64,000 nucleotides of DNA from Bacteroidota bacterium (lineage in GTDB: Bacteria; Bacteroidota; Ignavibacteria; Ignavibacteriales; Melioribacteraceae), in contig JAKAMT010000001.1 of assembly GCA_021812705.1 (NCBI GenBank), positions 8,016 through 72,015 of the forward strand, read 5' to 3'. Numbering within the stretch: position 1 is the stretch's first letter; every line of letters starts with the position of its first letter. The notes under the pieces were generated by a model. The model was not told the DNA's origin, made no database searches, and was given only the letters and a program-made list of their open reading frames with translations. The position numbers were made by a program, and so were the translations under genes. Of the stretch, positions 1 to 64,000 are shown piece by piece.

Positions 1-933
1 GGTTTCTCCGGTGCTTGGACATTTTTCTTTCCCAATCAGCTCGTTCACCACGGTCTGAATGAGCGGCTGGGCAATATGTTCAGGGTGTTTAACGTAAAAT
101 TCTTCTTCGTTGCTCTCTTTTATTAATTTAACCGACGCATCCGCAAAATTTGAATAGATGATTTTTCCTTTTGAACCGATGATTTCCGTTTTATCAAATT
201 CCTCCGCTGCATCGAAGCACCAATTCGCAATTCCGTGTGCGCCGCTTTCAAATTTAAAAAGCGCACTGACCGTATCTTCCGTTTTGTAATAATTACCCAG
301 GTTTGAAACTTCTCCCTGTGCGGAGATTATCTTCCCGAGAAAATATTGAATGAGATCCAGCATGTGAGAGCCGAGATCGCAAAAATATCCGCATCCCGCA
401 ATGGAGGGATCCAGCCTCCAGCCGTGAATTCCTTTTTTATCATTTACGCTTGCCGGCTGACGGAACTGCATGTTTACCAATCTAACTTCTCCTATTGCCC
501 CATCTTCTATCAGCGATTTTATTTTCAGAAAACGGGGAAGCGCTCTTCTGTAATATGCAACAAAGAGGGGCGCGCCTGCATCCTTGCAGAATTTTACCAT
601 CTCCATGCATTCGGTATAGTTCATCGCCATCGGCTTTTCAACATAGACGGGTTTGCCCGCCAGTGCCGCCGCAAATGTATATTCTTTATGAGAGGATGGG
701 GGAGTAGCGATGTAGACAGCGTCAACTTCAGGATCGTTGATTAAAGTAGTCGCATTGTCATACCATTTGGGAACAGAGTGGCGCAGAGCATAATCTTTTG
801 CTAAATCTACGCTGCGTCTCATAACGGCAATTAATTCAGACCCTTCCGCTTTCTGAAATCCGGGTCCGCTTTTAACTTCCGTTACATCACCGCAGCCGAT
901 TATGCCCCATCTGATTTTGGAATATTTTTTCAT
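1..933 (-). CDS. Gfo/Idh/MocA-family NAD(P)-dependent oxidoreductase (3' end runs off the window start)
   Basis: Missing from the ORF track because it is open at position 1. My own minus-strand translation from the ATG (complement of 931-933) reads MKKYSKIRWGIIGCGDVTEVKSGPGFQKAEGSELIAVMRR...LAGKPVYVEKPMAMN. This shows a Rossmann-type N-terminus and the EKP motif typical of the family. Plus-strand ORFs 346-744 and 495-707 are antisense shadows. Confidence 0.8.
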   Translation of the reverse strand, partial: MKKYSKIRWGIIGCGDVTEVKSGPGFQKAEGSELIAVMRRSVDLAKDYALRHSVPKWYDNATTLINDPEVDAVYIATPPSSHKEYTFAAALAGKPVYVEKPMAMNYTECMEMVKFCKDAGAPLFVAYYRRALPRFLKIKSLIEDGAIGEVRLVNMQFRQPASVNDKKGIHGWRLDPSIAGCGYFCDLGSHMLDLIQYFLGKIISAQGEVSNLGNYYKTEDTVSALFKFESGAHGIANWCFDAAEEFDKTEIIGSKGKIIYSNFADASVKLIKESNEEEFYVKHPEHIAQPLIQTVVNELIGKEKCPSTGET

Positions 934-943
934 ATCGCAAAAA

Positions 944-1588
944 CTAATCTAATAAATAAAGATAGTTTGGAATTCTAATTATGTAACCCGTATTGCCGTC
1001 GTAGAAATCACTTTCCTGATCTCCGACAGAGGCGACAATGTTAAATCCTTTATTGACAAGTGCTTTTCTCTTATCTGATTTAAATTCTGCGGCGGGAATT
1101 TTTTCTTCGCCGGCCGCGCGGACTATCAGCGAATCGAATTTTGTAAATCCTGCATTTATCAGGTTATTCTTTGTCGCCTCAAAATATTTTAATTCTCTAC
1201 CGGTTAAAAATATAATGTGAATTTTTTTTGATAAAAGATAATTGTAAAGCCGCCGGGATGCTTTTATGGCGGGAGAGATTCCTTTTTGCTGCCACTCATC
1301 CCACGAGCTTTGTGTGTATCCGAATCCGAGATCTTTTGTGTATTTGTAATTTGAAAGAACGGTTTCGTCTATATCGAAAACGGCACAGGCTGTTTCGTTA
1401 AAACTTTTTGATTCAAGAAATTTTATTGCACCGTCAACAACATTGGAGCACTCGTTCTCAAATGCACCGGATTCGTAATAGTCCCGCACGTTTTCTTTGG
1501 CTTCCCCAAGATTAACGGGATGTTTAACGGAAGCGCAGCCGCTTAAAAGCAAGAAAAACGTAAGCAAAGAAATTGATTTCATCTTCAA
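944..1588 (-). CDS. HAD-superfamily acid phosphatase lipoprotein (class B / plant-type acid phosphatase-like)
   Basis: Lipoprotein signal ending LLSGC. HAD motif I DIDETVL (DxDxT), FLTGR, and motif IV GDQESD. Confidence 0.75.
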   Translation of the reverse strand: MKMKSISLLTFFLLLSGCASVKHPVNLGEAKENVRDYYESGAFENECSNVVDGAIKFLESKSFNETACAVFDIDETVLSNYKYTKDLGFGYTQSSWDEWQQKGISPAIKASRRLYNYLLSKKIHIIFLTGRELKYFEATKNNLINAGFTKFDSLIVRAAGEEKIPAAEFKSDKRKALVNKGFNIVASVGDQESDFYDGNTGYIIRIPNYLYLLD

Positions 1589-1763
1589 TTTTTATTTTGA
1601 ATGAAGTTATACAAAAAACACAACCCAGCAAACAGACTAATTGTGAGAATCGACAACTAAAATTTAACAAAAAATAAAAAAATAATCGGACACGCTTGAT
1701 TTATTAAAAAACGTTATGTAGATTTAGTCTAAATAATAATTAACACTCATAAATGGAGCAAAA

Positions 1764-2570
1764 ATGAATAAAAAAGGCAGTAAACTAGTAAAAAGCATCT
1801 TTCTATCCCTCTTTCTCTTCCTCCTCTTTTCGTCAGGTAATATTCGTGCGGATAAAAAATATTTCGGCAGATCCTATACATCTTATACGCTTCCGGCGGG
1901 GGCGCTTGAACTGGAATTGTGGCAGACCGGCAGATTAGATAAAGGAATTGGGAACTACTACCGCTGGCAGCCTAGGTTCGAAGTTGAGTACGGAATTACG
2001 GACCGCCTTACAGGTTCTATGTATCTTAATTTCAACGAAGTGAAAAGCGCCAACAGCACAATTGCACCGGAACCGTTCTCTTTATCGAATACGTCGTTCG
2101 AATTCAGATACAGGCTTTCAAATCAAGGTGAATATTTCGTTGATCCCGCTCTCTATTTTGAATTCGGTTACAGCGGAGAGGAAATAAGCTATGAACCAAA
2201 AATTCTTTTGACGAAAAGGATAGATAAATTCATTTCCGTTCTGAATATCAATTCTGAAATTGAAAGATCGCCGTCAAAAAATGAAACGGAATCCAGTTTG
2301 GAATTTACAGCGGGACTGGCATATGAATTAAGCAATCATGTTTCGCTGGGGCTCGAATTCAGAAACCACAGAAATTATGAAAATATTTTTGATGAAGAAG
2401 AAAATCAGGCTTCGTTTGTTGGTCCAACAATAAGTTTTCAGGGAGAGCGGTTCTATTTTGTCGTGAACTTTTTAGCACAGGTGGGAGGATCTCCAGCCAC
2501 AGTCAACAACCTGGATCTTGGCGGACACGAGAAGTATGAAATAAGAACAATTCTTGGGATAGAATTATGA
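1764..2570 (+). CDS. Secreted protein of unknown family, putative outer-membrane beta-barrel
   Basis: N-terminal signal peptide and alternating hydrophobic/polar strand-like segments along the whole length. Stop/start overlap ATGA with the next ORF. No family recognised. Confidence 0.5.
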   Translation: MNKKGSKLVKSIFLSLFLFLLFSSGNIRADKKYFGRSYTSYTLPAGALELELWQTGRLDKGIGNYYRWQPRFEVEYGITDRLTGSMYLNFNEVKSANSTIAPEPFSLSNTSFEFRYRLSNQGEYFVDPALYFEFGYSGEEISYEPKILLTKRIDKFISVLNINSEIERSPSKNETESSLEFTAGLAYELSNHVSLGLEFRNHRNYENIFDEEENQASFVGPTISFQGERFYFVVNFLAQVGGSPATVNNLDLGGHEKYEIRTILGIEL

Positions 2571-2800
2571 AATACCTGCTCTTAACAGTCTTTCTGTTTG
2601 TGGTGGGTTGTGCTGCGGCAAACAAATTTTCTGACGCAGGCGAAAAACTGTATGCTGAAAAATGCAGCGGTTGCCACAGGCTCTATGCTAAAAAAGATTT
2701 TTCTTCATCGGACTGGAGATTAAAATTGGAAGTAATGGGAAAGAAAGCAAGGCTCGCCGAGGAAGAGAAAAAAGAGATCTTAATTTATTTAACTAAATAA
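2567..2800 (+). CDS. Small lipoprotein with a single CXXCH haem-c binding motif
   Basis: 77 aa. Lipobox VVGC followed by EKCSGCHRLY (CXXCH). 4-nt overlap with the upstream ORF. Confidence 0.6.
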   Translation: MKYLLLTVFLFVVGCAAANKFSDAGEKLYAEKCSGCHRLYAKKDFSSSDWRLKLEVMGKKARLAEEEKKEILIYLTK

Positions 2801-2804
2801 AAAA

Positions 2805-2823
2805 GGCGGTTGTATAAACCGCC
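2805..2823. terminator. Bidirectional intrinsic-terminator-like hairpin between convergent genes
   Basis: GGCGGTT (2805-2811) / AACCGCC (2817-2823) forms a perfect 7-bp stem with a 5-nt loop. It is flanked by an A-run upstream and TATAAAA downstream. It lies between the stop of 2567-2800 (+) and the stop of hslU (-). Confidence 0.65.
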
Positions 2824-2856
2824 CTATAAAATAGATAACGCCTTCTTTCAAAATAT

Positions 2857-4236
2857 TTATAAAATATATTTGCTCAAATCTCTGTTCTTTACAATTTTAT
2901 CTAATTTTCCGTTAACCATCCGTCCGGTGATTTCAATTTTAGAGGAGGGCATTTTATCTGGCACTTCAAAAAGAATATCCTCCAGCAGGGTTGTAAGAAT
3001 AGTGTGGAGCCTTCTCGCGCCGATATTCTCGACCTGATCATTTACAGCCGCGGCAGTACGGGCTATCTCTTTTATTGCCTCGTCGTTAAAATTTATCTCC
3101 ACATTTTCGGTCTGCAGAAGCGCCGCATACTGTTTCAGAAGCGCGTTTTGAGGGAGAGTAAGAATTTTTACAAAATCATCTTCGCTCAAACTTTTCAGTT
3201 CAACTCTTATTGGAAATCTTCCCTGCAGTTCGGGAATCAGATCGCTCGGTTTGGAAACGTGGAACGCTCCTGATGCGATGAATAAAATGTGATCCGTTTT
3301 TACGGGGCCGTATTTTGTGTTTACGGTAGATCCCTCAACTATAGGAAGCAGATCACGCTGAACGCCCTCGCGCGATACATCGGGTCCCTGCTGGCTTTTG
3401 GCGCCGGCAATTTTATCAATCTCGTCGATGAAGACTATGCCGGATTCCTGCACCCGCTTAACGGCCTCTCTTTGAACGGCCTCCATGTCGATCAGCTTCT
3501 CTGCCTCTTCCTGGGCGATCATTTTTTTTGCTTCGCGGATCGGTGTTTTTCTTTTCTTCTTTTTCTTGGGAATCATACTGCTCATCATCTCCTGCAGATT
3601 CATGGTCATATCATCCATTCCCATGGGCCCAAGCACCTGCATTCCGAATGCGGGAGATGTTGTATCGAATTCAATAAGCTTGTCGTCCAGCTCTCCATTG
3701 CGCAGTTTTTCCCTCATCCATTCGCGCGTTTTTTCATTACGCAATTCTTCTGTTTCAATATTCTCATCTTCGATGCCGTTGTTCTTTTTTACCGGAGGAA
3801 TCAACTGGTCAAGAATTCTTTCCTCCGCCATTCTTTCCGCTTTCTCCTGGACCTCGGAAGTTTTTTCCGACCGCACCATGCTCACAGAAAGTTCTGCAAG
3901 ATCTCTGATCATAGATTCAACATCGCGCCCTACATAGCCGACTTCCGTGTATTTGGAAGCTTCTACTTTTATAAAAGGCGCGCCCGAAAGTTTAGCAAGC
4001 CTTCTTGCAATCTCGGTTTTTCCAACTCCGGTGGGGCCGATTAGAATAATATTGTTCGGCATAATCTCTTCGCGGATATTTTCTTCCACCTGCTGGCGTC
4101 TCCATCTGTTTCTTAGCGCGATGGCGACAGCGCGCTTGGCTTCGTCCTGTCCGATAATATATTTGTCCAGTTCATTTACTATTTGAATAGGGGTAAGATC
4201 TTTCATAGAGTTGTTCTTCATTATCCGTTTCCTCAT
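2857..4236 (-). CDS. hslU: ATP-dependent protease ATPase subunit HslU
   Basis: Walker [16 protein letters not shown], Walker [12 protein letters not shown], long I-domain insertion, C-terminal ...LSKYIL. 4-nt overlap with hslV. Confidence 0.97.
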
Positions 4237-4769
4237 TTGGCAATCACTTCGACTGTAATTTTTTCATTTGTATAGATGCAGATATCGGCCGCAACTTTAA
4301 GAGATTCTTCTACAATTTCTTTTGCAGAAAGGGTTCCATATTTTTTCAGCATTTTGGCCGCAGCGAGAGCATACATTCCTCCGCTGCCAATGGCGACAAT
4401 ATTATCCTCCGGCTCAATCACGTCCCCGGTTCCGGAAACAATAAAGGCTTTGTCGGATGAAACAATTGCAAGCATTGCTTCCAAACGGCGTAGATATTTG
4501 TCCGTGCGCCAATCTTTTGCCAGTTCAACCACGGCGCGGGATACATTGCCGCTGTACTGCTCCAATTTTTCTTCGAACCGGGCCAAGAGCGTAAATGCAT
4601 CCGCCGTCGATCCGGCAAATCCGCACAGCACTTTCCCATTTAAAAGTTTTCTGATTTTCATGCTGTTATGTTTCATTACGGTATTGCCGAGCGTTACCTG
4701 TCCGTCGCCACCAAGCGCGGCTTCTCCGTCTTTAATAATTCCTATTATTGTTGTTGATCTGATCTTCAT
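4233..4769 (-). CDS. hslV: ATP-dependent protease peptidase subunit HslV
   Basis: N-terminal catalytic Thr region (STTIIGI), GGDGQVT, 178 aa. Immediately upstream of hslU. Confidence 0.97.
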
Positions 4770-5410
4770 CTGCTGCTCCGTTTAAAAAAATTTAATTTTC
4801 CTATGAAAGGAACCATTCTGGGCACGCTCTTTTGATAATCTGCGTACCGATCCCCGAACATTCTGACAAGTTTTTTTTCTTCGTAAAAAGTGCCGGCATA
4901 AAAATATACTACGGCGCATAAAAAGAATGTAAGGTAGAATAAATTCATAGTCGGTCGTAATCCCAAAAACAAAATTGAAAAAAAGTAGATCGGGTGCCGC
5001 GAGTATTTGAATGCCCCGTCTAATTTTAATTCCTGCTTCTCGTCCAGTTCTTCAATTATATATTCACCGTGCATATATCTCTCTATCTGCGCAATGCCGG
5101 AAAACTCCCTGAAACTGATAGATTGTGATGCCCAGATAAATCCGGCAAGAGATAAAACCTGCAGTGCAAATGTAATCATATCGAAAGGAAAGCGTAAGTC
5201 ATAAACAACCGCATCCGGTTTAGGTGCGAGCGCATAAAAGGCTGAGAAAATTACTATCGACGAGATGTTGTAGAATAAGCGGTAGAATGCAATTTTGTTT
5301 CCGATCCTGGCCGTCAAATTCTCCTTTAATTTAATTGAGGCAAGCCACGTGTGTGAAACCGCAAAAAGAGAAAAAAGGAAAATAATTGTCAGCAGATCAA
5401 CGAGGATCAT
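4766..5410 (-). CDS. Membrane methyltransferase of the ICMT / phospholipid methyltransferase family
   Basis: Multi-TM protein with [14 protein letters not shown] and [21 protein letters not shown], typical of the isoprenylcysteine carboxyl / PEMT-like family. 4-nt overlaps on both sides. Confidence 0.7.
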
Positions 5411-6876
5411 AGTTCCTTTCGGAGACGTGCTACGGGGATTTTAAGCGCTTCTCTATATTTGGCAATTGTGCGGCGCGCCACGTGAATCCCTTTTTCCTGA
5501 AGTATAACTGCAATGCGGTCGTCGCTGTAGGGATTGTCTTTGGGTTCGTGATCGCAGATCTCTTTTATAAGCTCTTTGATGTGTTTGTTCGAAATTTCGT
5601 CGCCGGAATCTGTGGACAATCCTTCGCTGAAGAAATATTTTAATTCGTGTATTCCCTGCGGACTCTGAACAAATTTTCCGTTTACAACACGGCTGATTGT
5701 TGAAATGTCCATTCCTATCTCTTCCGCGATGTCTTTGTAAATCATCGGCTTCAGAAAGCGGGGGCCGCTTTCAAAAAATTCATACTGGCGTTCAAGAATT
5801 GCTCTCATGATTCTCATCAGCGTATTTCTTCTCTGCTGCAAAGAAGCGATGAACCATTTTGCCGATTCAAACTTTTCGCGCAGAAATTTATAAGTTTCTT
5901 TTTCGCGCTCTGATATTTTTCTTTTATGCTTCTTTGTATCTATCATCTCCAGATAAGTTTTGCTTATCGTTACAGACGGCACACTCCTGTCGTTCAGCGT
6001 TACAATATAATTGTCTTCCACTTTCTCTATTATGAAATCGGGAGTAATCTGGTTCAGCTCTTCTGAATCTATATTCCCTTCGCCCGGTTTCGGATTCAGT
6101 TTCTGAATAACGTCGATTGTCGTGCGGAGAGTTTCTTTGGAAAGGTTCATCGTTTTCTGAATCGCGTCGAACCGGCGGTTTGCGAAATCATCAAAATGGT
6201 CTGCCAGAATTTTTTCGGCCAGATATGAATAATAAGGATCGTAAGAGGAATTTCTGATTTGCACGAGCAGGCATTCCTGCAGATTTCTGGTGGCTATTCC
6301 GATCGGTTCCAAAACCTGAATTTTTTTCAGAATTTTTTCCGCCTGTTCAAGAGTTACTTCAACATTCTCGAACATTTTCATTTCGTTAACAATTTTTTCC
6401 AGATCGGTTTTGAAATATCCGTCTTTATCCAGGCTGCCGATTATATTTTCGCCGAGGAGAGTTTCTTCTTCAGTGAGGTCGAGCATGTGAATCTGGTTGA
6501 TCAGATTTTCTCGCAGTGAGCTTCTTTGCGGCGCAACGGGATTAATCTTTTCTTCGTCTCGGCTCCTGTTGATGCGGTCGAATTCATGTTCAGATTCCGT
6601 TTCATTCATGAAATCTTCTAATTCAAATTCATCATCCTTGCTGTCATATTTTTCATCTTCGTCGTCCGAGCTTAAATTATCGTCGCTGTCTTCATCCTTT
6701 TCCTGATCAAGATCGAATTCTTCGTCCAAAGATTCTTCTAATATGGGATTCAGTTCCAGTTCGGTTTTAATGCGCTGTTCAAGGGCGAGCGTATTCAGCT
6801 GCAGCAGTTTCTGATACTGAATCTGCTGAGGAGAAAGCTTTTGTGAAAGCGACAGTTTATGTTGAAGAGATAACAT
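5407..6876 (-). CDS. rpoN: RNA polymerase sigma-54 factor RpoN
   Basis: Gln/Leu-rich region I (LSPQQIQYQKLLQL), acidic region II, and a C-terminal RpoN box ARRTIAKYRE. Confidence 0.95.
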   Translation of the reverse strand: MLSLQHKLSLSQKLSPQQIQYQKLLQLNTLALEQRIKTELELNPILEESLDEEFDLDQEKDEDSDDNLSSDDEDEKYDSKDDEFELEDFMNETESEHEFDRINRSRDEEKINPVAPQRSSLRENLINQIHMLDLTEEETLLGENIIGSLDKDGYFKTDLEKIVNEMKMFENVEVTLEQAEKILKKIQVLEPIGIATRNLQECLLVQIRNSSYDPYYSYLAEKILADHFDDFANRRFDAIQKTMNLSKETLRTTIDVIQKLNPKPGEGNIDSEELNQITPDFIIEKVEDNYIVTLNDRSVPSVTISKTYLEMIDTKKHKRKISEREKETYKFLREKFESAKWFIASLQQRRNTLMRIMRAILERQYEFFESGPRFLKPMIYKDIAEEIGMDISTISRVVNGKFVQSPQGIHELKYFFSEGLSTDSGDEISNKHIKELIKEICDHEPKDNPYSDDRIAVILQEKGIHVARRTIAKYREALKIPVARLRKEL

Positions 6877-6878
6877 GA

Positions 6879-7445
6879 TTATTCTTTGACCGAACTTTTA
6901 ATTTTATTAAGCCATTCTTTTCCGTATGCCCGTTCGAGAGAGTCGCTGCAGAAATCCAAAATTTTAATCTGCGTTTTCTCTCCTTTCTCCAGCGCCGGTT
7001 TGCATTCGTTGTATTTTTCGAACCTCAGCACATCGCCTCCGAAATTCGAAACGCGGATCGGAAAGAGATGACAGGAAACCGGTTTTATAAAATCTATTTT
7101 TTTATCGCGGTACGCTTTCTCAATTCCGCATTTTGCAATATCGCCTTCCCAAATTACAAAAACACAGGCTCTGTTGTTTAAGCTCCTGGTCATCAAGTCG
7201 CCGTGCTTTTCAATCCAGAATCCTTCGCTTTCAATCACTTTAAGGTGTTCTTTAGGCAGATATTTAATTATTTCCGGCAGAATATTATCTATTATATCTA
7301 TTTCAGTCTGAGTGATGGGAGCCCCGTATTCGCTCTCCATCGTACAGCATGCGCCTTTGCATTTTGAAAGATCGCAGGTAAAATTTGTTTCGACAACTTC
7401 TCGGTTTATGAATACATTATCTATTTCAAGAAAATCGGGATTCAT
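6879..7445 (-). CDS. DUF3109-family Cys-rich protein
   Basis: Motif CDLSKCKGACC and further conserved Cys residues. I trimmed the track ORF (6879-7619) to the internal ATG at 7445 (MNPDFLEID...), which gives the usual ~188 aa. The upstream extension is low-complexity and would overlap the divergent SDR promoter region. Confidence 0.7.
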   Translation of the reverse strand: MNPDFLEIDNVFINREVVETNFTCDLSKCKGACCTMESEYGAPITQTEIDIIDNILPEIIKYLPKEHLKVIESEGFWIEKHGDLMTRSLNNRACVFVIWEGDIAKCGIEKAYRDKKIDFIKPVSCHLFPIRVSNFGGDVLRFEKYNECKPALEKGEKTQIKILDFCSDSLERAYGKEWLNKIKSSVKE

Positions 7446-7590
7446 TGCTTTTCTGCTTTTGGAATAAAATTGAGAATGAGCGGATAATTTTTCGCGAAAA
7501 GATACAAATTTTGTTCTATCAAAAAAAACCAAAAGGATTTTGATTTCTGATTTACGATCTTGGGAAGTCAAAAAAAATGAAATATCACAA

Positions 7591-8358
7591 ATGAATTTCG
7601 CGAATAAAACTGTTCTCATAACCGGAGCTTCTTCCGGTATAGGAGAAGCGCTCGCAAGAAACCTGTCAAAAGAAAACTGCCGACTGGCATTGGCGGCGCG
7701 CAGAATAGCGCTGCTTGAAAAATTGAGCGGCGAACTAAAATTGAACGGGTGCGATCCGCTCGTCGTAAAATGCGACGTGTCTAAAAAAGAAGATGTGTCC
7801 GCGGCCTACCGCCAGATTAAAAACAAATTCGGCGGAATTGATATCGCGATTTTGAACTCCGGAGCGGGGCATAAGGTTACTGTGGATAATTATGATTCAA
7901 AATTTGCGGAAGAGATATTTGGAGCAAATCTGTTCGGCATTATTTACTGGGTGGAACAACTGCTTCCGGAATATTTTGAAAAAAAGAAGGGGACGATTGT
8001 TGGAATTTCATCGCTGGCGGATAACCGGGGTTTTTCCGAAAGCGGATTTTATTCTTCAAGCAAGGCGGCTGTGTCAATTTATCTCGAGGGGCTTAGAGTT
8101 GAATTGAATCCGTACGGAATTAAAGTAATTACCGTAAAACCCGGATTCATAAAAACCCCCATGACTGATAAAAATAATTTTAAGATGCCGTTTATTATGA
8201 GTCCGGAAAAAGCGGCGGAGATAATTTTAGGCGGAATTAAAAAGGAGAAAAGAATAATTCAATTTCCGTGGCAGACGGTTTTCTTAAGCCGCCTCGTCGG
8301 TCTTCTTCCGGGCAGCATTTATGAATGGCTGGCGGGTAGCCGGTTAGTAGAAAAGTAA
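7591..8358 (+). CDS. Short-chain dehydrogenase/reductase (SDR)
   Basis: TGASSGIG cofactor motif directly after the ATG at 7591 (MNFANKTVLITGASSGIG), NSGAG, and the catalytic YSSSK. Start trimmed from the track ORF at 7540. Confidence 0.9.
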   Translation: MNFANKTVLITGASSGIGEALARNLSKENCRLALAARRIALLEKLSGELKLNGCDPLVVKCDVSKKEDVSAAYRQIKNKFGGIDIAILNSGAGHKVTVDNYDSKFAEEIFGANLFGIIYWVEQLLPEYFEKKKGTIVGISSLADNRGFSESGFYSSSKAAVSIYLEGLRVELNPYGIKVITVKPGFIKTPMTDKNNFKMPFIMSPEKAAEIILGGIKKEKRIIQFPWQTVFLSRLVGLLPGSIYEWLAGSRLVEK

Positions 8359-8423
8359 ATAGTAAATTGTGAATTGTGAATGGTAAATAGTATAAAATTG
8401 CCCAACTATAAAGAAAATATAAT

Positions 8424-9659
8424 ATGAAGAGAAAAATTTATTTTGAAATAAAATATACAGCATTGTTCTTCCTTCTCCTTCTTGGATTTGTCTCGTGCAA
8501 TAAAGTTGACTCTCCCGTTGAACCGGGAACGCAAAACAGAGGATCGCTTGTAAGCAGCAGCTTTCTCGCAAACTACAACACGGTTTTAATTCAGGGATTG
8601 ATAAATTATGCGGCCGGAAATCAGCCGGTATCGGTAACTCTTAAGTATGATGTTGATGTTTATAAAATTATTTACCGCACATTAGATCCGCAGGGAAATC
8701 TAACAATTGCCTCGGGCGCCCTCTTTGTTCCCAAAGGAAAAGATAATCTCCCCCTAATCAGCCTCCATCATGGTACACAGACGGCAAGAAACGGAGTCGC
8801 TTCAATTAACCCTCTCTCTGCAGTAGACGGGCTTACTGCAGCTTCGCTCGGCTACTTCGCATTGGTACCTGATTATCTGGGTCTCGGCGAGTCGACAATA
8901 ATGCATCCGTATCATCATCAGAAATCTTCCGCGGATTGTGTAATAGATTTTATCCGTGCCGGCAGAACGTTTGCCCAGCAGTCATCTATAAAATTAAACG
9001 GACAGGTTTTTCTTGCCGGTTATTCTGAAGGGGGTTATGTCACACTAGCGGCTCATAAGGAGATAGAAAAAAATTATTCGTCGGAAATTAAAATTGCAGC
9101 ATGCGCTCCAATGGCAGGCGCCTATGATCTCAATTTGACAGCGAAAACAATTTTGCAGAAATCGACTTACGGACAGCCCGCGTATCTTTCTTTTTTTGTG
9201 GTTGCATACAACGAGATCTACGGGTGGAATAAATTGAGCGAGGCGTTCAACTCTCCATATGCAGAGAAAGTCCGCGAGCTGTTTGACGGTTCTAAAACCG
9301 CGTCCGAAATAAATTCACAGCTTACGACGAATATCTCTCAGCTCTTCAATCAAAATTTTCTTCAGTCATATCTTGGCGGAACCGAGACACAGCTTACGGC
9401 AGCCTTCACTAATAACAGCCTTCTTAACTGGACTCCTTCTGCGCCTATCCGTTTTTATCACGGTAATGCGGATGAATATGTTCCGTACGAGAACTCTGTA
9501 AAGGCGAGGGATTATTTTAAGTCCGTCGGCGCGACCGTTGAATTGATTACAATCGATGGAGGGATGCACGTATCCGCTGCGCTGCCCAGCATCATAGGCG
9601 CGGTAAATTGGTTCGAATCACTCAGACTTAACAAGCAATATCTTGCCTTGCGCCGATGA
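8424..9659 (+). CDS. Secreted alpha/beta-hydrolase (lipase/esterase-like) lipoprotein
   Basis: Lipobox (GFVSC) and nucleophile elbow GYSEGG (GxSxG). Late conserved D/H candidates at ...GNADEYV... and ...GGMHVS. Confidence 0.6.
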   Translation: MKRKIYFEIKYTALFFLLLLGFVSCNKVDSPVEPGTQNRGSLVSSSFLANYNTVLIQGLINYAAGNQPVSVTLKYDVDVYKIIYRTLDPQGNLTIASGALFVPKGKDNLPLISLHHGTQTARNGVASINPLSAVDGLTAASLGYFALVPDYLGLGESTIMHPYHHQKSSADCVIDFIRAGRTFAQQSSIKLNGQVFLAGYSEGGYVTLAAHKEIEKNYSSEIKIAACAPMAGAYDLNLTAKTILQKSTYGQPAYLSFFVVAYNEIYGWNKLSEAFNSPYAEKVRELFDGSKTASEINSQLTTNISQLFNQNFLQSYLGGTETQLTAAFTNNSLLNWTPSAPIRFYHGNADEYVPYENSVKARDYFKSVGATVELITIDGGMHVSAALPSIIGAVNWFESLRLNKQYLALRR

Positions 9660-9682
9660 ATCCGGAATCAGATTTAAAAAAA

Positions 9683-11788
9683 TTACAGCGGTTTAATGCT
9701 AACAGCGCATCCGCCGCCCTCTGCCAGTTTTATCTTTAATATATCTTCAGAGGTAACCGGCTTCGTATAAATTTTATAGGCCATCGGATTTTTCTCCCAA
9801 TGTGCGTTATCTGCATCGGCATAAATTGTAGCGGTGTATTTTTTGTTCTTGTCTAAAAACGAAAGATTAATTTTTGCCGTACGTGAATTTTCATCGGTTA
9901 TGGCGCCGATGAACCAGTCATTTGTTCCTTTCGCTTTTCTGGCGGCAGTAATATAATCTCCCGGTTCAGCTTCAAGATATTTTGTATCATCCCAGTCAAC
10001 GGCAACATCCTTTATGAATTGAAACGCGTCGGGAAACCTCTCGTAATTTTCGGGCAGATCTGCAGCCATTTGAAGCGGGGAATACATTGTAACATAAAGC
10101 GCAAGCTGTTTTGCAAGAGTTGTGTGTACCTGTTCTTTTTTTTGCGGATCGTAATAATTCATTTTGATCTGAAAAATGCCGGGGGTGTAATCCATCGGTC
10201 CTCCCAGCAATCTTGTAAACGGAAGAATGGTTTCGTGTTCCGGAGGGTTGCCCCTGCTCCACGCGTTGAATTCATTTCCGCGCGCGGCTTCGGATGCAAG
10301 CCAGTTGGGATAAGTCCTGCTCATTCCCGTTGGTCTTGCGGGCTCGTGGGCATCGAGCATTAATTTATTCTCTGCAAGTTTCTGTGCAACGCGGATGTAG
10401 TGATTAACCATCCACTGTCCGTCGTGATATTCGCCGCGCGGAATTATTTTTCCCACATAACCTGTTTTAACAGCGGGGTATCCGAATTTTTTCATTAATG
10501 CATATGCCTCATCCATTCGCCTTTCATAATTTGTCGCCGAACCGGATGTTTCATGATGCATGATGAGTTTCACATTTTTTTCGGAAGCGTATTTTGAAAC
10601 TTCCGCTAAATTGAAATCGGGATAGGGAGTTACGAAATCGAAAACATCCTCTTTCCATTTACCGAACCAGTCTTCCCATCCTACATCCCAGCCCTCTATC
10701 AGCAAGCCCTCAATTCCGTTCTTGGCTGCAAAATCGATATAGCGTTTCGCCTTCTCGGTTGTGGCCCCGTGCTTTCCGTTCGGTTTTAAAGAATTCCAAT
10801 CCGTCAATGATAAATTCACATTGTTCAGATCAGCGTAATTCCAGGATGATTTTCCGACGTGCATTTCCCACCAGATGCCCATAAATTTCATCGGTTTAAT
10901 CCAGCTCACATCTTTAATCTTCGACGGCTCATTAAGATTTAAAATCATTTTCGAGTCAAGCAGATCGACAGCGTTCTTTGACGCAAGAACTGTCCGCCAT
11001 GGTGTGCTGCATGGCGTTTGCATGTATGCTTTATTGCCAACCGCGTCGGGAACAAGATGTGATTTTAAAACGAAATTTGTCTGGTCTACTCTGATCTGCA
11101 TTGCAGGGTAATTATTGAGCGCAGCTTCAAAAATATTTATATAATAACCGTCGTCGGATTTCATCGTCAGCGGAGTCTGGACATAATTTTTTCCGATAAT
11201 GCTTCTTACAGAAATTTCAGTTATTGTTTTTCCGATAGTCGCATCAATTCCGCTCAACCGGGTTTTCGTATAAAAGTATTCGTTTGAATCGTAATCACCC
11301 GGAATCCAAAAAGCTGTATTATCCTCTGCCACATTGAACTGCGTCAATTCATCAGTGATTGTAAAGTAGTTCAGATTATTCTGCATCGGGAATTCATAAC
11401 GGAATCCGAGCCCTTCATTAAAGATCCGGAACCGGAGAATGATAAATCTGTTTTTTACATCGGACTGCTGAAGCGTAACGGCCAGTTCGCGGTAGTGATT
11501 ACGGATAGTTTTTACTTCACCCCAGACGGGATTCCACGATTCATCAACCAGAGAAGAATCTGTCTTTACCACTGAAAAATTCTTAACAAAAGAAGGCTGG
11601 TCGGCCAATTGAATTCCGAGCTCGCTATTTTTAATAATTGTTTTTTCTCTGGAGTAAAGAGTGTAAATCGGAACCCCTTCGGGATTAATTGAAAAAGTAA
11701 GAGTTAGCTTTCCGTCGGGCGATTTGATTGTCTGGGCAAAACAGTTTATGCCCGCCGCCAGTAATATTGAAAGCAATAATTTTTTCAT
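9683..11788 (-). CDS. Glycoside hydrolase family 97 (SusB-like alpha-glucosidase/alpha-galactosidase)
   Basis: 701 aa with a signal peptide. The N-terminal SPDGKLTLTF... beta-sandwich and the central GIEGLLIEGWDVGWE / IMHHETSG barrel motifs match my recollection of GH97. Confidence 0.85.
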   Translation of the reverse strand: MKKLLLSILLAAGINCFAQTIKSPDGKLTLTFSINPEGVPIYTLYSREKTIIKNSELGIQLADQPSFVKNFSVVKTDSSLVDESWNPVWGEVKTIRNHYRELAVTLQQSDVKNRFIILRFRIFNEGLGFRYEFPMQNNLNYFTITDELTQFNVAEDNTAFWIPGDYDSNEYFYTKTRLSGIDATIGKTITEISVRSIIGKNYVQTPLTMKSDDGYYINIFEAALNNYPAMQIRVDQTNFVLKSHLVPDAVGNKAYMQTPCSTPWRTVLASKNAVDLLDSKMILNLNEPSKIKDVSWIKPMKFMGIWWEMHVGKSSWNYADLNNVNLSLTDWNSLKPNGKHGATTEKAKRYIDFAAKNGIEGLLIEGWDVGWEDWFGKWKEDVFDFVTPYPDFNLAEVSKYASEKNVKLIMHHETSGSATNYERRMDEAYALMKKFGYPAVKTGYVGKIIPRGEYHDGQWMVNHYIRVAQKLAENKLMLDAHEPARPTGMSRTYPNWLASEAARGNEFNAWSRGNPPEHETILPFTRLLGGPMDYTPGIFQIKMNYYDPQKKEQVHTTLAKQLALYVTMYSPLQMAADLPENYERFPDAFQFIKDVAVDWDDTKYLEAEPGDYITAARKAKGTNDWFIGAITDENSRTAKINLSFLDKNKKYTATIYADADNAHWEKNPMAYKIYTKPVTSEDILKIKLAEGGGCAVSIKPL

Positions 11789-11853
11789 AATTCAGCCTCT
11801 TGAAAATTTTATGCCCCAACCTTAAAAAAATAATAAATTATTAAATCACACAT

Positions 11854-13488
11854 TTAGTAAGGCTTAGATTTAATTTCTACAGCGTTAAGAATTTTTGAGA
11901 CAGGATAAGGCAAAAATGCCCCGCCCCATTGCGGCACTAAATATTTATCCCAGTAATTCCAGAACAACAGCCCGTCATCTGTTTCGGGTTCAAGCAGATA
12001 CGCTGCAACGTTTGCGAGCGGCTGCGCGGTTCGAATTAACAGACTGCCTGCGGGAAATTCTTTTTTCTCGTTTATATAATCAACTTTTATCGAGTTGTTG
12101 TAATGCCCCTGATTCAGTCTGGCCGCGGGTTTAAGTTCCTTAATCTTATATGTCTGAACATCAAGAGTGGCTGCGCTTTCAAGTTTCTCAATTTTAATTC
12201 CGTGAGCCTGCAAAAGAGTTACAACTTTGGAATCCGGAATAGAAATGATATACGCATACGGAAACTGTACGCCCCGTTTCAGAAAATAATCTGCAAAGTA
12301 AGGGACGGAAACTTTATTCACTTTGTTTGTTGGTTTTAATCTGTCCCGGCCGTTAGCGTCTTTATATGATTCCATAACGTAGGCGTTTATAACCTCCGGT
12401 GTGGGTGTTGGTTTTTCGACAAACTCTACCGCGAAAGAATCTTTCGCAGCCGGATTCATTCCGCGCGCAACCGTTCTCTCATCGGCATTTTTAATAAGAG
12501 ATTTAATTTCATCCTTATTGGCGGAAGCATAGTCTAAAACTGCTCTCAGAAGGCTGTAGCATCCAAGCACACGAGTTTTAAAATCTGCGTAGACATAATT
12601 TTCGTTTAGTATGGAAAGGCGGTTTCTAAGACCGATATAATTAACTATGTAACGTGGTTCAAATGCGTATGAATCCCATCCCTTGCTGGGGTCGCGCATA
12701 TCGCGGAACTCTCCGTAAAAAACATTAGGTGTGTTATATTTTTCATTTAATGTGGTCTTGAGCCACGGACACATTTTGTCGCGCATATAATTGATTAGAA
12801 ATCTGTCTGTGTTCCCGTTCATCATCCATGTGTAAGTGAGCGGCTCTGTGTGATACGAACCGTTTGTTGTATGAAGATCCATCATAATTTCGGGATCGTA
12901 TTTTTTCAGAATATTGGTAATCATTCCGTAAACTTCGGGGGTTTCAACCTTCATCGCGTCACGGTTAAGGTCCAGCATTTGTCCGTTGTGGCGCACGCCC
13001 ACGCCGTTTAGCGGACCGTTCTGATTGGTCCTGTTTTGCTTGCTGATCTGCTCGTTGCCGTCAATGTTAAAGATGGGACAGATGAGGAGAATAACGTTTT
13101 TCAAATAATCGGGAGTCTCTTTTAAAAGTATATCACGCGCAAACATTTGGATTGCTTCTTTCCCTTCAACTTCGCCGGCATGAATATTTGCCTGCACGTA
13201 AACCACAATCCGTTTATCTTTACCAAGATTCTTGCCCGATTTAACGGCCGGTTTTCCCATTACTATAAGGGGAATGTCTCTCCCTTCAATGCTTTTGCCT
13301 ATCGATTCTATTTTTATGTTCGGAGAGATTTTTTTCAGCTGCTTGAAGAAACCGACAACATCGGAATATTTTGACGTTGATTCGAAATTTGTTTTTTCGG
13401 CAGTGGTTAGAATTTTTTCTTTCGGTGATGAAGAAAGAGTTATTGCCGTGAAAAGAAAAATCAGAAGAGATATTATTCCAGATTTCAT
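11854..13488 (-). CDS. M14-family zinc carboxypeptidase-like metallopeptidase, secreted
   Basis: Signal peptide. HAGEVEG (HxxE zinc ligands), LNRD substrate-binding motif, and a later DLHT histidine. Confidence 0.8.
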   Translation of the reverse strand: MKSGIISLLIFLFTAITLSSSPKEKILTTAEKTNFESTSKYSDVVGFFKQLKKISPNIKIESIGKSIEGRDIPLIVMGKPAVKSGKNLGKDKRIVVYVQANIHAGEVEGKEAIQMFARDILLKETPDYLKNVILLICPIFNIDGNEQISKQNRTNQNGPLNGVGVRHNGQMLDLNRDAMKVETPEVYGMITNILKKYDPEIMMDLHTTNGSYHTEPLTYTWMMNGNTDRFLINYMRDKMCPWLKTTLNEKYNTPNVFYGEFRDMRDPSKGWDSYAFEPRYIVNYIGLRNRLSILNENYVYADFKTRVLGCYSLLRAVLDYASANKDEIKSLIKNADERTVARGMNPAAKDSFAVEFVEKPTPTPEVINAYVMESYKDANGRDRLKPTNKVNKVSVPYFADYFLKRGVQFPYAYIISIPDSKVVTLLQAHGIKIEKLESAATLDVQTYKIKELKPAARLNQGHYNNSIKVDYINEKKEFPAGSLLIRTAQPLANVAAYLLEPETDDGLLFWNYWDKYLVPQWGGAFLPYPVSKILNAVEIKSKPY

Positions 13489-13631
13489 ATAGGGCTCATT
13501 TTTTATTTGAAGAAATTGCCGCTCTCAATTCGGCGGACAGAAATTTACGAAAAGTTATTATCGGTTAAAATCTAATCCTGCTTTTAGTTAAATTTTACAG
13601 TGGATTTTTAACTATTAGTGAAAGGGAAAGA

Positions 13632-13991
13632 ATGTCGCATAAAAAACTGAATCAGATTCCAAAAGAAAAAATATCTGCCGGCGAAGGCGCTTCAAAGCAG
13701 GTTCTGATCGGTTCGGAAGAGGGACCGAATTTTGCAATGCGCAAATTTACAATTGAACCGGGCGGCTTCATGCCGATGCACACTAATAGTGTTGAACATG
13801 AACAGATTGTTTTGAACGGACGGGCAAACGTAATAATAGGAAACGAATCTTTCGAAGCGGCAAAAGACGATGTGGTTTACATTCCGGCAGGAGTGCCGCA
13901 TTCATATAAAACAATAGGCAATCAGCCGTTTGAATTTCTGTGCGTCATTCCGAACAAGGAAGACATAATGGAAATTGTAGAAAAGAAGTAA
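13632..13991 (+). CDS. Cupin-domain protein
   Basis: 119 aa with MPMHTNSVEHEQIV...IPAGVPHSY, the two cupin His-containing motifs. Confidence 0.8.
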   Translation: MSHKKLNQIPKEKISAGEGASKQVLIGSEEGPNFAMRKFTIEPGGFMPMHTNSVEHEQIVLNGRANVIIGNESFEAAKDDVVYIPAGVPHSYKTIGNQPFEFLCVIPNKEDIMEIVEKK

Positions 13992-14022
13992 AAAGTATTG
14001 CGTTATATATTTGGAGGAAAAA

Positions 14023-14991
14023 ATGAAAAAAAGAAAACTTGGAAACAGCGATCTGAACATCTCTGTTCTGGGACTGGGCTGCATGGGAATGTCTGAGTGG
14101 TACGGACCCAGAAACGACGAAGAGTCCGCTGCAACAATCATCGAGGCGTTGAATCGCGGAATAAATTTTTTTGATTCGGCAGATGTTTACGGCAACGGCC
14201 ACAATGAAATTTTGGTAGGAAAAACTTTAAAAGAGAGAAGAGACGAAGCTGTAATTGCAACAAAATTCGGCTTTCTTCCCAACGAAGCGGGAATAAGCGG
14301 AAGACCCGAATATGCGAGAAGAGCCTGCGACGCTAGTCTCAAACGGCTGGGGATTGAGCAGATAGATCTTTATTATCTCCACCGTGTTGACCCTGCCGTG
14401 CCGATAGAAGAAACAGTCGGTGCAATGGCGGAGTTGGTAGCCGAAGGAAAAATAAAATATATAGGGCTTTCAGAGGCGTCCGCTTCAAGCATACGGCGCG
14501 CTCATAAAATTCATCCCGTTACGGCTCTGCAGACCGAATATTCAATCTGGGTGCGCGATATTGAAAATGAAATTTTGAAAACCTGCCGCGAATTGAATAT
14601 CGCCGTTGTTCCCTACAGTCCGCTCGGAAGGGGATTCCTGACCGGCAAAGTGAAAGACAGAAATCAGTTTGACGAAAACGATTTCAGAAAAAAAGTGCCT
14701 CTCTTCGACGAAGATAATTTTAAAGTGAATATGAAAATCGTTGAAGCGGTTGAAAATATTGCCGCAGAAAAAAAATGCACACCAAGCCAGATTGCACTTG
14801 CGTGGATCTTTTCTAAAGGAGAAGATCTTTTCCCGATCCCCGGAACAAAGCGGAGAAATTATCTTATCGAAAATATTAATTCGCTCGATATCAATTTGAG
14901 CACCGAAGAATTGACCAGGATCGATTCTCTTGCGGCGCAGATTAAAGGCGAAAGAAAAAGCGAAAGCGGAATGAAATTGGTAAACGGATAA
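14023..14991 (+). CDS. Aldo/keto reductase
   Basis: LGLGCMGMS, FDSADVYGNGHNE, DLYYLHRVD, IGLSEAS, PYSPLGRGFLTG. Start moved to the ATG at 14023, which is preceded by GGAGG (14013-14017). Confidence 0.93.
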   Translation: MKKRKLGNSDLNISVLGLGCMGMSEWYGPRNDEESAATIIEALNRGINFFDSADVYGNGHNEILVGKTLKERRDEAVIATKFGFLPNEAGISGRPEYARRACDASLKRLGIEQIDLYYLHRVDPAVPIEETVGAMAELVAEGKIKYIGLSEASASSIRRAHKIHPVTALQTEYSIWVRDIENEILKTCRELNIAVVPYSPLGRGFLTGKVKDRNQFDENDFRKKVPLFDEDNFKVNMKIVEAVENIAAEKKCTPSQIALAWIFSKGEDLFPIPGTKRRNYLIENINSLDINLSTEELTRIDSLAAQIKGERKSESGMKLVNG

Positions 14992-15006
14992 ATTAGAGGA
15001 AAACAA

Positions 15007-15297
15007 ATGGAATTTGTAGTTATAGGTTATGACGGAACAGACGAAAAAGCACTGGAGAGAAGAATGGCCGTGCGTGAAAAACATCTGAAGAATGCGCAGA
15101 AGATGCATGACTCCGGAAATTTGCTTTATGCAATGGCAATACTAGACGACAACGAAAAAATGATCGGCTCGGTAATGATCTGCGATTTTCCCTCAAGAAA
15201 AGATCTGGAAGATAACTGGCTTAAGAATGAAGTTTATGTTACAGGTAAAGTCTGGGAAAAAATCAGTGTTCACAGAGCAAAAGTAGCTAAACATTAA
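15007..15297 (+). CDS. YciI-family protein
   Basis: 96 aa. R..H...... pattern (REKHLKNAQKMHDSGNLLYA) and C-terminal DPY-like VYVTGKVWEK, typical of YciI-like dimeric alpha-beta barrel proteins. Confidence 0.75.
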   Translation: MEFVVIGYDGTDEKALERRMAVREKHLKNAQKMHDSGNLLYAMAILDDNEKMIGSVMICDFPSRKDLEDNWLKNEVYVTGKVWEKISVHRAKVAKH

Positions 15298-15324
15298 TTA
15301 TGACAATTAAATAAAGGGGCTGCG

Positions 15325-16428
15325 GTGAAAAAACATTTTTATACGGCAATCGTTTTTCTTTTCTTCTGCTTCTCTTTAATAATGCCGCAGAATAATTCAA
15401 TGAAACAAGAGATGAATTTAAAATTGAACGAAAAAGTTGCCGCCGGATTTGCAAATCTCGCGCTGAAGTGCGTACAGAAAGAATACCCAAACAAACTTGA
15501 TCACGTGATGAATAACGCAAAGGAAGTTCTTTCTCCCGCGGCGATGCACCCCGCTTTCTACGGCTGCTTCGATTGGCACTCTTCCGTTCACGGTCATTGG
15601 CTTTTAGTTAGGATATTAAAAAATTTCCCCGGCATTGAAAATGCTGCCGCAATAAGAAAAGCGCTCAACGAAAATTTATCGGCAGAAAATATTAAGACCG
15701 AAGTCGAATATCTGAATCAGGGGAACAGAAAATCTTTTGAACGCACTTACGGCTGGGCATGGCTTTTAAAATTGAAAGAGGAATTGACCGGATGGAACGA
15801 TGCGGACGGACAAAAATGGAACAAAAATTTAGAACCTCTCGCAAACGCATTGGTTGAAAGTTACATAAGTTTTCTCCCCAAACAGAATTATCCGATCCGT
15901 ACCGGAGTACATCCCAACACGGCGTTTGGTATTGCGTTCGCGCTGGATTACGCCCGCAAAACAAAGAATGAAAAATTTGAAAAACTTTTAATAGAAAGAT
16001 CTTTGGCATATTATAACGCAGATAAGAATTACGATCCAAAATGGGAGCCGGGCGGCGAAGACTTTTTTTCACCCGGTTTGATAGAGGCCGATCTGATGAG
16101 AAGAATTTTAAAACCGGACCGGTTTGTGAAATGGTTTAAAAATTTTATTCCGGCTATCAACAAATCGAAAAATCTTCTAGAGCCTGCTGTAGTTTTAGAC
16201 AGGACAGATCCCAAACTTGTTCACCTGGACGGATTGAACTTAAGCAGGGCATGGTGTATGGCCGGGATAGCGTCACAGCTTTCCGAAACAGACCCGTTAA
16301 AAAAAATTCTGCTGGACTCGTCAAAAAAACACGCCGAAGCAGGATTGGCGAATATAACGAGCGGAAATTATGAAGGCGAGCATTGGCTGGCTTCTTTCGC
16401 GGTTTATCTTCTTTCCGAAATGAAATAA
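15325..16428 (+). CDS. DUF2891-family protein, secreted
   Basis: GTG start and a signal peptide. The motif HPAFYGCFDWHSSVHGHWLLVR matches my recollection of DUF2891. Confidence 0.65.
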   Translation: MKKHFYTAIVFLFFCFSLIMPQNNSMKQEMNLKLNEKVAAGFANLALKCVQKEYPNKLDHVMNNAKEVLSPAAMHPAFYGCFDWHSSVHGHWLLVRILKNFPGIENAAAIRKALNENLSAENIKTEVEYLNQGNRKSFERTYGWAWLLKLKEELTGWNDADGQKWNKNLEPLANALVESYISFLPKQNYPIRTGVHPNTAFGIAFALDYARKTKNEKFEKLLIERSLAYYNADKNYDPKWEPGGEDFFSPGLIEADLMRRILKPDRFVKWFKNFIPAINKSKNLLEPAVVLDRTDPKLVHLDGLNLSRAWCMAGIASQLSETDPLKKILLDSSKKHAEAGLANITSGNYEGEHWLASFAVYLLSEMK

Positions 16429-16471
16429 AAAAATCGTAAAATGATAAATCAAAAAACTTAACGGTGAAGAG

Positions 16472-17104
16472 ATGAAAAAAATATTTTTTGCTCTCATGTT
16501 TGTTTCGTCGATTGCATCAGCGCAGGATCTGATGGCAATACTTCTACCGGCTCCTCAAAGGGAGATCGGCAAACCTTTGATGCAGGCTTTAACCTTGCGT
16601 CAGTCGTCTAGAGTGTTTGATACAAAACCACTTCCGATGCAGGAACTTTCAAATTTATTGTGGGCCTCATGCGGCATAAACCGTCCCAATGCAGGCAAGC
16701 GCACCGCGGCCTCGGCGCGCAACTGGCAGGAGATTGATGTCTATGTTGCCTTGCCGGAGGGAGTTTACGTTTACAATGCGGCTTCAAATTTGCTTGAACC
16801 AGTGGTTAAAGGAGACTTGCGAGCATTATTCGGAGTGCAGGATTTTGTGGCAACCGCGCCGGTCAATCTTCTTTATGTTTCCGATTTTGCAAAGATTAAA
16901 TCGAACGACAGCGATGAAACAAAATTAATTTTCACTTCTGTGAGCGCGGGACTGATGGCGCAGAATGTTTATCTCTACTGCGCCTCTCAAAATCTTTCAG
17001 TTGTGCTGAGAGGATTGATTCCAAAAGAGAAACTGGCGGCGGCAATTAAATTAAGACCTGAACAGAAAATTCTTATAAGCCAGACGGTTGGATATTCCAA
17101 GTAG
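16472..17104 (+). CDS. Nitroreductase-family protein with signal peptide
   Basis: RQSSRVFDTKPL...LLWASCGINRP...RTAASARNWQEIDVYV pattern of the nitroreductase/SagB-like fold. Confidence 0.7.
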   Translation: MKKIFFALMFVSSIASAQDLMAILLPAPQREIGKPLMQALTLRQSSRVFDTKPLPMQELSNLLWASCGINRPNAGKRTAASARNWQEIDVYVALPEGVYVYNAASNLLEPVVKGDLRALFGVQDFVATAPVNLLYVSDFAKIKSNDSDETKLIFTSVSAGLMAQNVYLYCASQNLSVVLRGLIPKEKLAAAIKLRPEQKILISQTVGYSK

Positions 17105-17147
17105 ATTTCTTGGAGGATTATAAATAATCGGCACAGAGAATTGTAAA

Positions 17148-17882
17148 ATGAATTATTTTTTATTTATGGACGAAAGCGGCGATCATGGGCTTGGAAGCAT
17201 CGATCCACATTTTCCGGTTTTTGTTCTTTGCGGTGCGTTGATGTCGGAGGCAAATTATAAGATTTTGGAATTAAAACTGACCGAAATTAAAAAGAAATTT
17301 TGGGGAGATAAAAAAGTAATAATTCACTCGAGCGATATTAGAAAGTGCGAGAAAGAGTTTCAGATATTATTTGATCTTGATATTAAGAAAGATTTTTATG
17401 CATCAATAAATAATTTGATTACAGAACTAAAGTATACAATTATTTCGGCTGCTATTAATAAGCATAAGTATATCCAAAAATATGGAAAGCTTTCTGATGA
17501 TGTTTATGAAATATCCCTGTCCTTCTTGATTGAGCGTTCAATATTTTTTTTGGACGAAATTATCGGTCTCAATAAGAAATTGAAGATTATTATAGAAAAA
17601 AGAGGCAAAAAAGAAGACAAAAAGTTAGACGACCATTTTCAGAAATTATCCTCCAGGGGAACGGGTTTTGTTACTGCCGAAAGATTGAAAAACTATGGCT
17701 TGGAAATAGAATTTTACAACAAACGGGATAATATAGCAGGATTACAGTTAGCCGATTTGCTTGCCTATCCGATTGCACGATATGTTATTGATCCTCAAAG
17801 AGCCAATCCCTCTTTTGATATATTGTCTAAAAATTTCTATAAAAAGGGAAGCAGGTTGTTTGGATTAAAGGTCTTCCCATAA
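17148..17882 (+). CDS. DUF3800-domain protein
   Basis: N-terminal FMDESGD acidic motif and late LQLADLLAYPI, both as I recall for DUF3800. Visibly AT-rich coding sequence. Confidence 0.75.
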   Translation: MNYFLFMDESGDHGLGSIDPHFPVFVLCGALMSEANYKILELKLTEIKKKFWGDKKVIIHSSDIRKCEKEFQILFDLDIKKDFYASINNLITELKYTIISAAINKHKYIQKYGKLSDDVYEISLSFLIERSIFFLDEIIGLNKKLKIIIEKRGKKEDKKLDDHFQKLSSRGTGFVTAERLKNYGLEIEFYNKRDNIAGLQLADLLAYPIARYVIDPQRANPSFDILSKNFYKKGSRLFGLKVFP

Positions 17883-17891
17883 AAGCAAAAA

Positions 17892-17917
17892 GCCAAGAAC
17901 TGCATCTTGGCCTTTTG
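17892..17917 (+). terminator. Intrinsic terminator after the DUF3800 gene
   Basis: GCCAAGA (17892-17898) / TCTTGGC (17905-17911) stem with a 6-nt loop, followed by CTTTTG. It lies 10 nt after the stop codon. Confidence 0.7.
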
Positions 17918-18172
17918 CCGACCGGGGACACCCCAATCCAATAAAAATCTCTTAACAAATATAATCCAGGCATGAGATAACTTCAATACTGAATTGTATA
18001 AAATGTGACGAAAAAAGTAATGAGAGTGTCAAAATTATACATTAAGAAAATTTCGTCTATTCAAAAAACATTAATTCCGGGAAGGTTTTATCGGGATAAT
18101 TGAGTCGGTATTTCTGAGGATTGCTTTATATATTTCAATAATAGAAAATTTTATAAATAATCAGGGCGAATA

Positions 18173-19516
18173 ATGAGCAAATTCAAATTCGTTATTAAAC
18201 GCAGCGGCGCAGTGGTTCCATTTAACCCCGACCGCATTTCAAATGTAATCTATAGAGCGGCAGTTTCAGTCGGCGGGCGCGATAAAGAGAAAGCTTCCGA
18301 ACTGGCAAAACAAGTGATCGTAATGCTGGAAGAAAAATTTGAGGAAGGATACAAACCGCATGTTGAGGAAATTCAGGATATAATTGAAAAAGTTTTGATA
18401 GAGAACGGACACGCAAAAGTTGCAAAGGAATTTATTCTCTACCGCGAAGAAGCCGCCCAGAGAAGAAGAGAAAACTCGCGCCACTTTTCAAAACCGAATG
18501 AATTGATCCCCTGGAAAAAAGTGTGGCGCTCTTTGGACTGGGCTGTGTCGCATGATCTTAACACTGTAGAAGGAATAAATTCAAGAATCAGAAGAGGCCA
18601 GTTTCCGCAGCTGGTTCACGAAGCGGAATCCTTTTATGAAACCCAGCTGGATACGGCGGCGGAATTAATTAAAGAAAGATCCGCAGAACTTAAAATGGTT
18701 ATGGTTAGCGGTCCTTCTTCCTCCGGAAAAACAACAACTACTGTTAAACTTGAACAGCGACTGAATAAAATGGGAATGAAATTCGTAGCCCTGGTTGTTG
18801 ATAATTATTTCTTCGACCTCGAAATGCACCCGAAAGATGAATTCGGAGATTATGATTTTGAAACACCGCAAGCGCTGGATCTCGACCTCATCAACGATCA
18901 CTTAAAACGCCTCGCCGCAGGAGAAGAAGTTTTAATTCCTTATTACGATTTTAAAAACGGAAAACGTTTCGATAACCGCACCCCGCTTAAGCTCAACGAG
19001 AATGAAGTCCTCCTAATCGACAGCCTGCACGGACTTTTTCCCGAGTTCAGCCGCGAAATTCCGGCCGCCCAGAAATTCAAATTGTATCTTGAACCGCTCT
19101 TGCAAATGAAAATGCCGGACGGACAATATATCAGATGGACAGATCTGCGGCTTATAAGAAGAATGTTGCGCGATTCCGTTCACAGAGCTTATAATCCAGA
19201 GCAGACCTTGCTTCACTGGCATTATGTGCGCTCTTCAGAAAAGAGAAATATTCTTCCTTACAGCGGCACAGCGGATTATATCGTTAATACCTCGATGCCT
19301 TTTGAAGTTCCGATCTACAGACCCAAAATGCTCTCCTTATTTAAAGAGTGGGAGAAAAAATATCAGGGCGATCCGCTTAGAGAAGATGCCTTCACAAGAG
19401 CATCGCGCGTAAGAAAAATGCTTGAAGCAATTGAACCGATGGAAGATGATTCCTCAATTCCGGGAGACTCCGTGCTGCGCGAATTTATAGGCGGAAGCAC
19501 TCTTAATGTTCACTAA
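18173..19516 (+). CDS. ATP-cone domain fused to a uridine-kinase/PRK-like P-loop nucleoside kinase
   Basis: N-terminal ATP-cone (VIKRSGAVVPFNPDRISNVIYRA...). P-loop VSGPSSSGKTTTT and FETPQALDLDLINDHLKRLAAGEEVLIPYYDF, typical of Udk-like kinases. Confidence 0.8.
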   Translation: MSKFKFVIKRSGAVVPFNPDRISNVIYRAAVSVGGRDKEKASELAKQVIVMLEEKFEEGYKPHVEEIQDIIEKVLIENGHAKVAKEFILYREEAAQRRRENSRHFSKPNELIPWKKVWRSLDWAVSHDLNTVEGINSRIRRGQFPQLVHEAESFYETQLDTAAELIKERSAELKMVMVSGPSSSGKTTTTVKLEQRLNKMGMKFVALVVDNYFFDLEMHPKDEFGDYDFETPQALDLDLINDHLKRLAAGEEVLIPYYDFKNGKRFDNRTPLKLNENEVLLIDSLHGLFPEFSREIPAAQKFKLYLEPLLQMKMPDGQYIRWTDLRLIRRMLRDSVHRAYNPEQTLLHWHYVRSSEKRNILPYSGTADYIVNTSMPFEVPIYRPKMLSLFKEWEKKYQGDPLREDAFTRASRVRKMLEAIEPMEDDSSIPGDSVLREFIGGSTLNVH

Positions 19517-19547
19517 AATTTGAACACGCATTTTAAGCGAGGAGAAT

Positions 19548-19985
19548 ATGGATCAGTTCATGAAGGCCGCAATAGAAGAGGCGCAGTGTGGATATGAGGA
19601 GGGAGGAATTCCGATCGGCTCCGTCATCGTCCATAACGGAAAGATAATCGGAAGAGGACATAACCGCCGCGTCCAAAAAGGAAGCGCTATTCTCCACGGC
19701 GAAATGGACGCGCTCGAAAATGCAGGACGACTCTCCGCAAAAGTTTACAAAGAAAGTGTCTTGTACACAACACTTTCTCCGTGTCCCATGTGCAGCGGCG
19801 CGATTCTTCTTTACGGAATTCCGAAAGTTGTAATCGGAGAGAATAAAACTTTTATGGGGGAAGAAGAACATCTTAAATCTAGAGGCGTTCAGGTTGAAGT
19901 CCTGCAGGACGAAACATGTATAAACCTGATGACAAAATTCATAGAAGAAAAACCTGCTCTGTGGAATGAAGATATCGGCGTGTGA
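19548..19985 (+). CDS. FCY1-like cytosine deaminase (CMP/dCMP deaminase zinc-binding fold)
   Basis: HGEMDALE (H-x-E) and SPCPMCSGA (PCxxC). Alignable by eye along its full length with yeast Fcy1 (…GGIPIG…RGHN.R.QKGS..LHGE…TLSPC.MC.GA…YGIP..V.GEN…). Confidence 0.85.
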   Translation: MDQFMKAAIEEAQCGYEEGGIPIGSVIVHNGKIIGRGHNRRVQKGSAILHGEMDALENAGRLSAKVYKESVLYTTLSPCPMCSGAILLYGIPKVVIGENKTFMGEEEHLKSRGVQVEVLQDETCINLMTKFIEEKPALWNEDIGV

Positions 19986-19988
19986 TGA

Positions 19989-20013
19989 CAATAGACCACG
20001 GATGACGCGGATT
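19989..20013. repeat. Left arm of an imperfect inverted repeat bracketing the GxxExxY remnant
   Basis: The reverse complement of CAATAGACCACGGATGACGCGGATT matches 20225-20237 exactly (13 nt). It also matches 20247-20258 in 11 of 12 positions. Confidence 0.8.
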
Positions 20014-20036
20014 ATACAGATAAGCACGGATAAAAA

Positions 20037-20204
20037 ATGTTACATGAAGAGATTACGAGTCAAATTATTAATGCTTTTTATAAAGTGAATAATACGCTTG
20101 GATTCGGCTTTCTGGAAAAGGTTTATGAAAATGCGATGAAAATCAAATTGTAGAAAATGGGTTTGAAAGTTGAACAGCAAAAAAATATTCTCGAACGAAA
20201 ATAA
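20037..20204 (+). pseudogene. Decayed GxxExxY-family (PD-(D/E)XK-like) mini-gene
   Basis: My own translation reads MLHEEITSQIINAFYKVNNTLGFGFLEKVYENAMKIKL*KMGLKVEQQKNILERK*. It contains the name-giving G-F-L-E-K-V-Y motif. There is an in-frame TAG at 20151-20153, and the reading frame ends after about 55 codons. Full-length members are roughly 120-130 aa as I recall. Confidence 0.7.
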
Positions 20205-20224
20205 AAATTAAAATAATCCGTTTA

Positions 20225-20258
20225 AATCCGCGTCATCAGTGTTATCCGCGGTCTATTG
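20225..20258. repeat. Right arm of the inverted repeat (with a 9-nt insertion)
   Basis: AATCCGCGTCATC-agtgttatc-CGCGGTCTATTG is complementary to 19989-20013 apart from the 9-nt bulge and one mismatch. Confidence 0.8.
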
Positions 20259-20273
20259 TAGAAAGGACTCGTA

Positions 20274-22616
20274 ATGAAAAAACTATTTTATCTTTTCGCA
20301 CTTATCTCCTTATTCACTCTCTCCGCTCAGAACAAACAAAAAACACCGTATGATTATGTTAATCCGTTTATCGGCACAGATGATATGGGACACACGTATC
20401 CCGGCGCTGTTGTTCCATTCGGATTGGTGCAGTTAAGTCCGGAAACCGATTCCGTTCTCTATAACAACGGAAAAAATTATAATCCCGATGTTTACAAGTA
20501 CTGCGCTGGATATCAGTATGCGGATAAAACCATAACCGGATTTTCACACACCCACCTGAACGGCACGGGTCATTCCGATCTGGGAGATTTTTTAATGATT
20601 CCCACGACGGGAAAAATAAAATTTAATCCGGGCACAAAGGATATTCCCGGCAGCGGATACAGATCGAGATTCTCGCACGATAAAGAGAGCGCCAAACCGG
20701 GATACTATTCCGTTCATCTTGACGACTATAATATAGATGTTGAACTTACAGCAACCGAACACGCCGGGTTTCATAAATATAAATTTCCTAAGAATAGTGA
20801 CGCACATGTAATTCTAGATCTCACTTCCGGCATATATAATTATGACGGCAAAGTCGTATGGTCTTCTGTAAGAGTTGAAAACAAAACTTTGGTCACAGGT
20901 TTCCGGCAGACAAACGGATGGGCGCGTACGCGCTATGTCTACTTCGCCATGGAATTTTCGAGACCGATTAAATCTTATCAGCTTAGAAATGACGAACAAA
21001 GTGTGTACGGCGGCTTCTGGCGGAAATTTAATCAGAATGAAAATTTTCCCGAGAGAGCCGGGCATAAGGTGAAATGCGCATTCAACTTTGATGCTATGGA
21101 CGGCGGAGAAATTTTAGTAAAAGTTGGGTTGAGCGGTGTAAGCACACGAAACGCGCTGCAAAATCTGAAAGCGGAAATTCCGGGATGGGATTTTAACAAG
21201 GTAGTGAAAAACGCAAAAGAAAAATGGAACAAAGAACTTTCCAAAATTACTATCCAGGCTGATGAAGAGAGAAAAATTAATTTTTACACAGCGATGTATC
21301 ACAGCTTTTTGAATCCGAATATTTTTTCCGATGTGAACGGAGAATACCGCGGACTCGATCAGAATATTCATAAATCCGCAAAGTCCGTTAACTATACAAC
21401 TTTTTCTCTGTGGGACACTTACCGCGCGCTTCATCCTCTCTACACAATTATTCAGCAGAAGCGTTCCGGAGATATTGTAAATTCCATGATTGAGCATTAC
21501 GAACAGAGTGTTCACAAAATTTTGCCGGTTTGGTCGCATTGGGCAAATGAAAACTGGTGCATGATCGGATATCACGCGGTGCCCGTTCTTGCGGATGCGC
21601 TGATGAAAGGAATAGGCGGTTTCGATAAGAATAAAGCTTTCGAAGCCGTAATTGCCAGCTCGAATTATGAACCGTATGACGGAATCGGAGGATACAAAAA
21701 ATACGGCTATGTGCCGGAAGATCTGAGCTCCAACTCTGCATCCAAAACTCTTGAATATGCTTACGACGACTGGACTATATATAAGATGGCGGAAAAATTG
21801 GGAAGGAAAAAGGAAGCCGAAGAATATTTGAAGCGCGCCAACAGCTACAAAAATATTTTTGATCCGAAGACCGGATATCTCCGCGCTAAAAAAACCGACG
21901 GCACATTTAAACTCCCGTTCGATCCGCTCAGCGTTGTTAATCAGGGCTACATTGAAGGTAACGCATGGAACTATTCCCTCTATGTTCCGCATGATATAAA
22001 AGGATTTATGAAACTTATCGGCGGAAAAGAAAAATTAGTTACGTGGCTCGATTCGCTTTTCACATTTGACCTGCCGGATAAATATTTCGGCGAGAGCGAG
22101 GATGTAACAAAAGTCGGAATGATCGGAAATTATGTCCACGGAAATGAGCCCTCGCATCATGTTCCGTATATGTATAATTACGCCGGAATGCCGTGGAAGA
22201 CTCAGGAGCGAATTCATCAGATCGTAAATACAATGTACAAGCCGGAACCGCACGGTTTATGCGGCAATGACGATTGCGGTCAAATGTCCGCCTGGTATAT
22301 ATTCAGCGTCATGGGGTTTTATCCGGTTGCGCCCGGAAGCAATGAATATGTGATCGGCAGCCCGTGTGTTGCAAGCGCAGTTATAAATCTGGAGAACGGT
22401 AAAAAATTTATTGTCGCCGCAGAAAATCTTTCAGAAAAAAATATCTATATAAAAGAAGTTTTTCTGAACGGGAAAAAAATCGACAGAAGCTACATAACTC
22501 ACGGTGAAATTATAAACGGAGGCAGTTTAAAGTTTGTGATGCAGAATCAGCCTAATAAAAATTGGGCGGTCGGAATAAATTCCCTGCCGTATTCATTAAA
22601 CAATTCGGAGAAGTAA
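20274..22616 (+). CDS. Glycoside hydrolase family 92 alpha-mannosidase, secreted
   Basis: NPFIGTD..GHTYPGA, GNEPSHHVPYMYNY and CGNDDCGQMSAWY hallmark motifs. 780 aa. Confidence 0.95.
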   Translation: MKKLFYLFALISLFTLSAQNKQKTPYDYVNPFIGTDDMGHTYPGAVVPFGLVQLSPETDSVLYNNGKNYNPDVYKYCAGYQYADKTITGFSHTHLNGTGHSDLGDFLMIPTTGKIKFNPGTKDIPGSGYRSRFSHDKESAKPGYYSVHLDDYNIDVELTATEHAGFHKYKFPKNSDAHVILDLTSGIYNYDGKVVWSSVRVENKTLVTGFRQTNGWARTRYVYFAMEFSRPIKSYQLRNDEQSVYGGFWRKFNQNENFPERAGHKVKCAFNFDAMDGGEILVKVGLSGVSTRNALQNLKAEIPGWDFNKVVKNAKEKWNKELSKITIQADEERKINFYTAMYHSFLNPNIFSDVNGEYRGLDQNIHKSAKSVNYTTFSLWDTYRALHPLYTIIQQKRSGDIVNSMIEHYEQSVHKILPVWSHWANENWCMIGYHAVPVLADALMKGIGGFDKNKAFEAVIASSNYEPYDGIGGYKKYGYVPEDLSSNSASKTLEYAYDDWTIYKMAEKLGRKKEAEEYLKRANSYKNIFDPKTGYLRAKKTDGTFKLPFDPLSVVNQGYIEGNAWNYSLYVPHDIKGFMKLIGGKEKLVTWLDSLFTFDLPDKYFGESEDVTKVGMIGNYVHGNEPSHHVPYMYNYAGMPWKTQERIHQIVNTMYKPEPHGLCGNDDCGQMSAWYIFSVMGFYPVAPGSNEYVIGSPCVASAVINLENGKKFIVAAENLSEKNIYIKEVFLNGKKIDRSYITHGEIINGGSLKFVMQNQPNKNWAVGINSLPYSLNNSEK

Positions 22617-22617
22617 A

Positions 22618-24948
22618 ATGGGCGTTCTCTATTTCTCAAAAATTAAATACGCAATTGTTTTTTTTCTTTTTTTAATTCTAACCGGCGGAATTTTCTTATC
22701 GGCCGGGAATGATCTTCAGAATTTAGCCGATTACATAAATCCTCTGATCGGAACTCAGGGGGAAGGAAATGTTTATCCGGGTCCTGCAGCTCCGCACGGA
22801 ATGGTTCAGCTTGGTCCCGATACCGATAGAAGAAGCTGGGAAACCGCTTCCGGATATGAATATGGAGACAGCGTGCTGATAGGATTCAGTATGCAGCATT
22901 TGAGCGGCACGGGCATCCCTGATCTTGGAGATTTTTTAATTATGCCGTCTGTGGGCAAATTAAAATTCACGCCGGGCACGGTAGAGAAAAAAGATAAAAA
23001 CGGAAACCGGCATTTTATTCAGGACCCAGATTCCGGCTACTGCACAAAATTTTTTCATAAAGATGAAATTGCCAAAGCCGGATATTATTCCGTTAAACTT
23101 CCGGAACACAATGTGCTCGTTGAACTTGCCGCAACCGAACGCGCGGGCTTTTTAAAATTTACATTTCCTAAAACCGACAGCGCAAACATAATGATGGATC
23201 TTGCAGAAGTTCTGCAGTGGAATGTAAAATGGTCAAGCGTCCGCGCAGAAAGTAAAACTTTAGTAACCGGCTATCATCTAGTAAACGGATGGGCAAAAGA
23301 ACGGCATCTCTATTTTGCCGCCCGATATTCTAAACCCTATGATGATTTCGGAATAATTCAAAATGGAAAAAAAGTAATCTATAATACTGCGAGATTCAGA
23401 AGCCGTTACGAAGCCGCATCACCCAACATTCAGTACTACACAACCTATTCCACAAAAGATAAAGAAGTAATAATGGTCAAAGTGGGAATCTCCGCCGTGA
23501 GCAGCGCCAATGCAATGATGAATTTGGATAAAGAAATTCCCGACTGGAATTTTGATAAAGTTGTAAACGATACACGCGCTAAGTGGAATAAAGAGATGCA
23601 GAAGATGAGAATTGAAGGAACCAGGGAAGAAAAAGAAACTTTCTATACCTCTCTTTATCATTGTCTGCTTACACCTACCATTTATCAGGATGTGAACGGT
23701 GAATACCGGGGTCTCGATCAAAATATTCACAAAGCGAAGGGATTTACAAACTATGCAATCTTTTCTCTGTGGGATACTTACCGCGCGGTTCATCCGCTTT
23801 TTAACCTGATCCAGCCCGAAAGAAATGCGGATATGATCAATTCGATGCTGGCTCACTATGATCAAAGCGTGGAACATCTTCTTCCGGTCTGGTCATTGAA
23901 CAATAATGAAACCTGGTGCATGATCGGATACCACGCCGTTCCCGTTATTGCGGACGCCGTTATGCAGGGAATAAAAGGATTTGATTACGAGAGGGCTTAC
24001 GAAGCGTGCAAAAATACCGCAATGAATCCGAATTACGATTCGGTAGCCGAGTATGCAAAAATCGGCTATGTCCCTTTCGATCACGAAAACGAGTCGGTCT
24101 CTAAAACTCTTGAATACGCATTTGATGATTACTGCATTGCTCAGATGGCAAAAAAACTCGGGAAGAAAAATGATTATGAATATTTTATGAAACGGTCGAC
24201 CGGTTATAAAAATATTTTCGATCCTTCCACAAATTTAATGCGCGGAAAAGATTCAAAAGGAAATTGGAGAACTCCGTTCGATCCGCACGGCTACATTGAC
24301 GATATGATGAAGCGCGATATTACTGAAGGAACAAACTGGCAGTACAGTTGGTATGTTCCTCAGGATGTGAATGCCCTGATCAAACTTCAGGGAGGCAAAG
24401 AAAAATTCGCGGCTAAACTTGATACTCTATTTATGGAACAAAAGAAGGGAGAAGCGGAAAAGGGTTCGGAAGATATTCTGGGGCGCTTCGGAGAATACTG
24501 GCACGGCAACGAACCGGCCCATCATGTGACTTATCTTTATAATTTCGCGGGTGCGCCGTGGAAGACCCAGAAACTTATCCGCGATATTATGGAAACTCAG
24601 TACGGCAACAAACCGAATTCACTCTGCGGTAATGACGACTGCGGACAGATGTCCGCTTGGTATCTATTCAATACTATGGGATTTTATCCAATCGCCCCAA
24701 GCAGTAATCAATATGTAATCGGAACTCCGTGCGCTAAAAAAGTAATCATGAAGCTCGGAAATGGAAAAACTTTTACTACCGTCGCGGAAAATTTTTCTAA
24801 AGAGAATATCTACATTCAATCCGTTATTTTGAACGGAAAGAATTGGAATAATTATATAATTCCGGCAGCCGAAATAAGCAAAGGCGGCTCGCTTGTTTTT
24901 GTCATGGGAGAAAAACCGAATAAGAATTGGGCGGTTTCACAAAATTAG
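22618..24948 (+). CDS. Glycoside hydrolase family 92 alpha-mannosidase, tandem paralogue
   Basis: Same motif set (NPLIGTQGEGNVYPGP, GNEPAHHVTYLYNF, CGNDDCGQMSAWY). It starts 1 nt after the stop of the first copy. Confidence 0.95.
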   Translation: MGVLYFSKIKYAIVFFLFLILTGGIFLSAGNDLQNLADYINPLIGTQGEGNVYPGPAAPHGMVQLGPDTDRRSWETASGYEYGDSVLIGFSMQHLSGTGIPDLGDFLIMPSVGKLKFTPGTVEKKDKNGNRHFIQDPDSGYCTKFFHKDEIAKAGYYSVKLPEHNVLVELAATERAGFLKFTFPKTDSANIMMDLAEVLQWNVKWSSVRAESKTLVTGYHLVNGWAKERHLYFAARYSKPYDDFGIIQNGKKVIYNTARFRSRYEAASPNIQYYTTYSTKDKEVIMVKVGISAVSSANAMMNLDKEIPDWNFDKVVNDTRAKWNKEMQKMRIEGTREEKETFYTSLYHCLLTPTIYQDVNGEYRGLDQNIHKAKGFTNYAIFSLWDTYRAVHPLFNLIQPERNADMINSMLAHYDQSVEHLLPVWSLNNNETWCMIGYHAVPVIADAVMQGIKGFDYERAYEACKNTAMNPNYDSVAEYAKIGYVPFDHENESVSKTLEYAFDDYCIAQMAKKLGKKNDYEYFMKRSTGYKNIFDPSTNLMRGKDSKGNWRTPFDPHGYIDDMMKRDITEGTNWQYSWYVPQDVNALIKLQGGKEKFAAKLDTLFMEQKKGEAEKGSEDILGRFGEYWHGNEPAHHVTYLYNFAGAPWKTQKLIRDIMETQYGNKPNSLCGNDDCGQMSAWYLFNTMGFYPIAPSSNQYVIGTPCAKKVIMKLGNGKTFTTVAENFSKENIYIQSVILNGKNWNNYIIPAAEISKGGSLVFVMGEKPNKNWAVSQN

Positions 24949-25031
24949 CGGCGGAATTAGAGAAACAATTGAACCAGCCGTAAACCCGATTCGTCTAATT
25001 TCTGTCTTCAAAAAAACTTTAGAGGCAGAGA

Positions 25032-25598
25032 ATGGAACGAAGAGAGTTTACACAAAAAATACTTGCGCTGGGCGTTTGTCCCGCTGTTCTGATGAACTTG
25101 ACCGGAACAGATATGGAAGCAAAAACGGCGCATTCGGATGATAAGGTTTTTGAGCAGATTAAACGGGAAAAGGAATTTATTGAAAATTGGCTGAGTGATC
25201 TACTTGATTCGATGGACAAAAGCATTGACCGCGAAACACAAGTGAAAATAGTGGAAGGATGCGGACGGGGATGTTTTAACAGATTTCAGTTTAAAAAAGA
25301 TATTGCCAATAAAGCCGATGGGGAACTGGAAAAATTAATTGAAGCATATTCGAAGAATTATGAAATATGGAAAGAAGAAAATACGGTTCATATTCGCTAC
25401 GGAGAAATATCCAATGGATGCTATTGTCCCGCTGCAAAATACCGCACACCAAAACCGAATGATCTTCATTGTGAATGCTCGCGCACAACGCATCAGACTA
25501 TTTTTGAAATGGCTCTAAAAAGACAATTTAAAATTGATATCGCAGAAAGCGTGCGCCGCGGCGGAAAAACCTGCCACTTTATAGTTCATTTGACTTAA
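25032..25598 (+). CDS. Cys-rich hypothetical protein with Tat-like signal
   Basis: MERREFTQKILALG resembles a twin-arginine leader. Cys clusters at GCGRGC, NGCYCP and HCECS. Family not recognised. Confidence 0.4.
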   Translation: MERREFTQKILALGVCPAVLMNLTGTDMEAKTAHSDDKVFEQIKREKEFIENWLSDLLDSMDKSIDRETQVKIVEGCGRGCFNRFQFKKDIANKADGELEKLIEAYSKNYEIWKEENTVHIRYGEISNGCYCPAAKYRTPKPNDLHCECSRTTHQTIFEMALKRQFKIDIAESVRRGGKTCHFIVHLT

Positions 25599-25710
25599 AG
25601 CAGAGGCAAAACAACTATTTTCAACAAATGTAAAAGTATTGTAAAAGTTGATTTTGCACACCAAATCCGATCGAATCGTTTCCGCGTAATAATTATTTTT
25701 GAACTCGAAG

Positions 25711-25738
25711 GAAAGAATTGCGGTAAAGAAATTCTTTC
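25711..25738 (+). terminator. Hairpin between 25032-25598 and 25773-27587 (terminator or leader structure)
   Basis: GAAAGAATT (25711-25719) / AATTCTTTC (25730-25738) forms a 9-bp stem, followed by TTTCCGATTTTG. Confidence 0.4.
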
Positions 25739-25772
25739 TTTCCGATTTTGAATTAATATTCCGGAAACAAAA

Positions 25773-27587
25773 ATGATTAAAGCTAAAGGACACACATTTC
25801 ATATTCCCGTTCTGGGCGTTGCTTTCTCCGTCGATGCGCCGGTTAAAGTTGCTAAATACGGTATCTCTTCCGTTGTCTCGCTCGTGGATGATTCGCTGAT
25901 GGAAAAACTTCGCGGACATTATCTTAAAAAAATCGGCGAGGAATATATTCCAATTGAGGAGAAAACCGGAGACGCGCGCGCCAAAAGAACAACCGCATAT
26001 CTCAACACTCTGAATAAAATTGTTGAAAGCGATTTTGAATCGTTGAAAAATTCTCCGTTCGAAGAGGGAAGCGAGATTACAAAGTATTTCGACATGCTGC
26101 CTGAAACTTCGGAATTGAAAAAACTATTCGTCGAAATGAAGGAAGAAAAAAATGAATCTGTAAAAATATCTCTGCAGAAAAAACTGCGCGATGAAATTTA
26201 CAAGGGCTCCGTTGATGTAAATATCATGACGAAATTAGATAAAGCAAATTATGATTCCGATGGGAACCAGCTTTCAAATGAATTCAACGATGCTCACGCA
26301 GCCCTTCGGGGATTTGCAGAAAGTGATTTGAACGCCTCAATTATTTTTTCTGCCGGCATGAATCCGAAACTTTACAGCTACGCAGAAACATTTAATGATT
26401 TCTATCCGGATGCTGAAGGAAAATTTAAAAAGAGGATTGTTATTAAAGTTAGCGATTACAGGTCGGCGTTAATCCAGGGAAAATTTCTTGCAAAAAAAGG
26501 TTTGTGGGTTTCCGAATTCAGAATTGAATCGGGATTAAATTGCGGAGGGCATGCGTTTGCAACCGACGGCTTGCTGCTCGGACCAATCCTTCAGGAATTC
26601 AAGGATAAAAGAGAAGAACTGCTGAATGAGATTAAGGGAATTTATCTGCCGGCATTGAAGAAAAAAAATATTCTTATAGATGAAGAAAAACTTTCTTATG
26701 ATGTTACCGTTCAGGGCGGCGTTGGAAAATGGAGCGAACATGAATTTCTGATCCGCAATTACGGTGTGAAATCTGTAGGCTGGGGCAGCCCGTTTCTTTT
26801 GGTTCCGGAAGTAATGAATGTTGACGACTACACGCTTCAGAAACTTGCGGACGCAAAAGAGGATGACCTTTATCTCAGCGGCATCTCGCCGCTTGGAGTT
26901 CCCTTCAATAGTCTCCGCAACAACAGCAAAGACCTTGAAAAAATGGAAAGAGTTGCTGCCGGAAAACCGGGAAGCGGATGTCCGAAGAAATTTCTTATCT
27001 CAAATAAAGATTATTCCGATAAGCCTCTCTGCACAGCATCTGTTACTTTTATAAATAAAAAACTTTCCGATCTGAAAAACAGCGGACTGACCGACGAGGA
27101 ATATCAAAAAGAATTCGACAAAACGGTTGATAAAGTTTGCCTCTGCGAAGGTCTTACCGTAAGCGGCTTAATTGTAAATAATATTGATACGCACAAACAG
27201 AGCCGCGCGGTTTCGGTTTGCCCGGGCCCGAATCTGGCATATTTCTCTAAAATTGTCACACTCCAAGAGATGGTAGACCACATCTACGGAAGAACAGATA
27301 TTGTTACTAATCCCGCCAGACCGAATATGTTTGTTAAGGAGCTCGAACTCTATGTCGATTATCTGAAGAAAAAAATCGAGGAGATCGATTATAAATTTTC
27401 CGACAAAGAGGAAGAATTCTTCAACACATTTACTACTAATCTTCTGGACGGAATAGCTTACTACGGAAAAATGATCGACGAAATTATAGAGGAATCAGAT
27501 TCCGTCAGAGACGCTATAAGAGAGGGCGTTGCGTCACTGGAGCAGAAACTCCTCTCGATCTTTTCCGTCGATGTCGCCATCGATTGA
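25773..27587 (+). CDS. Conserved-looking hypothetical protein, 604 aa, family not recognised
   Basis: Long uninterrupted ORF with a plausible start. Short motifs HIPVLGVAFSVD and ESGLNCGGHAF are faintly reminiscent of FMN TIM-barrel enzymes. This is a weak impression only. Confidence 0.4.
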   Translation: MIKAKGHTFHIPVLGVAFSVDAPVKVAKYGISSVVSLVDDSLMEKLRGHYLKKIGEEYIPIEEKTGDARAKRTTAYLNTLNKIVESDFESLKNSPFEEGSEITKYFDMLPETSELKKLFVEMKEEKNESVKISLQKKLRDEIYKGSVDVNIMTKLDKANYDSDGNQLSNEFNDAHAALRGFAESDLNASIIFSAGMNPKLYSYAETFNDFYPDAEGKFKKRIVIKVSDYRSALIQGKFLAKKGLWVSEFRIESGLNCGGHAFATDGLLLGPILQEFKDKREELLNEIKGIYLPALKKKNILIDEEKLSYDVTVQGGVGKWSEHEFLIRNYGVKSVGWGSPFLLVPEVMNVDDYTLQKLADAKEDDLYLSGISPLGVPFNSLRNNSKDLEKMERVAAGKPGSGCPKKFLISNKDYSDKPLCTASVTFINKKLSDLKNSGLTDEEYQKEFDKTVDKVCLCEGLTVSGLIVNNIDTHKQSRAVSVCPGPNLAYFSKIVTLQEMVDHIYGRTDIVTNPARPNMFVKELELYVDYLKKKIEEIDYKFSDKEEEFFNTFTTNLLDGIAYYGKMIDEIIEESDSVRDAIREGVASLEQKLLSIFSVDVAID

Positions 27588-27604
27588 TTTTTTTGATTGA
27601 ACCG

Positions 27605-27628
27605 GGGGCAATTAAATTTAATTGCCCC
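27605..27628. terminator. Perfect 24-nt palindrome downstream of 25773-27587
   Basis: GGGGCAATTAAATTTAATTGCCCC is its own reverse complement. It lies 18 nt after the stop codon. There is no U-tract (TCTCTCC follows), so terminator function is uncertain. Confidence 0.45.
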
Positions 27629-27739
27629 GTCTCTCCAATTGCCGCCGCATTTAATCCGAATAATAAGCCTGAATTATTTTCATTGAATATTATCTTTCAT
27701 TAACTCATATTTAAGCGCCTAACAAAAAAGGGGAAGGCC

Positions 27740-28492
27740 ATGAAAGAAAATAAAATACTACGAAAAATTTTGAGTGGTTTGCTTTCGGTTGTTTTTATGC
27801 TGAGCACAACGGTCTGCGGCGCTAAAACTATAAGGGGAATAGTTCTTGATAAAAACATGATCAAACCCATTCCCGGAAGCACGGTCATGCTGATTGATAA
27901 AAACAAAATTTACGCCGTTGCGCTGACGGACAGCTCCGGCGTTTTCGCTTTTAAAAATATAGAGCTTGAGAGATTTAATTTCAGAGTAAAAAGAATCGGT
28001 TACGCGGAAGCGTTTGTCGGTCCGATGCTGATGTCGAAAATTGATACGCTGAATCTTACGGTTAAACTTGACGAGACTGAAATTGTGATGGAGGAACAGG
28101 TCGTTAGTGAAAAGAAAATCTATGACGATCTTGTCAAAATCGGTTTCTACAACAGGAAAGAGATGGGAATAGGTAAATATATAACGCCGCCGGATTTGAG
28201 GAAAAGACATTTTTCATTTGTTTCCGATCTCTTGGTTGGAATACCCGGATTGATAGTTAAACGCGGTCAGTTTGGAATGCTCGAAATATTTTCGAATAGA
28301 GCGTTGAATTCTGCATTAGGACCGTCAGGCCCGGTTACAATTTACGTCGACGGCATGCAGCTTGACAGACCCGAAGATCTCGATATGTTAAACGCTTCTG
28401 ATATTGCCGCAGTTGAATTCTATAATATTTCAACATCCCCTTCGGAATATTACGGAGCATCGGGATCTCTTCTTCTCTGGACAAAAAAATAA
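27740..28492 (+). CDS. Carboxypeptidase-regulatory-like domain protein (TonB-receptor N-terminal-like), secreted
   Basis: Signal peptide, then IRGIVLDKNMIKPIPGSTVMLID....TDSSGVFAF (CarboxypepD_reg pattern). A plug-like segment follows. Confidence 0.6.
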   Translation: MKENKILRKILSGLLSVVFMLSTTVCGAKTIRGIVLDKNMIKPIPGSTVMLIDKNKIYAVALTDSSGVFAFKNIELERFNFRVKRIGYAEAFVGPMLMSKIDTLNLTVKLDETEIVMEEQVVSEKKIYDDLVKIGFYNRKEMGIGKYITPPDLRKRHFSFVSDLLVGIPGLIVKRGQFGMLEIFSNRALNSALGPSGPVTIYVDGMQLDRPEDLDMLNASDIAAVEFYNISTSPSEYYGASGSLLLWTKK

Positions 28493-29653
28493 TTACCGGT
28501 CTGAATTTAAATAAACTCTGGGAACGCGCGTGTTGATGTTGGTTAAAACTTCGTAAGGAATTGTTCCCGCCCATTCCGCAAGTTCTTCAACGGAAATTTT
28601 ATTTGTTCCGTCTGAACCGAATAAAATTATTTCGTCTCCGTTGTATGCCGAATCTTTTTCAATATTAACAACAATCTGGTCCATCGAAATTCTTCCGATT
28701 ACAGGATATCTTTTTCCGCGCAGAAGAACTTCCGCTTTGTGAGACATGCTTCTGAAATATCCGTCCCCGTATCCGACCGGAATTGTAACAGAGCGAACAT
28801 CGTGATCGCACTGCCATGTTAATCCATATCCCACGGGATGGTTTGCCTTAATCACTTTAAAATAAACCACAAGAGATTTCCATGTAGAGGCCGGTTTAAC
28901 TTCTATTGTATGAGAAATTTCTAAGGAAGGATAAACACCGTAGAGTAAAAGACCGGGCCGCACCATATCCAGATTTGCTTCCGGCATCTGAAGTATTGAG
29001 CCGGATTTTGAGATATGCCTTATTGGAAATTGAAGAGAATGCTTTTCATAAAATCTCAGCACCTCAAAAAATCTTTCAAGCTGTAGGCGCGTGTAATCCA
29101 GCTCTTTGTTGTCGGAATTTGCAAAGTGAGAAAATATTCCTTCCACTTCTAAATTTTTGCATTTCAAACTTTCCCGCAAAAGATTTTCCGCCGAGTAATA
29201 ATGAACGCCGATCCTTTCCATTCCCGTATCTATCTTGAGATGAACTTTCGCTTTTATCTTCATAGAAGTTGCAATCTCATCTATCTGTTTTAATTTTTCT
29301 ATCGATGATGCGGTTATGGTGAGATCATATTTCAAAAAATGAGGAATCTGATTTCCCCAAATTCCTCCGAGAACGAGGACGGGGATTTTGATTCCGTTCT
29401 GACGCAGTAAAATTCCCTCTTCAAGAACAGCAACGCCTACAGAATCCGCTCCAAGTTTTTCCATCAGCTGCGCCACCCTTACCAGTCCGTGCCCGTATGC
29501 GTTGGCTTTCAGGATCGGCATCATCTTTGCGTTTCCGACATGATTTTTTATCGCTCTGAAATTATCCGAAAGAATATTTAAGTCTATCTCCAGCCGCGTC
29601 GGCCTGATGATTTCGTCGCTGCTTATGGTGGCGTGATTTATAATTTGGTCCAT
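28493..29653 (-). CDS. alr: Alanine racemase
   Basis: PLP-lysine motif PILKANAYGHG, VGYGDGY, and ISMDQIVV. 386 aa. Confidence 0.93.
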   Translation of the reverse strand: MDQIINHATISSDEIIRPTRLEIDLNILSDNFRAIKNHVGNAKMMPILKANAYGHGLVRVAQLMEKLGADSVGVAVLEEGILLRQNGIKIPVLVLGGIWGNQIPHFLKYDLTITASSIEKLKQIDEIATSMKIKAKVHLKIDTGMERIGVHYYSAENLLRESLKCKNLEVEGIFSHFANSDNKELDYTRLQLERFFEVLRFYEKHSLQFPIRHISKSGSILQMPEANLDMVRPGLLLYGVYPSLEISHTIEVKPASTWKSLVVYFKVIKANHPVGYGLTWQCDHDVRSVTIPVGYGDGYFRSMSHKAEVLLRGKRYPVIGRISMDQIVVNIEKDSAYNGDEIILFGSDGTNKISVEELAEWAGTIPYEVLTNINTRVPRVYLNSDR

Positions 29654-29771
29654 AATGACGGTTATTTGTTTCTACAAACATAAGATTTTTGAAGAAGAGT
29701 ATATTCTTTTTCTGCACATTAATATTTAGTCCCTTATTTTTGATACGGTCTTAAATTTTTTCTCAAATCGA

Positions 29772-30749
29772 ATGAAAATACTATTTATCGGCGGAACTGG
29801 AGTGATAAGCTCGGCATGCTCAAATTTATGCGCCGAGAAGGGATTTGACCTTTTCCTTCTGAATAGGGGGACTTCATTCCGCACACCTCCGGCGAAGGCA
29901 AAAATATTAATCGGAGATATAAGAGATAAACGGAACGTTGAAGAGCTGATTAAAAATGAAAACTTTGATGCGGTTGTAAATTGGATCGGTTACAGCGAAG
30001 AGCATGTTAAGACTGATTATGAACTGTTCAGCGGAAAAACCAAACAGTATATTTTTATCAGCTCGGCTTCGGCATATCAGAAACCGCCGGCAAAATTGCC
30101 CATAACCGAGGACGTTCCGCTGTTTAATCCGTATTGGGAATATTCTCAGAAGAAAATAGAAGCGGAAAAATTTTTAACAACAGTTTTTCGCGAACGCGGA
30201 TTCCCGGTTACAATTTGCAGACCTTCGCATACGTACGATAGAACGAAATTGGCTCTGTACGGAAATTATACCGTGCTGAACAGAATGAGGAAAAACAAGA
30301 AAATTGTAATTCACGGAGACGGAGAATCTAAGTGGACGCTCACAAACGCAAAAGATTTTGCCCGCGGATTTATCGGTCTTCTAGGCAATCAGGACACCGT
30401 CGGGGAGGCATATCATATCACATCCGATGAAGTGCTTACATGGAATCAGATTTCAAAAATCATTTCGGAAAAAATGGGATGCGGGCTGAACGCGGCATAC
30501 CTGCCTCCGGAACATATTGTAAAATACGATGCGGAATGGGGAAAAAGTATTTTGGGAGACAAAATGTTCGACACGGTTTTTGATAATTCCAAGATCAGAA
30601 AAATCGTTCCGGATTTTAAAGCCGAAATTCCATATGCCCGCGGCGTGGAAGAAATAATAGAATGGTATTCTAAAAAAGAAAATCAGGCAGTCGACGAAAA
30701 GCTGGACGCTTTAATGGACAAAGCGATTGCGGAATACAAAAATAATTAG
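29772..30749 (+). CDS. NAD-dependent epimerase/dehydratase (extended SDR)
   Basis: GGTGVISS glycine-rich N-terminus. SSASAY and the YSQKK (YxxxK) catalytic region. Confidence 0.8.
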   Translation: MKILFIGGTGVISSACSNLCAEKGFDLFLLNRGTSFRTPPAKAKILIGDIRDKRNVEELIKNENFDAVVNWIGYSEEHVKTDYELFSGKTKQYIFISSASAYQKPPAKLPITEDVPLFNPYWEYSQKKIEAEKFLTTVFRERGFPVTICRPSHTYDRTKLALYGNYTVLNRMRKNKKIVIHGDGESKWTLTNAKDFARGFIGLLGNQDTVGEAYHITSDEVLTWNQISKIISEKMGCGLNAAYLPPEHIVKYDAEWGKSILGDKMFDTVFDNSKIRKIVPDFKAEIPYARGVEEIIEWYSKKENQAVDEKLDALMDKAIAEYKNN

Positions 30750-30765
30750 CAGAAAGAATATTGAA

Positions 30766-31671
30766 ATGAGTATGAAATACTTTAAAACATTTTTTTTAAG
30801 CGCTGTTTGTTTTTTTTTAATTTCAGCGCCCGCTGCTATTTCTCAAACCCGGAATGAATTTAACACGAATGCACCCGTCACTCTTCACAGAGCGGAAGTA
30901 ATAAAAATAAAGTCTTCGTCGAACGGAGTTACATACCCGATTAATGTTGCTCTGCCCGGAAGTTATTTTGTTTCCGGTAAAGCATATCCGGTAGTTTATA
31001 TGCTCGACGCATATTCGTCATTCGGAATGGTGACGGAGATGGCGAGGCTTTTGGCCTCCAGCCGCGAACTCCCCGAAATTATTCTTGTGGGAATCTCTTC
31101 TGAGGGGGGATCAAAAGAATTTGTGTTTAACCGGTCAAGAGATTATACTCCTACACAGATCCGGACGGAAAAACTGCCGCAGGAACTGCGCAGCGCAATT
31201 CCCGTCTCCGGAGGTGCCGAAAAATTTCTCAAATTCATAAAAGAAGAACTGATTCCATTTGTCGAAACAAAATACAGAACTGCGCCCGGCGACAGAACAC
31301 TGGCAGGCCATTCCCTGGGCGGGCTGTTTGTTTTTTATTCGCTTTTTGCTCAGCCCGAATTATTTAAAAGATATGTCGCAATAAGTCCGGCATTGGTATG
31401 GGATGACGAATGGGTTCTGAAGAACGAAGAAGTATTTTTTGCAGATCATAAATCAATAAATGCCGCATTATATACTTCGGTCGGCTCCAAAGAGGAACAG
31501 TCCTTTATCTCCTCATGGAAAAAATTGACCGCTGAGATACAGAGACGCAATTATTCGCTGCTTAAACTGAAAACAGAAACAGCCGCCGATGAAACGCACT
31601 ACACAATTATGCCTCAAATTATAACGCACGGTCTGAAGTCTGTTTTTGAGATGATGCCGGTCGAGAATTAA
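30766..31671 (+). CDS. Secreted alpha/beta hydrolase of the putative-esterase (enterochelin-esterase-like) family
   Basis: Signal peptide from the ATG at 30766 (MSMKYFKTFFLSAV...). GHSLGG nucleophile elbow and the YPVVYMLD motif. Start trimmed from the track ORF at 30727, which overlaps the upstream gene. Confidence 0.75.
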   Translation: MSMKYFKTFFLSAVCFFLISAPAAISQTRNEFNTNAPVTLHRAEVIKIKSSSNGVTYPINVALPGSYFVSGKAYPVVYMLDAYSSFGMVTEMARLLASSRELPEIILVGISSEGGSKEFVFNRSRDYTPTQIRTEKLPQELRSAIPVSGGAEKFLKFIKEELIPFVETKYRTAPGDRTLAGHSLGGLFVFYSLFAQPELFKRYVAISPALVWDDEWVLKNEEVFFADHKSINAALYTSVGSKEEQSFISSWKKLTAEIQRRNYSLLKLKTETAADETHYTIMPQIITHGLKSVFEMMPVEN

Positions 31672-31724
31672 GATTTAATTAATGTTTATTATTTCAATCA
31701 ATTTAACAGTTCGGAGAATTAATT

Positions 31725-32345
31725 TTGGAAATTATAGAGATAGTCGGTTACGCCGGATCGGTGCTGGTCGCGGTTTCGCTTATGATGAGTTCAATTGTGA
31801 GACTGCGCGTTATAAACTTATTCGGGGCGCTTGTTTTTTCAACTTACGGTTTTATAATCGGCGCGCTTCCGGTGGGATTCCTTAACGGATTCATTGCCCT
31901 CGTTGATATCTATTATCTTATCGAGATTTTTACAACCAAAGAATATTTTCGCGTTCTGGAAGTGAAACACGATTCCGAATACCTGAAATATTTTTTAAAA
32001 TTTCATGAGAAAGAGATAAGAAAATTCATTCCAACATTTTCGTTTGAACCGGGAGAAGGCTGGCTCGTTCTTTTCATCCTTCGAAATTCAATTCCGGCCG
32101 GATTAGTTTGCGCAGAGTATCACGATTCGGAACATCTGTTCCTTAATTTGGATTTTGCAATTCCGGGTTATAGAGATTTCAAAATGGGCAAATATGTGTT
32201 CCCCAAAATATTTGAAACTCACCGAGTGAAAAAAATATACAGCGAACCGGGGAATAAAATGCATGAACAGTATCTGATTAAAATGGGATTTGTAAAATCA
32301 GAGCTGGACGGCAAACCGGTTTATCTGCTCGAAAGCAAAAAATAA
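31725..32345 (+). CDS. Membrane protein with YgjV-like N-terminal TM region plus a soluble C-terminal domain
   Basis: TTG start. About three TM helices in the first 70 aa resemble the YgjV family. The rest is unrecognised. Confidence 0.4.
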   Translation: MEIIEIVGYAGSVLVAVSLMMSSIVRLRVINLFGALVFSTYGFIIGALPVGFLNGFIALVDIYYLIEIFTTKEYFRVLEVKHDSEYLKYFLKFHEKEIRKFIPTFSFEPGEGWLVLFILRNSIPAGLVCAEYHDSEHLFLNLDFAIPGYRDFKMGKYVFPKIFETHRVKKIYSEPGNKMHEQYLIKMGFVKSELDGKPVYLLESKK

Positions 32346-32359
32346 TTATAAGAGACGGG

Positions 32360-33115
32360 ATGAATAAAATAATATTTGAAGCGTGTGTGGATTCATTTGA
32401 AAGCGCTCTCGCGGCTCAGAACGGGGGCGCGGACAGAATTGAATTGTGCGCAGACCTTCTTGAAGGGGGAATAACCCCGTCTGCCGGATTGATTCAGTTA
32501 GTTGTCGAGAAATTGAAAATCCCGGTTATGGTGATGATACGTCCCCGCGGCGGCGATTTTCTTTATTCGGAAAATGAATTCGAAGAGATGAAACGCGATA
32601 TAAGTATTATTAAAAATTTCAATCCGGCCGGATTTGTCTTTGGAATTTTAAGTGAAGACGGCACCGTTGATAAAATCCGCACTAAATCTCTTGTAGAAGC
32701 CGCGCGACCGCTGAAGGCAACCTTTCACCGCGCTTTCGATATGACGAGAGATCCCTTGGAAGCGCTTGATGATCTTATTGAATTGGGAGTCGACCGGGTA
32801 CTGACTTCAGGGCAGGAATTGGACGTAGAGAGAGGAATTGAAACTCTTAGAAAATTTGTAGAATACGCCGGAGAAAAAATTATTATAATGCCCGGCGGCG
32901 GAGTGAACGAATTTAACGCCGCTGAAATTCTCAAAGCGAGCGGCGCAAAAGAGATTCACGCTTCCGCAAGAGAAAAAAAAGAGAGCGCTATGAAATTCAG
33001 AAATCCTAAAACTACAATGAGCGATTCCAGCAGCATGCCCGAATACGAGCTCATGGTTACATCTGAAAAAAGAGTGAGCGCAATAAAAAAAATAATCGGC
33101 CAGGTTCAATTTTGA
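32360..33115 (+). CDS. cutC: Copper homeostasis protein CutC family
   Basis: FEACVDS..SALAAQNGGADRIELC, MIRPRGGDF.Y, TFHRAFD. Confidence 0.9.
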   Translation: MNKIIFEACVDSFESALAAQNGGADRIELCADLLEGGITPSAGLIQLVVEKLKIPVMVMIRPRGGDFLYSENEFEEMKRDISIIKNFNPAGFVFGILSEDGTVDKIRTKSLVEAARPLKATFHRAFDMTRDPLEALDDLIELGVDRVLTSGQELDVERGIETLRKFVEYAGEKIIIMPGGGVNEFNAAEILKASGAKEIHASAREKKESAMKFRNPKTTMSDSSSMPEYELMVTSEKRVSAIKKIIGQVQF

Positions 33116-33137
33116 ATTCAACCAAGGAGGCATCGGA

Positions 33138-34859
33138 ATGAAAAAAATATTTTATCATATTTTATCTCTCTTCATAATCATTTCGGCTGCGGTAAATGCG
33201 CAAAATCCGAGATTCTTAATTTCTTTCGGATCTGAAGCGGGCAATTTGCCGGTTGACGGAAGGGTGCTGCTTCTGATATCTAATAATAATTCTGACGAGC
33301 CGAGATTTCAGATAGGAGAGGGACCGTCAACGCAGCTGGTATTCGGCAAGGATGTTAACAGCCTTAAGCCGGGCGAGTCTGTGGAGATAGATAATTCCGT
33401 ATTCGGGTTTCCGGTAAAAAGTTTAAGCGAGCTGCCGAAGGGAGAATACTATGTCCAGGCGCTTCTACATAAATATGAAACGTTTCATCTGTCAAACGGA
33501 AAAACAGTTAAACTGCCAATGGACAGGGGAGAAGGACAGCAGTGGAACAGAGCGCCGGGAAATTATTTCAGCATCCCGCAAAAAATTTATGTCGACCCTT
33601 CTCAAAAGGATCCTTATAAAATTGTTATGAATAAAATAATTCCTCCGCTTCCGGAACCGAAAGAGAGCAAATATGTAAAGCATATAAAGATCAAAAGCGA
33701 ACTGCTTACCAAATTCTGGGGCAGACCGATCTATCTTGCCGCGTTCGTTCTGCTTCCGTACGGATTCGACGAACACCCCGACGCCCGATATCCGCTTGTA
33801 ATTAATCACGGGCATTTTCCGAACTCAATTTCAGCGTTCAGAGAAACTCCTCCCGATACGAATTTATCACCCGATTACAGCGAGCGGTTCCACTGGAAAG
33901 GTTACAATAAAACCGTTCAGGAATATTCTTATAAAATGTTTAACGAATGGACTTCACCCGATTTTCCGAGAATGCTTCTGATCGAGATTCAACACGCAAA
34001 TCCGTACTATGACGATTCGTACGCAGTTAATTCCGAAAATCTTGGTCCCTACGGCGATGCAATTACTTATGAACTGATTCCCGCAATCGAAAAAAAATTC
34101 AGAGGAATCGGAAAAGGGTGGTCCCGCTTTTTGTACGGCGGTTCAACCGGCGGTTGGGAATCTTTGGCCGCGCAGATCTTTTATCCCGATGAGTATAACG
34201 GATGCTGGGCTGCCTGCCCGGATCCAATCGATTTCCGGTCGTATACAATAGTTAATATATACGATGACAAGAACGCATACTATTTAGACAATACCTGGAA
34301 AAAAACTCCGCGCCCCGGAACGCGCAACTATCTTGGTCAAATAAGCGCGACTCTGGAAGAGGCAAATCATCTTGAACTCGCGCTCGGCGAGAACTCTAGA
34401 TCGGGCGGACAGTGGGATATATGGCAGGCGGTGTTTTCGCCAATGGGTGCGGACGGTTATCCAAAACCGGTCTGGAATAAACTGACGGGAGAAATAGATC
34501 ATAATATTGCGCAGTATTGGAAAGAAAATTTTGATCTGAGATATATTCTTGAACGGGACTGGAACAAACTTGGAAACAAACTAAAAGGAAAGATTCATAT
34601 CTATGTCGGCGAGGCGGATAATTTTTATCTGAACAATGCCGTATATCTGATGGAAGATTTTCTGCGGAATACAAAAGATCCGTTTTACGATGGTGAAATT
34701 GATTACGGCGCCAGAGCGGAACATTGCTGGAACGGAGATCACGATCAGCCGAACGCTATTTCACGGCTCCGTTATGCGCAGATGTATTTTCCGAAAATTG
34801 TAAAACGCATTTTAGAATCGGCCCCCAAAGATGCAGATCTTACAAGCTGGAGATATTAA
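33138..34859 (+). CDS. Secreted hypothetical protein, possibly esterase-like alpha/beta fold
   Basis: Signal peptide. YGGSTGGWESLAAQ resembles a GxSxG-type elbow. Otherwise unrecognised. Confidence 0.4.
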   Translation: MKKIFYHILSLFIIISAAVNAQNPRFLISFGSEAGNLPVDGRVLLLISNNNSDEPRFQIGEGPSTQLVFGKDVNSLKPGESVEIDNSVFGFPVKSLSELPKGEYYVQALLHKYETFHLSNGKTVKLPMDRGEGQQWNRAPGNYFSIPQKIYVDPSQKDPYKIVMNKIIPPLPEPKESKYVKHIKIKSELLTKFWGRPIYLAAFVLLPYGFDEHPDARYPLVINHGHFPNSISAFRETPPDTNLSPDYSERFHWKGYNKTVQEYSYKMFNEWTSPDFPRMLLIEIQHANPYYDDSYAVNSENLGPYGDAITYELIPAIEKKFRGIGKGWSRFLYGGSTGGWESLAAQIFYPDEYNGCWAACPDPIDFRSYTIVNIYDDKNAYYLDNTWKKTPRPGTRNYLGQISATLEEANHLELALGENSRSGGQWDIWQAVFSPMGADGYPKPVWNKLTGEIDHNIAQYWKENFDLRYILERDWNKLGNKLKGKIHIYVGEADNFYLNNAVYLMEDFLRNTKDPFYDGEIDYGARAEHCWNGDHDQPNAISRLRYAQMYFPKIVKRILESAPKDADLTSWRY

Positions 34860-35528
34860 TTGAACGATTCAGAAAAAATATTTTCTTTCGAAATTTTATT
34901 TGAAAATGCGGAACTGATTGCCGCAAATAAGCCGGCGGGCATCTCTTCTATCTCCGAAAACGATACGTCAATTGAAACGCTTCATTCGCTTTTAGAAAAA
35001 AAATATTCGCAGAAACTGTTTATTGTCCACCGGCTGGATAAAGAGGTAAGCGGAATAATTTTATTTGCAAGAAATTCACGCGCTCATAAATTTTTTAACG
35101 ACCAGTTCGCGGAACGCAAAATTAAAAAGTTTTATACCGCGCTTGTTCACGGGAGCGTGAAAGACGAAGAGGGAATAATAAAAAGACCGATTAGGGAATT
35201 CGGCTCGGGCAGAATGGGAGTGGATGATAAAAAGGGAAAACCGAGCGAAACAAAATTCAAAGTAACCCGCAGGTTTAAAGACTTTACGCTGCTCGAATTG
35301 AATCCCTCCACCGGGCGCCGCCACCAGCTTCGGGTTCACCTTTATTCCATCGGTCATTCGATAGTCGGAGATTTGCGTTACGGAGATAGAAATATTCAGG
35401 AAAAGTTTCCGCGGCTGATGCTTCATGCCAAAAGTCTGGAATTCAAAATGACGGACGGATCAATTAAAAAGATTGAAGCAGATTTGCCGTATTTATTCAA
35501 AGAAGAGATTGAAAAAGCGGCCGAATAA
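34860..35528 (+). CDS. RluA-family pseudouridine synthase
   Basis: Catalytic HRLDKEVSG motif and GRRHQLRVH. TTG start directly after the upstream stop. Confidence 0.85.
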   Translation: MNDSEKIFSFEILFENAELIAANKPAGISSISENDTSIETLHSLLEKKYSQKLFIVHRLDKEVSGIILFARNSRAHKFFNDQFAERKIKKFYTALVHGSVKDEEGIIKRPIREFGSGRMGVDDKKGKPSETKFKVTRRFKDFTLLELNPSTGRRHQLRVHLYSIGHSIVGDLRYGDRNIQEKFPRLMLHAKSLEFKMTDGSIKKIEADLPYLFKEEIEKAAE

Positions 35529-35546
35529 ACTCAGCCGCTTTGAATA

Positions 35547-36464
35547 TTAATTTTGTTTCTTAACGAGCTCGTCGTAAGTTTTTTCCAGATTCATTTTACG
35601 CGCGCCCTCCCATCTCTCTTTAAGTCCGCCGAACCCGGGTACCTCGCCGGATGCGGCAATTACTTCTTTTGATTTTCCTGTTTTTATGCCGGCTGAAACA
35701 AATTCAATTAAAGCGGTTAAATAATTTTGCATCGCGAGAATATCCGTCATGCTGCCGGTCGTCAGGTCGTCCGAAGCGCCGTGGCCGAAAATGAAAAGAG
35801 TGTCTTTCGAATAGAATTTTGAGATTCTCTCCAGCACGTTTGGCCAGTTTTCAATCGATCCGCCCCCGTTTGAATCTATGAACGGATAAGTCCTGTTGAA
35901 GACAAGATCGCCGACATGCGCTACATTGGTCCTCTGAAAATGAATTACGGAATCGCCTCCCGTATGCGCGGGTCCGAAATATTTTGCGGATACCACCTCT
36001 TTTCCTATCTCCTGTGTCCATTCTTTTTTAAAAGTAAAATTCGGATATGCCTGCGGTTTGGAGGGATCGTTGCCGTAATTTTTTTCCTGGAGCGCTTTGC
36101 AGTTTTCGTGTGCTATTATTCTATCTGCGAAATCTTTTAAATAGATATTTCCCGAAGTATGATCGCCGTGATGATGAGTATTGAAAAGAAGATCTATTCT
36201 TCTTGCCGATTTTTTCCGCAGTTCGGCAAGCATGTTTTTTGCCGAATCCGGAAATTGAGAGTCAACAACCACTACGGCATCATCGGCGGCATACCATCCT
36301 ATGGTGCCCCCTTTTTCCAGGTAGATTCCGCAATCGCCGCGCAATGTTTTAAAACTTCCGGCGGGAGGATTAAAAATCTTTCCAAAATTTATCGAAGCGG
36401 GAATAAAAAATCCGCCCGCTAAAAGAGAAGATGTTCTTAAAAATTCTTTACGTGTTAATTTCAT
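35547..36464 (-). CDS. MBL-fold metallo-hydrolase with Tat-like signal
   Basis: TRKEFLRTSSLLAGG leader. HHHGDH zinc motif with later H and D ligands. Confidence 0.85.
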   Translation of the reverse strand: MKLTRKEFLRTSSLLAGGFFIPASINFGKIFNPPAGSFKTLRGDCGIYLEKGGTIGWYAADDAVVVVDSQFPDSAKNMLAELRKKSARRIDLLFNTHHHGDHTSGNIYLKDFADRIIAHENCKALQEKNYGNDPSKPQAYPNFTFKKEWTQEIGKEVVSAKYFGPAHTGGDSVIHFQRTNVAHVGDLVFNRTYPFIDSNGGGSIENWPNVLERISKFYSKDTLFIFGHGASDDLTTGSMTDILAMQNYLTALIEFVSAGIKTGKSKEVIAASGEVPGFGGLKERWEGARKMNLEKTYDELVKKQN

Positions 36465-36644
36465 TATAATCTCTTTTCTTTTTGATTACCGGCAAATTTA
36501 CCATAAAACTTATTTGTGTTGCAAGAAGTTCTAATTCCAAGAGGAGTTCATTCTGCGCATTCCATCGGGTTTATTTAGAGAGTTATAGAAATATTCATAT
36601 TTAAATATTAATTTATAGCCAGTATTAAACAATATTTCATTTCA

Positions 36645-37694
36645 ATGGCACATCCCAAAACGTTAAAGGCAATTGATTTCTTCTGTTCCATCGGCGGCAT
36701 GACATATGGATTTAGGCAGGCCGGGATTAATGTTATAGCAGGAATAGATATAGATTCATCTTGCAAAGAAACCTACGAATACAATAACCCCGGATCGAAG
36801 TTTATAGAAGCCGATGTGATGGATTTAACTTTTGACGATTTGAAAGAAAAAACCGGAATAAAAGAGAATGACGACAATCTTATTTTTATCGGTTGTAGTC
36901 CGTGTCAGTATTGGAGTATAATAAACACAGTTAAGACAAAATCAGAGAAAACGAAAAACCTTCTAACAGATTTTCAAAGATTTGTGGAACATTTTAAACC
37001 CGGATACGTTGTTGTTGAAAACGTTCCGGGAATTTTGAAGAAAGCCGATGAAAGCGGATTGACTAATTTTATTCGTATGCTTGAAGATGGGGGTAATTAT
37101 AGAGTTGATAAGGGAATTTTAAACGCAAATCATCACGGTGTTCCGCAGAAAAGAAGACGGTTCTCTTTAATCGCATCGCGAGTAAATAAACAAATCTCAC
37201 TTCCTCTTCCCAACAAGGGCCCCGCCCCAACAGTAAAAGATTATATAGGAACGAACAACGGATTTGAAAAAATTCCGAATAATCATAAAGACAAAACCGA
37301 CTTTATTCACACGACGGCAAGGCTTAGTAATAAGAATTTGAAAAGAATTATAAAAACGACCAAGAACGGCGGGAGCAGATGCGATTGGAAAGACAATGAT
37401 GAACTGCAATTAGAGTGTTACAAAAAAAGTCCCGACGGCTTTCGCGATATTTACGGAAGAATGTCTTGGGACAAGCCGGCGCCGACAATAACGACAAAAT
37501 TTCACAGCATTTCGAACGGAAGATTCGGACATCCCAAGGAGAATAGAGCAATTTCATTGAGAGAAGGCGCGACATTACAAACTTTCCCCAAAACATATGT
37601 GTTTAAAGAGAAAAGCATAAGCAAAGTAGCAAAACAAATTGGCAATGCAGTCCCTCCAAATCTTGCCTTTTTAATCGCAAAACAAATAATATAG
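36645..37694 (+). CDS. dcm: DNA (cytosine-5)-methyltransferase
   Basis: Motif I FCSIGG, motif IV GCSPCQYWS, motif VI VVENVPG, motif VIII QKRRRF, motif X GNAVPP, in the canonical order. Confidence 0.93.
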   Translation: MAHPKTLKAIDFFCSIGGMTYGFRQAGINVIAGIDIDSSCKETYEYNNPGSKFIEADVMDLTFDDLKEKTGIKENDDNLIFIGCSPCQYWSIINTVKTKSEKTKNLLTDFQRFVEHFKPGYVVVENVPGILKKADESGLTNFIRMLEDGGNYRVDKGILNANHHGVPQKRRRFSLIASRVNKQISLPLPNKGPAPTVKDYIGTNNGFEKIPNNHKDKTDFIHTTARLSNKNLKRIIKTTKNGGSRCDWKDNDELQLECYKKSPDGFRDIYGRMSWDKPAPTITTKFHSISNGRFGHPKENRAISLREGATLQTFPKTYVFKEKSISKVAKQIGNAVPPNLAFLIAKQII

Positions 37695-37701
37695 CAAATA
37701 T

Positions 37702-39489
37702 ATGACTGGGGATATTGAAAATCTAATTGAAACAATTAAACTAATACAGTCTCGAAACCAATTCAAAAATTATATCGATTATATTCAATTTCCTTTCTAT
37801 AGAAACTTGGAATTGGATCAAAGAATTAATTTTTCCTTTCCATTAACGGTTTTTGTTGGGCCAAATGGTAGCGGTAAAAGTTCAACTCTCCATGCAATAC
37901 AAGGATGCCCTGAAGGTTACACGCCGTACAAGTTCTGGTTTTCGACCGCACTCGACCCTGTAGTAGATGTTCTGGACAGTAGGAAATTGAGGCATTCATT
38001 TTTTTATGGATACAAAGATCCAACTGGAGTTGAATTACAGGTAGCTAAGGCGAGAATTAAAAGGAAGAATAATCCTAATTATTGGGAAACTAGCAGACCA
38101 TTGATCAGTTATGGAATGAATCCTCCACCAGAAGGCCGCGAAAGAAATGATCCGATTACAAAAAATGTTGTGCATATAGACTTTCGCTCTATATTAAGCG
38201 CCTTTGATAAGTATTTCTATTTTGAAACACCGTCACAAAATTTAGCTGCAAAAACAAAACAAGAATATTTGAGAACTAGATCTGAGCGTGTAAAAAAAAT
38301 ATTCAGTGGGGAACACAGAAGATACTTGGATAGAAACTCAAACGAATTTAACAGTCCGGTAGTCGAGCTAATTCCGACAGAATTAAGTGAAATAAGCAGA
38401 ATCCTTGGGAAAGAATATGTTGAGGGAAAAATATTAAGACATAGATTATTTCATAACTGGGGGGATTCCGTCTTGCTGAAAACAAATTTTCATACGTATT
38501 CAGAAGCTTTTGCGGGAAGCGGAGAAATGTCGGTTGTTATGCTTGTGAGATTGGTCCTACAGGCGGAAGAATATTCGCTGATAGTATTAGACGAACCTGA
38601 GGTATCTCTTCACCCGGGAGCTCAAACAAAACTAAAACTCTTTCTCTTAGATCAAATAAAAAAGAAAAAACACCAAATAGTTATTTCTACGCACTCCGCC
38701 TCCTTAATTGAAGGATTACCAAAAGAGGCCATTAAGGTTTTTTTCCAAAAAGAAGATTCTGGTAAATTTATCGTGAAAGAGAATATATCGCCGGAAGAAG
38801 CATTTTATTTTATTGGAAAACCTCTTGATGAAAAAACATTACTTGTTGTTGAAGATAAACTGGCCAAAAAAATAATTGACAAAGTACTTACAAAATTAGG
38901 TCCAGAAGTAAAAAATCGCTTTCAAGTCCAAGCAATACCTGGAGGGGCAGAGACAATTAGTAAACATTATATTCCCATTTATTGTAATACAAATAATGCT
39001 AGATGCTTTTTTTTGTTAGATGGAGATAAAAAGCGAGTTGAACATCTGTTCGAAACAGGGACTCTTCAAGCGCAAGATGAAAATGAAGCATTTCTAAGTC
39101 TAAAAATTAAAGAACAAACCGGCTGTGATATTAAATTTCTGGTGGATGGTAATACCGAGGGAGGAAATGTAGGCCAACGAATAACAATGATGATTGATTT
39201 TTTAAAGTATTATGGAGAACACGTAAGATATTTTCCACAGAAAACCCCCGAAGATATTATTTGGTATGATCAAGTTGTCGAGCAAAAATTAAACAAACAA
39301 GACTATGAACAAAATATTGATCAAATAAATTTATTAAGAACCAGTAAACAAAAAATATTTGAAACAGCAAAAATATTTTTTGGTGTTGATACCCAAATAG
39401 ATGCATTTGAAGATATGTTGATAAATGAGTGGATAAGGAAAGAAGACGAAAATTATGTAATTATTAAAAGCATAATTGAATTATTATAG
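37702..39489 (+). CDS. ABC-type ATPase fused to a TOPRIM-like C-terminal domain (OLD/PARIS-like putative nuclease)
   Basis: Walker A GPNGSGKS (K59), signature-like AGSGE, Walker B LIVLDEPE (D297/E298), H-loop ISTHS. The C-terminal LLVVEDKLA (E384) and FFLLDGD (D440, D442) lie 56 aa apart, which fits the TOPRIM E...DxD spacing. Confidence 0.7.
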   Translation: MTGDIENLIETIKLIQSRNQFKNYIDYIQFPFYRNLELDQRINFSFPLTVFVGPNGSGKSSTLHAIQGCPEGYTPYKFWFSTALDPVVDVLDSRKLRHSFFYGYKDPTGVELQVAKARIKRKNNPNYWETSRPLISYGMNPPPEGRERNDPITKNVVHIDFRSILSAFDKYFYFETPSQNLAAKTKQEYLRTRSERVKKIFSGEHRRYLDRNSNEFNSPVVELIPTELSEISRILGKEYVEGKILRHRLFHNWGDSVLLKTNFHTYSEAFAGSGEMSVVMLVRLVLQAEEYSLIVLDEPEVSLHPGAQTKLKLFLLDQIKKKKHQIVISTHSASLIEGLPKEAIKVFFQKEDSGKFIVKENISPEEAFYFIGKPLDEKTLLVVEDKLAKKIIDKVLTKLGPEVKNRFQVQAIPGGAETISKHYIPIYCNTNNARCFFLLDGDKKRVEHLFETGTLQAQDENEAFLSLKIKEQTGCDIKFLVDGNTEGGNVGQRITMMIDFLKYYGEHVRYFPQKTPEDIIWYDQVVEQKLNKQDYEQNIDQINLLRTSKQKIFETAKIFFGVDTQIDAFEDMLINEWIRKEDENYVIIKSIIELL

Positions 39490-39520
39490 AAATGTGATTA
39501 TAACGAAGGAGAAGTGATAA

Positions 39521-41167
39521 ATGTCCGAGTCGTTAAAAATGAGTTTTGATCCTGCTACGATTGAGCATTTAGGGGTTAAAATGTATTCTAAACTTCCTAA
39601 TGCAATCGCAGAGCTGATTGCGAACGCCTATGATGCAGACTCAACTGTAGTAAAGATAAAATTATATGACAAGGGCGAGAAAAAAATTGTAGTTGAGGAC
39701 AATGGCATAGGAATGACCTTTGATGAAGTTAATGATTACTTTTTACGAATTGGTAGAAATAGGAGAAAAGAGGGCCAAAGCCAAAGTCCAAGTGGTAAAA
39801 GAAAAGTGACTGGGAAAAAGGGATTGGGAAAACTATCTTTTTTTGGTATTGGTAACACAATAGAAGTTGAAACAATAAAAGAAAAGTCCGGTAAGAAAAT
39901 AACATTTAAATTGGATTGGGATGAGTTGTTATCAACAAAGGACAGAGACTATCAACCCAAATTCAGAATTTCAGATTGCCCAAAGAATTTGAAAGGGACT
40001 AATATTATTCTTAAAAATCTTCAAAGAAAAACTGATTTTGATAAGAATGAATTGGCGACAAGTATTTCGAAATTATTCAATCTTTTTGATAATAAATTTG
40101 CTGTTTATTTAAGTCGGAATGACGATTTACCATTACAGATAGATGAGAAATTAAAATATGAAAGCATTGAGATAGATTTTGAGTGGCAATATTCATCATT
40201 GATTGCTGGGTTCGATGTGCTGTATGAAAACAAAGAAAAAATAAATGGTAAGATTATTGCGTCTCCAAAACCGTTGAAGCCGGGATTGAGGGGAATTACA
40301 TTATTTGCAAATGGTCGGTTGGTAAATGCGCCTGAATTTTATGGAATTTCAGAGTCTAGCCATGGGTTTTCTTACTTTACTGGGTGGCTTGAAGTTGATT
40401 TTGTTGATGATTGGGAAGAGGATGTAATTTCAACACATCGTCAATCACTTAATTGGGATATTCCTAAGACTATGTTATTACAAGAATACTTGAAAAAACT
40501 AATGTCACATTTGGAAAGAGTATGGCGCGAGAAGAGAAAGGAAAAAAAGAAAAAAGAATTAAATTCAAAAACTAAGCTAAACGTGACTAATTGGTTAAAT
40601 CTGTTACCCAAAGAAATTAGGGCGAAAATGGAGCCCATTGTTGAGACAATAGACGAAAAAGCAGAATTATCAGACGAAGAAATTGCTAACACTGTTCAAA
40701 ATTTACATGAATTGATTCCTGAATACCCCAATTATCATTGGCGCCACCTCCATCAAGAAATTAGGGAGGCTTCAGAAAATGATTACAAGAACAAAGATTA
40801 TTACAGAGCGTTTTTAGAGGCCGCCAAAAGATATATTAATAAAACTCGAATTAAATCTGGGAATGAACAAATAAGTGAGTCGGGTATGATGGGGGATGTA
40901 TATGGAAGAGGCAAGGCGCTAAGTGTTACAAAAAAATATAAAAAGCCAAGAGGTGGGGATTTTTCGGAATCAACAAAATCTAATATCGAAGAAGGACAAA
41001 AATTTCTTTCAATGGGTATTGTAATGGGTGGTAGAAATCCAGTATCTCATGAAGAAATTCAAGACTTGAGAGAATCTGACTTGTTTTCAGAAAAAGACTG
41101 TTTAGATGGATTAAGCCTACTTTCACATTTAATGAAAAGATTAGAAAATTCAGAAAATAATGGCTGA
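39521..41167 (+). CDS. GHKL-superfamily (MORC-like HATPase) ATPase with C-terminal Hypoth_Ymh/TIGR02391-like domain
   Basis: N-box ELIANAYDAD (E31, N35, D38), G1 box VEDNGIGM (D60), G2 box GKKGLGKLSFFGIG. The C-terminal YYRAFLEAAKRYINK...GGRNPVSHEE matches my recollection of PF09509. RBS AAGGAG lies upstream. Confidence 0.7.
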   Translation: MSESLKMSFDPATIEHLGVKMYSKLPNAIAELIANAYDADSTVVKIKLYDKGEKKIVVEDNGIGMTFDEVNDYFLRIGRNRRKEGQSQSPSGKRKVTGKKGLGKLSFFGIGNTIEVETIKEKSGKKITFKLDWDELLSTKDRDYQPKFRISDCPKNLKGTNIILKNLQRKTDFDKNELATSISKLFNLFDNKFAVYLSRNDDLPLQIDEKLKYESIEIDFEWQYSSLIAGFDVLYENKEKINGKIIASPKPLKPGLRGITLFANGRLVNAPEFYGISESSHGFSYFTGWLEVDFVDDWEEDVISTHRQSLNWDIPKTMLLQEYLKKLMSHLERVWREKRKEKKKKELNSKTKLNVTNWLNLLPKEIRAKMEPIVETIDEKAELSDEEIANTVQNLHELIPEYPNYHWRHLHQEIREASENDYKNKDYYRAFLEAAKRYINKTRIKSGNEQISESGMMGDVYGRGKALSVTKKYKKPRGGDFSESTKSNIEEGQKFLSMGIVMGGRNPVSHEEIQDLRESDLFSEKDCLDGLSLLSHLMKRLENSENNG

Positions 41168-41576
41168 TATATATACAAAACAAAAGCGCTCTCTGATCAT
41201 GTCAAAAATTTCCGGTAAAAATACAAAACCGGAAATTACCATAAGAAAAATTGCCCATTCACTTGGCTACCGTTTCAGACTTCACAAAAAAGATTTACCA
41301 GGCAACCCGGATATGGTGTTCCCCAAATACAAAAAAATAATATTTGTTAACGGCTGCTTTTGGCACGGGCACAAAGACTGTACACGCTCAAAACTTCCAA
41401 CGACAAATAAAAAATTTTGGAAAGAAAAAATAGAATTAAATAAGAAAAGGGATGGAAAAAATTATAATCAACTGAAAAAAATGGACTGGAAATATTTGGT
41501 GATCTGGCAATGCCAGATAAGAGCTAAGTCGTTATCGAAACTCGAGAATAAAATTATTAAGTTTTTAGTCAACTAA
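41160..41576 (+). CDS. vsr: Very-short-patch repair endonuclease Vsr
   Basis: RSLIMSKI.GKNTKPE, LPGNPDMVF, and FVNGCFWHGH. 138 aa. 8-nt overlap with the preceding ORF. Confidence 0.92.
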   Translation: MADIYTKQKRSLIMSKISGKNTKPEITIRKIAHSLGYRFRLHKKDLPGNPDMVFPKYKKIIFVNGCFWHGHKDCTRSKLPTTNKKFWKEKIELNKKRDGKNYNQLKKMDWKYLVIWQCQIRAKSLSKLENKIIKFLVN

Positions 41577-41751
41577 TAACCTGCAACAATCTTTCCAAAG
41601 ATTACAGTCGTATTTTATCAAAGCCTCCATATTTATTAAGTTCATTATGTAAAAAGTATCTTTGCGGACGAGTTTGTTCTTTCGAGCTATTAATATTACG
41701 TTATTGATATATTAATTTATTTTTTTTATTAAAATAAATGGTAAATGAAAA

Positions 41752-42150
41752 ATGAAAAAAATGATTTTTGTCCTGGTAATTATATTTGTATCGGCCAATG
41801 TTCAAATGGCGCAGGAAAAGGGAACACAAACTGCAAAAAAACAGTTTCTGTATCTTCTCCGTTTAGACAAATCTATGTGGGAACAAAGCGCGTGGACGCC
41901 CGAAAAAAATAAAATTGTACTCGAGCATTTCTCCCGGCTTCAAAAAATGCTGGCAGACGGAATTCTGATAATCGGCGGCAGAACCCAGAATGAATTGGAC
42001 AAAACTTTCGGGATTGTTATTTATGAAGCGGGTTCATTTGAAGAAGCTAAGAAAATCGCAGAGGATGATCCTGCGGTAAAAGCGGGAATTATGACCGTTG
42101 AAGTTTTCCCTTATTCGGTGGCCTTATCTAAATGCGACCCGACTAAATAA
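41752..42150 (+). CDS. YciI-like protein with an N-terminal signal peptide
   Basis: Hydrophobic leader MKKMIFVLVIIFVSANVQMA, then H...L..L...G....GG and DDPAVKAGIMTVEVFPY, typical of YciI-related domains. Confidence 0.65.
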   Translation: MKKMIFVLVIIFVSANVQMAQEKGTQTAKKQFLYLLRLDKSMWEQSAWTPEKNKIVLEHFSRLQKMLADGILIIGGRTQNELDKTFGIVIYEAGSFEEAKKIAEDDPAVKAGIMTVEVFPYSVALSKCDPTK

Positions 42151-42159
42151 TATTGAATT

Positions 42160-42909
42160 ATGAATATTAAAAAATATCTGCAGAGAATCGGAATAGAAGA
42201 AGTTAAAGCTCCGTCACTTGAATTTTTAGCGGAACTTCAAAATGCCCACCTTCTAGCAATCCCCTTTGAAGATTTGGATATCCCGGATCGGGACAAAATA
42301 ATTCTGGATCTTGACAGAATTTACAAGAAAATAATTCCATCTAAGCGAGGTGGATTTTGCTACGAGCTGAACGGACTGTTTCATTGGCTGCTTACAAATC
42401 TGGGATTCAAAGTAGACATGCTTTCGGGACGCGTTTTTAATCACGAAAGAAAAGATCTCGGTCCCGAATTCGACCACCTGACGCTTCTGGTTCATCTCGA
42501 TAAAGATTTTTTGGTTGATGTGGGCTTCGGCGATTCATTCCGAACTCCGATTGAATTCCCGGAAGGATCAACCCGCGATGTAAGCGGACATTATAAAATT
42601 TTTACTGTGTCGGAATCGGAATATGATCTGATGAGAAAAGAAAATTACGAATGGAAGCTTCAATATAAATTCTCTTCTGTAACACGGGCATTTTCGGAAT
42701 TCGAAGATATGTGCAGGTACCAGCAGGAATACACCGGATCAATATTCCGCAACAGGATGGTCTGCACGGTTGCCACGCAAACGGGGAGAATAACGCTGAG
42801 CGATAAATCTTTGACGGTAACTGATAACGGCACAAAAACAAAAACGGAATTAAAAAACGAAGAAGAATTTTTATCCCAGCTGAAAAAATATTTCCGGATA
42901 GAATTATGA
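42160..42909 (+). CDS. Arylamine N-acetyltransferase (NAT family)
   Basis: Catalytic Cys context RGGFCYELNGLF, the H (…FDHLTLLV…) and the D (VDVGFGD) of the Cys-His-Asp triad. Confidence 0.85.
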   Translation: MNIKKYLQRIGIEEVKAPSLEFLAELQNAHLLAIPFEDLDIPDRDKIILDLDRIYKKIIPSKRGGFCYELNGLFHWLLTNLGFKVDMLSGRVFNHERKDLGPEFDHLTLLVHLDKDFLVDVGFGDSFRTPIEFPEGSTRDVSGHYKIFTVSESEYDLMRKENYEWKLQYKFSSVTRAFSEFEDMCRYQQEYTGSIFRNRMVCTVATQTGRITLSDKSLTVTDNGTKTKTELKNEEEFLSQLKKYFRIEL

Positions 42910-43343
42910 AAACAGTGTTCAGAAAAAAAGAATATTTTGTTTCAACGGATAAACGTATTCTTCAAATCAAAAAGATACATTCGTTTCTAACACGCGCCTA
43001 TTGGTCGGAAGGAATCTCTATTCAGAAAATTAAGAGGGCAATCAAAGGATCAATCTGTTTCGGCGTGTTTCATAAAACCGAACAGATCGGTTTCGCAAGG
43101 GTCGTCACAGATAAAGCCAGTATAGCTTACATCGCGGATCTGTTCATAATCGAAAACTATCGCGGTAAAAAACTCTCTGTATGGCTAATGAAATGCATTC
43201 TGTCTCATCCGGAGCTGAAAGACGTTAAAGCGTTTATGCTTGCAACCAAAGATGCTCACGGTCTTTATGCAAAGTTCGGTTTTGAGAAGCTGAAAGATCC
43301 GGATCGGTTTATGAGAATGCAGAATCCTCTATATAAAAAATAA
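42906..43343 (+). CDS. GNAT-family N-acetyltransferase
   Basis: IENYRGKKLSVWLM (R/Q-x-x-G-x-G/A-like acetyl-CoA loop) and C-terminal LYAKFGF. 4-nt overlap with the NAT gene. Confidence 0.8.
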   Translation: MKTVFRKKEYFVSTDKRILQIKKIHSFLTRAYWSEGISIQKIKRAIKGSICFGVFHKTEQIGFARVVTDKASIAYIADLFIIENYRGKKLSVWLMKCILSHPELKDVKAFMLATKDAHGLYAKFGFEKLKDPDRFMRMQNPLYKK

Positions 43344-43345
43344 AA

Positions 43346-43382
43346 GGGCCGTTCAAAAGTTTTCGGATTTTTGAAACAGCCC
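43346..43382. terminator. Long imperfect hairpin between convergent genes (bidirectional terminator candidate)
   Basis: GGGC (43346-43349) pairs with GCCC (43379-43382). An inner GTTCAAAA / TTTTGAAAC pairing has one bulge, and the loop is T-rich. Confidence 0.55.
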
Positions 43383-43403
43383 TATTAAAACATATTCCTA
43401 AAA

Positions 43404-45059
43404 TTATTTCATCATTGCGTCGCGCGCCGGTTTGAATTTAGAACCTTCAAACCAGTTCGGAAATTTATCCGTGTTGCTTAAATCGTATCCCGTTTCAAAA
43501 ATGATTTTCAGATCGTCTACCATCCCGTCGAATTTCCAGATAGCAGGATTGTATTCATCAGAGGGCTTGTGATAGTTTTCTTTAAGCCATTTGGCCGACT
43601 GATCCAATCCCCACTGTTTTCCGTGTTCTGCATTATCAACGCCCATAGCAAAGTAAAGAACGGGCACGCCTGCTTTTGCAAAGCTGAAATGATCGCTTCT
43701 GAAATAAGTTCCCTTCTCCGGAGTAGATTCCGGCGCAACATATCTTCCGTTTTCTTTAACAATTTTTTCGGCATAATCATCCAGACCGGAATCCTTGTAT
43801 CCGACTAACGTAATATCTTTTGTCCTGCCGAAAATATTCAGCGCGTCCATATTTATAACAGCCGCTGTTTTGTTTAGGGGGAAGATGGGATGTTTTGCAT
43901 AAAAGTCGCTTCCAAGAAGTCCGGCTTCCTCGCCGGTGACTGCAAGAAAAACGACGGAGCGTTTTTGAGTTTTAGGAAGCGAGGCAAATGCTTTTGCAAG
44001 CTGAAGAACGCCCGCAACCCCTGTTGCATTATCAAGCGCGCCATTTAAAATCGAATCGCCCTGCGTTACATTCGGTTTTACTCCAAAATGATCCCAGTGC
44101 GCTGTGTAAATTATATACTGATCCTTCAGTTCGCTTCCCGGCAGAACTCCTATCACATTATTCGATTTTGCATAAGCCAATCTGCTCTTGAACGAAACCG
44201 AAATTGAAGAAGAGAGGGGTACCGGTTTGAATCCTCTCTGTGAAGCGGATAATGCTGTTTTGTTGAAATCTATTCCCGACATTTCAAAAAGCTTCTGTGC
44301 GGTTTCCGTTGTTATCCAGCCGTTGAAAACACAATTCGAAAAGTTTTTATCGGGCGCATCCAGATAAACTCTCGTGCCCGTCCAACTGTTCTCCACAACC
44401 GACCATGGATATCCGGCCGCTTCGGTTTCGTGGACAATCAGAATTCCGGCCGCGCCCTGCTTTGCCGCCTCTTCAAATTTATATGTCCATCTTCCGTAAT
44501 AGGTCATCGATTTTCCGTTGAATAAATTTTTATCTCCTGTCGCAAATCCCGGATCGTTCACTAAAACGACTACCGTCTTCCCTTTTACATCGAGCCCCGC
44601 ATAATCATTCCAGTTGTATTCCGGCGCCACAATTCCATAGCCTGCAAAAATAAGCCCGGAGTTGTTCAGTGAAGAATTTTCGACAAAGCGTGTGGTGCCT
44701 ATAACAAAATCTTTTGGTACAGTCATTGGAAAGTTTTTCCCCTTATCACTAACAACAGCTTTAACGCTCTGTAAATCCGTCCCTATTTTAACAATCGAAA
44801 TTTCCTGAAGATAGCTTTTCCCGTTTCCCGGCAAGACTCCGATTTTTTTGAACTGTTCTTCGAGGTACTTAATGGTTTTTGCTTCACCATCCGTTCCGGG
44901 TGCGCGCCCCTTGAATTCGTCCGAAGCCAGAACAGAGATGTTGCTTTTTAAGTCTTCGGCCCTAATGGAATCAACTGCTTTTTGGATCTCTTTCTTGTCA
45001 CTGCACGAATTAAAAAGAATTAAAGAAATCAGCAAAACAAGCAACGACTTGTTTTTCAT
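43404..45059 (-). CDS. M28-family aminopeptidase with PA domain, lipoprotein
   Basis: Start trimmed to the ATG at 45059 (MKNKSLLVLLISLILFNSC lipobox). YTAHWDHFG, VTGEEAGLLGS, INMD, and a late RSDH. Confidence 0.85.
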   Translation of the reverse strand: MKNKSLLVLLISLILFNSCSDKKEIQKAVDSIRAEDLKSNISVLASDEFKGRAPGTDGEAKTIKYLEEQFKKIGVLPGNGKSYLQEISIVKIGTDLQSVKAVVSDKGKNFPMTVPKDFVIGTTRFVENSSLNNSGLIFAGYGIVAPEYNWNDYAGLDVKGKTVVVLVNDPGFATGDKNLFNGKSMTYYGRWTYKFEEAAKQGAAGILIVHETEAAGYPWSVVENSWTGTRVYLDAPDKNFSNCVFNGWITTETAQKLFEMSGIDFNKTALSASQRGFKPVPLSSSISVSFKSRLAYAKSNNVIGVLPGSELKDQYIIYTAHWDHFGVKPNVTQGDSILNGALDNATGVAGVLQLAKAFASLPKTQKRSVVFLAVTGEEAGLLGSDFYAKHPIFPLNKTAAVINMDALNIFGRTKDITLVGYKDSGLDDYAEKIVKENGRYVAPESTPEKGTYFRSDHFSFAKAGVPVLYFAMGVDNAEHGKQWGLDQSAKWLKENYHKPSDEYNPAIWKFDGMVDDLKIIFETGYDLSNTDKFPNWFEGSKFKPARDAMMK

Positions 45060-45182
45060 ATACTCTCCCATAATTTTTAAAATGTAAAGACCGCCGCTCA
45101 TTTAGACGCACATGAGCAAACTCATCACAAAATAATAAAATATTTTTATTGAATCGTTTTGCCGATTAAAATTTTGCGGAGG

Positions 45183-45204
45183 AGGCTTTTCGGCCGGAAA
45201 GCCT
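45183..45204. other. Hairpin inside a divergent intergenic region
   Basis: AGGCTTT (45183-45189) / AAAGCCT (45198-45204) stem with loop TCGGCCGG, which contains the palindrome CGGCCG. Confidence 0.4.
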
Positions 45205-45338
45205 TTGGGCGCAGATTAAGATAAATTGTTCAAAAAATAATTATCTTTAAAAGAGAGACTTGCGGGGAACAAATATTTATTCGCTAAGTAATGATACACC
45301 TCGCTGTATAATTTTTCTCCAAAAACAAAGAAGCAAAA

Positions 45339-45878
45339 ATGAAAATATTGGTCGGTTCAAAAAACCCGGTGAAGATTGATTCTGTACGCGAAGCGTTTGC
45401 AAATTATTTTGACCGTCTGGAGGTGGCCGGAATTGAAGTGGATTCGGGCGTTTCGGCCCAGCCGGTGGGGGATGAAACTTATATTGGCGCAAAGAACCGC
45501 GCGATGAATTTGAAGTCGCTGAATGAAAAAGAAAATCTGTCCGCGGATTTTTTTGTGGGCATTGAAGGGGGAATCACAAAACAGTTCGGAAAATGGTTTG
45601 CCTTCGGCTGTATGTGTATTGCAGACAAAGAGGGAAATGCGGGATTCGGAAATTCTCCCCAGTTTGAATTGCCGGGCTCCGTATCGGAAAAATTATTGGA
45701 AGGGAAAGAACTGGGCGATGTGATGGATGAAATTATGAATCAGCAGAATACAAAACAGAAACAGGGCGCAATCGGGTTTTTTACAAACGGCGTTATGAAC
45801 AGAAAAGAACTTTATATCGAAGGCTTAAAAGTTGCCATGATTCCTTTTCTTCACAAAGAGATGTTTTTTAAAAAATAA
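45339..45878 (+). CDS. yjjX: Inosine/xanthosine triphosphatase (YjjX-family non-canonical NTPase)
   Basis: VGSKNPVKIDSV, SGVSAQP, and GIEGG motifs. 179 aa. Confidence 0.8.
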   Translation: MKILVGSKNPVKIDSVREAFANYFDRLEVAGIEVDSGVSAQPVGDETYIGAKNRAMNLKSLNEKENLSADFFVGIEGGITKQFGKWFAFGCMCIADKEGNAGFGNSPQFELPGSVSEKLLEGKELGDVMDEIMNQQNTKQKQGAIGFFTNGVMNRKELYIEGLKVAMIPFLHKEMFFKK

Positions 45879-45924
45879 TGCCGGATTTATTATTCCAAAG
45901 GATAAATAATTGAAGGAGAATTTT

Positions 45925-46713
45925 ATGGAACTTCCTTTTTATCAGGTGGATGCATTCACGTCAAAATTGTTCGGAGGAAATCCCGCCGCTGTAGTACCGT
46001 TAATAAACTGGCTCGATGATGAAACTCTTCAGAATATCGCCGCCGAAAATAATTTATCGGAGACGGCTTTTTTTGTAAAAGTAAATAATCGTTATCACAT
46101 AAGATGGATGACACCCGTGAGCGAAGTCCCTTTATGCGGCCACGCCACACTTGCTTCGGCTTTCGTCATTTTTAATTTTATTGAAAAGGATTCTAAAAAA
46201 ATTTATTTCGATTCAAAAAGCGGCGAACTGGCTGTTTCTCGCGAGGGAGATCTTCTTACTCTCGATTTTCCTTCTCACAAACCGACGCCTCTTCCAAATG
46301 ATGATAAAATAAAAAAATGTTTCGGCAGGGAGCCGCTGGAAGTTTTGAAAAACGGATTTTATCTCCTGGCGGTATTTGATTCGGAAGAATTTATTCGCTG
46401 TTTAAATCCGGACTTTGAATTGGTGAAAGAACTTCATCCGCATGCGGTAATTATTTCCGCGAAGGGAAATGAAGCCGATTTTGTTTCCAGGATGTTTGCG
46501 CCGAACGAAGGAATAAACGAGGATCCCGTAACGGGTTCGGCTCACACAGTTTTAGTGCCGTATTGGGGAGAAAAACTTGGTAAGAAAAATTTTCGCGCAC
46601 TTCAGGTTTCTAAACGGGGCGGGGAGCTTTTTTGCAGCCAGGAAGGGGAAAGGATAAAAATTGCCGGAAAAGCAGTGCTTTACGCCACAGGAAGTTTATT
46701 TTTAGGTTTATAA
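45925..46713 (+). CDS. PhzF-family isomerase-like protein
   Basis: FYQVDAFT...FGGNPAAVV, NLSETAF, LCGHATLA. Start at the ATG at 45925 behind AAGGAG. Confidence 0.88.
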   Translation: MELPFYQVDAFTSKLFGGNPAAVVPLINWLDDETLQNIAAENNLSETAFFVKVNNRYHIRWMTPVSEVPLCGHATLASAFVIFNFIEKDSKKIYFDSKSGELAVSREGDLLTLDFPSHKPTPLPNDDKIKKCFGREPLEVLKNGFYLLAVFDSEEFIRCLNPDFELVKELHPHAVIISAKGNEADFVSRMFAPNEGINEDPVTGSAHTVLVPYWGEKLGKKNFRALQVSKRGGELFCSQEGERIKIAGKAVLYATGSLFLGL

Positions 46714-46807
46714 TTAACTTTTTTTCTTGCATATTAGCCGCTGAACTTTATCTTTTTCTCTAATTTTATTTAGAAACTGGAAGTATTTGCTGAGGATTCT
46801 GTTTGAT

Positions 46808-47791
46808 ATGAAAATTTTTCGCGGTGCAGCAATTCTGCTTTTTGTCGGCGCGCTTGTCTCTTGCGATGCGCCCAGGTTAAACCCGCTCGATCCGCAGAAT
46901 CCGGATTACCAGCTCTCTACAATTGAGGGTGTCATTCAGACAACGGCACTCCCTAAACAACCTATCCAGGGAGTAAAAGTTTATTGGAAAAATGAAAACC
47001 TGATCTCATTTACAGATGCTCAGGGAAAATTTTTGATAGACCGGCTTCCTCAAAAGCAGGGCTGGATCTATTTCGAAAAAGATAATTACAGCACGGATTC
47101 CGTGAACATTAATCTTCTAAATCAGAAAACGGTTCACGTGGAGATCTCTCTAAATGCAATTCCAAAACTCGAAGATTATATAATTTATACAAGCGTATTG
47201 AACAGATATCCCGATGCGCAGAGCGATTCCCTGTTTGTTAAAGCAAAAATTTCGGATGCCGAAAATGATCTGTCCTCGGTTTATGTAAGATGTGCTGATT
47301 TAAGTATCGATAAAAAGCTGACTCTTAATTCTTCATCCGGCTATTATGAAAATAAATTTGCACCCTCGGATTTGAATATGAAATCGGTGGATGAAGGAAT
47401 TGGAAAAAATTTCGATATCTCCGTTTATAATGCTGCGGGAAAAGAATTTAAGATTGGATCTTCTACTATTAAGAGAACTATAAGGCAGGATATTATTTTC
47501 AGGTCGCCTGCGAATTTGGAAACCGTAACTAAACCCGTAAAATTCTCATGGGGAAGATTTATTCCGGGATACAATTTTACTTACACACTTGAAATCTATA
47601 CGAATGCGAATGCCCCCGATAGAAAAATTCATGTGACCGGCATTTCCAAGGATGCGATAGAAATAACCACTAACTCAACAGACTTTAATATTAATAATCT
47701 GCCCGCAGGCGAATATTTCTGGGTAATCTGGGTTATAGACGACTTCCAGAACAGGGTCCGTTCGCGACCGGCATCGTTTGTAATTCAATAA
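46808..47791 (+). CDS. Lipoprotein of unknown function with carboxypeptidase-regulatory-like domain
   Basis: The ATG at 46808 gives MKIFRGAAILLFVGALVSC (lipobox). GVIQT....PIQGVKVYW...TDAQGKF pattern. Confidence 0.5.
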   Translation: MKIFRGAAILLFVGALVSCDAPRLNPLDPQNPDYQLSTIEGVIQTTALPKQPIQGVKVYWKNENLISFTDAQGKFLIDRLPQKQGWIYFEKDNYSTDSVNINLLNQKTVHVEISLNAIPKLEDYIIYTSVLNRYPDAQSDSLFVKAKISDAENDLSSVYVRCADLSIDKKLTLNSSSGYYENKFAPSDLNMKSVDEGIGKNFDISVYNAAGKEFKIGSSTIKRTIRQDIIFRSPANLETVTKPVKFSWGRFIPGYNFTYTLEIYTNANAPDRKIHVTGISKDAIEITTNSTDFNINNLPAGEYFWVIWVIDDFQNRVRSRPASFVIQ

Positions 47792-47807
47792 AAAATCCGT
47801 TCGATAG

Positions 47808-49298
47808 ATGAGTAATTTTTTCAAAGAAAATATTAATCATATTAAGAATCTCTCTAAGAGCGAGTTCGAATCACTCTATGAATTCAGTCAGATTCTCAAT
47901 TCCGCCACAAGGCAGGATCTGCTTATCGAAGATGCAATCGATATCGTTATTAACGTTATCAATGCAGAGCGGGGACTTTTTGTTAAATATGACGAATTGA
48001 ACGATAATTTTTCAATTATCTCCGCAAGAAAAATTTCGAACGAGACAATTACCGATCTTCATGAATTTTCTTCGGGCATTCTTCAAAAAGTCATCAAAGA
48101 AAAAAAACCGCTTCTCTATCACGATGTGATGGGAGACCCGCATCTGTCGCAGTTCGAAAGCGTTCAGATCCAGCGGATTAAATCTGTTATCGGCGTGCCT
48201 ATCATACGCGATGCAAAAGTATGGGGAGTAATTGTTGCGGACAGTCAATTGGACAGAAGAGAGTTTACGGAAGAGAATCTTTTATTCCTGAGCTTCTTTT
48301 CAAACCTGGTTTCGCTTGCGCTGGACAGAATAATAAAATTAGAAGAACTCGAAAAAGAGAATCAGATTCTTACAAACCGCCTCCAGTCCTATTTCGAAAT
48401 ACCCGACATGATTGGAGAGAGCGCCGTAATGAAGAGCCTTTCTCAGATTCTTTATAAAGTGGCGCTTACAGATGCAACTGTTTTGATTACGGGAGAAAGC
48501 GGAACCGGAAAAGAGATTGCGGCAAAGGCAATTCATGATTTAAGCAAGCGGAACGATAAACCTTTCCTTGCGCAGTTCTGCGGCTCAATTCCCGATAACC
48601 TGCTGGAAAGCGAACTGTTCGGTTATAAAAAGGGGGCGTTCACGGGCGCGAATCAGGATAAACAGGGACTGCTCGAAGCCGCAGACGGAGGCACATTTTT
48701 TCTCGACGAGATAGCGGATATATCAATCGCGCTTCAGGCAAAACTTTTGCGCGTTCTTGAAAACCGGGAAATCATTCGACTCGGCGATGTTAAAGTGAGA
48801 AAAATTAATGTCCGCATAATAACGGCCACAAATAAAGATCTTCAAACCCTGGTAAAAGAGGGCGCGTTCCGGGAAGATCTATTCTATCGTTTAAATGTAT
48901 TCCCGATTCATATTCCGTCTTTGAGGGAAAGAAGAAGCGACATAGCTTTGCTGGTTAATGCATTTGTGAAAAAGTTCAGCGAAAAAGAGATGACAATAGA
49001 TCCTGCGGTAATTAAAAAACTGGAAAACTACTACTGGCCCGGAAATATACGTCAGCTCATAAATGTAATTCATAGAGCGCTGATTCTTTGCGAGGGGAAC
49101 CGCCTTGCAGCCGAGAATATTATTCTGGAAGATTCATCGGTTGCTGATAATTTTAAAGGAACTCTTCAGGAATATGAAATGCTTCTTTTGAAAAAACGAT
49201 TGGATGAATTTAACGGAAACAGGACTCTTACGGCAAAATCATTGGATGTCTCGGTAAGATGGATCCAGCTCAAACTGAAAGAGATGGGGGAACAATAG
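47808..49298 (+). CDS. Sigma-54-dependent transcriptional activator with N-terminal GAF domain (no receiver domain)
   Basis: Walker A GESGTGKE, the sigma-54 contact loop GAFTGA, Walker B FFLDEI, and a C-terminal Fis-type HTH. The N-terminal ~170 aa look GAF-like. Confidence 0.9.
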   Translation: MSNFFKENINHIKNLSKSEFESLYEFSQILNSATRQDLLIEDAIDIVINVINAERGLFVKYDELNDNFSIISARKISNETITDLHEFSSGILQKVIKEKKPLLYHDVMGDPHLSQFESVQIQRIKSVIGVPIIRDAKVWGVIVADSQLDRREFTEENLLFLSFFSNLVSLALDRIIKLEELEKENQILTNRLQSYFEIPDMIGESAVMKSLSQILYKVALTDATVLITGESGTGKEIAAKAIHDLSKRNDKPFLAQFCGSIPDNLLESELFGYKKGAFTGANQDKQGLLEAADGGTFFLDEIADISIALQAKLLRVLENREIIRLGDVKVRKINVRIITATNKDLQTLVKEGAFREDLFYRLNVFPIHIPSLRERRSDIALLVNAFVKKFSEKEMTIDPAVIKKLENYYWPGNIRQLINVIHRALILCEGNRLAAENIILEDSSVADNFKGTLQEYEMLLLKKRLDEFNGNRTLTAKSLDVSVRWIQLKLKEMGEQ

Positions 49299-49299
49299 A

Positions 49300-50895
49300 A
49301 TGTCTTCTCTTACTTCGGAAATATTGTTCGAAAAATTTCAGATCATCGAGGTGATGAAGAAAGACGAGCATGCCGCGGTCTTTCTGGCAAATCATATCTA
49401 CCTGAATAAAAAAATTATTCTTAAGGTTCTTAACACCCAGAAACTTCCGGATCCTTCAATGGTCGAGCGCTTTAAAAGAGAAGGCAAAATTCTCGCAAAG
49501 CTCGATCACCCCAATATCATCAAAGTCCTCGACTTCGGCCTGAGCAAAGAATATTTTTATATCTCGTTCGAATATATCGAAGGGGAATCTCTGCGGAATG
49601 TTTTAAAAACAAAAGCGCTTACTGAAGAACAGAAAGAACATATTATGATCCAGCTTCTCAAGGGCCTGGATTATGCTCACAAAAATCAGGTTATACACCG
49701 CGACATCAAACCGGAAAATATTTTTATAGACAAAAATCTTAATGTAAAACTCGGAGATTTCGGACTGGCGCTTTCCGCGGAAGATAATTTTGTTACTAAC
49801 CCTTACTCAATAGTCGGCACTCCGAGCTACATGAGTCCGGAACAGGTCCGCGGCGCAAAGCTCACTCCCCAGAGCGATATTTTCTCAGCAGGCGTGGTGC
49901 TTTTTGAACTTTTTGCAGGCAAGAATCCATTCCTGCGGGATAATGTGAGCCTCACTCTGAACGAAATAATGGCTTACAATGAAGATGAGCTGATGAAAAA
50001 TGCCGGAGATCAGTCGCAGCTCATTCAGGATATTCTTTCGCGAATGCTGAAAAAGACGGTGGGAGAGAGGTATGAATCGGCGGAAGAAATTTTAGACGAA
50101 ATGAATGTTCACGTCGATCAGCCTACGATCGTAATCAACAATGCGGATATTGAAGGAAAAAAATCCATGCTGGCCTGGATTTTCATTGCTGTTATTTTTG
50201 TGGGCATAGCCGCAATTTTTATTCTTCCCGTTTTGAACCAGCCCAAAATAGATAACGCCGCTTCTCAACAGGAGCCGCAGAATAATTCCGTTAAAAACGA
50301 TTCGGCAAAACCGGAAGCGGCAGACCAGACAAAAAATGTTCAGAAGGACCAGGTCGATCCCGAAAAAATAAAAGAGCCGCTCATTGAAAATAAAACGAAG
50401 GATACGGAACAAAACAAAACTGTAGAAGATGCTTCAAAACAAATTACAACGCAGGGCGTTGGAGATTTATTTGTGAACACATATCCGCCGAATACAGAAG
50501 TCTCTATAAACGGCGATAGCTACGGAAGAACTCCGTTCGACAGATCTTTTCCGATCCGCTCCGGAGAATATCAAGTCAAATTTACTCATCCCAACTACCC
50601 GACTTTCTATAAACAAATTAATGTGGAAGCAGATAAGGTGACAAAAGTATTTGTGAATGTTGAAGCAGAAACAATGGGATTTATTCATTGCTTTGTAAGT
50701 CCCCCGTATGCGGAAATTTTTATTAACGGAAACAAAAGAGCGGAAGCCCCCATGAAAACCACCGATTTTATAAAAGTGGTTCCGGGCCCGGTTCGGCTCG
50801 TTCTTAAAAATCCAAGATTCAGAGATATAGATACAACGTTTTCAATAAGAGCCAAAGACACTCTTAAACTCAAATTCGGTTTTAAGGGCGAATAG
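49300..50895 (+). CDS. Hanks-type Ser/Thr protein kinase with TM helix and C-terminal PEGA-like repeats
   Basis: ILKVL (VAIK-like Lys), HRDIKPENIF, DFG, GTPSYMSPE. One TM helix (WIFIAVIFVGIAAIFILPV). Two PEGA-like segments (VNTYPPNTEVSINGDSYGRTP; VSPPYAEIFINGNKRA). Confidence 0.9.
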   Translation: MSSLTSEILFEKFQIIEVMKKDEHAAVFLANHIYLNKKIILKVLNTQKLPDPSMVERFKREGKILAKLDHPNIIKVLDFGLSKEYFYISFEYIEGESLRNVLKTKALTEEQKEHIMIQLLKGLDYAHKNQVIHRDIKPENIFIDKNLNVKLGDFGLALSAEDNFVTNPYSIVGTPSYMSPEQVRGAKLTPQSDIFSAGVVLFELFAGKNPFLRDNVSLTLNEIMAYNEDELMKNAGDQSQLIQDILSRMLKKTVGERYESAEEILDEMNVHVDQPTIVINNADIEGKKSMLAWIFIAVIFVGIAAIFILPVLNQPKIDNAASQQEPQNNSVKNDSAKPEAADQTKNVQKDQVDPEKIKEPLIENKTKDTEQNKTVEDASKQITTQGVGDLFVNTYPPNTEVSINGDSYGRTPFDRSFPIRSGEYQVKFTHPNYPTFYKQINVEADKVTKVFVNVEAETMGFIHCFVSPPYAEIFINGNKRAEAPMKTTDFIKVVPGPVRLVLKNPRFRDIDTTFSIRAKDTLKLKFGFKGE

Positions 50896-50931
50896 TTTTT
50901 AAGGTGAATAAAAAGAAGTTATCTTGAGACA

Positions 50932-52209
50932 ATGAAAAAAATATTTATCATAATATCCTTTCTCTTTATTGCGGGAACGACCGGCGCGCAGCTTAGATGG
51001 CAGGTTGTAGGCACAATGCCCTATCCCGTTTCCGGCGGACAGGTGGTTTATGATATCAACGGATTAAGCAATAAAATTTACATCTTCGGAGGGTATTCGG
51101 ATTCTTTGCAAAGTGCCGTTGACTGGATACAGGAGTACGATGTTTCCAGAAACCAATGGAGAATGGTCGGACGCATGCTTCAGCCGAGAGATCAGTTTGT
51201 AGCAGATATCTGGAAGAACAATATTCTTTACCTGGGCGGTGCCGTGGATGCATCGACGGATAAAACTTCGATGGAAGCGTGGGATTATAATATAGTAACA
51301 AATTTAGCTTCCACTTACGACAGAAATAAAAATTTTGGAAGACTTTACTCAACCGGTCAGATAGTAGGAGATACATTTTATTTAATCGGAGGAGATCCCG
51401 CCGCACAGGGAGATCAAATAGCTTACATAACGGCATATAATCTCGCTTCAAAACAGGTCGGCTTCACATTCAATTCCCCTTCTCCCGATCCTCCAAGACA
51501 GAGGATGACTTTCATCGTTGGAGACAATATCTACATATTCGGGGGAGTAACAAACGGTGTGATGAAAGCAATCCAGAGATTCAACATTAAATCTCAAACG
51601 CTTGTAGATTTATCCGAGCATCTTATCGAGTCGCGCGCAGCCGGTTCGGCGGTTTATAATCCGCTGAGCAGGATAGGTTTCATAATCGGCGGTTACAACG
51701 AAACCATGAACGCAATGAATACGGTGGAGCAGGTTGAAGTCCAACCAGACGGTTCATTAAAAATCATTCCTTCTGCGCCGCTGACTTATGCAAGAACAGG
51801 ACTCATGGCCGTGGCTTATAAAAACGGATTTGTTGCGGTTTTTGGAGGAAGAACGGACCGCGGTCATCTTGGCAAAGCCGTTCCTTACATAGAAATTCTG
51901 GTTAACAGCACAAGCGGAGTTGAAAGCGAAGAGATTCCGAAAGATTTTTCTCTCGGCCAAAATTATCCTAACCCTTTCAATCCCTCTACAACCGTCGGCT
52001 ATGAATTATCCTCAGGCAGATACGTTACATTAAACGTATACGATGCGCTGGGAAAAGAGGTGGCGCAATTAGTAAATGAATATCAGAACGCCGGAAAGTA
52101 TAATGTAACTTTTGCGGCGGAAAAATATAATTTGACTGCGGGAATCTATTTTTACAGACTGACGGCCGGAAATTATTCGTTCACAAAAAAAATGCTTCTG
52201 CTTAAATGA
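50932..52209 (+). CDS. Kelch/beta-propeller repeat protein with T9SS C-terminal sorting domain
   Basis: Repeated ...IYIFGG.. / ..FYLIGG.. blades. The C-terminal QNYPNPFNPSTTVGYEL...GIYFYRL matches the type A por-secretion tail. Confidence 0.85.
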   Translation: MKKIFIIISFLFIAGTTGAQLRWQVVGTMPYPVSGGQVVYDINGLSNKIYIFGGYSDSLQSAVDWIQEYDVSRNQWRMVGRMLQPRDQFVADIWKNNILYLGGAVDASTDKTSMEAWDYNIVTNLASTYDRNKNFGRLYSTGQIVGDTFYLIGGDPAAQGDQIAYITAYNLASKQVGFTFNSPSPDPPRQRMTFIVGDNIYIFGGVTNGVMKAIQRFNIKSQTLVDLSEHLIESRAAGSAVYNPLSRIGFIIGGYNETMNAMNTVEQVEVQPDGSLKIIPSAPLTYARTGLMAVAYKNGFVAVFGGRTDRGHLGKAVPYIEILVNSTSGVESEEIPKDFSLGQNYPNPFNPSTTVGYELSSGRYVTLNVYDALGKEVAQLVNEYQNAGKYNVTFAAEKYNLTAGIYFYRLTAGNYSFTKKMLLLK

Positions 52210-53018
52210 TGAAAAAAATATTTCTCATATTATTCTTCTCGGCTTTCGCGGCATCGTTTGCGCAAGAAGCAACTTTCGAATCAGTAAAAAAACAGTTCGA
52301 AAATTTTCAGTACGACGAAATGCTTAAAAACTCCGACCTGCTTATTGCAAAAGGCGCTCTGAGCGATTCGCTCCTCATAGAAGTTCACCTGATGCGCGCG
52401 AACGTTTTTTATACTAACGGCTCCGATGAATTGACAAAAAAAAGTTTTGAAAGCATACTTGCGATTAAAAAGAATTATATACCGGACCCGACGGTTACTT
52501 CTCCAAAATTAACCGCCATCTTCAACGAGGTGAAATTAGAGTATTTGAAAAAAAATCCTGATGTGGTTCCGCCGGCGGACTCAACCGGTTTAAAGCCGCA
52601 AACCGTTTTTCAGAAACAGTTTCCTCAAGCCGTTGCCGTAGTAAAAAATATTTTCGCGCCGGGTCTTGGCCAGCTCCATCACGGCAATACCGCCAAGGGA
52701 TGGGTGACCCTGGGCGCTTCGGCAATCGCTCTTGCGTCATCGGTCTATTTTGCAACAGACGCGAATAAAAAACAGAGCGATTATCTTGCAGAAACCAATC
52801 AGCAGTTGATCCAATTAAAATATGACGATTATAATAAATCGTTCAAGGCAAGAAATGCCTCATTAATAACGCTTGCAGCAATCTGGCTCTACAGTCAAAT
52901 AGACCTCTTCTTCTTTTCGGAAGAATCGGAACAAAGCAGCCCGGGTGCATCGGGCAGCATTTCCATCAAAACAGGTCCGGCCAACACCGTGCTTCTGGGA
53001 TACAAAATTCCATTCTGA
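52206..53018 (+). CDS. Secreted/membrane protein with TPR-like N-terminus and DUF5683-like PGLGQ segment
   Basis: Signal peptide. IFAPGLGQLHHGNTAKGW followed by two TM helices. 4-nt overlap with the Kelch gene. Confidence 0.45.
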   Translation: MMKKIFLILFFSAFAASFAQEATFESVKKQFENFQYDEMLKNSDLLIAKGALSDSLLIEVHLMRANVFYTNGSDELTKKSFESILAIKKNYIPDPTVTSPKLTAIFNEVKLEYLKKNPDVVPPADSTGLKPQTVFQKQFPQAVAVVKNIFAPGLGQLHHGNTAKGWVTLGASAIALASSVYFATDANKKQSDYLAETNQQLIQLKYDDYNKSFKARNASLITLAAIWLYSQIDLFFFSEESEQSSPGASGSISIKTGPANTVLLGYKIPF

Positions 53019-53099
53019 TTAATTTTATTATACCGGAAGTTCCCTATTGATATACTCGTATCAATTTTCTACTTTGTTTCAAAGATCGGAAGAGGTAGA

Positions 53100-53765
53100 G
53101 TGGAATTTGAACGCATAATCCTCGAACTCCAGAAAAACGGCAATAAGCGAGCCGTATCAACCAGAAAAAAAATTGGAATGAATACCGATAAATATCTGGG
53201 TGTGGAGCTAAAAAAAATTACAGATCTTGCCAAGAAGATCGGAAAAAATCATAAACTGGCAGAACAGCTGCGTAAGTCGGAATTGCGCGATGCCCTCCTC
53301 CTCTCATTTTTTGTAGACGAACCCAAAAAAGTTTCTTTAAACGATGCTAAAAATTTGTTGAAGCTTATCGATTATCCCGATCTGTCCGATCCGTTTTGCA
53401 GCAATATAATTATCAACGCTCCTTATATTTTTGACCTGATTGATGAATGGAAGGACAGCTCAAAAGAGATGACCAAAAGGTGCGCATACATGGGAGTCTG
53501 CGAACTTGCAAAGAACAATCATAAAGTCGGCGACGATTATTTTCTGGAATTCTTGTCCAGAATAGAAAGAGAGATAGGTTACTCAAAAAACTGGGTGAAG
53601 GATTCGATGGTTTGTGCGTTAAACAGCATTGGTGAAAGAAACGAGTTTTTAAGAAATAAAACCGCGTCCGTTATTAAAAACATCGGCAAAGTAAAAATTG
53701 AATTTCAAAAAGGAACCGGTGTTATTGCCGCTCAGTTAAAGCCGCTCGTCGGAACAGCGCCTTAA
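53100..53765 (+). CDS. DNA alkylation repair enzyme-like HEAT-repeat protein (AlkD-like family)
   Basis: GTG start. The helical repeat pattern and N-terminal L..NGN...........G.....LGV....I..LAKKIGKNH.LA..L resemble PF08713 members. Confidence 0.55.
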   Translation: MEFERIILELQKNGNKRAVSTRKKIGMNTDKYLGVELKKITDLAKKIGKNHKLAEQLRKSELRDALLLSFFVDEPKKVSLNDAKNLLKLIDYPDLSDPFCSNIIINAPYIFDLIDEWKDSSKEMTKRCAYMGVCELAKNNHKVGDDYFLEFLSRIEREIGYSKNWVKDSMVCALNSIGERNEFLRNKTASVIKNIGKVKIEFQKGTGVIAAQLKPLVGTAP

Positions 53766-53866
53766 ATAATACTCTGACCGGCTGCTGTATTAATAAAGCG
53801 GTTTTCTATTAAAACTATTATTCATATATTCACATTTGAATTTGTGAAGATAAAAAGCGCTATAAC

Positions 53867-54232
53867 ATGGATTTTAAATTAGAGATTACAGGGGATATTG
53901 CCGTAGTTCACGTTTTTCTGAACAGAGCTACGCTTGCAAAAGCAATTTTGTTTAAAGATTTCGTCACTAATGTGATTACGCAGGGAACCATCAAGATAGT
54001 GGTAGACCTGGGCATCTGCGAATATGTGGATTCAACATTTCTTGGCGCTATGGTTGCCGTTCTCAAAAAAGCAAATTCTTTGGGCGGTGACTTGAGACTT
54101 GTTTATAACAAAGAGATGCCTTCGCTTGTCTTCGTGCTAACGAGAATGGATAAAGTTTTTAAAGTATTTACAAATCTTGATGACGCGGTTGAAAGTTTTG
54201 GCGGCAGCAAACCAAGCCTTAACTGGAAATAA
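53867..54232 (+). CDS. STAS-domain anti-sigma-factor antagonist (SpoIIAA-like)
   Basis: 121 aa. VVDLGICEYVDSTFLGAMV carries the conserved DS(T) phosphorylatable serine position. Confidence 0.85.
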   Translation: MDFKLEITGDIAVVHVFLNRATLAKAILFKDFVTNVITQGTIKIVVDLGICEYVDSTFLGAMVAVLKKANSLGGDLRLVYNKEMPSLVFVLTRMDKVFKVFTNLDDAVESFGGSKPSLNWK

Positions 54233-54234
54233 AA

Positions 54235-55458
54235 TTACTCTTCTAGCTGAACAATTTTATAAACTTTGTCGTACTGCCTTACCCGCTCTTTACACAGTAT
54301 TGTAATATCGTCCCCCTTGGCTGCGGTTTTCAATTCCGTTTCATCTTTCATCATTTTATCAACGGTCAGTTCAACTACGCCGGTTGTATTTCCGATTATG
54401 TAAATGGAATCGCCCGGTTTAAGCGATTCGGCTTCAATTCTTATAAATGCGACTTCGCTCTTTTTATAATAATTAAGCACCCTTCCTGCATAGACTTTTC
54501 TTGTTGTTGCAATGCTGCCGTAAGTCTTGGCGTAACTTTCTGATCCGGGCGCTCCAAAATAAAATCCGGGCGAGAAGCCGCGGTTGTAAACTCTTTTTAG
54601 TTTTTCTACTAATTCGGCTTTCTTTGTCTCGTCCAAATTTTTTTCAAAATAGAGATCGATAGCCTTTCTGTATACGGAAACGACGGTGGCTATATATTCA
54701 GGGCTTCTTTTTCTCCCTTCAATTTTGAGTGCGTCTATTCCGGCCTCAATCAATTTGTCCAGGAATTCGATGCTGCAAAGGTCTTTGGGAGACATTACAT
54801 AATCTTCTCCTAGTTCAAGCTCAAATTTCTCGTCGCTGTCTATTATCTTATATTCTCTTCTGCACGGCTGAATGCATTCCCCTCTGTTGGCGCTTTTGCC
54901 GAACACATCATGGCTCATAAAACATCTTCCGCTTATCGCCACGCACATAGCGCCGTGAACAAATGTTTCAATCTCCGCTTTCGCTTTTTTCTTTATCTCT
55001 TTTATTTTATCAAGAGTGCATTCCCTGGCAAGCACAATTCTGGATGCGCCGAGATTCTCATAAAATTTAACCGCGGCGGAGTTTGATGCCGAGGCCTGTG
55101 TGCTTATGCAGAATGGAATTTTTAATTCAACGCATTTTTGAATTACGGACATGTCCCAGCATATAATCATTGTAATGCCGGCATCTTTTGCCGCGCGCAT
55201 TATCCTGTCTAATTCCTCAAGTTCTTCTTCGAACACAATTGTGTTGAGTGTTAGGTGAGTGTCGACATTTTTGCTTTTGCAGTGTTCAACAATTGCCGGC
55301 AGATCCGCCATGTCGAAATTGTTTGCGGCGGCGCGCATGTTTAAATTTTTCACGCCGAAATAAACCGCATCGGCGCCCGCTTCTATCGCGGCGTTAAGCA
55401 TTGCCCAGTTGCCCGCGGGTGCAAGCAGTTCCGGTTTCTTTATATTTTCGTTTTTCAT
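54235..55458 (-). CDS. Peptidase U32 family protein
   Basis: ELLAPAGN....AA...GADAVYFG N-terminus and a Cys-rich GRCFMSH.....SANRGECIQPCRREY segment. Confidence 0.88.
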   Translation of the reverse strand: MKNENIKKPELLAPAGNWAMLNAAIEAGADAVYFGVKNLNMRAAANNFDMADLPAIVEHCKSKNVDTHLTLNTIVFEEELEELDRIMRAAKDAGITMIICWDMSVIQKCVELKIPFCISTQASASNSAAVKFYENLGASRIVLARECTLDKIKEIKKKAKAEIETFVHGAMCVAISGRCFMSHDVFGKSANRGECIQPCRREYKIIDSDEKFELELGEDYVMSPKDLCSIEFLDKLIEAGIDALKIEGRKRSPEYIATVVSVYRKAIDLYFEKNLDETKKAELVEKLKRVYNRGFSPGFYFGAPGSESYAKTYGSIATTRKVYAGRVLNYYKKSEVAFIRIEAESLKPGDSIYIIGNTTGVVELTVDKMMKDETELKTAAKGDDITILCKERVRQYDKVYKIVQLEE

Positions 55459-55530
55459 AAGCGCAATTATAATAAAAGTTGTTTAATTATTTTTTGGCGG
55501 AGTATCTTGGGGTATTAATTTTAAGCAATT

Positions 55531-56658
55531 ATGAAGAAAAATTTTCTGCTCGCTCTTATTGGAATCGGTATTGGGGGCATCGGATTCGGACTTGTAACTC
55601 CGGTAACCGTCATGCTTCTTGAGTTGAACCATGCCCCGAGCTTCATTACGGGTTCAACCGCAATGGCCGGCTACTTAAGCATCTTTATTTTTTCCAGATA
55701 TACGGGAAGGCTGATAGACCGTTTTAATGTGAAGAGAATACTGACCGCGGGACTATTCCTCTGGATGATAAGCGCGCTTGCCCATCTATTCTGGTATGTC
55801 TATCCGCTCCTCTATATTGTAAAAATTTTTATGGGCATAGGCGGAACGCTGATTTTTGTTTCAACAGAAGTGATGATAAATTTTTACAGCGACGACACCA
55901 ACCGGGGCAGGAATATAGGACTGTATGTTGTAATCCTTTCCGCAGGCATCGCGGCAGGGTCGCTGCTGATCTGGACGATCAAAATCGCGAACTGGGTTCC
56001 TTTTGTTATCGGATCGTCGATTGTATTTGTAGTGTTCGTTCTTCAAACATTAATGATGGCGGAGATAGAAATAAGGGATAAAGACGAGGTTGCAGAAAAA
56101 ATGCCGGTTGCTGCAATGCCTCTCTTAAGTCTGCTTTCTGCCGCAGTGTACGGATTTTTTGAATCCTCCGTTGTAGTCGTTCTGCCGCTCTACGGACTTA
56201 GGAACAATTTTACCGGAGACGAGGTTTCTTATTTTCTTGCCTCATTTGTGACCGGCGGGATAGTTCTTCTCTATTTTATAGGGCATCTTGCAGATAAGCT
56301 TTCCAAGCATCTGCTTCTGCTTGTAATATCTTTTCTTCTTGGACTTCTGTTCCTATTTCCAGCGCTGCTCATGAACTTTGCATTTCTGACGGCCGTATTC
56401 TTTTTCATCGGCGGGATTGTGCCCGCATTTTATACTGTCGGACTTAATTACACGGTCGAAAAAACCCAAAAAAAATTTATGACACAGGCGAACGGTTATT
56501 TTATAATGATGTACGGAGCAGGAACGATAGCCGGTCCCATTCTCGGCGCTCTTCTGGTGGAGGTTAACAGACAGTATGGATACTGGCTCTTCGCCTCGGC
56601 GCTAAGTATCTGTTTTTTTGTCTTATTTAATGTTCGAAAAGGAGAAGAGGTTAAATAA
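55531..56658 (+). CDS. MFS transporter
   Basis: About 11-12 predicted TM helices. RYTGRLIDRFNVKR loop 2-3 motif. Confidence 0.8.
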   Translation: MKKNFLLALIGIGIGGIGFGLVTPVTVMLLELNHAPSFITGSTAMAGYLSIFIFSRYTGRLIDRFNVKRILTAGLFLWMISALAHLFWYVYPLLYIVKIFMGIGGTLIFVSTEVMINFYSDDTNRGRNIGLYVVILSAGIAAGSLLIWTIKIANWVPFVIGSSIVFVVFVLQTLMMAEIEIRDKDEVAEKMPVAAMPLLSLLSAAVYGFFESSVVVVLPLYGLRNNFTGDEVSYFLASFVTGGIVLLYFIGHLADKLSKHLLLLVISFLLGLLFLFPALLMNFAFLTAVFFFIGGIVPAFYTVGLNYTVEKTQKKFMTQANGYFIMMYGAGTIAGPILGALLVEVNRQYGYWLFASALSICFFVLFNVRKGEEVK

Positions 56659-56724
56659 AAGCCGTCTGTTATTCCACGAGCTATTTTATTATCTTACATT
56701 AAAATTATTTAGAATTGCTGATTG

Positions 56725-58686
56725 ATGGATATACAAGCCGACAAAGTCCTTGATAAAATTCGCGCCTCGGTTAAAGGCTCCTCTGCTATTGTGGTTAAAC
56801 GCTGCGGGAAGGAGAAGTCTATTCTGTTTTCTTCCGGAAAATTGGATGTTGCCGGCAAAAATATTGCCTCACTAATAAATTTTATTACGGCAAAAAAGAA
56901 AATTTCTGCTTCTGATGTAATAAAATCAAAGCAGTACAAATCATTTTCTGCCGAAGCAAAAGTTAGATCTCTTCATGCAGATTTATTCCTGCAGAAAGGA
57001 AAGGAGAACTATTTTTTAATCCTTTTTTTCAAAGAAAAAGTGCCGGCTAAAAAATTTATCGAACAAAAGATCTCATCAAATATCGAATTGCTGAAACAAA
57101 ATATTTTAAAGGATAGCCCGAAAGAAGAAACGGCTTCTTCGACGCAGACGCTTTCTGAAACAGAGATCGTTCAAACTGTTCGTGAATTGGTCAACGGCAT
57201 AAATGTGGTCCTCTACTCAACCAGTCCGGACGGCATGGAATTTAATTTTGTAACAGAAGCCGTGAGAACTTTGTTTGGATATTCTCCGGAAGAAATTTAT
57301 GAATATAAATACCGCACGCTAAAATCGATTCATCCTTCTGATTTTATCCGATTTAAACATTTTATAAACAAATTAAGAAACAAGGAAGAAGCGGTTGTTG
57401 TTTACAGAATGAAAGACCGCTTCTCAAAAGAACACTGGGTGCGGCACTCCGGAATCCCCCTGATTAAAAACAACGAGATAATCAGAGTGGTGGGAGTAAT
57501 TCAGGAGATTACGGAAGAGAAGAACACGCAGCTCCGCCTGGAAAAATCCGAAGAACGGTTTAGAATGCTTATTGATACAGCCGAAGATCTGATTTTCGTA
57601 CTCGATGGGTTCGGTTATTTCAGTATGGTTAATAAAAGCGGCGCGGCCGCCCTCGGTTATATTCCGGAAGAAATGATTGGACGGCATTTTCTTGAATTTA
57701 TTGACAAGGAAGACGAAGGCAAAATTGCCGAATCATTCAACCGCATTCTTACAACGGAAGGCATCACAACTTTCGAAACGGTTTTTCTTGACCGCTTTGA
57801 TAAAGGCATTACATTCGAAGTTAATGCGCAGCCGATGATTTCAAACGGCGAAGTTACCGGCATGCTTAGTTTTGGGAGAAATATTTCCAAAAGAAAATTG
57901 GATGAACAAAAAATAAGAGACTTGAATTCGAAACTGATAGAAGCCAACCGGATTATATCAATCGAACGGGAAAGAGCCAAAAATAAAATCACCATCCTGG
58001 AAGAGATTAATAAACTGAAGAGCGAATTTATCTCCAATGTCTCCCACGAACTCCGCACGCCGCTTGCTTCAATTGTCGGTTTTGCCGAAACAATAGTTTC
58101 CGACTCCGACCTTCCCAAGGATATGATTTATGAATTCTGCAATATAATCCTTCAGGAAGGAAACCGGCTCGCAAAACTGATAAACGATATCCTCGATTTT
58201 TCGCGCCTCGAAAGCGGAGAAGAAGAATTGCAGAAGTCGGATGTTAGTATTAGAGATCTTATTGACGAGACGCTTCAAAATTTTGACGAACAGATAAAAG
58301 CTAAGCAGCTTGTTATATCAAAAGAATACCCGGAAGTTAAATTTTTGATAAAAGCGGACAAAGAAAGAATTTCTAAAGCGTTTTATAATCTCATATCGAA
58401 CGCGGTAAAATACACCGGAAACGGAGGCAGAATTTCGGTCATCCTTCAGGACTTCGGAAAAGAGATTGAAATAGCAGTAAGCGATACCGGCGTTGGCATT
58501 AGAGAGCAGGATATTCCCACTCTTTTTCAAAAGTTTAACAAGATCGAAAAAAGCGGCATGCCGATAGGCGGAACGGGATTCGGATTGGTGAGCGTTAAAC
58601 AGATTGTCGATCTGCACAAGGGTTTTATCAAAGTAAGAAGCCAGGTGAATAAAGGAACAACCTTCATTATCAGACTTCCAAAATAG
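56725..58686 (+). CDS. PAS-domain sensor histidine kinase
   Basis: Two PAS-like segments. H-box SHELRTPL, N-box NAVKYT, G1 DTGVGI, G2 GTGFGL. An ATG at 56725 follows the TTG at 56722. Confidence 0.92.
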   Translation: MDIQADKVLDKIRASVKGSSAIVVKRCGKEKSILFSSGKLDVAGKNIASLINFITAKKKISASDVIKSKQYKSFSAEAKVRSLHADLFLQKGKENYFLILFFKEKVPAKKFIEQKISSNIELLKQNILKDSPKEETASSTQTLSETEIVQTVRELVNGINVVLYSTSPDGMEFNFVTEAVRTLFGYSPEEIYEYKYRTLKSIHPSDFIRFKHFINKLRNKEEAVVVYRMKDRFSKEHWVRHSGIPLIKNNEIIRVVGVIQEITEEKNTQLRLEKSEERFRMLIDTAEDLIFVLDGFGYFSMVNKSGAAALGYIPEEMIGRHFLEFIDKEDEGKIAESFNRILTTEGITTFETVFLDRFDKGITFEVNAQPMISNGEVTGMLSFGRNISKRKLDEQKIRDLNSKLIEANRIISIERERAKNKITILEEINKLKSEFISNVSHELRTPLASIVGFAETIVSDSDLPKDMIYEFCNIILQEGNRLAKLINDILDFSRLESGEEELQKSDVSIRDLIDETLQNFDEQIKAKQLVISKEYPEVKFLIKADKERISKAFYNLISNAVKYTGNGGRISVILQDFGKEIEIAVSDTGVGIREQDIPTLFQKFNKIEKSGMPIGGTGFGLVSVKQIVDLHKGFIKVRSQVNKGTTFIIRLPK

Positions 58687-58702
58687 AATCAGCCGAGGAT
58701 AA

Positions 58703-60085
58703 ATGGAAAAATTAGTTTTCATAGTTGACGATGAAGAGTCAATTTCAAAAATGCTTCTGCATTGGGTTAAAAATCAGTGGAATTATAATTGCAAAACTTT
58801 TATAAACGGAACAGACGCGCTCAACGCGCTTTCCGAAAACCCCGATCTTGTTTTACTCGATATTATGCTTCCTGATATAAACGGAAACGAAGTTCTGAGC
58901 AGGATAAAATCAAAAAATGACCAGCTCCCGGTCATTATGCTAAGTGCTCAGGGAAGTGTTGAAGTGGCTATAGAATCTCTGCGGCTCGGCGCGTTCGACT
59001 ATTTTCCTAAACCGTTGGACAAAAACAGACTTGAACCGGCAATAAGAAACGCCATCAAACATTATGATCTTGAAAGAGAATTAGAAAAATTAAAAGAGAA
59101 TCTTACAAAAGAGTACAGTTTTGAGAACATTATCTCTGCCGACAAAAAAATGCAGGACGCATTCAAAATGGTGTCGAAGGTTCTCGATAACGATATAACC
59201 GTTTTAATCCAGGGCGAAAGCGGCACCGGAAAAGAATTGGTGGCGCGCGCAATTCACTTTAACGGAAAAAGAAAATCTGCCCCATTCGTTGTTGTTAACT
59301 GCGCTTCAATCCCGCGCGAACTTCTTGAAAGCGAATTGTTCGGTCACGAGAAAGGATCTTTTACGGGCGCGCACGTCAGAAAAATAGGCAAGTTCGAACT
59401 TGCAAAAGGCGGAACAATCTTTCTTGATGAAATCGGAGAAATGGAAATGGCGCTGCAGGCAAAAATACTGCGCGTCATTCAGCAGAAAGAATTTGAACGC
59501 GTCGGCGGCAATGAAGTTATTAAAACAGACGTGCGCATAATCTCTGCCACAAACCGGGATCTTAAAGCCGCGGTAGAAAGCAAACAGTTTAGAGAAGATC
59601 TTTTTTACAGGCTCAGTTCATTTCCAATCAATATTCTCCCCCTGAGAGAAAGAAAGGGGGACATTGTTATACTCATTAATCATTTTATCGAAAAATTTAA
59701 TGATAAACTGGGCAAGCAGGTGAAAGGTGTTTCAAAGCCCGCACTGAAAATTATGTATGATTATGATTGGCCTGGAAATGTGCGCGAGCTTGAGAATACT
59801 CTCGAGAGATGCATGATTCTTTGCGACGTAGATCAGATTGGAGTGGATGTTCTGCCGGCTAATATTGCGCTTAAATATCAGGCCGCCGGCGTTAGCTCTA
59901 ACGGAAACATCTTCGGAGATGATTCGCCGGTTATTCCTTTTGAAAAATTAAAAGAAGAAGCGATACGCCACGCGCTTAAAGTTACAGAGGGAAATATTGT
60001 TGAAGCAGCCCGGAGGCTTAAAATAGGCAGAGCCACGCTCTACCGCCTTATGGATAAATATAAAATAGTTTCTCAATCAGAATAA
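58703..60085 (+). CDS. NtrC-family sigma-54-dependent response regulator
   Basis: Receiver (DLVLLDIMLPD), Walker A GESGTGKE, GSFTGA loop, Walker B FLDEIGE, C-terminal HTH. Confidence 0.93.
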   Translation: MEKLVFIVDDEESISKMLLHWVKNQWNYNCKTFINGTDALNALSENPDLVLLDIMLPDINGNEVLSRIKSKNDQLPVIMLSAQGSVEVAIESLRLGAFDYFPKPLDKNRLEPAIRNAIKHYDLERELEKLKENLTKEYSFENIISADKKMQDAFKMVSKVLDNDITVLIQGESGTGKELVARAIHFNGKRKSAPFVVVNCASIPRELLESELFGHEKGSFTGAHVRKIGKFELAKGGTIFLDEIGEMEMALQAKILRVIQQKEFERVGGNEVIKTDVRIISATNRDLKAAVESKQFREDLFYRLSSFPINILPLRERKGDIVILINHFIEKFNDKLGKQVKGVSKPALKIMYDYDWPGNVRELENTLERCMILCDVDQIGVDVLPANIALKYQAAGVSSNGNIFGDDSPVIPFEKLKEEAIRHALKVTEGNIVEAARRLKIGRATLYRLMDKYKIVSQSE

Positions 60086-60094
60086 AAGGTTAAT

Positions 60095-60436
60095 ATGGAA
60101 ATAGTTGAAGAAGTAATTGATGATATTGTAATAGAAATTGTGAATTATGACAGAGCAACTCTTCGCGAAGCAGAAGAACTTAAATTCAATGTGATGGAGA
60201 AACTGAATGCCGGTTATACAAAATTAATCGTCGATTTAACTTCGGTTGAATTTCTAGATTCTACTTTCCTGGGCGTTATTGTTAATACTCTTAAAAAAGC
60301 GGCCAAGCTTGGCGGAGACCTCAAATTGGTAGGATTTAAACCGGCCGTGAGATCTATGTTTGAATTGACCCGGCTCTTTAGAGTTTTTGAATCGTACAAC
60401 GATCTGCAGGATGCGATAAGAAGTTTTAATAAATAA
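60095..60436 (+). CDS. STAS-domain anti-sigma-factor antagonist, second copy
   Basis: 113 aa. IVDLTSVEFLDSTFLGVIV has the same DST motif as 53867-54232. Confidence 0.85.
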   Translation: MEIVEEVIDDIVIEIVNYDRATLREAEELKFNVMEKLNAGYTKLIVDLTSVEFLDSTFLGVIVNTLKKAAKLGGDLKLVGFKPAVRSMFELTRLFRVFESYNDLQDAIRSFNK

Positions 60437-60447
60437 AAATTCGGCAA

Positions 60448-61614
60448 TTGGGGAAAAATTTTGGAAGTAAATTGGAACAGGAAAATATAAAATCGAACGG
60501 AAGAATTCTCTTAGTTGAAGACGAATTCAATATAGCAAAATTGTTTACCTATAATCTTGCCAAAGCTGGATTTCAATGCGATGTCGCTGTTAACGGAAGG
60601 GAAGGGTATGAGCTTGCGGAAAAAATCAAGCCTGATTTGATAATCAGCGATGTTATGATGCCGGAAGTGGACGGCCACGAATTCAGAAGAATGCTTTTGA
60701 ATAATCCCGAGCTCAAACAGATCCCGTTCGTCTTTCTGACGGCGAAAGGGGAAGAGGACGATATTCTTCAGGGATATGACCTTGAAATAGAAGATTATAT
60801 AATCAAAACTTCCAGCCCCAAAATTGTCATTGCAAAAGTGTCGGCCATATTAAAAAGTTTGGAGAAGGAACGGGTAAAAGTCGTCGACGAAGTGCAAAAA
60901 GCAGCAGACTCAATGGGGACAAAAGTGGTGCCGGATGATTTCCCTCTCTTCGAAGGATTTAATATCAAACACTGGCATATTCCTTTCAAGTCCATTCCGG
61001 GCGGAGATTTTATAGATTACTTTAAATTGGACGAAGATAATATAGCCGTTATTCTGGGCGATGTAATGGGAAAACGCTGGGGTGCTTTCTATTTTGCAGT
61101 GGCTTATGCCGGCTATGTAAGAAGTGCGGCTCGCTTCGTTCTGGAATCTTCAAACGACTACCAGCCCAGCCACATTCTTCATAAGGTGAATGAATCTGTT
61201 TTTAAAGATGAAAGAATTTCCGAAGTTTTTATTACGCTCTCTGTTTTGATACTTGATAAAAAAAATAAAACAGCCCGTTATTCGGGCGCGGGCGACCTGC
61301 CTCTTATTTACAGGTCGGATAAGGCGGAAAAAATTATTTCCAAGGGAGTGCTGCTTGGATTCAGCCACTCGGGTGAATATGAAGATGTTGAAATTAAACT
61401 TAAGAGCGGCGATAAATTATTTCTGTTTACGGATGGAATTACTGAAGCAAGAAACAAATCGGGCGAACTTTACGGCGAAGAGAGATTTCTTGAATTTGTT
61501 TCCAATATCAATAATGAAGAAGATCCGCTGGACCAAATCCAAAAAGAGATTCTTACTTATTGCGGCGGCGAAATGGACGACGACCTTAGTCTTATATCGG
61601 TGAATGTTTTATGA
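60448..61614 (+). CDS. Response-regulator receiver fused to PP2C/SpoIIE-type phosphatase (RsbU-like)
   Basis: Receiver ILLVEDE / DLIISDVMMPEVDG. PP2C-like GGDFIDY, GDVMGKRWGA, LFTDGITEA, DDDLSLI. The TTG start is uncertain. Confidence 0.85.
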   Translation: MGKNFGSKLEQENIKSNGRILLVEDEFNIAKLFTYNLAKAGFQCDVAVNGREGYELAEKIKPDLIISDVMMPEVDGHEFRRMLLNNPELKQIPFVFLTAKGEEDDILQGYDLEIEDYIIKTSSPKIVIAKVSAILKSLEKERVKVVDEVQKAADSMGTKVVPDDFPLFEGFNIKHWHIPFKSIPGGDFIDYFKLDEDNIAVILGDVMGKRWGAFYFAVAYAGYVRSAARFVLESSNDYQPSHILHKVNESVFKDERISEVFITLSVLILDKKNKTARYSGAGDLPLIYRSDKAEKIISKGVLLGFSHSGEYEDVEIKLKSGDKLFLFTDGITEARNKSGELYGEERFLEFVSNINNEEDPLDQIQKEILTYCGGEMDDDLSLISVNVL

Positions 61615-61624
61615 GATGCGAATA

Positions 61625-62620
61625 TTAAATAAAAATTCCTCCGATACTTTTACGGAGGTACTCGAAATATTCTTTTGTAACGGTTATTTGCTTCAAAATA
61701 TCTGCAATGTCTTCCTTCTTAATTTTTTCAAAATCTTCAAAGCGTGGAGTGATGAACAATCCTCCCATGTCAACTGCGGCAGGGCTTATTAAAATCTGCT
61801 TCTCTCCCGATTTGAAAAATTGATCCGGTCTGTGTTTCTGACGCGGAAAAATCAAAATTCTCCAGATCTCTTCCTGAAATCCGGCTATTATATTCATAAG
61901 CGGTTCGTCATGCGGAGAAGAAATTTTTTTAAATGCATTGATGAATGTTTTAAATGCGTAAAGCAGTTCCCCCTTCGTCCGGGATTCGAGCGAAATAATA
62001 TATCGGAGATGATCCTCAAAGAAGCGGACCTCGATTTTTCCGTTGGAGATAACCGAACGTGCAAGGCGGCCCACCATTTTTTCAAACTCGTATTCGATAG
62101 GCATTATGGCTTTTGTGCCCGCCTGAAAATGCATATGGTCCGGTGCGGAAGCCCCGCATTTGGGCCCGTTGTAAAATATAGTATAATATTTTCCGAGCGA
62201 TTTAGACAGATCCAGCAGCTCCGCAAAATTTCCGATTATTGTCTGCGGCGTATGATTCTTTTTCGAAATTGTGAAATGTTCCGGAAATATGGGGTATGGA
62301 TTGCAAAGAATAACAAAGTGCTTGTTGAACGAGAGACTGTTTTGTTCTGCCGGCAGGTTTTCCGCGCAGAGGAAACATTTTCTTTTTCTTACCGCTTCTT
62401 CGTTCACATCGGCGGATGAAGATTTTATCCTTTCGGGATTGAATTGTATTTTCACATTGAAGGAATCAAATTCAATTTCCCTGGTAATTATTTTTTCGAG
62501 ATTATCGTAATTTGATTTTAAAAGCGGCCAGGAGTTTTTTTGTTCTTCCAGCAATTCACGGGCTCTTTCTGCCCACCGGCCGCTGTTGTTGTTTTTGTCG
62601 GGCTTCTCTTCGAATATCAT
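61625..62620 (-). CDS. DUF4922-like GalT/HIT-branch nucleotidyltransferase/phosphorylase
   Basis: HxHxQ motif in [11 protein letters not shown]. 331 aa. 4-nt overlap with the upstream glycosyltransferase. Confidence 0.6.
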
Positions 62621-64000
62621 TTTTCTCTGTTCAATTTTATTCTTGCCGAAATTTCAAAAGTGCGTAGGCGGTCTTTATAATTGTTGTTCGCATTTAATTT
62701 TGCCGTCTCCAGCATAGAATCCGTATTCCCATCCCATCTTCTGCACAGATAAACCGGCTCGTAAATTCTTGCAGTCTTAAATTCGCGGGAAATTCTTAAA
62801 CCCAGAAAATAATCTTCTCCGTAACTCACATTCGGAATTCCAATCTTGCGCAAAAGCGGGGTGTAAAAAGCGCGCGGCGCTCCAAGCCCGTTGATCCGCA
62901 GCGCATTGTTCGGTCCGTTCTCATCGGTCCATTCGCGGTGATCAATCAATCCGGGCGGAATTTCATTCAAAGAAAAATCGGTTAGATTGTATGACCCGAT
63001 AACCATTCCGCATCTTTCGCTTTTAAATTTATCGACTATCTTTTGAAGAGTGGTTTCATCCTTGTACAAGTCGTCGCTGTCCAGCTGAACGGCAAACCTT
63101 CCGCACATTTTATTTTGAACCGCATAATACCAGCATCCGCCGATTAAAAAATCATTTCTTTCCGGAATTAAATGATGCAGGTTGTTGTGCTTAGAGGAGA
63201 GTTCTTTCAACAGCTCTGTTGTGCCGTCGTTCGAGTGGTTATCCACAACAAGAACATTAAAATTAAAATCTGTTTTTTGAGCAAGCGCAGAATTGACTGC
63301 GTCCTTCAATGTTTTGATCCGGTTCTTTACAGGAATAATCACGGAAGCTTCATACTCAAAAACTTCTTCTTCAAAACTGACCGGCGCGCTGGATAGTTGG
63401 ATAAACGCACCAATTTTTTTCAAGTGAGATGTGAATGCCTGCTCCATCTCTATCTGCACATTTCTGTTTTTGGGATCCACGTATTCGAACAGTTTTTCGC
63501 CGAGTGTTTCTTCCGCCGTCTCTTCGAAAGAGTATAAATATTCCGGTATTCTCATTATAGAATAATTTCTGGAGAGGCTCAGTCTGAGATCATAGATGCC
63601 GGCGAAATTGAAACTGACACTGATATCCTGCGCGCTCTTTTTAAAAGCTAACGCGCTGAATAAAACCAGCGGACCAAAATCGAAATCGTCCCGCACGCTT
63701 CCCGTTTGATAATCTATAAGCGGATGCTCTTTTCTCACCCCGTTTTTAATTTCGATATGATCTGAATATACTAATCCCGCGCCGGTATCCAGCGCCGTAT
63801 TCAAAAACCTTTTCACTTCCTCCGGTCCGATATTGAGGCTGACCGGTTTAGTGAGCAGGAATAAAAAATCTGTGTTGCACTTTTCCGCAATCAATTTAAG
63901 GGCCGAAGAGCTTTCCATTCTGACCGCGCTTAGTTTTTCCGTTTTGCCGGATTCTATCGCCCGTAATTTATCTCCCAAAATAAAAATCTTGCTGATCTGG
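62617..64000 (-). CDS. Family 2 glycosyltransferase with ~200-aa N-terminal extension (5' end probably beyond the window)
   Basis: [18 protein letters not shown], and the QLDSDD (DxD) motif. The frame stays open upstream of the track's TTG at 63978 to position 64000, so the true start is likely outside the window. Confidence 0.8.

Follow-up and report, generated by a model that had tools for sequence, protein, structure and literature searches.

The NmeAI system of Neisseria meningitidis is listed in REBASE as an m5C methyltransferase (M.NmeAI), a putative restriction enzyme (R.NmeAIP), and a Vsr (V.NmeAI). M.NmeAI methylates C5mCGG (PMC4676702), and R.NmeAIP consists of a GHKL N terminus followed by a Hypoth_Ymh C terminus (PMC2441816). 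This GHKL-Ymh architecture was described as early as 2008, and paraMORC-Ymh fusions were reported in restriction-modification (R-M) neighborhoods in 2013 (PMC3710099). The Ymh domain (PF09509) has been assigned to the HEPN superfamily (PMC3710099), and paraMORC-Ymh proteins were proposed to be functional analogs of PrrC/RloC (Anantharaman et al. 2013, PMC3710099). Although GHKL-Ymh "restriction" genes have appeared in REBASE and in comparative-genomics papers since 2008–2013, we found no report of what they cut.

A second group of proteins relevant here is the OLD family of ABC-TOPRIM nucleases, which includes HEC-04, a validated single-gene defense that was found through its embedding in another system and works without a methyltransferase (Payne et al. 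2024 preprint). Its Walker A lysine and TOPRIM acidic residues are essential, and mutation of the acidic residues abolished defense. Here, we analyze a cassette in which both types of genes lie together with a methyltransferase and a Vsr gene, within a 64,000-nucleotide stretch of DNA from a Bacteroidota bacterium (the window).

Four Genes Packed in a Low-GC Island

Table 1. Features of the cassette (positions are those of the window)
Feature	Coordinates	Strand	Description
ORF1	36645-37694	+	349 aa m5C DNA methyltransferase (Dcm), self-marking component
ORF2	37702-39489	+	595 aa OLD-family ABC ATPase + TOPRIM (HEC-04-like), then C-terminal helical domain
ORF3	39521-41167	+	548 aa paraMORC-type GHKL ATPase + predicted Ymh-family HEPN; NmeAI-type "R" gene
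ORF4	41160-41576	+	138 aa Vsr, very-short-patch T:G mismatch endonuclease
AAGGAG ribosome-binding site of ORF3	39506-39511	+	read from sequence, 9 nt upstream of ATG 39521

The four ORFs are co-directional and packed into less than 5 kb, with 7 nt between ORF1 and ORF2, 31 nt between ORF2 and ORF3, and an 8-nt overlap between ORF3 and ORF4. An earlier sequence-only reading of this DNA had given the same four ORFs, coordinates, gaps, overlap, and AAGGAG, all of which were confirmed from the ORF list and the sequence, and the motifs that it cited are present in the translations (FCSIGG, PCQ, ENV, QKRRRF, and GNAVPP in ORF1; FVNGCFWHGH in ORF4). A consensus scan detected no terminator-like site within the cassette on the + strand, a result that speaks weakly for an operon; promoter and terminator counts equaled those in shuffled sequence, and the scan provides no positive operon evidence. 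As seen in the GC profile of the window, GC content is 0.33–0.38 over 36–42 kb versus ~0.42 in the flanks, and this low-GC island points to horizontal acquisition of the cassette. When phage and plasmid collections were searched, close homologs were rare and there was no sign of a phage or plasmid origin.

The Methyltransferase Is Probably Specific for CCGG

ORF1, which carries the complete set of m5C motifs, is matched by Pfam DNA_methylase (2e-61) and TIGR00675 dcm (1.5e-45), and ORF4 by Pfam Vsr (4e-31), TIGR00632 (1.3e-39), and PADLOC Vsr (2e-28). ORF1 displays 56–60% identity to the Dcm of two Neisseriaceae NmeAI-type loci (L053 and L164). Canonical HpaII (CCGG) REases adjoin some members of both the GHKL-Ymh and ABC-TOPRIM families. 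Based on this identity and on these HpaII-REase neighbors, CCGG is probably the sequence recognized by ORF1. The window shows no depletion of CCGG (observed/expected ratio of 0.88), which is uninformative on specificity.

ORF3 Combines a paraMORC-Type ATPase with a Predicted HEPN RNase

In ORF3, Pfam identifies HATPase_c_3 (2e-22) and, at residues 408–541, Hypoth_Ymh (PF09509, 4e-15), while TIGR02391 also matches this protein. Its domain plan consists of GHKL, transducer, and helical linker regions (~1–400), followed by the Ymh-family HEPN domain (~408–545). Searching with the ORF3 structural model using Foldseek retrieved Hsp90/HtpG, the N-terminal domain of MutL (LN40 fragment), and the ATPase module of SMCHD1, with ~300–370 residues aligned. 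ORF3 exhibits the Bergerat-fold ATPase followed by an S5-like transducer that is the hallmark of MORC/paraMORC proteins, and the GHKL residues E31, N35, D38, D60xGxG, and G98/G101/G103 are invariant in its family.

The C-terminal domain of ORF3 is helical in the model and contains an Rx4H motif (R505-NPVS-H510, followed by E511) that is invariant in an 18-sequence alignment, which corresponds to the HEPN signature of Rx4-6H in an all-alpha domain. The pLDDT is <50 at residues 494–511, the HEPN active-site region, and a comparison of the tail to PDB sequences returned nothing significant. Judging from its family and motif, this tail is predicted to be a HEPN domain with RNase activity. The N-terminal part of ORF3, by comparison, is matched by NF050001 (BbrUII/HgiDII) at 7e-68, with residues 6–386 aligned to positions 2–407 of the 659-position profile. 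A homolog in a locus with a Dcm-ABC-X-Vsr frame (L086) matches NF050001 at 2–647, and the tails of HgiDII-like proteins show weak matches to SduA_C (Shedu-type PD-(D/E)xK). These sequence comparisons show that the N-terminal ~400 residues of ORF3 are homologous to HgiDII/BbrUII, with the weakly Shedu-like putative DNase tail replaced by the predicted HEPN domain.

ORF2 Is an OLD-Family ABC-TOPRIM Nuclease

ORF2 is matched by Pfam AAA_15/AAA_21 (1e-15 to 5e-16). Its best PADLOC match is HEC-04 (1.2e-35, 121 bits), the best stretch being residues 207–470 (profile 146–405 of 494), followed by ATPase-Toprim_I-B (3e-20) and by weaker matches to AriA, PtuA, GajA, and Old. With the AF2 model of ORF2 (pLDDT of 82.9), the top Foldseek matches were PtuA, the Thermus OLD protein 6P74 (3.9e-11), and GajA, with E values of 1e-11 to 1e-8. 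A profile search of PDB sequences with the ORF2 family retrieved AriA, OLD, and PtuA, the ABC core alone being aligned and not the TOPRIM. These searches, and the invariance of the Walker A K59, AGSGE 271–275, D297/E298, and H331 in the family alignment, identify an OLD-type ABC ATPase core.

The TOPRIM is assigned from motifs, profile matches, and the order of secondary structures. E384, G414-G415, D440-G-D442, and E517 are also invariant in the family alignment, with E384 and D440/D442 as the putative catalytic Glu and DxD of a C-terminal TOPRIM; this region falls within the matches to HEC-04 and ATPase-Toprim_I-B, and residues 379–442 form a beta-alpha-beta-alpha-beta unit in the model. Using the profile-coordinate offset, E384, D440, and D442 correspond to the acidic residues essential in HEC-04. 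The sequence-only reading had proposed an OLD-like ABC ATPase carrying a TOPRIM E...DxD for ORF2 and, for ORF3, a GHKL ATPase ending in PF09509; both assignments hold, with K59/E384/D440/D442 invariant in the former and N35/D60 in the latter.

The ABC-TOPRIM Gene Is an Optional Partner of a Widespread Core

GHKL-Ymh genes are spread over at least 582 species, among them CPR bacteria, archaea, and Neisseria. We performed a census of 80 GHKL-Ymh loci, 59 of them well flanked, in which genes within three genes were counted as partners. Dcm was near GHKL-Ymh in 57 of the 59 well-flanked loci (97%) and Vsr in 28 (47%), and an ABC-TOPRIM gene in 6 (10%; 8/80 overall), where it lies before or after the GHKL gene depending on the locus. 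Neisseria loci display an M-R-V order, without the ABC gene. Inspection of the 80 loci for a hidden widespread DNase beside GHKL-Ymh revealed none (HNH_2 was present in 9/80 and RE_HpaII in 4/80), and the loci surveyed yielded no further partner with wide conservation. Since the ABC gene is present in 10% of loci and its position is variable, the core is not a four-gene unit, contrary to the sequence-only reading, in which the four genes made up one cassette. These findings show that the core consists of Dcm and GHKL-HEPN, with or without Vsr, and that ORF2, an OLD-family nuclease with all its catalytic residues conserved, is an optional accessory. Different ABC modules (AAA_15 + DUF3226) adjoin this core in three loci (L038, L046, and L050).

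When the ORF2 family was considered, Dcm was present in 49/67 metagenome loci, many of the remaining loci being incomplete. About 19 loci are two-gene ABC+Dcm cassettes with unrelated flanks, and most of the family occurs without any GHKL gene. ORF2's own clade almost always adjoins a paraMORC-type GHKL gene, and these partners carry three C-terminal modules (Ymh, HgiDII-like, or HEF_HK). UvrD-PD-(D/E)xK partners are confined to other clades of the ABC family, and distant Dcm-less relatives of ORF2 form a separate outgroup. The co-occurrence of ORF2's clade with paraMORC-type genes provides some support for a functional coupling between ORF2 and ORF3.

Discussion

The reading that we favor, with a probability of about 0.5, is that the cassette is a composite m5C R-M-type defense island built on an NmeAI/paraMORC scaffold, with two ATPase effectors. 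Mechanistically, Dcm would methylate host sites, probably CCGG, and Vsr would mend the T:G mismatches resulting from 5mC deamination. A dimeric, ATP-driven GHKL clamp would interrogate DNA and react to unmethylated sites, upon which the HEPN tail would cleave RNA, leading to growth arrest or abortive infection. The ABC-TOPRIM protein would provide either the metal-dependent DNA cleavage missing from the HEPN variant or a second layer, and the shared methyltransferase would restrain both effectors on self DNA. The sequence-only reading had instead proposed that two ATPases cleave unmodified DNA. The adjacency of the ABC clade to paraMORC genes lends some support to the coupling that this implied, but the HEPN tail, a predicted RNase, had been overlooked. 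A more ambitious proposal, which we consider rather unlikely, is twofold: Dcm + paraMORC-HEPN might represent methylation-gated abortive immunity with an RNase effector, and Dcm-linked ABC-TOPRIM proteins might constitute a fifth OLD context class, an m5C-sensitive ATP-dependent restriction enzyme that operates with Dcm alone or cuts DNA in partnership with paraMORC sensors.

Since HEC-04 defends alone without a methyltransferase, ORF2 could be methylation independent. It would then be an autonomous HEC-04/PARIS/Gabija-like sensor-nuclease nested as a guard in an R-M operon and triggered by phage factors (e.g., anti-restriction proteins), neither reading methylation nor cooperating with ORF3. 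This is in line with HEC-04 being the best named match and having been discovered embedded in another system, with the description of OLD-ABC modules as backup effectors sensing phage anti-restriction proteins, with an ORF2-type gene being absent from 90% of the GHKL-Ymh loci and variable in position, and with the presence of AAA_15 + DUF3226 modules next to the same core. However, the ORF2 family is tightly linked to Dcm even in the absence of an R gene that it could guard, as in the ~19 two-gene cassettes, and its Dcm-less distant relatives are a separate outgroup. A nuclease with a protective methylase is a simpler reading, and we regard an embedded guard as unlikely, although worth keeping in mind.

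The original proposal from the sequence, that all four genes make up one obligate system of a kind not known before, with the ABC-TOPRIM and GHKL ATPases jointly serving as the restriction enzyme for unmodified DNA, appears improbable. Tight operon packing, the almost constant paraMORC partner of ORF2's clade, and the recurrence of the four-gene set in nine other loci (L084, L013, L004, L006, L033, L041, L091, L094, and L167) are compatible with it, but ~90% of GHKL-Ymh loci have no ABC gene (Neisseria included), most ABC family members have no GHKL gene, gene order varies, the parts were already catalogued or described, and the HEPN tail suggests RNA rather than DNA as a target. Finally, a nondefensive role, in which the GHKL (MutL-like) and ABC (MutS-like in class) ATPases would help Vsr in very-short-patch (VSP) repair of 5mC deamination damage, is highly improbable: E. 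coli MutL stimulates Vsr, Iyer et al. likened paraMORC R-M systems to MutL as it acts in mismatch and VSP repair, and the ORF2 and ORF3 genes are both Dcm and Vsr linked, but ORF3 has a predicted RNase tail and is homologous to a genuine restriction enzyme family, ORF2 belongs to the OLD rather than the MutS family and its nearest named relative is anti-phage, the patchy distribution and low-GC island fit horizontal transfer, and Vsr is missing from about half of the GHKL-Ymh loci.

Should the HEPN tail act as the effector, the favored composite island would be an R-M-like system with RNA cleavage as its output. The Dcm linkage of an OLD-family ABC-TOPRIM clade, including in two-gene cassettes, offers a simple and testable self/non-self model for OLD nucleases, and the cassette in the window, with both effectors and one methyltransferase in less than 5 kb, is a convenient construct for such tests.

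How does the cassette compare to known systems? As in NmeAI, a GHKL-Ymh "R" protein is encoded beside an m5C methyltransferase and Vsr, the gene order being shared, and there is 44–51% (R) and 56–60% (M) identity and the same synteny with the Neisseriaceae loci L053 and L164. NmeAI differs in having three genes, no ABC-TOPRIM, and a restriction activity that is putative. BbrUII/HgiDII restriction enzymes (NF050001; GTCGAC) share with ORF3 homologous GHKL/transducer/linker regions and an m5C methyltransferase partner, but their C-terminal domain (profile ~408–659, weak SduA_C/PD-(D/E)xK) is replaced by HEPN, and ORF3, with 229.7 bits for a 550-bit cut-off and coverage of 2–407 of 659 positions, is not a full member. 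The cassette is not an orthodox type II R-M system either, as ORF2 and ORF3 have ABC/OLD and GHKL folds, with no match to PD-(D/E)xK, HNH, GIY-YIG, PLD, or half-pipe nucleases.

GHKL-Shedu proteins (VcSduA, type I-D Shedu) resemble ORF3 in the predicted control of their C-terminal effector nuclease by an N-terminal GHKL ATPase. However, Shedu has a DUF4263/SduA_C PD-(D/E)xK domain and no methyltransferase, whereas the predicted HEPN of ORF3 sets it apart from that system. PrrC/RloC anticodon nucleases, like ORF3, combine an NTPase with a C-terminal HEPN inside an R-M locus, but their ATPase is ABC rather than GHKL, and the usual partner of ORF3-type proteins is Dcm only and not type I R-M. As for ORF2, its nearest kin are HEC-04 and the OLD family (P2 Old, class 1 OLD, GajA, and AriA/AriB). 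HEC-04 is a partial match and stands alone, whereas ORF2 exceeds it by ~100 aa, ends in an additional helical domain, and is Dcm and paraMORC linked. Gabija (class 2 OLD) was rejected because a UvrD-like GajB helicase is absent from the cassette, and PARIS (class 4 OLD) because TOPRIM is fused to ABC in ORF2, with no separate AriB/DUF4435 ORF.

The sequence-only view of a methylation-linked cassette without a canonical REase fold is borne out by the family and fold searches of ORF2 and ORF3, and the gene combination indeed matches no experimentally characterized system. Its novelty is partial, as the combination is unnamed but homologs of the middle genes are partly catalogued (putative R.NmeAIP in REBASE, NF050001 at 7e-68, paraMORC-Ymh in 2013, and HEC-04). 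The cassette is an unnamed and uncharacterized, although not categorically new, horizontally acquired system of the NmeAI type.

Layout and Genomic Setting of the Cassette

A sequence-only reading had placed four co-directional ORFs here, and all of them were recovered at the same positions (see table), with 7-nt and 31-nt spacers followed by an 8-nt overlap between ORF3 and ORF4. Every motif string quoted in that reading was found in the translations, and profile searches confirmed its domain assignments. They also bore out its claim that the two middle genes carry no conventional nuclease signature: neither ORF2 nor ORF3 matched PD-(D/E)xK, HNH, GIY-YIG, or PLD families. The ATG of ORF3 is preceded by AAGGAG, 9 nt upstream.

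Genes of the cassette, with positions in the window and profile matches
Gene	Position	Strand	Profile match
ORF1, Dcm	36645-37694	+	Pfam DNA_methylase, 2e-61
ORF2, ABC-type ATPase	37702-39489	+	Pfam AAA_15/AAA_21
ORF3	39521-41167	+	HATPase_c_3, 2e-22; Hypoth_Ymh, 4e-15 (residues 408-541)
ORF4, Vsr	41160-41576	+	Pfam Vsr, 4e-31

With a GC content of 0.33-0.38 versus ~0.42 in the flanks, and unrelated housekeeping genes on both sides, the cassette has the appearance of a small island gained by horizontal transfer. Two ENA assemblies and the MAG GCA_027340895.1 contain the identical locus. Across ORF3 (39001-41000), GC skew is unusually high (0.25-0.29) relative to the remaining window, and the coding strand is rich in purines and lysine codons, which fits a foreign origin.

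ORF3 Combines a GHKL ATPase with a Predicted HEPN RNase

Residues 6-386 of ORF3 strongly match the NCBIfam model for BbrUII/HgiDII family restriction enzymes (7e-68), covering only positions 2-407 of 659 and scoring 230 bits, below the 550-bit cut-off of the model; the tail is covered by TIGR02391 (Ymh). Among REBASE entries, R.HgiDII consists of a GHKL domain and an unassigned C-terminal domain, and the putative R.NmeAIP of a GHKL domain and a Hypoth_Ymh C terminus (Orlowski and Bujnicki 2008, PMC2441816). Ymh (PF09509) has been classified as a HEPN-superfamily domain, a predicted RNase marked by a conserved Rx4-6H motif, and paraMORC(GHKL)-Ymh fusions have been reported inside restriction-modification (R-M) neighborhoods and proposed to be functional analogues of PrrC/RloC (Anantharaman et al. 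2013, PMC3710099). The sequence-only reading had correctly seen a GHKL ATPase with a Ymh-like tail, overlooking that Ymh is a HEPN domain and hence a predicted RNase (PMC3710099).

In an 18-member family alignment (56-75% identity), GHKL residues E31, N35, D38, D60xGxG, and G98/G101/G103 are invariant, as is the HEPN motif R505-x4-H510-E511. Modeled with AF2 (pLDDT 71), ORF3 matches Hsp90/HtpG, the N-terminal fragment of MutL, and the ATPase module of SMCHD1 over 300-370 residues, a stretch corresponding to a GHKL domain plus transducer; the tail is all-helical, in a model that is poor near the HEPN motif.

Two homologous loci, L085 and L086, share the Dcm-ABC-X-Vsr frame of the window, with Dcm 71-74% and ABC proteins 58% identical to those of the window. 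The X protein of L086, a GHKL protein of 618 aa, matches the BbrUII/HgiDII profile end to end (positions 2-647). The C-terminal ~220-295 residues of three HgiDII-like proteins weakly and consistently match SduA_C, the Shedu nuclease domain (5e-5 to 2e-3, below the Pfam cut-off), and a D...E-x-K pattern can be read in these tails. ORF3 is therefore sister to a family of real restriction enzymes and has swapped their probable PD-(D/E)xK DNase tail for HEPN.

ORF2 Is an OLD-Family Protein with a Predicted TOPRIM Domain

Among PADLOC profiles, ORF2 best matches HEC-04 (1.2e-35, residues 207-470) and ATPase-Toprim_I-B (3e-20), and more weakly AriA, PtuA, GajA, and Old. HEC-04 is a one-gene ABC ATPase-TOPRIM defense whose activity is lost in both the K62A and the E319A/D375A/D377A mutants (Payne et al. 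2024 preprint). By profile-coordinate offset, HEC-04 residues K62, E319, D375, and D377 correspond to K59, E384, D440, and D442 of ORF2. Across 20 homologues (46-70% identity), Walker A, AGSGE, Walker B, H331, E384, G414-G415, D440-G-D442, and E517 are invariant. The AF2 model (pLDDT 82.9) contains a beta-alpha-beta-alpha-beta unit at 379-442 and, as a whole, matches retron/Septu PtuA, Thermus OLD (6P74), and GajA. A profile search against PDB sequences aligns the ABC core alone (to AriA, OLD, and PtuA). The TOPRIM call is well supported by motifs and profiles; the ABC ATPase assignment made earlier holds on both profiles and model.

Dcm and GHKL-HEPN Form the Conserved Unit

In a scan with one genome per species, GHKL-Ymh relatives were encoded in at least 582 species, including Bacteroidota, Campylobacterota, Proteobacteria, Firmicutes, Patescibacteria, and several archaeal lineages. 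When the census was limited to the 59 loci flanked by 2.5 kb or more on each side, Dcm was within three genes of GHKL-Ymh in 57 (97%), mostly immediately upstream, Vsr in 28 (47%), and the ABC gene in only 6 (10%; 8/80 among all loci). Most ABC-bearing loci have this gene 3' of GHKL; it is 5' in the window, L013, and L084. No further widespread partner was found in the 80 loci, the minor ones being HNH_2 (9/80), a canonical HpaII REase (4/80), and a split AAA_15 plus DUF3226 pair (3 loci). A Neisseria gonorrhoeae locus (L164; NZ_CP119142.1, 3939-7063) reads Dcm-GHKL-Ymh-Vsr, with no ABC gene; its Dcm is frameshifted, its GHKL-Ymh is split into two ORFs, and its Vsr is intact; M and R seem to have degenerated in step. 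These frequencies, together with the gonococcal locus, show that the four genes are not co-conserved and define the conserved unit as Dcm plus GHKL-HEPN, with or without Vsr, of NmeAI type.

The HNH_2 (PF13391) gene, of ~294 aa, is near Dcm/GHKL-Ymh in nine loci, among them L044 (2453-3337), and in most cases runs in the opposite direction; L167 also has a co-directional HNH_2 gene of 329 aa. In L038, L046, and L050 (~5.2-6.9 kb), a 359-aa AAA_15/AAA_21 ATPase and a 203-aa DUF3226 protein are directly upstream of Dcm-GHKL-Ymh. This pair represents another type of ABC module on the core, one split between two genes. NZ_CP119142.1 is a 2.17-Mb chromosome listed under "plasmid" in PLSDB.

ABC-TOPRIM Genes Also Pair with Dcm Alone

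Dcm was found in 49 of 67 metagenome loci with substantial ORF2 homologues, many of the remaining loci being truncated contigs, and ~19 are minimal ABC+Dcm pairs between unrelated genes. Such a pair may be R-M-like, with the OLD nuclease as R. These two-gene cassettes make less likely the main rival explanation, in which ORF2 would act on its own as an embedded guard like HEC-04 or PARIS. They include L096, L098, L099, L105, L108, L111, L113, L117, L118, L121, L124, L126, and L129, and the surrounding genes are often on the opposite strand. Other neighbors of the ABC gene include a fusion of UvrD helicase and PD-(D/E)xK nuclease (a pairing reminiscent of Gabija), LlaJI and HpaII REases, a Z1-domain helicase, a Response_reg_2 protein together with a paraMORC that has HEF_HK and histidine-kinase-type domains, HgiDII-like GHKL proteins, and GHKL-Ymh.

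In a neighbor-joining tree, distant ABC relatives (28-32% identity) without Dcm form the outgroup, and the two-gene cassettes fall mostly within one clade. A second clade comprises the window protein and every paraMORC-partnered protein except that of L120, along with a few proteins with another or no GHKL partner. Within this clade, the C-terminal module of the partner alternates repeatedly between Ymh, HgiDII-like, and HEF_HK, and four genomic look-ups gave 1) Dcm-paraMORC(HEF_HK)-RR-ABC, 2) Vsr-Dcm-GHKL-Ymh-ABC, 3) Dcm-GHKL(627 aa)-ABC-Vsr, and 4) Dcm-ABC with a convergent Vsr and adjoining helicase and MZB genes. The P2-like Escherichia phage PhiR44_1 (L170; PV340563.1, 3992-7040) has, in the interval from portal gene gpQ to replication gene gpA, an annotated "ParaMORC3" gene (652 aa) together with a convergent Dcm; we take this interval to be a P2 defense hotspot.

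CCGG Methylation as a Candidate Common Thread

The window Dcm is 56-60% identical to Dcm of Neisseriaceae NmeAI-type loci, and M.NmeAI modifies C5mCGG (PMC4676702). GHKL-Ymh and ABC families are sometimes attached to another Dcm lineage beside a canonical HpaII (CCGG) REase, with RE_HpaII Pfam matches reaching 1e-110, which suggests that both accessory families track CCGG methylation rather than a particular methylase lineage. The HpaII REase and M.HpaII-lineage Dcm directly adjoin GHKL-Ymh in L023 (5642-9608) and the ABC-TOPRIM gene in L116, L138, L109, and L112. At two GHKL-Ymh loci, the gene in the position of the HpaII REase weakly matches BsaWI (WCCGGW). The Neisseriaceae identity, HpaII neighbors, and BsaWI matches thus point to CCGG methylation as the probable common thread. 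CCGG is not depleted in the 64-kb window (O/E 0.88). Under-represented palindromes there are CTAG (O/E 0.46), ACGT (0.56), GGCC (0.63), and GTAC (0.68), possibly a trace of further restriction systems in the lineage of the host.

Proposed Mechanism and Relation to Known Systems

Our analysis documents architectures, conservation of four catalytic centers, linkage statistics, and a domain swap. As for function, we infer that Dcm would mark self DNA and Vsr mend deamination damage. The GHKL clamp would detect unmethylated DNA in an ATP-dependent manner, freeing the predicted HEPN RNase, and the ABC-TOPRIM protein, likewise held back by the shared methylase, would provide DNA cleavage or a second layer. 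That the ATPases serve repair instead of defense is unlikely because ORF3 has a HEPN tail and is homologous to a real REase family, HEC-04 has a defense phenotype, and distribution is patchy. The obligate four-gene complex of the sequence-only reading is contradicted by the gene census. REBASE, NCBIfam, PADLOC, and comparative-genomics papers already cover the parts and their R-M context, and the arrangement of four genes is a minority variant that recurs rather than a new category. NmeAI has been described as an M/R/V system of three genes, and the window cassette differs from the NmeAI-type gonococcal locus in having the ABC gene.

Follow-up and report, generated by a model that had tools for sequence, protein, structure and literature searches.

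The protein encoded at positions 39521–41167 on the forward strand of the window (the whole stretch of 64,000 nucleotides analysed here) is a member of a computationally known and well-conserved architecture, in which an N-terminal GHKL ATPase of the paraMORC type is fused to a C-terminal Ymh domain (GHKL-Ymh). We put at about one half the probability that it serves as the ATP-gated, methylation-controlled RNase arm of a defence (or addiction) cassette resembling a restriction-modification (R-M) system. Anantharaman et al. (2013, PMC3710099) have described the fusion of paraMORC and Ymh (HEPN) domains in R-M operons, and the GHKL-Ymh architecture was noted in R.NmeAIP from Neisseria meningitidis (Orlowski and Bujnicki 2008, PMC2441816). 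The large size of the family, its linkage to a C5 cytosine DNA methyltransferase (Dcm), the apparent link to CCGG, the exchange of C-terminal domains on a common chassis, and the accessory OLD-like gene are new in this analysis. A literature search covering TIGR02391, PF09509, Ymh, paraMORC, NmeAI, HgiDII and BbrUII found no biochemical or genetic study of the GHKL-Ymh family, and no assay of any Ymh protein was found in the literature.

Domain composition and the shared N-terminal chassis

The open reading frame runs from ATG to stop and encodes 548 residues; the AF2 model of the protein has a mean pLDDT of 82.5. Both domains named in a preliminary description of this gene, GHKL and Hypoth_Ymh, were confirmed with Pfam and NCBIfam, and the motifs quoted there were located at residues 31–40 (ELIANAYDAD), 60–65 (DNGIGM), 98–111 (GKKGLGKLSFFGIG), 336–350 (REKRKEKKKKELNSK), 503–512 (GGRNPVSHEE) and 531–542 (LSLLSHLMKRLE). 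The GHKL (Bergerat-fold) ATPase domain comprises residues 25–145 (39593–39955, forward strand) and matches HATPase_c_3 with an E-value of 1.8e-22 (80 bits, cut-off 25). The ATP-binding motifs are intact, with E31/N35 in motif I, D60/G62/G64 in motif II, G98/G101/G103 in motif III and G159/T160 in motif IV, the last located just past the domain range. Conservation was counted in 80 relatives from many phyla (their loci are labelled L025, L030 and so on): E31, N35, D38, D60, G62, G64, G98, G101, G103 and G159 are conserved in all 80, and T160 in 79. Judged by these motifs, the protein is a member of the GHKL ATPase superfamily and is predicted to bind and hydrolyse ATP.

The ATPase domain is followed by a β-rich, transducer-like middle domain (residues 146–314; 39956–40462, forward strand), supported by Foldseek alignments. 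A transducer/S5-like domain, which the preliminary description suggested looking for, is present in the AF2 model, which aligns over 360–440 columns with the N and M domains of Hsp90, TRAP1 and GRP94 and with the ATPase module of SMCHD1 (E-values of 1e-11 to 5e-14). Among the 80 relatives, R266, D296, T305 and R307 of this domain are invariant and Q308 is nearly so, a pattern that recalls the GyrB QTK loop. A nuclease hidden in the middle region was considered and rejected, since a Pfam search with residues 151–384 matched no family, nuclease or other, and the structural alignment is with the Hsp90 M domain and the SMCHD1 transducer. A helical connector (residues 315–398; 40463–40714, forward strand) then leads to the C-terminal domain, with helices modelled at residues 315–351, 355–361, 364–380 and 385–398. 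Its lysine-rich segment, previously described as a linker, is modelled not as flexible but inside the long helix 315–351, which is conserved in relatives. No DNA-recognition element was identified in GHKL-Ymh, which counts against the model of a methylation-controlled RNase.

The earlier label "MORC-like" applies loosely, in the sense of the paraMORCs, among which Ymh fusions have been placed (PMC3710099); it does not describe the closest solved relatives, which by sequence and fold are HtpG/Hsp90, MutL and SMCHD1. No MORC protein was found among the top 50 Foldseek entries or in the NCBIfam and PDB sequence searches, and the MORC-specific motif that unites the MORC family is absent from paraMORCs (PMC2292703). 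GHKL-Ymh was not filed as a MORC proper.

The N-terminal part of the protein is shared with the family of HgiDII and BbrUII, two enzymes that cut DNA at GTCGAC. Both are restriction enzymes (NCBIfam NF050001; PMC2441816). Residues 6–386 match the BbrUII/HgiDII model NF050001 with 229.7 bits over profile positions 2–407 only, compared with a curated whole-protein cut-off of 550 bits and the 751 bits over positions 1–658 that a true member obtains; on this score, GHKL-Ymh is not a member of the BbrUII/HgiDII family. Residues 4–395 are collinear with an Acinetobacter HgiDII-family protein (39% identity, 5e-76), and the alignment ends at residue 395. The collinear part includes the GHKL domain, the middle domain and the lysine-rich helical connector, and the genes of the BbrUII/HgiDII family also lie directly after Dcm, but their proteins end in a domain of about 250 residues (profile positions 408–659, no Pfam family) where GHKL-Ymh has a Ymh/HEPN domain of about 150 residues. 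Collinearity over residues 4–395 with a different C-terminus indicates that GHKL-Ymh originated when the effector at the C-terminus was swapped. The C-terminal position is occupied in relatives by nucleases or TIR domains (PMC2292703; PMC12137116), and the sequences suggest a sensor/switch that stays constant and an effector that can be exchanged.

Since the named members of the sister family are restriction enzymes, DNA cleavage by GHKL-Ymh is possible, which counts against an RNase function. The protein would then be a Type II-like restriction endonuclease acting on DNA at unmethylated CCGG, either through Ymh or through an unrecognised site within the N-terminal 395 residues. Such an activity would agree with the score against the BbrUII/HgiDII model, with the PADLOC REase_II models that match the N-terminus, with the R position beside Dcm and often Vsr, and with the treatment of R.NmeAIP as a putative restriction endonuclease in REBASE-derived literature (PMC2441816). 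We nevertheless consider it unlikely: the C-terminal 250 or so residues of HgiDII and BbrUII are wholly replaced in GHKL-Ymh, the part that is shared adopts the GHKL and transducer folds and shows neither a nuclease fold nor a nuclease match in Pfam, and HEPN chemistry uses the 2'-OH of RNA to yield a 2',3'-cyclic phosphate (PMC3710099), which DNA cannot support.

The C-terminal Ymh domain as a predicted HEPN RNase

The Ymh domain, a predicted HEPN RNase effector, comprises residues 399–548 (40715–41164, forward strand). PF09509 (Hypoth_Ymh) matches residues 408–541 with an E-value of 4.1e-15 (56.1 bits, cut-off 25, profile positions 1–119 of 119), and TIGR02391 from NCBIfam matches with 50.1 bits (cut-off 39.45, profile positions 1–125 of 125), such that the proposed C-terminal assignment is upheld by full-profile matches above both curated cut-offs. 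The description of PF09509 as an orphan domain is superseded, as its assignment to the HEPN superfamily, a group of predicted metal-independent RNases with a conserved Rx4-6H motif, was published in 2013 together with the paraMORC fusion in R-M operons (PMC3710099).

A catalytic HEPN domain is defined by the Rx4-6H motif, a polar residue (N, D or H) directly after the arginine, and a conserved acidic residue further upstream, typically in an Ex3[KR] element (PMC3710099). The Ymh domain contains the Rx4H sequence R505-N-P-V-S-H510 (41033–41050, forward strand), assigned from conservation as the putative catalytic motif. R505 and H510 are invariant in all 80 relatives and also across the wider, divergent Ymh proteins; position 506 is N in 74 relatives and H in six, and the upstream element is represented by E433 in 79 of 80 and by R or K at position 437 in 74 of 80. 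The isolated C-terminal module is modelled as all-helical with a pLDDT of 87.7. As judged from sequence and model, the domain appears to possess every element of the published sequence definition of catalytic HEPN (Rx4H, N/H after R, E433-x3-R437 and an all-helical fold). Tandem Ymh-Ymh proteins also exist, which fits a composite dimeric active site. Since the GHKL motif residues and R505/H510 are both invariant across many phyla, selection appears to act on both activities.

Comparisons with individual HEPN families gave weak secondary matches to three Pfam families of the HEPN clan, HEPN_Swt1 (4e-4), HEPN_Apea (0.013) and HEPN_RiboL-PSP (0.034). A Foldseek search of the PDB and BFVD with the isolated Ymh model returned no significant match, the best HEPN entries, 2hsb and AbiV 9bj7, having non-significant E-values of 5.9–9 and TM scores of about 0.3, and searching the PDB sequences with a Ymh profile found nothing. 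The lack of a significant Foldseek or PDB-profile link from Ymh to solved HEPN structures is a weakness of the RNase model. For new HEPN families in general, the HHpred links were reported at 75–98% probability (PMC3710099).

The preliminary description suggested instead that Ymh could be the sensor of nucleic acid or of its modification. On this reading, Ymh would be a non-catalytic sensor of nucleic acid or 5-methylcytosine that steers the GHKL clamp, with DNA compaction or silencing as the output, as in MORC proteins. HEPN domains that bind without catalysing are known, among them MtlR and those associated with nucleotidyltransferases (PMC3710099), and no sensor element was identified elsewhere in GHKL-Ymh. 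However, HEPN families without catalytic activity are reported to have lost the Rx4-6H motif (PMC3710099), whereas the arginine and histidine are retained here and in divergent Ymh proteins alike. Moreover, the N-terminal 395 residues are the shared chassis and the C-terminus is the part that varies, with nucleases or TIR domains at this place in relatives. The invariance of R505-x4-H510, together with that of all ATP-binding motifs in the 80 relatives (79 for T160), makes Ymh look like an effector rather than a sensor, and we regard the polarity proposed earlier as very unlikely.

The cassette, its methyltransferase and a probable CCGG link

GHKL-Ymh lies in a low-GC island (36500–41700) with a GC content of 0.33–0.37, compared with 0.42–0.45 in the flanks. 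The island holds a four-gene cassette in the order Dcm, OLD-like ATPase/TOPRIM protein, GHKL-Ymh and Vsr, and other contigs carry the same cassette with identical neighbours. The methyltransferase operon recognised in the preliminary description is thus borne out. Dcm (36645–37694, forward strand; PF00145 2.2e-61, TIGR00675 1.5e-45) and the ATPase are located upstream, and Dcm shares 56–60% identity with its counterpart in the Neisseria version of the cassette. Vsr, a very-short-patch repair endonuclease (41160–41576, forward strand; PF03852 4.4e-31, TIGR00632 1.3e-39), is located downstream, with an overlap of 8 nt between its start and the stop of GHKL-Ymh.

The remaining gene (37702–39489, forward strand) encodes an ABC-type ATPase (AAA_15/AAA_21) with a TOPRIM-like C-terminal half and is an OLD-family-like candidate DNA nuclease. 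It matches the PADLOC models HEC-04 (1.2e-35), ATPase-Toprim_I-B (3e-20), GajA (2e-15) and Old (4.9e-14), and its best PDB match is the OLD-family endonuclease 6p74 (7.5e-6). No Pfam TOPRIM family was matched; the conserved E and the DxD motif expected of an OLD-family TOPRIM domain may be represented by V383-E384-D385 and D440-G441-D442, which are invariant in nine orthologues. The gene is found in only 9 of the 80 related loci and at variable positions, which rules it out as a core component; it is an accessory.

At least 2,609 homologous clusters have the same GHKL-Ymh architecture, and the family is distributed patchily over 293 species, archaea included. This distribution and the low-GC island fit a mobile defence gene. 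A survey of neighbours, as the earlier description had envisaged, identified Dcm as a near-obligate partner, directly upstream of GHKL-Ymh in 65 of 74 loci and within 2.5 kb in 75 of 80. A cognate methyltransferase is therefore adjacent to the candidate R gene, as in Type II R-M systems, and, since most loci contain no recognised endonuclease beside GHKL-Ymh, the protein occupies the R position. Locus L054 has no Dcm nearby and was counted against the RNase/R-M model. GHKL-Ymh of N. gonorrhoeae (43.6% identity over 99% of the length) is found in the same Dcm-GHKL-Ymh-Vsr order, with both Dcm and GHKL-Ymh broken, as is often the case for toxic R-M pairs.

The gene overlap with Vsr, which is nearby in 50 of the 80 loci, might reflect a MutL-like accessory role in very-short-patch repair, in which the GHKL domain recruits or stimulates Vsr at Dcm-derived T:G mismatches and has no immune role. 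MutL is among the sequence matches of GHKL-Ymh, and the study that described paraMORCs in 2008 refers to functional interactions of MutL and Vsr in E. coli and stresses the GHKL-Vsr link (PMC2292703). This role is highly improbable, because Vsr is absent from 30 of the 80 loci while Dcm is almost always there, Dcm-type R-M systems commonly have Vsr anyway (PMC8011034), the patchy, mobile distribution is like that of a defence gene, and the strictly conserved HEPN dyad would be left without a role.

Three observations connect the family with CCGG. M.NmeAI methylates C5mCGG (PMC4676702), RE_HpaII is encoded directly upstream of GHKL-Ymh in loci L025 and L065, and loci L030 and L050 have a BsaWI-like gene upstream. 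From these, the family appears to be tied to CCGG methylation, and we infer that the partner Dcm is probably CCGG-specific. A comparison for avoidance or enrichment of CCGG gave observed/expected ratios of 0.86 for the window outside the island and 0.84 for 425 kb flanking related loci; these frequencies are unremarkable among 4-mer palindromes and carry no information on the link. Co-variation between segments of GHKL-Ymh and the identity of the partner Dcm, used to look for a DNA-reading region, gave correlations of 0.32–0.58, with no segment standing out as clearly co-varying with the Dcm class, and in several loci GHKL-Ymh proteins that are 53–57% identical lie beside Dcm proteins only 32–35% identical. 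The flat co-variation is compatible both with one specificity conserved throughout and with a protein that reads no sequence. A Dnmt2-like function of Dcm, as an RNA methyltransferase shielding tRNA from HEPN, was set aside because Vsr, which acts in DNA T:G repair, co-occurs; it is also disfavoured by the detection of M.NmeAI methylation on DNA.

The HpaII endonuclease in L025, where it accompanies Dcm, and apparently in L065 would be redundant if GHKL-Ymh were itself a CCGG DNase. It also speaks for a second-line guard like PrrC or RloC, in which the HEPN domain, as an RNase and perhaps an anticodon nuclease, is restrained by contact with the methyltransferase or R-M system and freed by phage anti-restriction, and in which GHKL-Ymh itself would be blind to DNA methylation. 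Anantharaman et al. (2013, PMC3710099) proposed such a guard for the architecture; the layout of an NTPase with a C-terminal HEPN domain parallels PrrC/RloC, and the overlapping genes suggest that the proteins are translated together and may form a complex. We hold the guard function to be doubtful, however, since most loci have Dcm only and no recognised endonuclease to guard, the partner of PrrC is a complete Type I system, and the GHKL chassis is common to the HgiDII/BbrUII restriction enzymes, which presumably engage DNA.

Proposed mechanism and comparison with known systems

As the methylation-controlled RNase arm of the cassette, GHKL-Ymh would fill the restriction slot with a killing domain predicted to cut RNA, not DNA. 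Residues 1–395 (paraMORC GHKL, middle domain and connector) would form a switch that engages DNA and dimerises, driven by ATP, and the partner Dcm, with its probable CCGG specificity, would label host DNA as self. The trigger would be unmarked DNA met by the switch, or loss or blockage of the methyltransferase. ATP-dependent closure would then license the two Ymh/HEPN domains at the C-termini of the dimer, whose R505-x4-H510 site would cleave RNA without a metal ion and stop translation, resulting in aborted infection or in the death of cells that have lost the cassette. Vsr would mend the T:G mismatches that arise from deamination of 5-methylcytosine, and the OLD-like ATPase/TOPRIM protein of this window may supply an extra DNA-degrading arm. 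Of this scheme, the make-up of the protein from its domains, the conserved residues, the linkage of the genes and the effector swap were established here, and DNA sensing, sensitivity to methylation, CCGG as the target, RNase activity and the fate of the cell are predicted. The specific version, in which the GHKL clamp reads the CCGG 5-methylcytosine mark of its partner and unmarked DNA activates the HEPN RNase with an abortive, translation-blocking output, is put forward tentatively.

If this mechanism is true, thousands of genes labelled merely "TIGR02391 family protein", or counted among Type II restriction enzymes, would encode methylation-gated RNases, and the boundary between restriction-modification and abortive infection would blur. 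The GHKL chassis of HgiDII-type enzymes would more generally be a switch that responds to methylation and has received DNase, TIR, kinase-like or RNase effectors by exchange. Dcm with GHKL-Ymh would provide a tractable two-gene system for studying how GHKL/MORC-type ATPases read DNA modification, a question that also concerns eukaryotic MORCs and SMCHD1. Defence-system and REBASE-style annotation of GHKL-Ymh should not presume DNA cleavage. The value of the protein is that of an experimental candidate rather than a discovery.

Among known systems, MutL, Hsp90/HtpG and SMCHD1 share with GHKL-Ymh the GHKL plus transducer fold and the ATP-binding motifs, and MutL also has the layout of an N-terminal ATPase followed by a C-terminal nuclease or dimerisation region. 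In contrast to these proteins, GHKL-Ymh contains neither the MutL C-terminal endonuclease domain nor the Hsp90 C-terminal domain, and the sequence likeness is limited to the Bergerat fold. PrrC and RloC likewise join a regulatory NTPase module to a HEPN RNase (Rx4-6H) at the C-terminus, and PrrC is encoded inside an R-M locus, but their NTPase is ABC/Rad50-like instead of GHKL, and GHKL-Ymh is usually partnered by a lone Type II-style Dcm rather than by a complete Type I R-M system. VcSduA/paraMORC3, a GHKL-type Shedu (type I-D) from Vibrio cholerae, is a validated anti-phage system, the defence of which is lost with the nuclease-site mutation K557A or with E27A, a mutation of the motif-I glutamate of GHKL designed against ATP hydrolysis (PMC12137116). 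Its single polypeptide too begins with a GHKL ATPase, continues with a middle domain resembling a clamp and ends in a nuclease effector, and this relative was counted in favour of the proposed mechanism; its effector, however, is a DUF4263 PD-(D/E)xK DNase rather than HEPN, and VcSduA acts alone with no obligate methyltransferase. The R.NmeAIP-type paraMORC-Ymh proteins have the same N-terminal GHKL and C-terminal PF09509 domains in the same context of cytosine methyltransferase and Vsr; they differ in nothing essential, the locus described here having an extra OLD-like gene between Dcm and GHKL-Ymh.

The gene, its cassette and its predicted fold

The open reading frame at 39521–41167 (+ strand) runs from an ATG start to a stop codon and encodes a 548-residue protein, GHKL-Ymh, in which all of the motifs cited in the preliminary description were found where expected. 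The fusion proposed there was borne out by Pfam, with HATPase_c_3 covering residues 25–145 (E=1.8e-22) and Hypoth_Ymh matching residues 408–541 along its entire profile (E=4.1e-15), each well over its gathering cut-off; the TIGR02391 model of NCBIfam also passed its cut-off. The methyltransferase-operon setting is likewise correct. GHKL-Ymh belongs to a four-gene group, all on the + strand, consisting of an upstream C5 cytosine methyltransferase (Dcm, 36645–37694), an ABC-type AAA_15/AAA_21 ATPase (37702–39489), GHKL-Ymh and a very-short-patch repair endonuclease (Vsr, 41160–41576) that overlaps the GHKL-Ymh stop by 8 nt. The cassette appears to be mobile, and its four genes have a GC content of 0.33–0.37 compared to 0.42–0.45 in the flanks, thus forming a low-GC island. 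The bordering genes are of an ordinary chromosomal kind: those for an RluA-type pseudouridine synthase and a metallo-hydrolase lie to one side, those for YciI and an arylamine N-acetyltransferase to the other. A metallo-beta-lactamase-fold protein encoded at 35547–36464 (- strand) shows weak likeness to subclass B1 beta-lactamase models and SoxH-like hydrolases; its score of 69.9 bits to the B1 models (cut-off 200) is well under any resistance-gene threshold, and a carbapenemase label is therefore unwarranted.

The AlphaFold2 model of GHKL-Ymh, computed with 33 homologues as input, is confident (mean pLDDT 82.5). Foldseek aligned 360–440 columns of the model to the N and M domains of Hsp90, TRAP1 and GRP94 and to the ATPase module of SMCHD1 (E 5e-14 to ~1e-11). 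Residues 1 to ~314 therefore form a Bergerat-fold ATPase followed by a transducer-like, beta-rich middle domain, a counterpart of the S5-like transducer that the preliminary description had raised. Neither Foldseek nor Pfam revealed a DNA-nuclease fold or family in this region. The lysine-rich stretch previously described as a linker is modelled instead as a long helix (residues 315–351), with further helices to ~398. A separate model of the C-terminal module is also confident (pLDDT 87.7) and consists wholly of helices. Across 80 aligned sequences drawn from many phyla, the ATP-binding residues E31, N35, D38, D60, G62, G64, G98, G101, G103 and G159 are invariant, as are R505 and H510 of the C-terminal domain.

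The Ymh domain as a predicted HEPN ribonuclease

The earlier view of Ymh as an orphan domain is outdated. Orlowski & Bujnicki (2008) described the putative restriction enzyme R.NmeAIP as an N-terminal GHKL domain joined to a C-terminal Hypoth_Ymh domain (PMC2441816), and Anantharaman, Makarova, Burroughs, Koonin & Aravind (2013) assigned Ymh to the HEPN superfamily of predicted metal-independent RNases, with the Rx4-6H motif kept, and listed its "fusions to pMORC", GHKL ATPase relatives of MORC proteins, in restriction-modification (R-M) operons (PMC3710099). Both the fusion and its context were thus already known in silico; the literature searched yielded no experimental work on a Ymh protein or on the GHKL-Ymh fusion, and the protein of the window belongs to a known, experimentally uncharacterised kind.

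GHKL-Ymh carries every sequence feature by which catalytic HEPN domains were recognized in PMC3710099: the Rx4-6H motif (R505-N-P-V-S-H510), a polar residue (N, D or H) right after the arginine (N in 74 and H in 6 of the 80 aligned sequences), and, further upstream, an acidic residue that forms part of Ex3[KR] (E433...R437). Weak secondary Pfam matches of 18 Ymh-domain sequences include three HEPN-clan families (HEPN_Swt1, 4e-4; HEPN_Apea, 0.013; HEPN_RiboL-PSP, 0.034), a modest independent signal for HEPN membership. A Foldseek search of the PDB and BFVD with the C-terminal model gave no significant hit, with the HEPN entries 2hsb and 9bj7 appearing only at E 6–9, and no solved structure for the Ymh domain was detectable by sequence or profile search. 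The preliminary description had suggested that Ymh might be a nucleic-acid or modification sensor; a non-catalytic role of this kind is quite improbable, since non-catalytic HEPN families lose the catalytic dyad, which is invariant here (R505/H510).

An exhaustive HMMER search of 1.84 billion proteins with the Ymh domain yielded just 216 representatives at 50% identity, most of which share the ~550-residue GHKL-Ymh layout. The remainder are either ~245-residue proteins with an N-terminal region of no known kind or proteins with two tandem Ymh domains. HEPN nucleases usually need a paired active site, with which the tandem arrangement is consistent. Two of the tandem proteins (P0229 and P0240) are rich in low-complexity Gly/Arg/Pro linkers, and one of them additionally contains an N-terminal zinc ribbon and a C-terminal KTSC domain.

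Gene neighbourhood and the link to CCGG methylation

GHKL-Ymh has at least 2,609 matching protein clusters at E<=1e-5; the best 120 of these are all full-length with both domains (55–82% identity), and those that bear a name are annotated simply as "TIGR02391 family protein". In a collection with one genome per species, relatives occur in 293 species, which range over Bacteroidota, Ignavibacteria, several proteobacterial classes, Firmicutes, Spirochaetes, Planctomycetes and two archaea. Among 80 loci fetched, a Dcm homologue is immediately upstream on the same strand in 65 of the 74 with sufficient upstream sequence, and lies within 2.5 kb in 75 of the 80. Vsr is present anywhere in the locus in 50 of 80, and a homologue of the AAA ATPase in nine of 80 (~11%), either between Dcm and GHKL-Ymh or 3' of the latter. 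Dcm and GHKL-Ymh therefore make up the conserved core, which Vsr frequently joins; the AAA protein is accessory. This quantified Dcm linkage is new, and so is the finding that the family is so large and uniform. A MutL-like role as helper of Vsr is very unlikely, with 30 of the 80 loci lacking Vsr and the HEPN dyad left without a role. The 2013 study proposed that pMORC-Ymh proteins are functional analogues of the anticodon nucleases PrrC and RloC (PMC3710099); a PrrC-like guard, released once partner proteins are inhibited, has this published proposal in its favor but seems unlikely given that Dcm stands alone in most loci.

The accessory ATPase (595 residues), located between Dcm and GHKL-Ymh in the window, has the OLD-family endonuclease 6p74 as its closest PDB match (7.5e-6) and is hit by four PADLOC models (HEC-04, ATPase-Toprim_I-B, Old and GajA). 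Its VED (383–385) and DGD (440–442) motifs are invariant in nine orthologues, and the protein is thus a plausible OLD-family-like candidate ATPase-TOPRIM DNA nuclease; its C-terminal 255 residues gave no match to any Pfam TOPRIM model. Its recognition as an OLD-like accessory is also new.

Several loci depart from the common arrangement. In Sphingobacterium pedocola, a 405-residue HNH_2 endonuclease-domain protein (L054, 5782–6999) precedes GHKL-Ymh and a 483-residue protein without a Pfam match follows it; no Dcm was detected in this 15.6-kb locus, an exception to the Dcm rule. On plasmid p1 of Burkholderia sp. RPE67, a SIR2_2-domain protein (L091, 5096–6778) is encoded just 3' of the Dcm and GHKL-Ymh pair, which suggests a defence island; each of the three genes bears the mistaken annotation 'putative membrane protein'. 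GHKL-Ymh is split over two ORFs in a Campylobacteraceae MAG (L006, 4950–6587) and seemingly truncated past residue ~519 in two further MAGs (L034, L039), which could be due to inactivating mutations or to errors in assembly.

A SMRT-sequencing study assigned the motif C5mCGG to M.NmeAI, which is the methyltransferase of the Neisseria prototype (PMC4676702). N. gonorrhoeae chromosomes contain the same Dcm-GHKL-Ymh-Vsr cassette, with a Dcm 56–60% identical to that of the window, but Dcm is broken there by a frameshift and GHKL-Ymh by in-frame stop(s). One such decayed NmeAI-type cassette, with Vsr intact (L085, ~2924–6063), comes from a 2.17-Mb record listed in PLSDB as a plasmid, evidently a mislabelled chromosome. 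Intervening genes were inspected in loci without a close Dcm immediately upstream of GHKL-Ymh. In two of these the intervening gene encodes the HpaII restriction endonuclease (RE_HpaII, 1e-110 in L025 and 2e-82 in L065). L025 (4642–8608) has the order M.HpaII-like Dcm, HpaII endonuclease, GHKL-Ymh, a classical CCGG R-M pair adjoining a GHKL-HEPN gene, and in L065 (35–2286) the contig begins inside the HpaII gene, which immediately precedes GHKL-Ymh. In L030 and L050, Dcm is followed by a small BsaWI-like protein (weak matches under the Pfam cut-off, E 6e-4 and 4e-4) and then GHKL-Ymh. HpaII cuts CCGG and BsaWI cuts WCCGGW. The target-recognition region is homologous among three of the partner Dcm classes. 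From the M.NmeAI motif, these neighbours and the likeness of the Dcm proteins, we infer that the GHKL-Ymh family is tied to CCGG 5-methylcytosine, an apparent connection that is new, including the coexistence with HpaII-type endonucleases. GHKL-Ymh has no hypervariable specificity region and is uniformly conserved throughout, as a single CCGG tie would explain; how often CCGG occurs in host DNA gave no hint in either direction. That GHKL-Ymh is itself a true DNA restriction enzyme is improbable, as HEPN chemistry requires a 2'-OH and HpaII coexists with GHKL-Ymh in some loci.

The best-supported model, which we put at a probability of about 0.5, is an ATP-gated, methylation-controlled HEPN RNase arm beside Dcm. 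The N-terminal 395 residues would form a switch that dimerises under the control of ATP and engages DNA, with host DNA marked by the partner Dcm. Absence of the mark on incoming DNA, or loss of methylation, would license the C-terminal HEPN pair to cut RNA, leading to growth arrest or abortive infection. Vsr would fix the mutagenic by-effect of 5mC, and the OLD-like protein, where present, might add a DNA-degrading arm. The interest of GHKL-Ymh, moderate at present, would be greater if such a mechanism were demonstrated.

Relation to BbrUII/HgiDII enzymes and other GHKL-effector systems

The NCBIfam BbrUII/HgiDII model matches residues 6–386 of GHKL-Ymh with 229.7 bits (profile 2–407 of 659; cut-off 550 bits). 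A tblastn search of plasmids and phages identified many proteins that resemble GHKL-Ymh solely over its N-terminal ~335–395 residues; the five examined match the BbrUII/HgiDII model over their full length, each beside a Dcm. Pairwise alignment with an Acinetobacter member is collinear over residues 4–395 (39% identity, E=5e-76), with no similarity past residue 395. GHKL-Ymh is thus the sister of a family that takes its name from the restriction enzymes HgiDII and BbrUII, and it differs from that family in having a predicted HEPN domain in place of the C-terminal ~250-residue domain; the precise swap boundary is new.

Two P2-like phages, Escherichia phage PhiR44_1 (L086, 3492–6540) and Yersinia phage P37 (L090, 1968–5013), carry a Dcm and a BbrUII/HgiDII-matching GHKL protein beside the replication gene gpA. 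The PhiR44_1 protein, annotated "ParaMORC3", is a bona fide family member (751 bits), and the P37 copy scores 329 bits, under the 550-bit cut-off. In PhiR44_1 the pair occupies the interval from gpQ, the portal gene, to gpA, a known P2 anti-phage hotspot.

Published paraMORC variants end in PD-(D/E)xK, TIR or uncharacterised domains. In two Chryseobacterium loci (L027, 2347–5337; L031, 2354–5344), a 996-residue HATPase_c_3 + HEF_HK + HATPase_c protein, an architecture described as a 'two-component-like' paraMORC relative (PMC8011034), immediately follows Dcm. GHKL-Ymh lies ~1.6 kb beyond, then Vsr; a single methyltransferase apparently serves two distinct GHKL-type modules. Together with the swap boundary, these variants show the pattern of an unchanging ATP-driven switch that is combined with exchangeable effectors. 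A tested relative of this pattern is V. cholerae VcSduA, in which the effector is a DUF4263 nuclease: the protein protects against phage, and protection is lost with E27A, meant to disrupt ATP hydrolysis, or with K557A in the nuclease site (PMC12137116).
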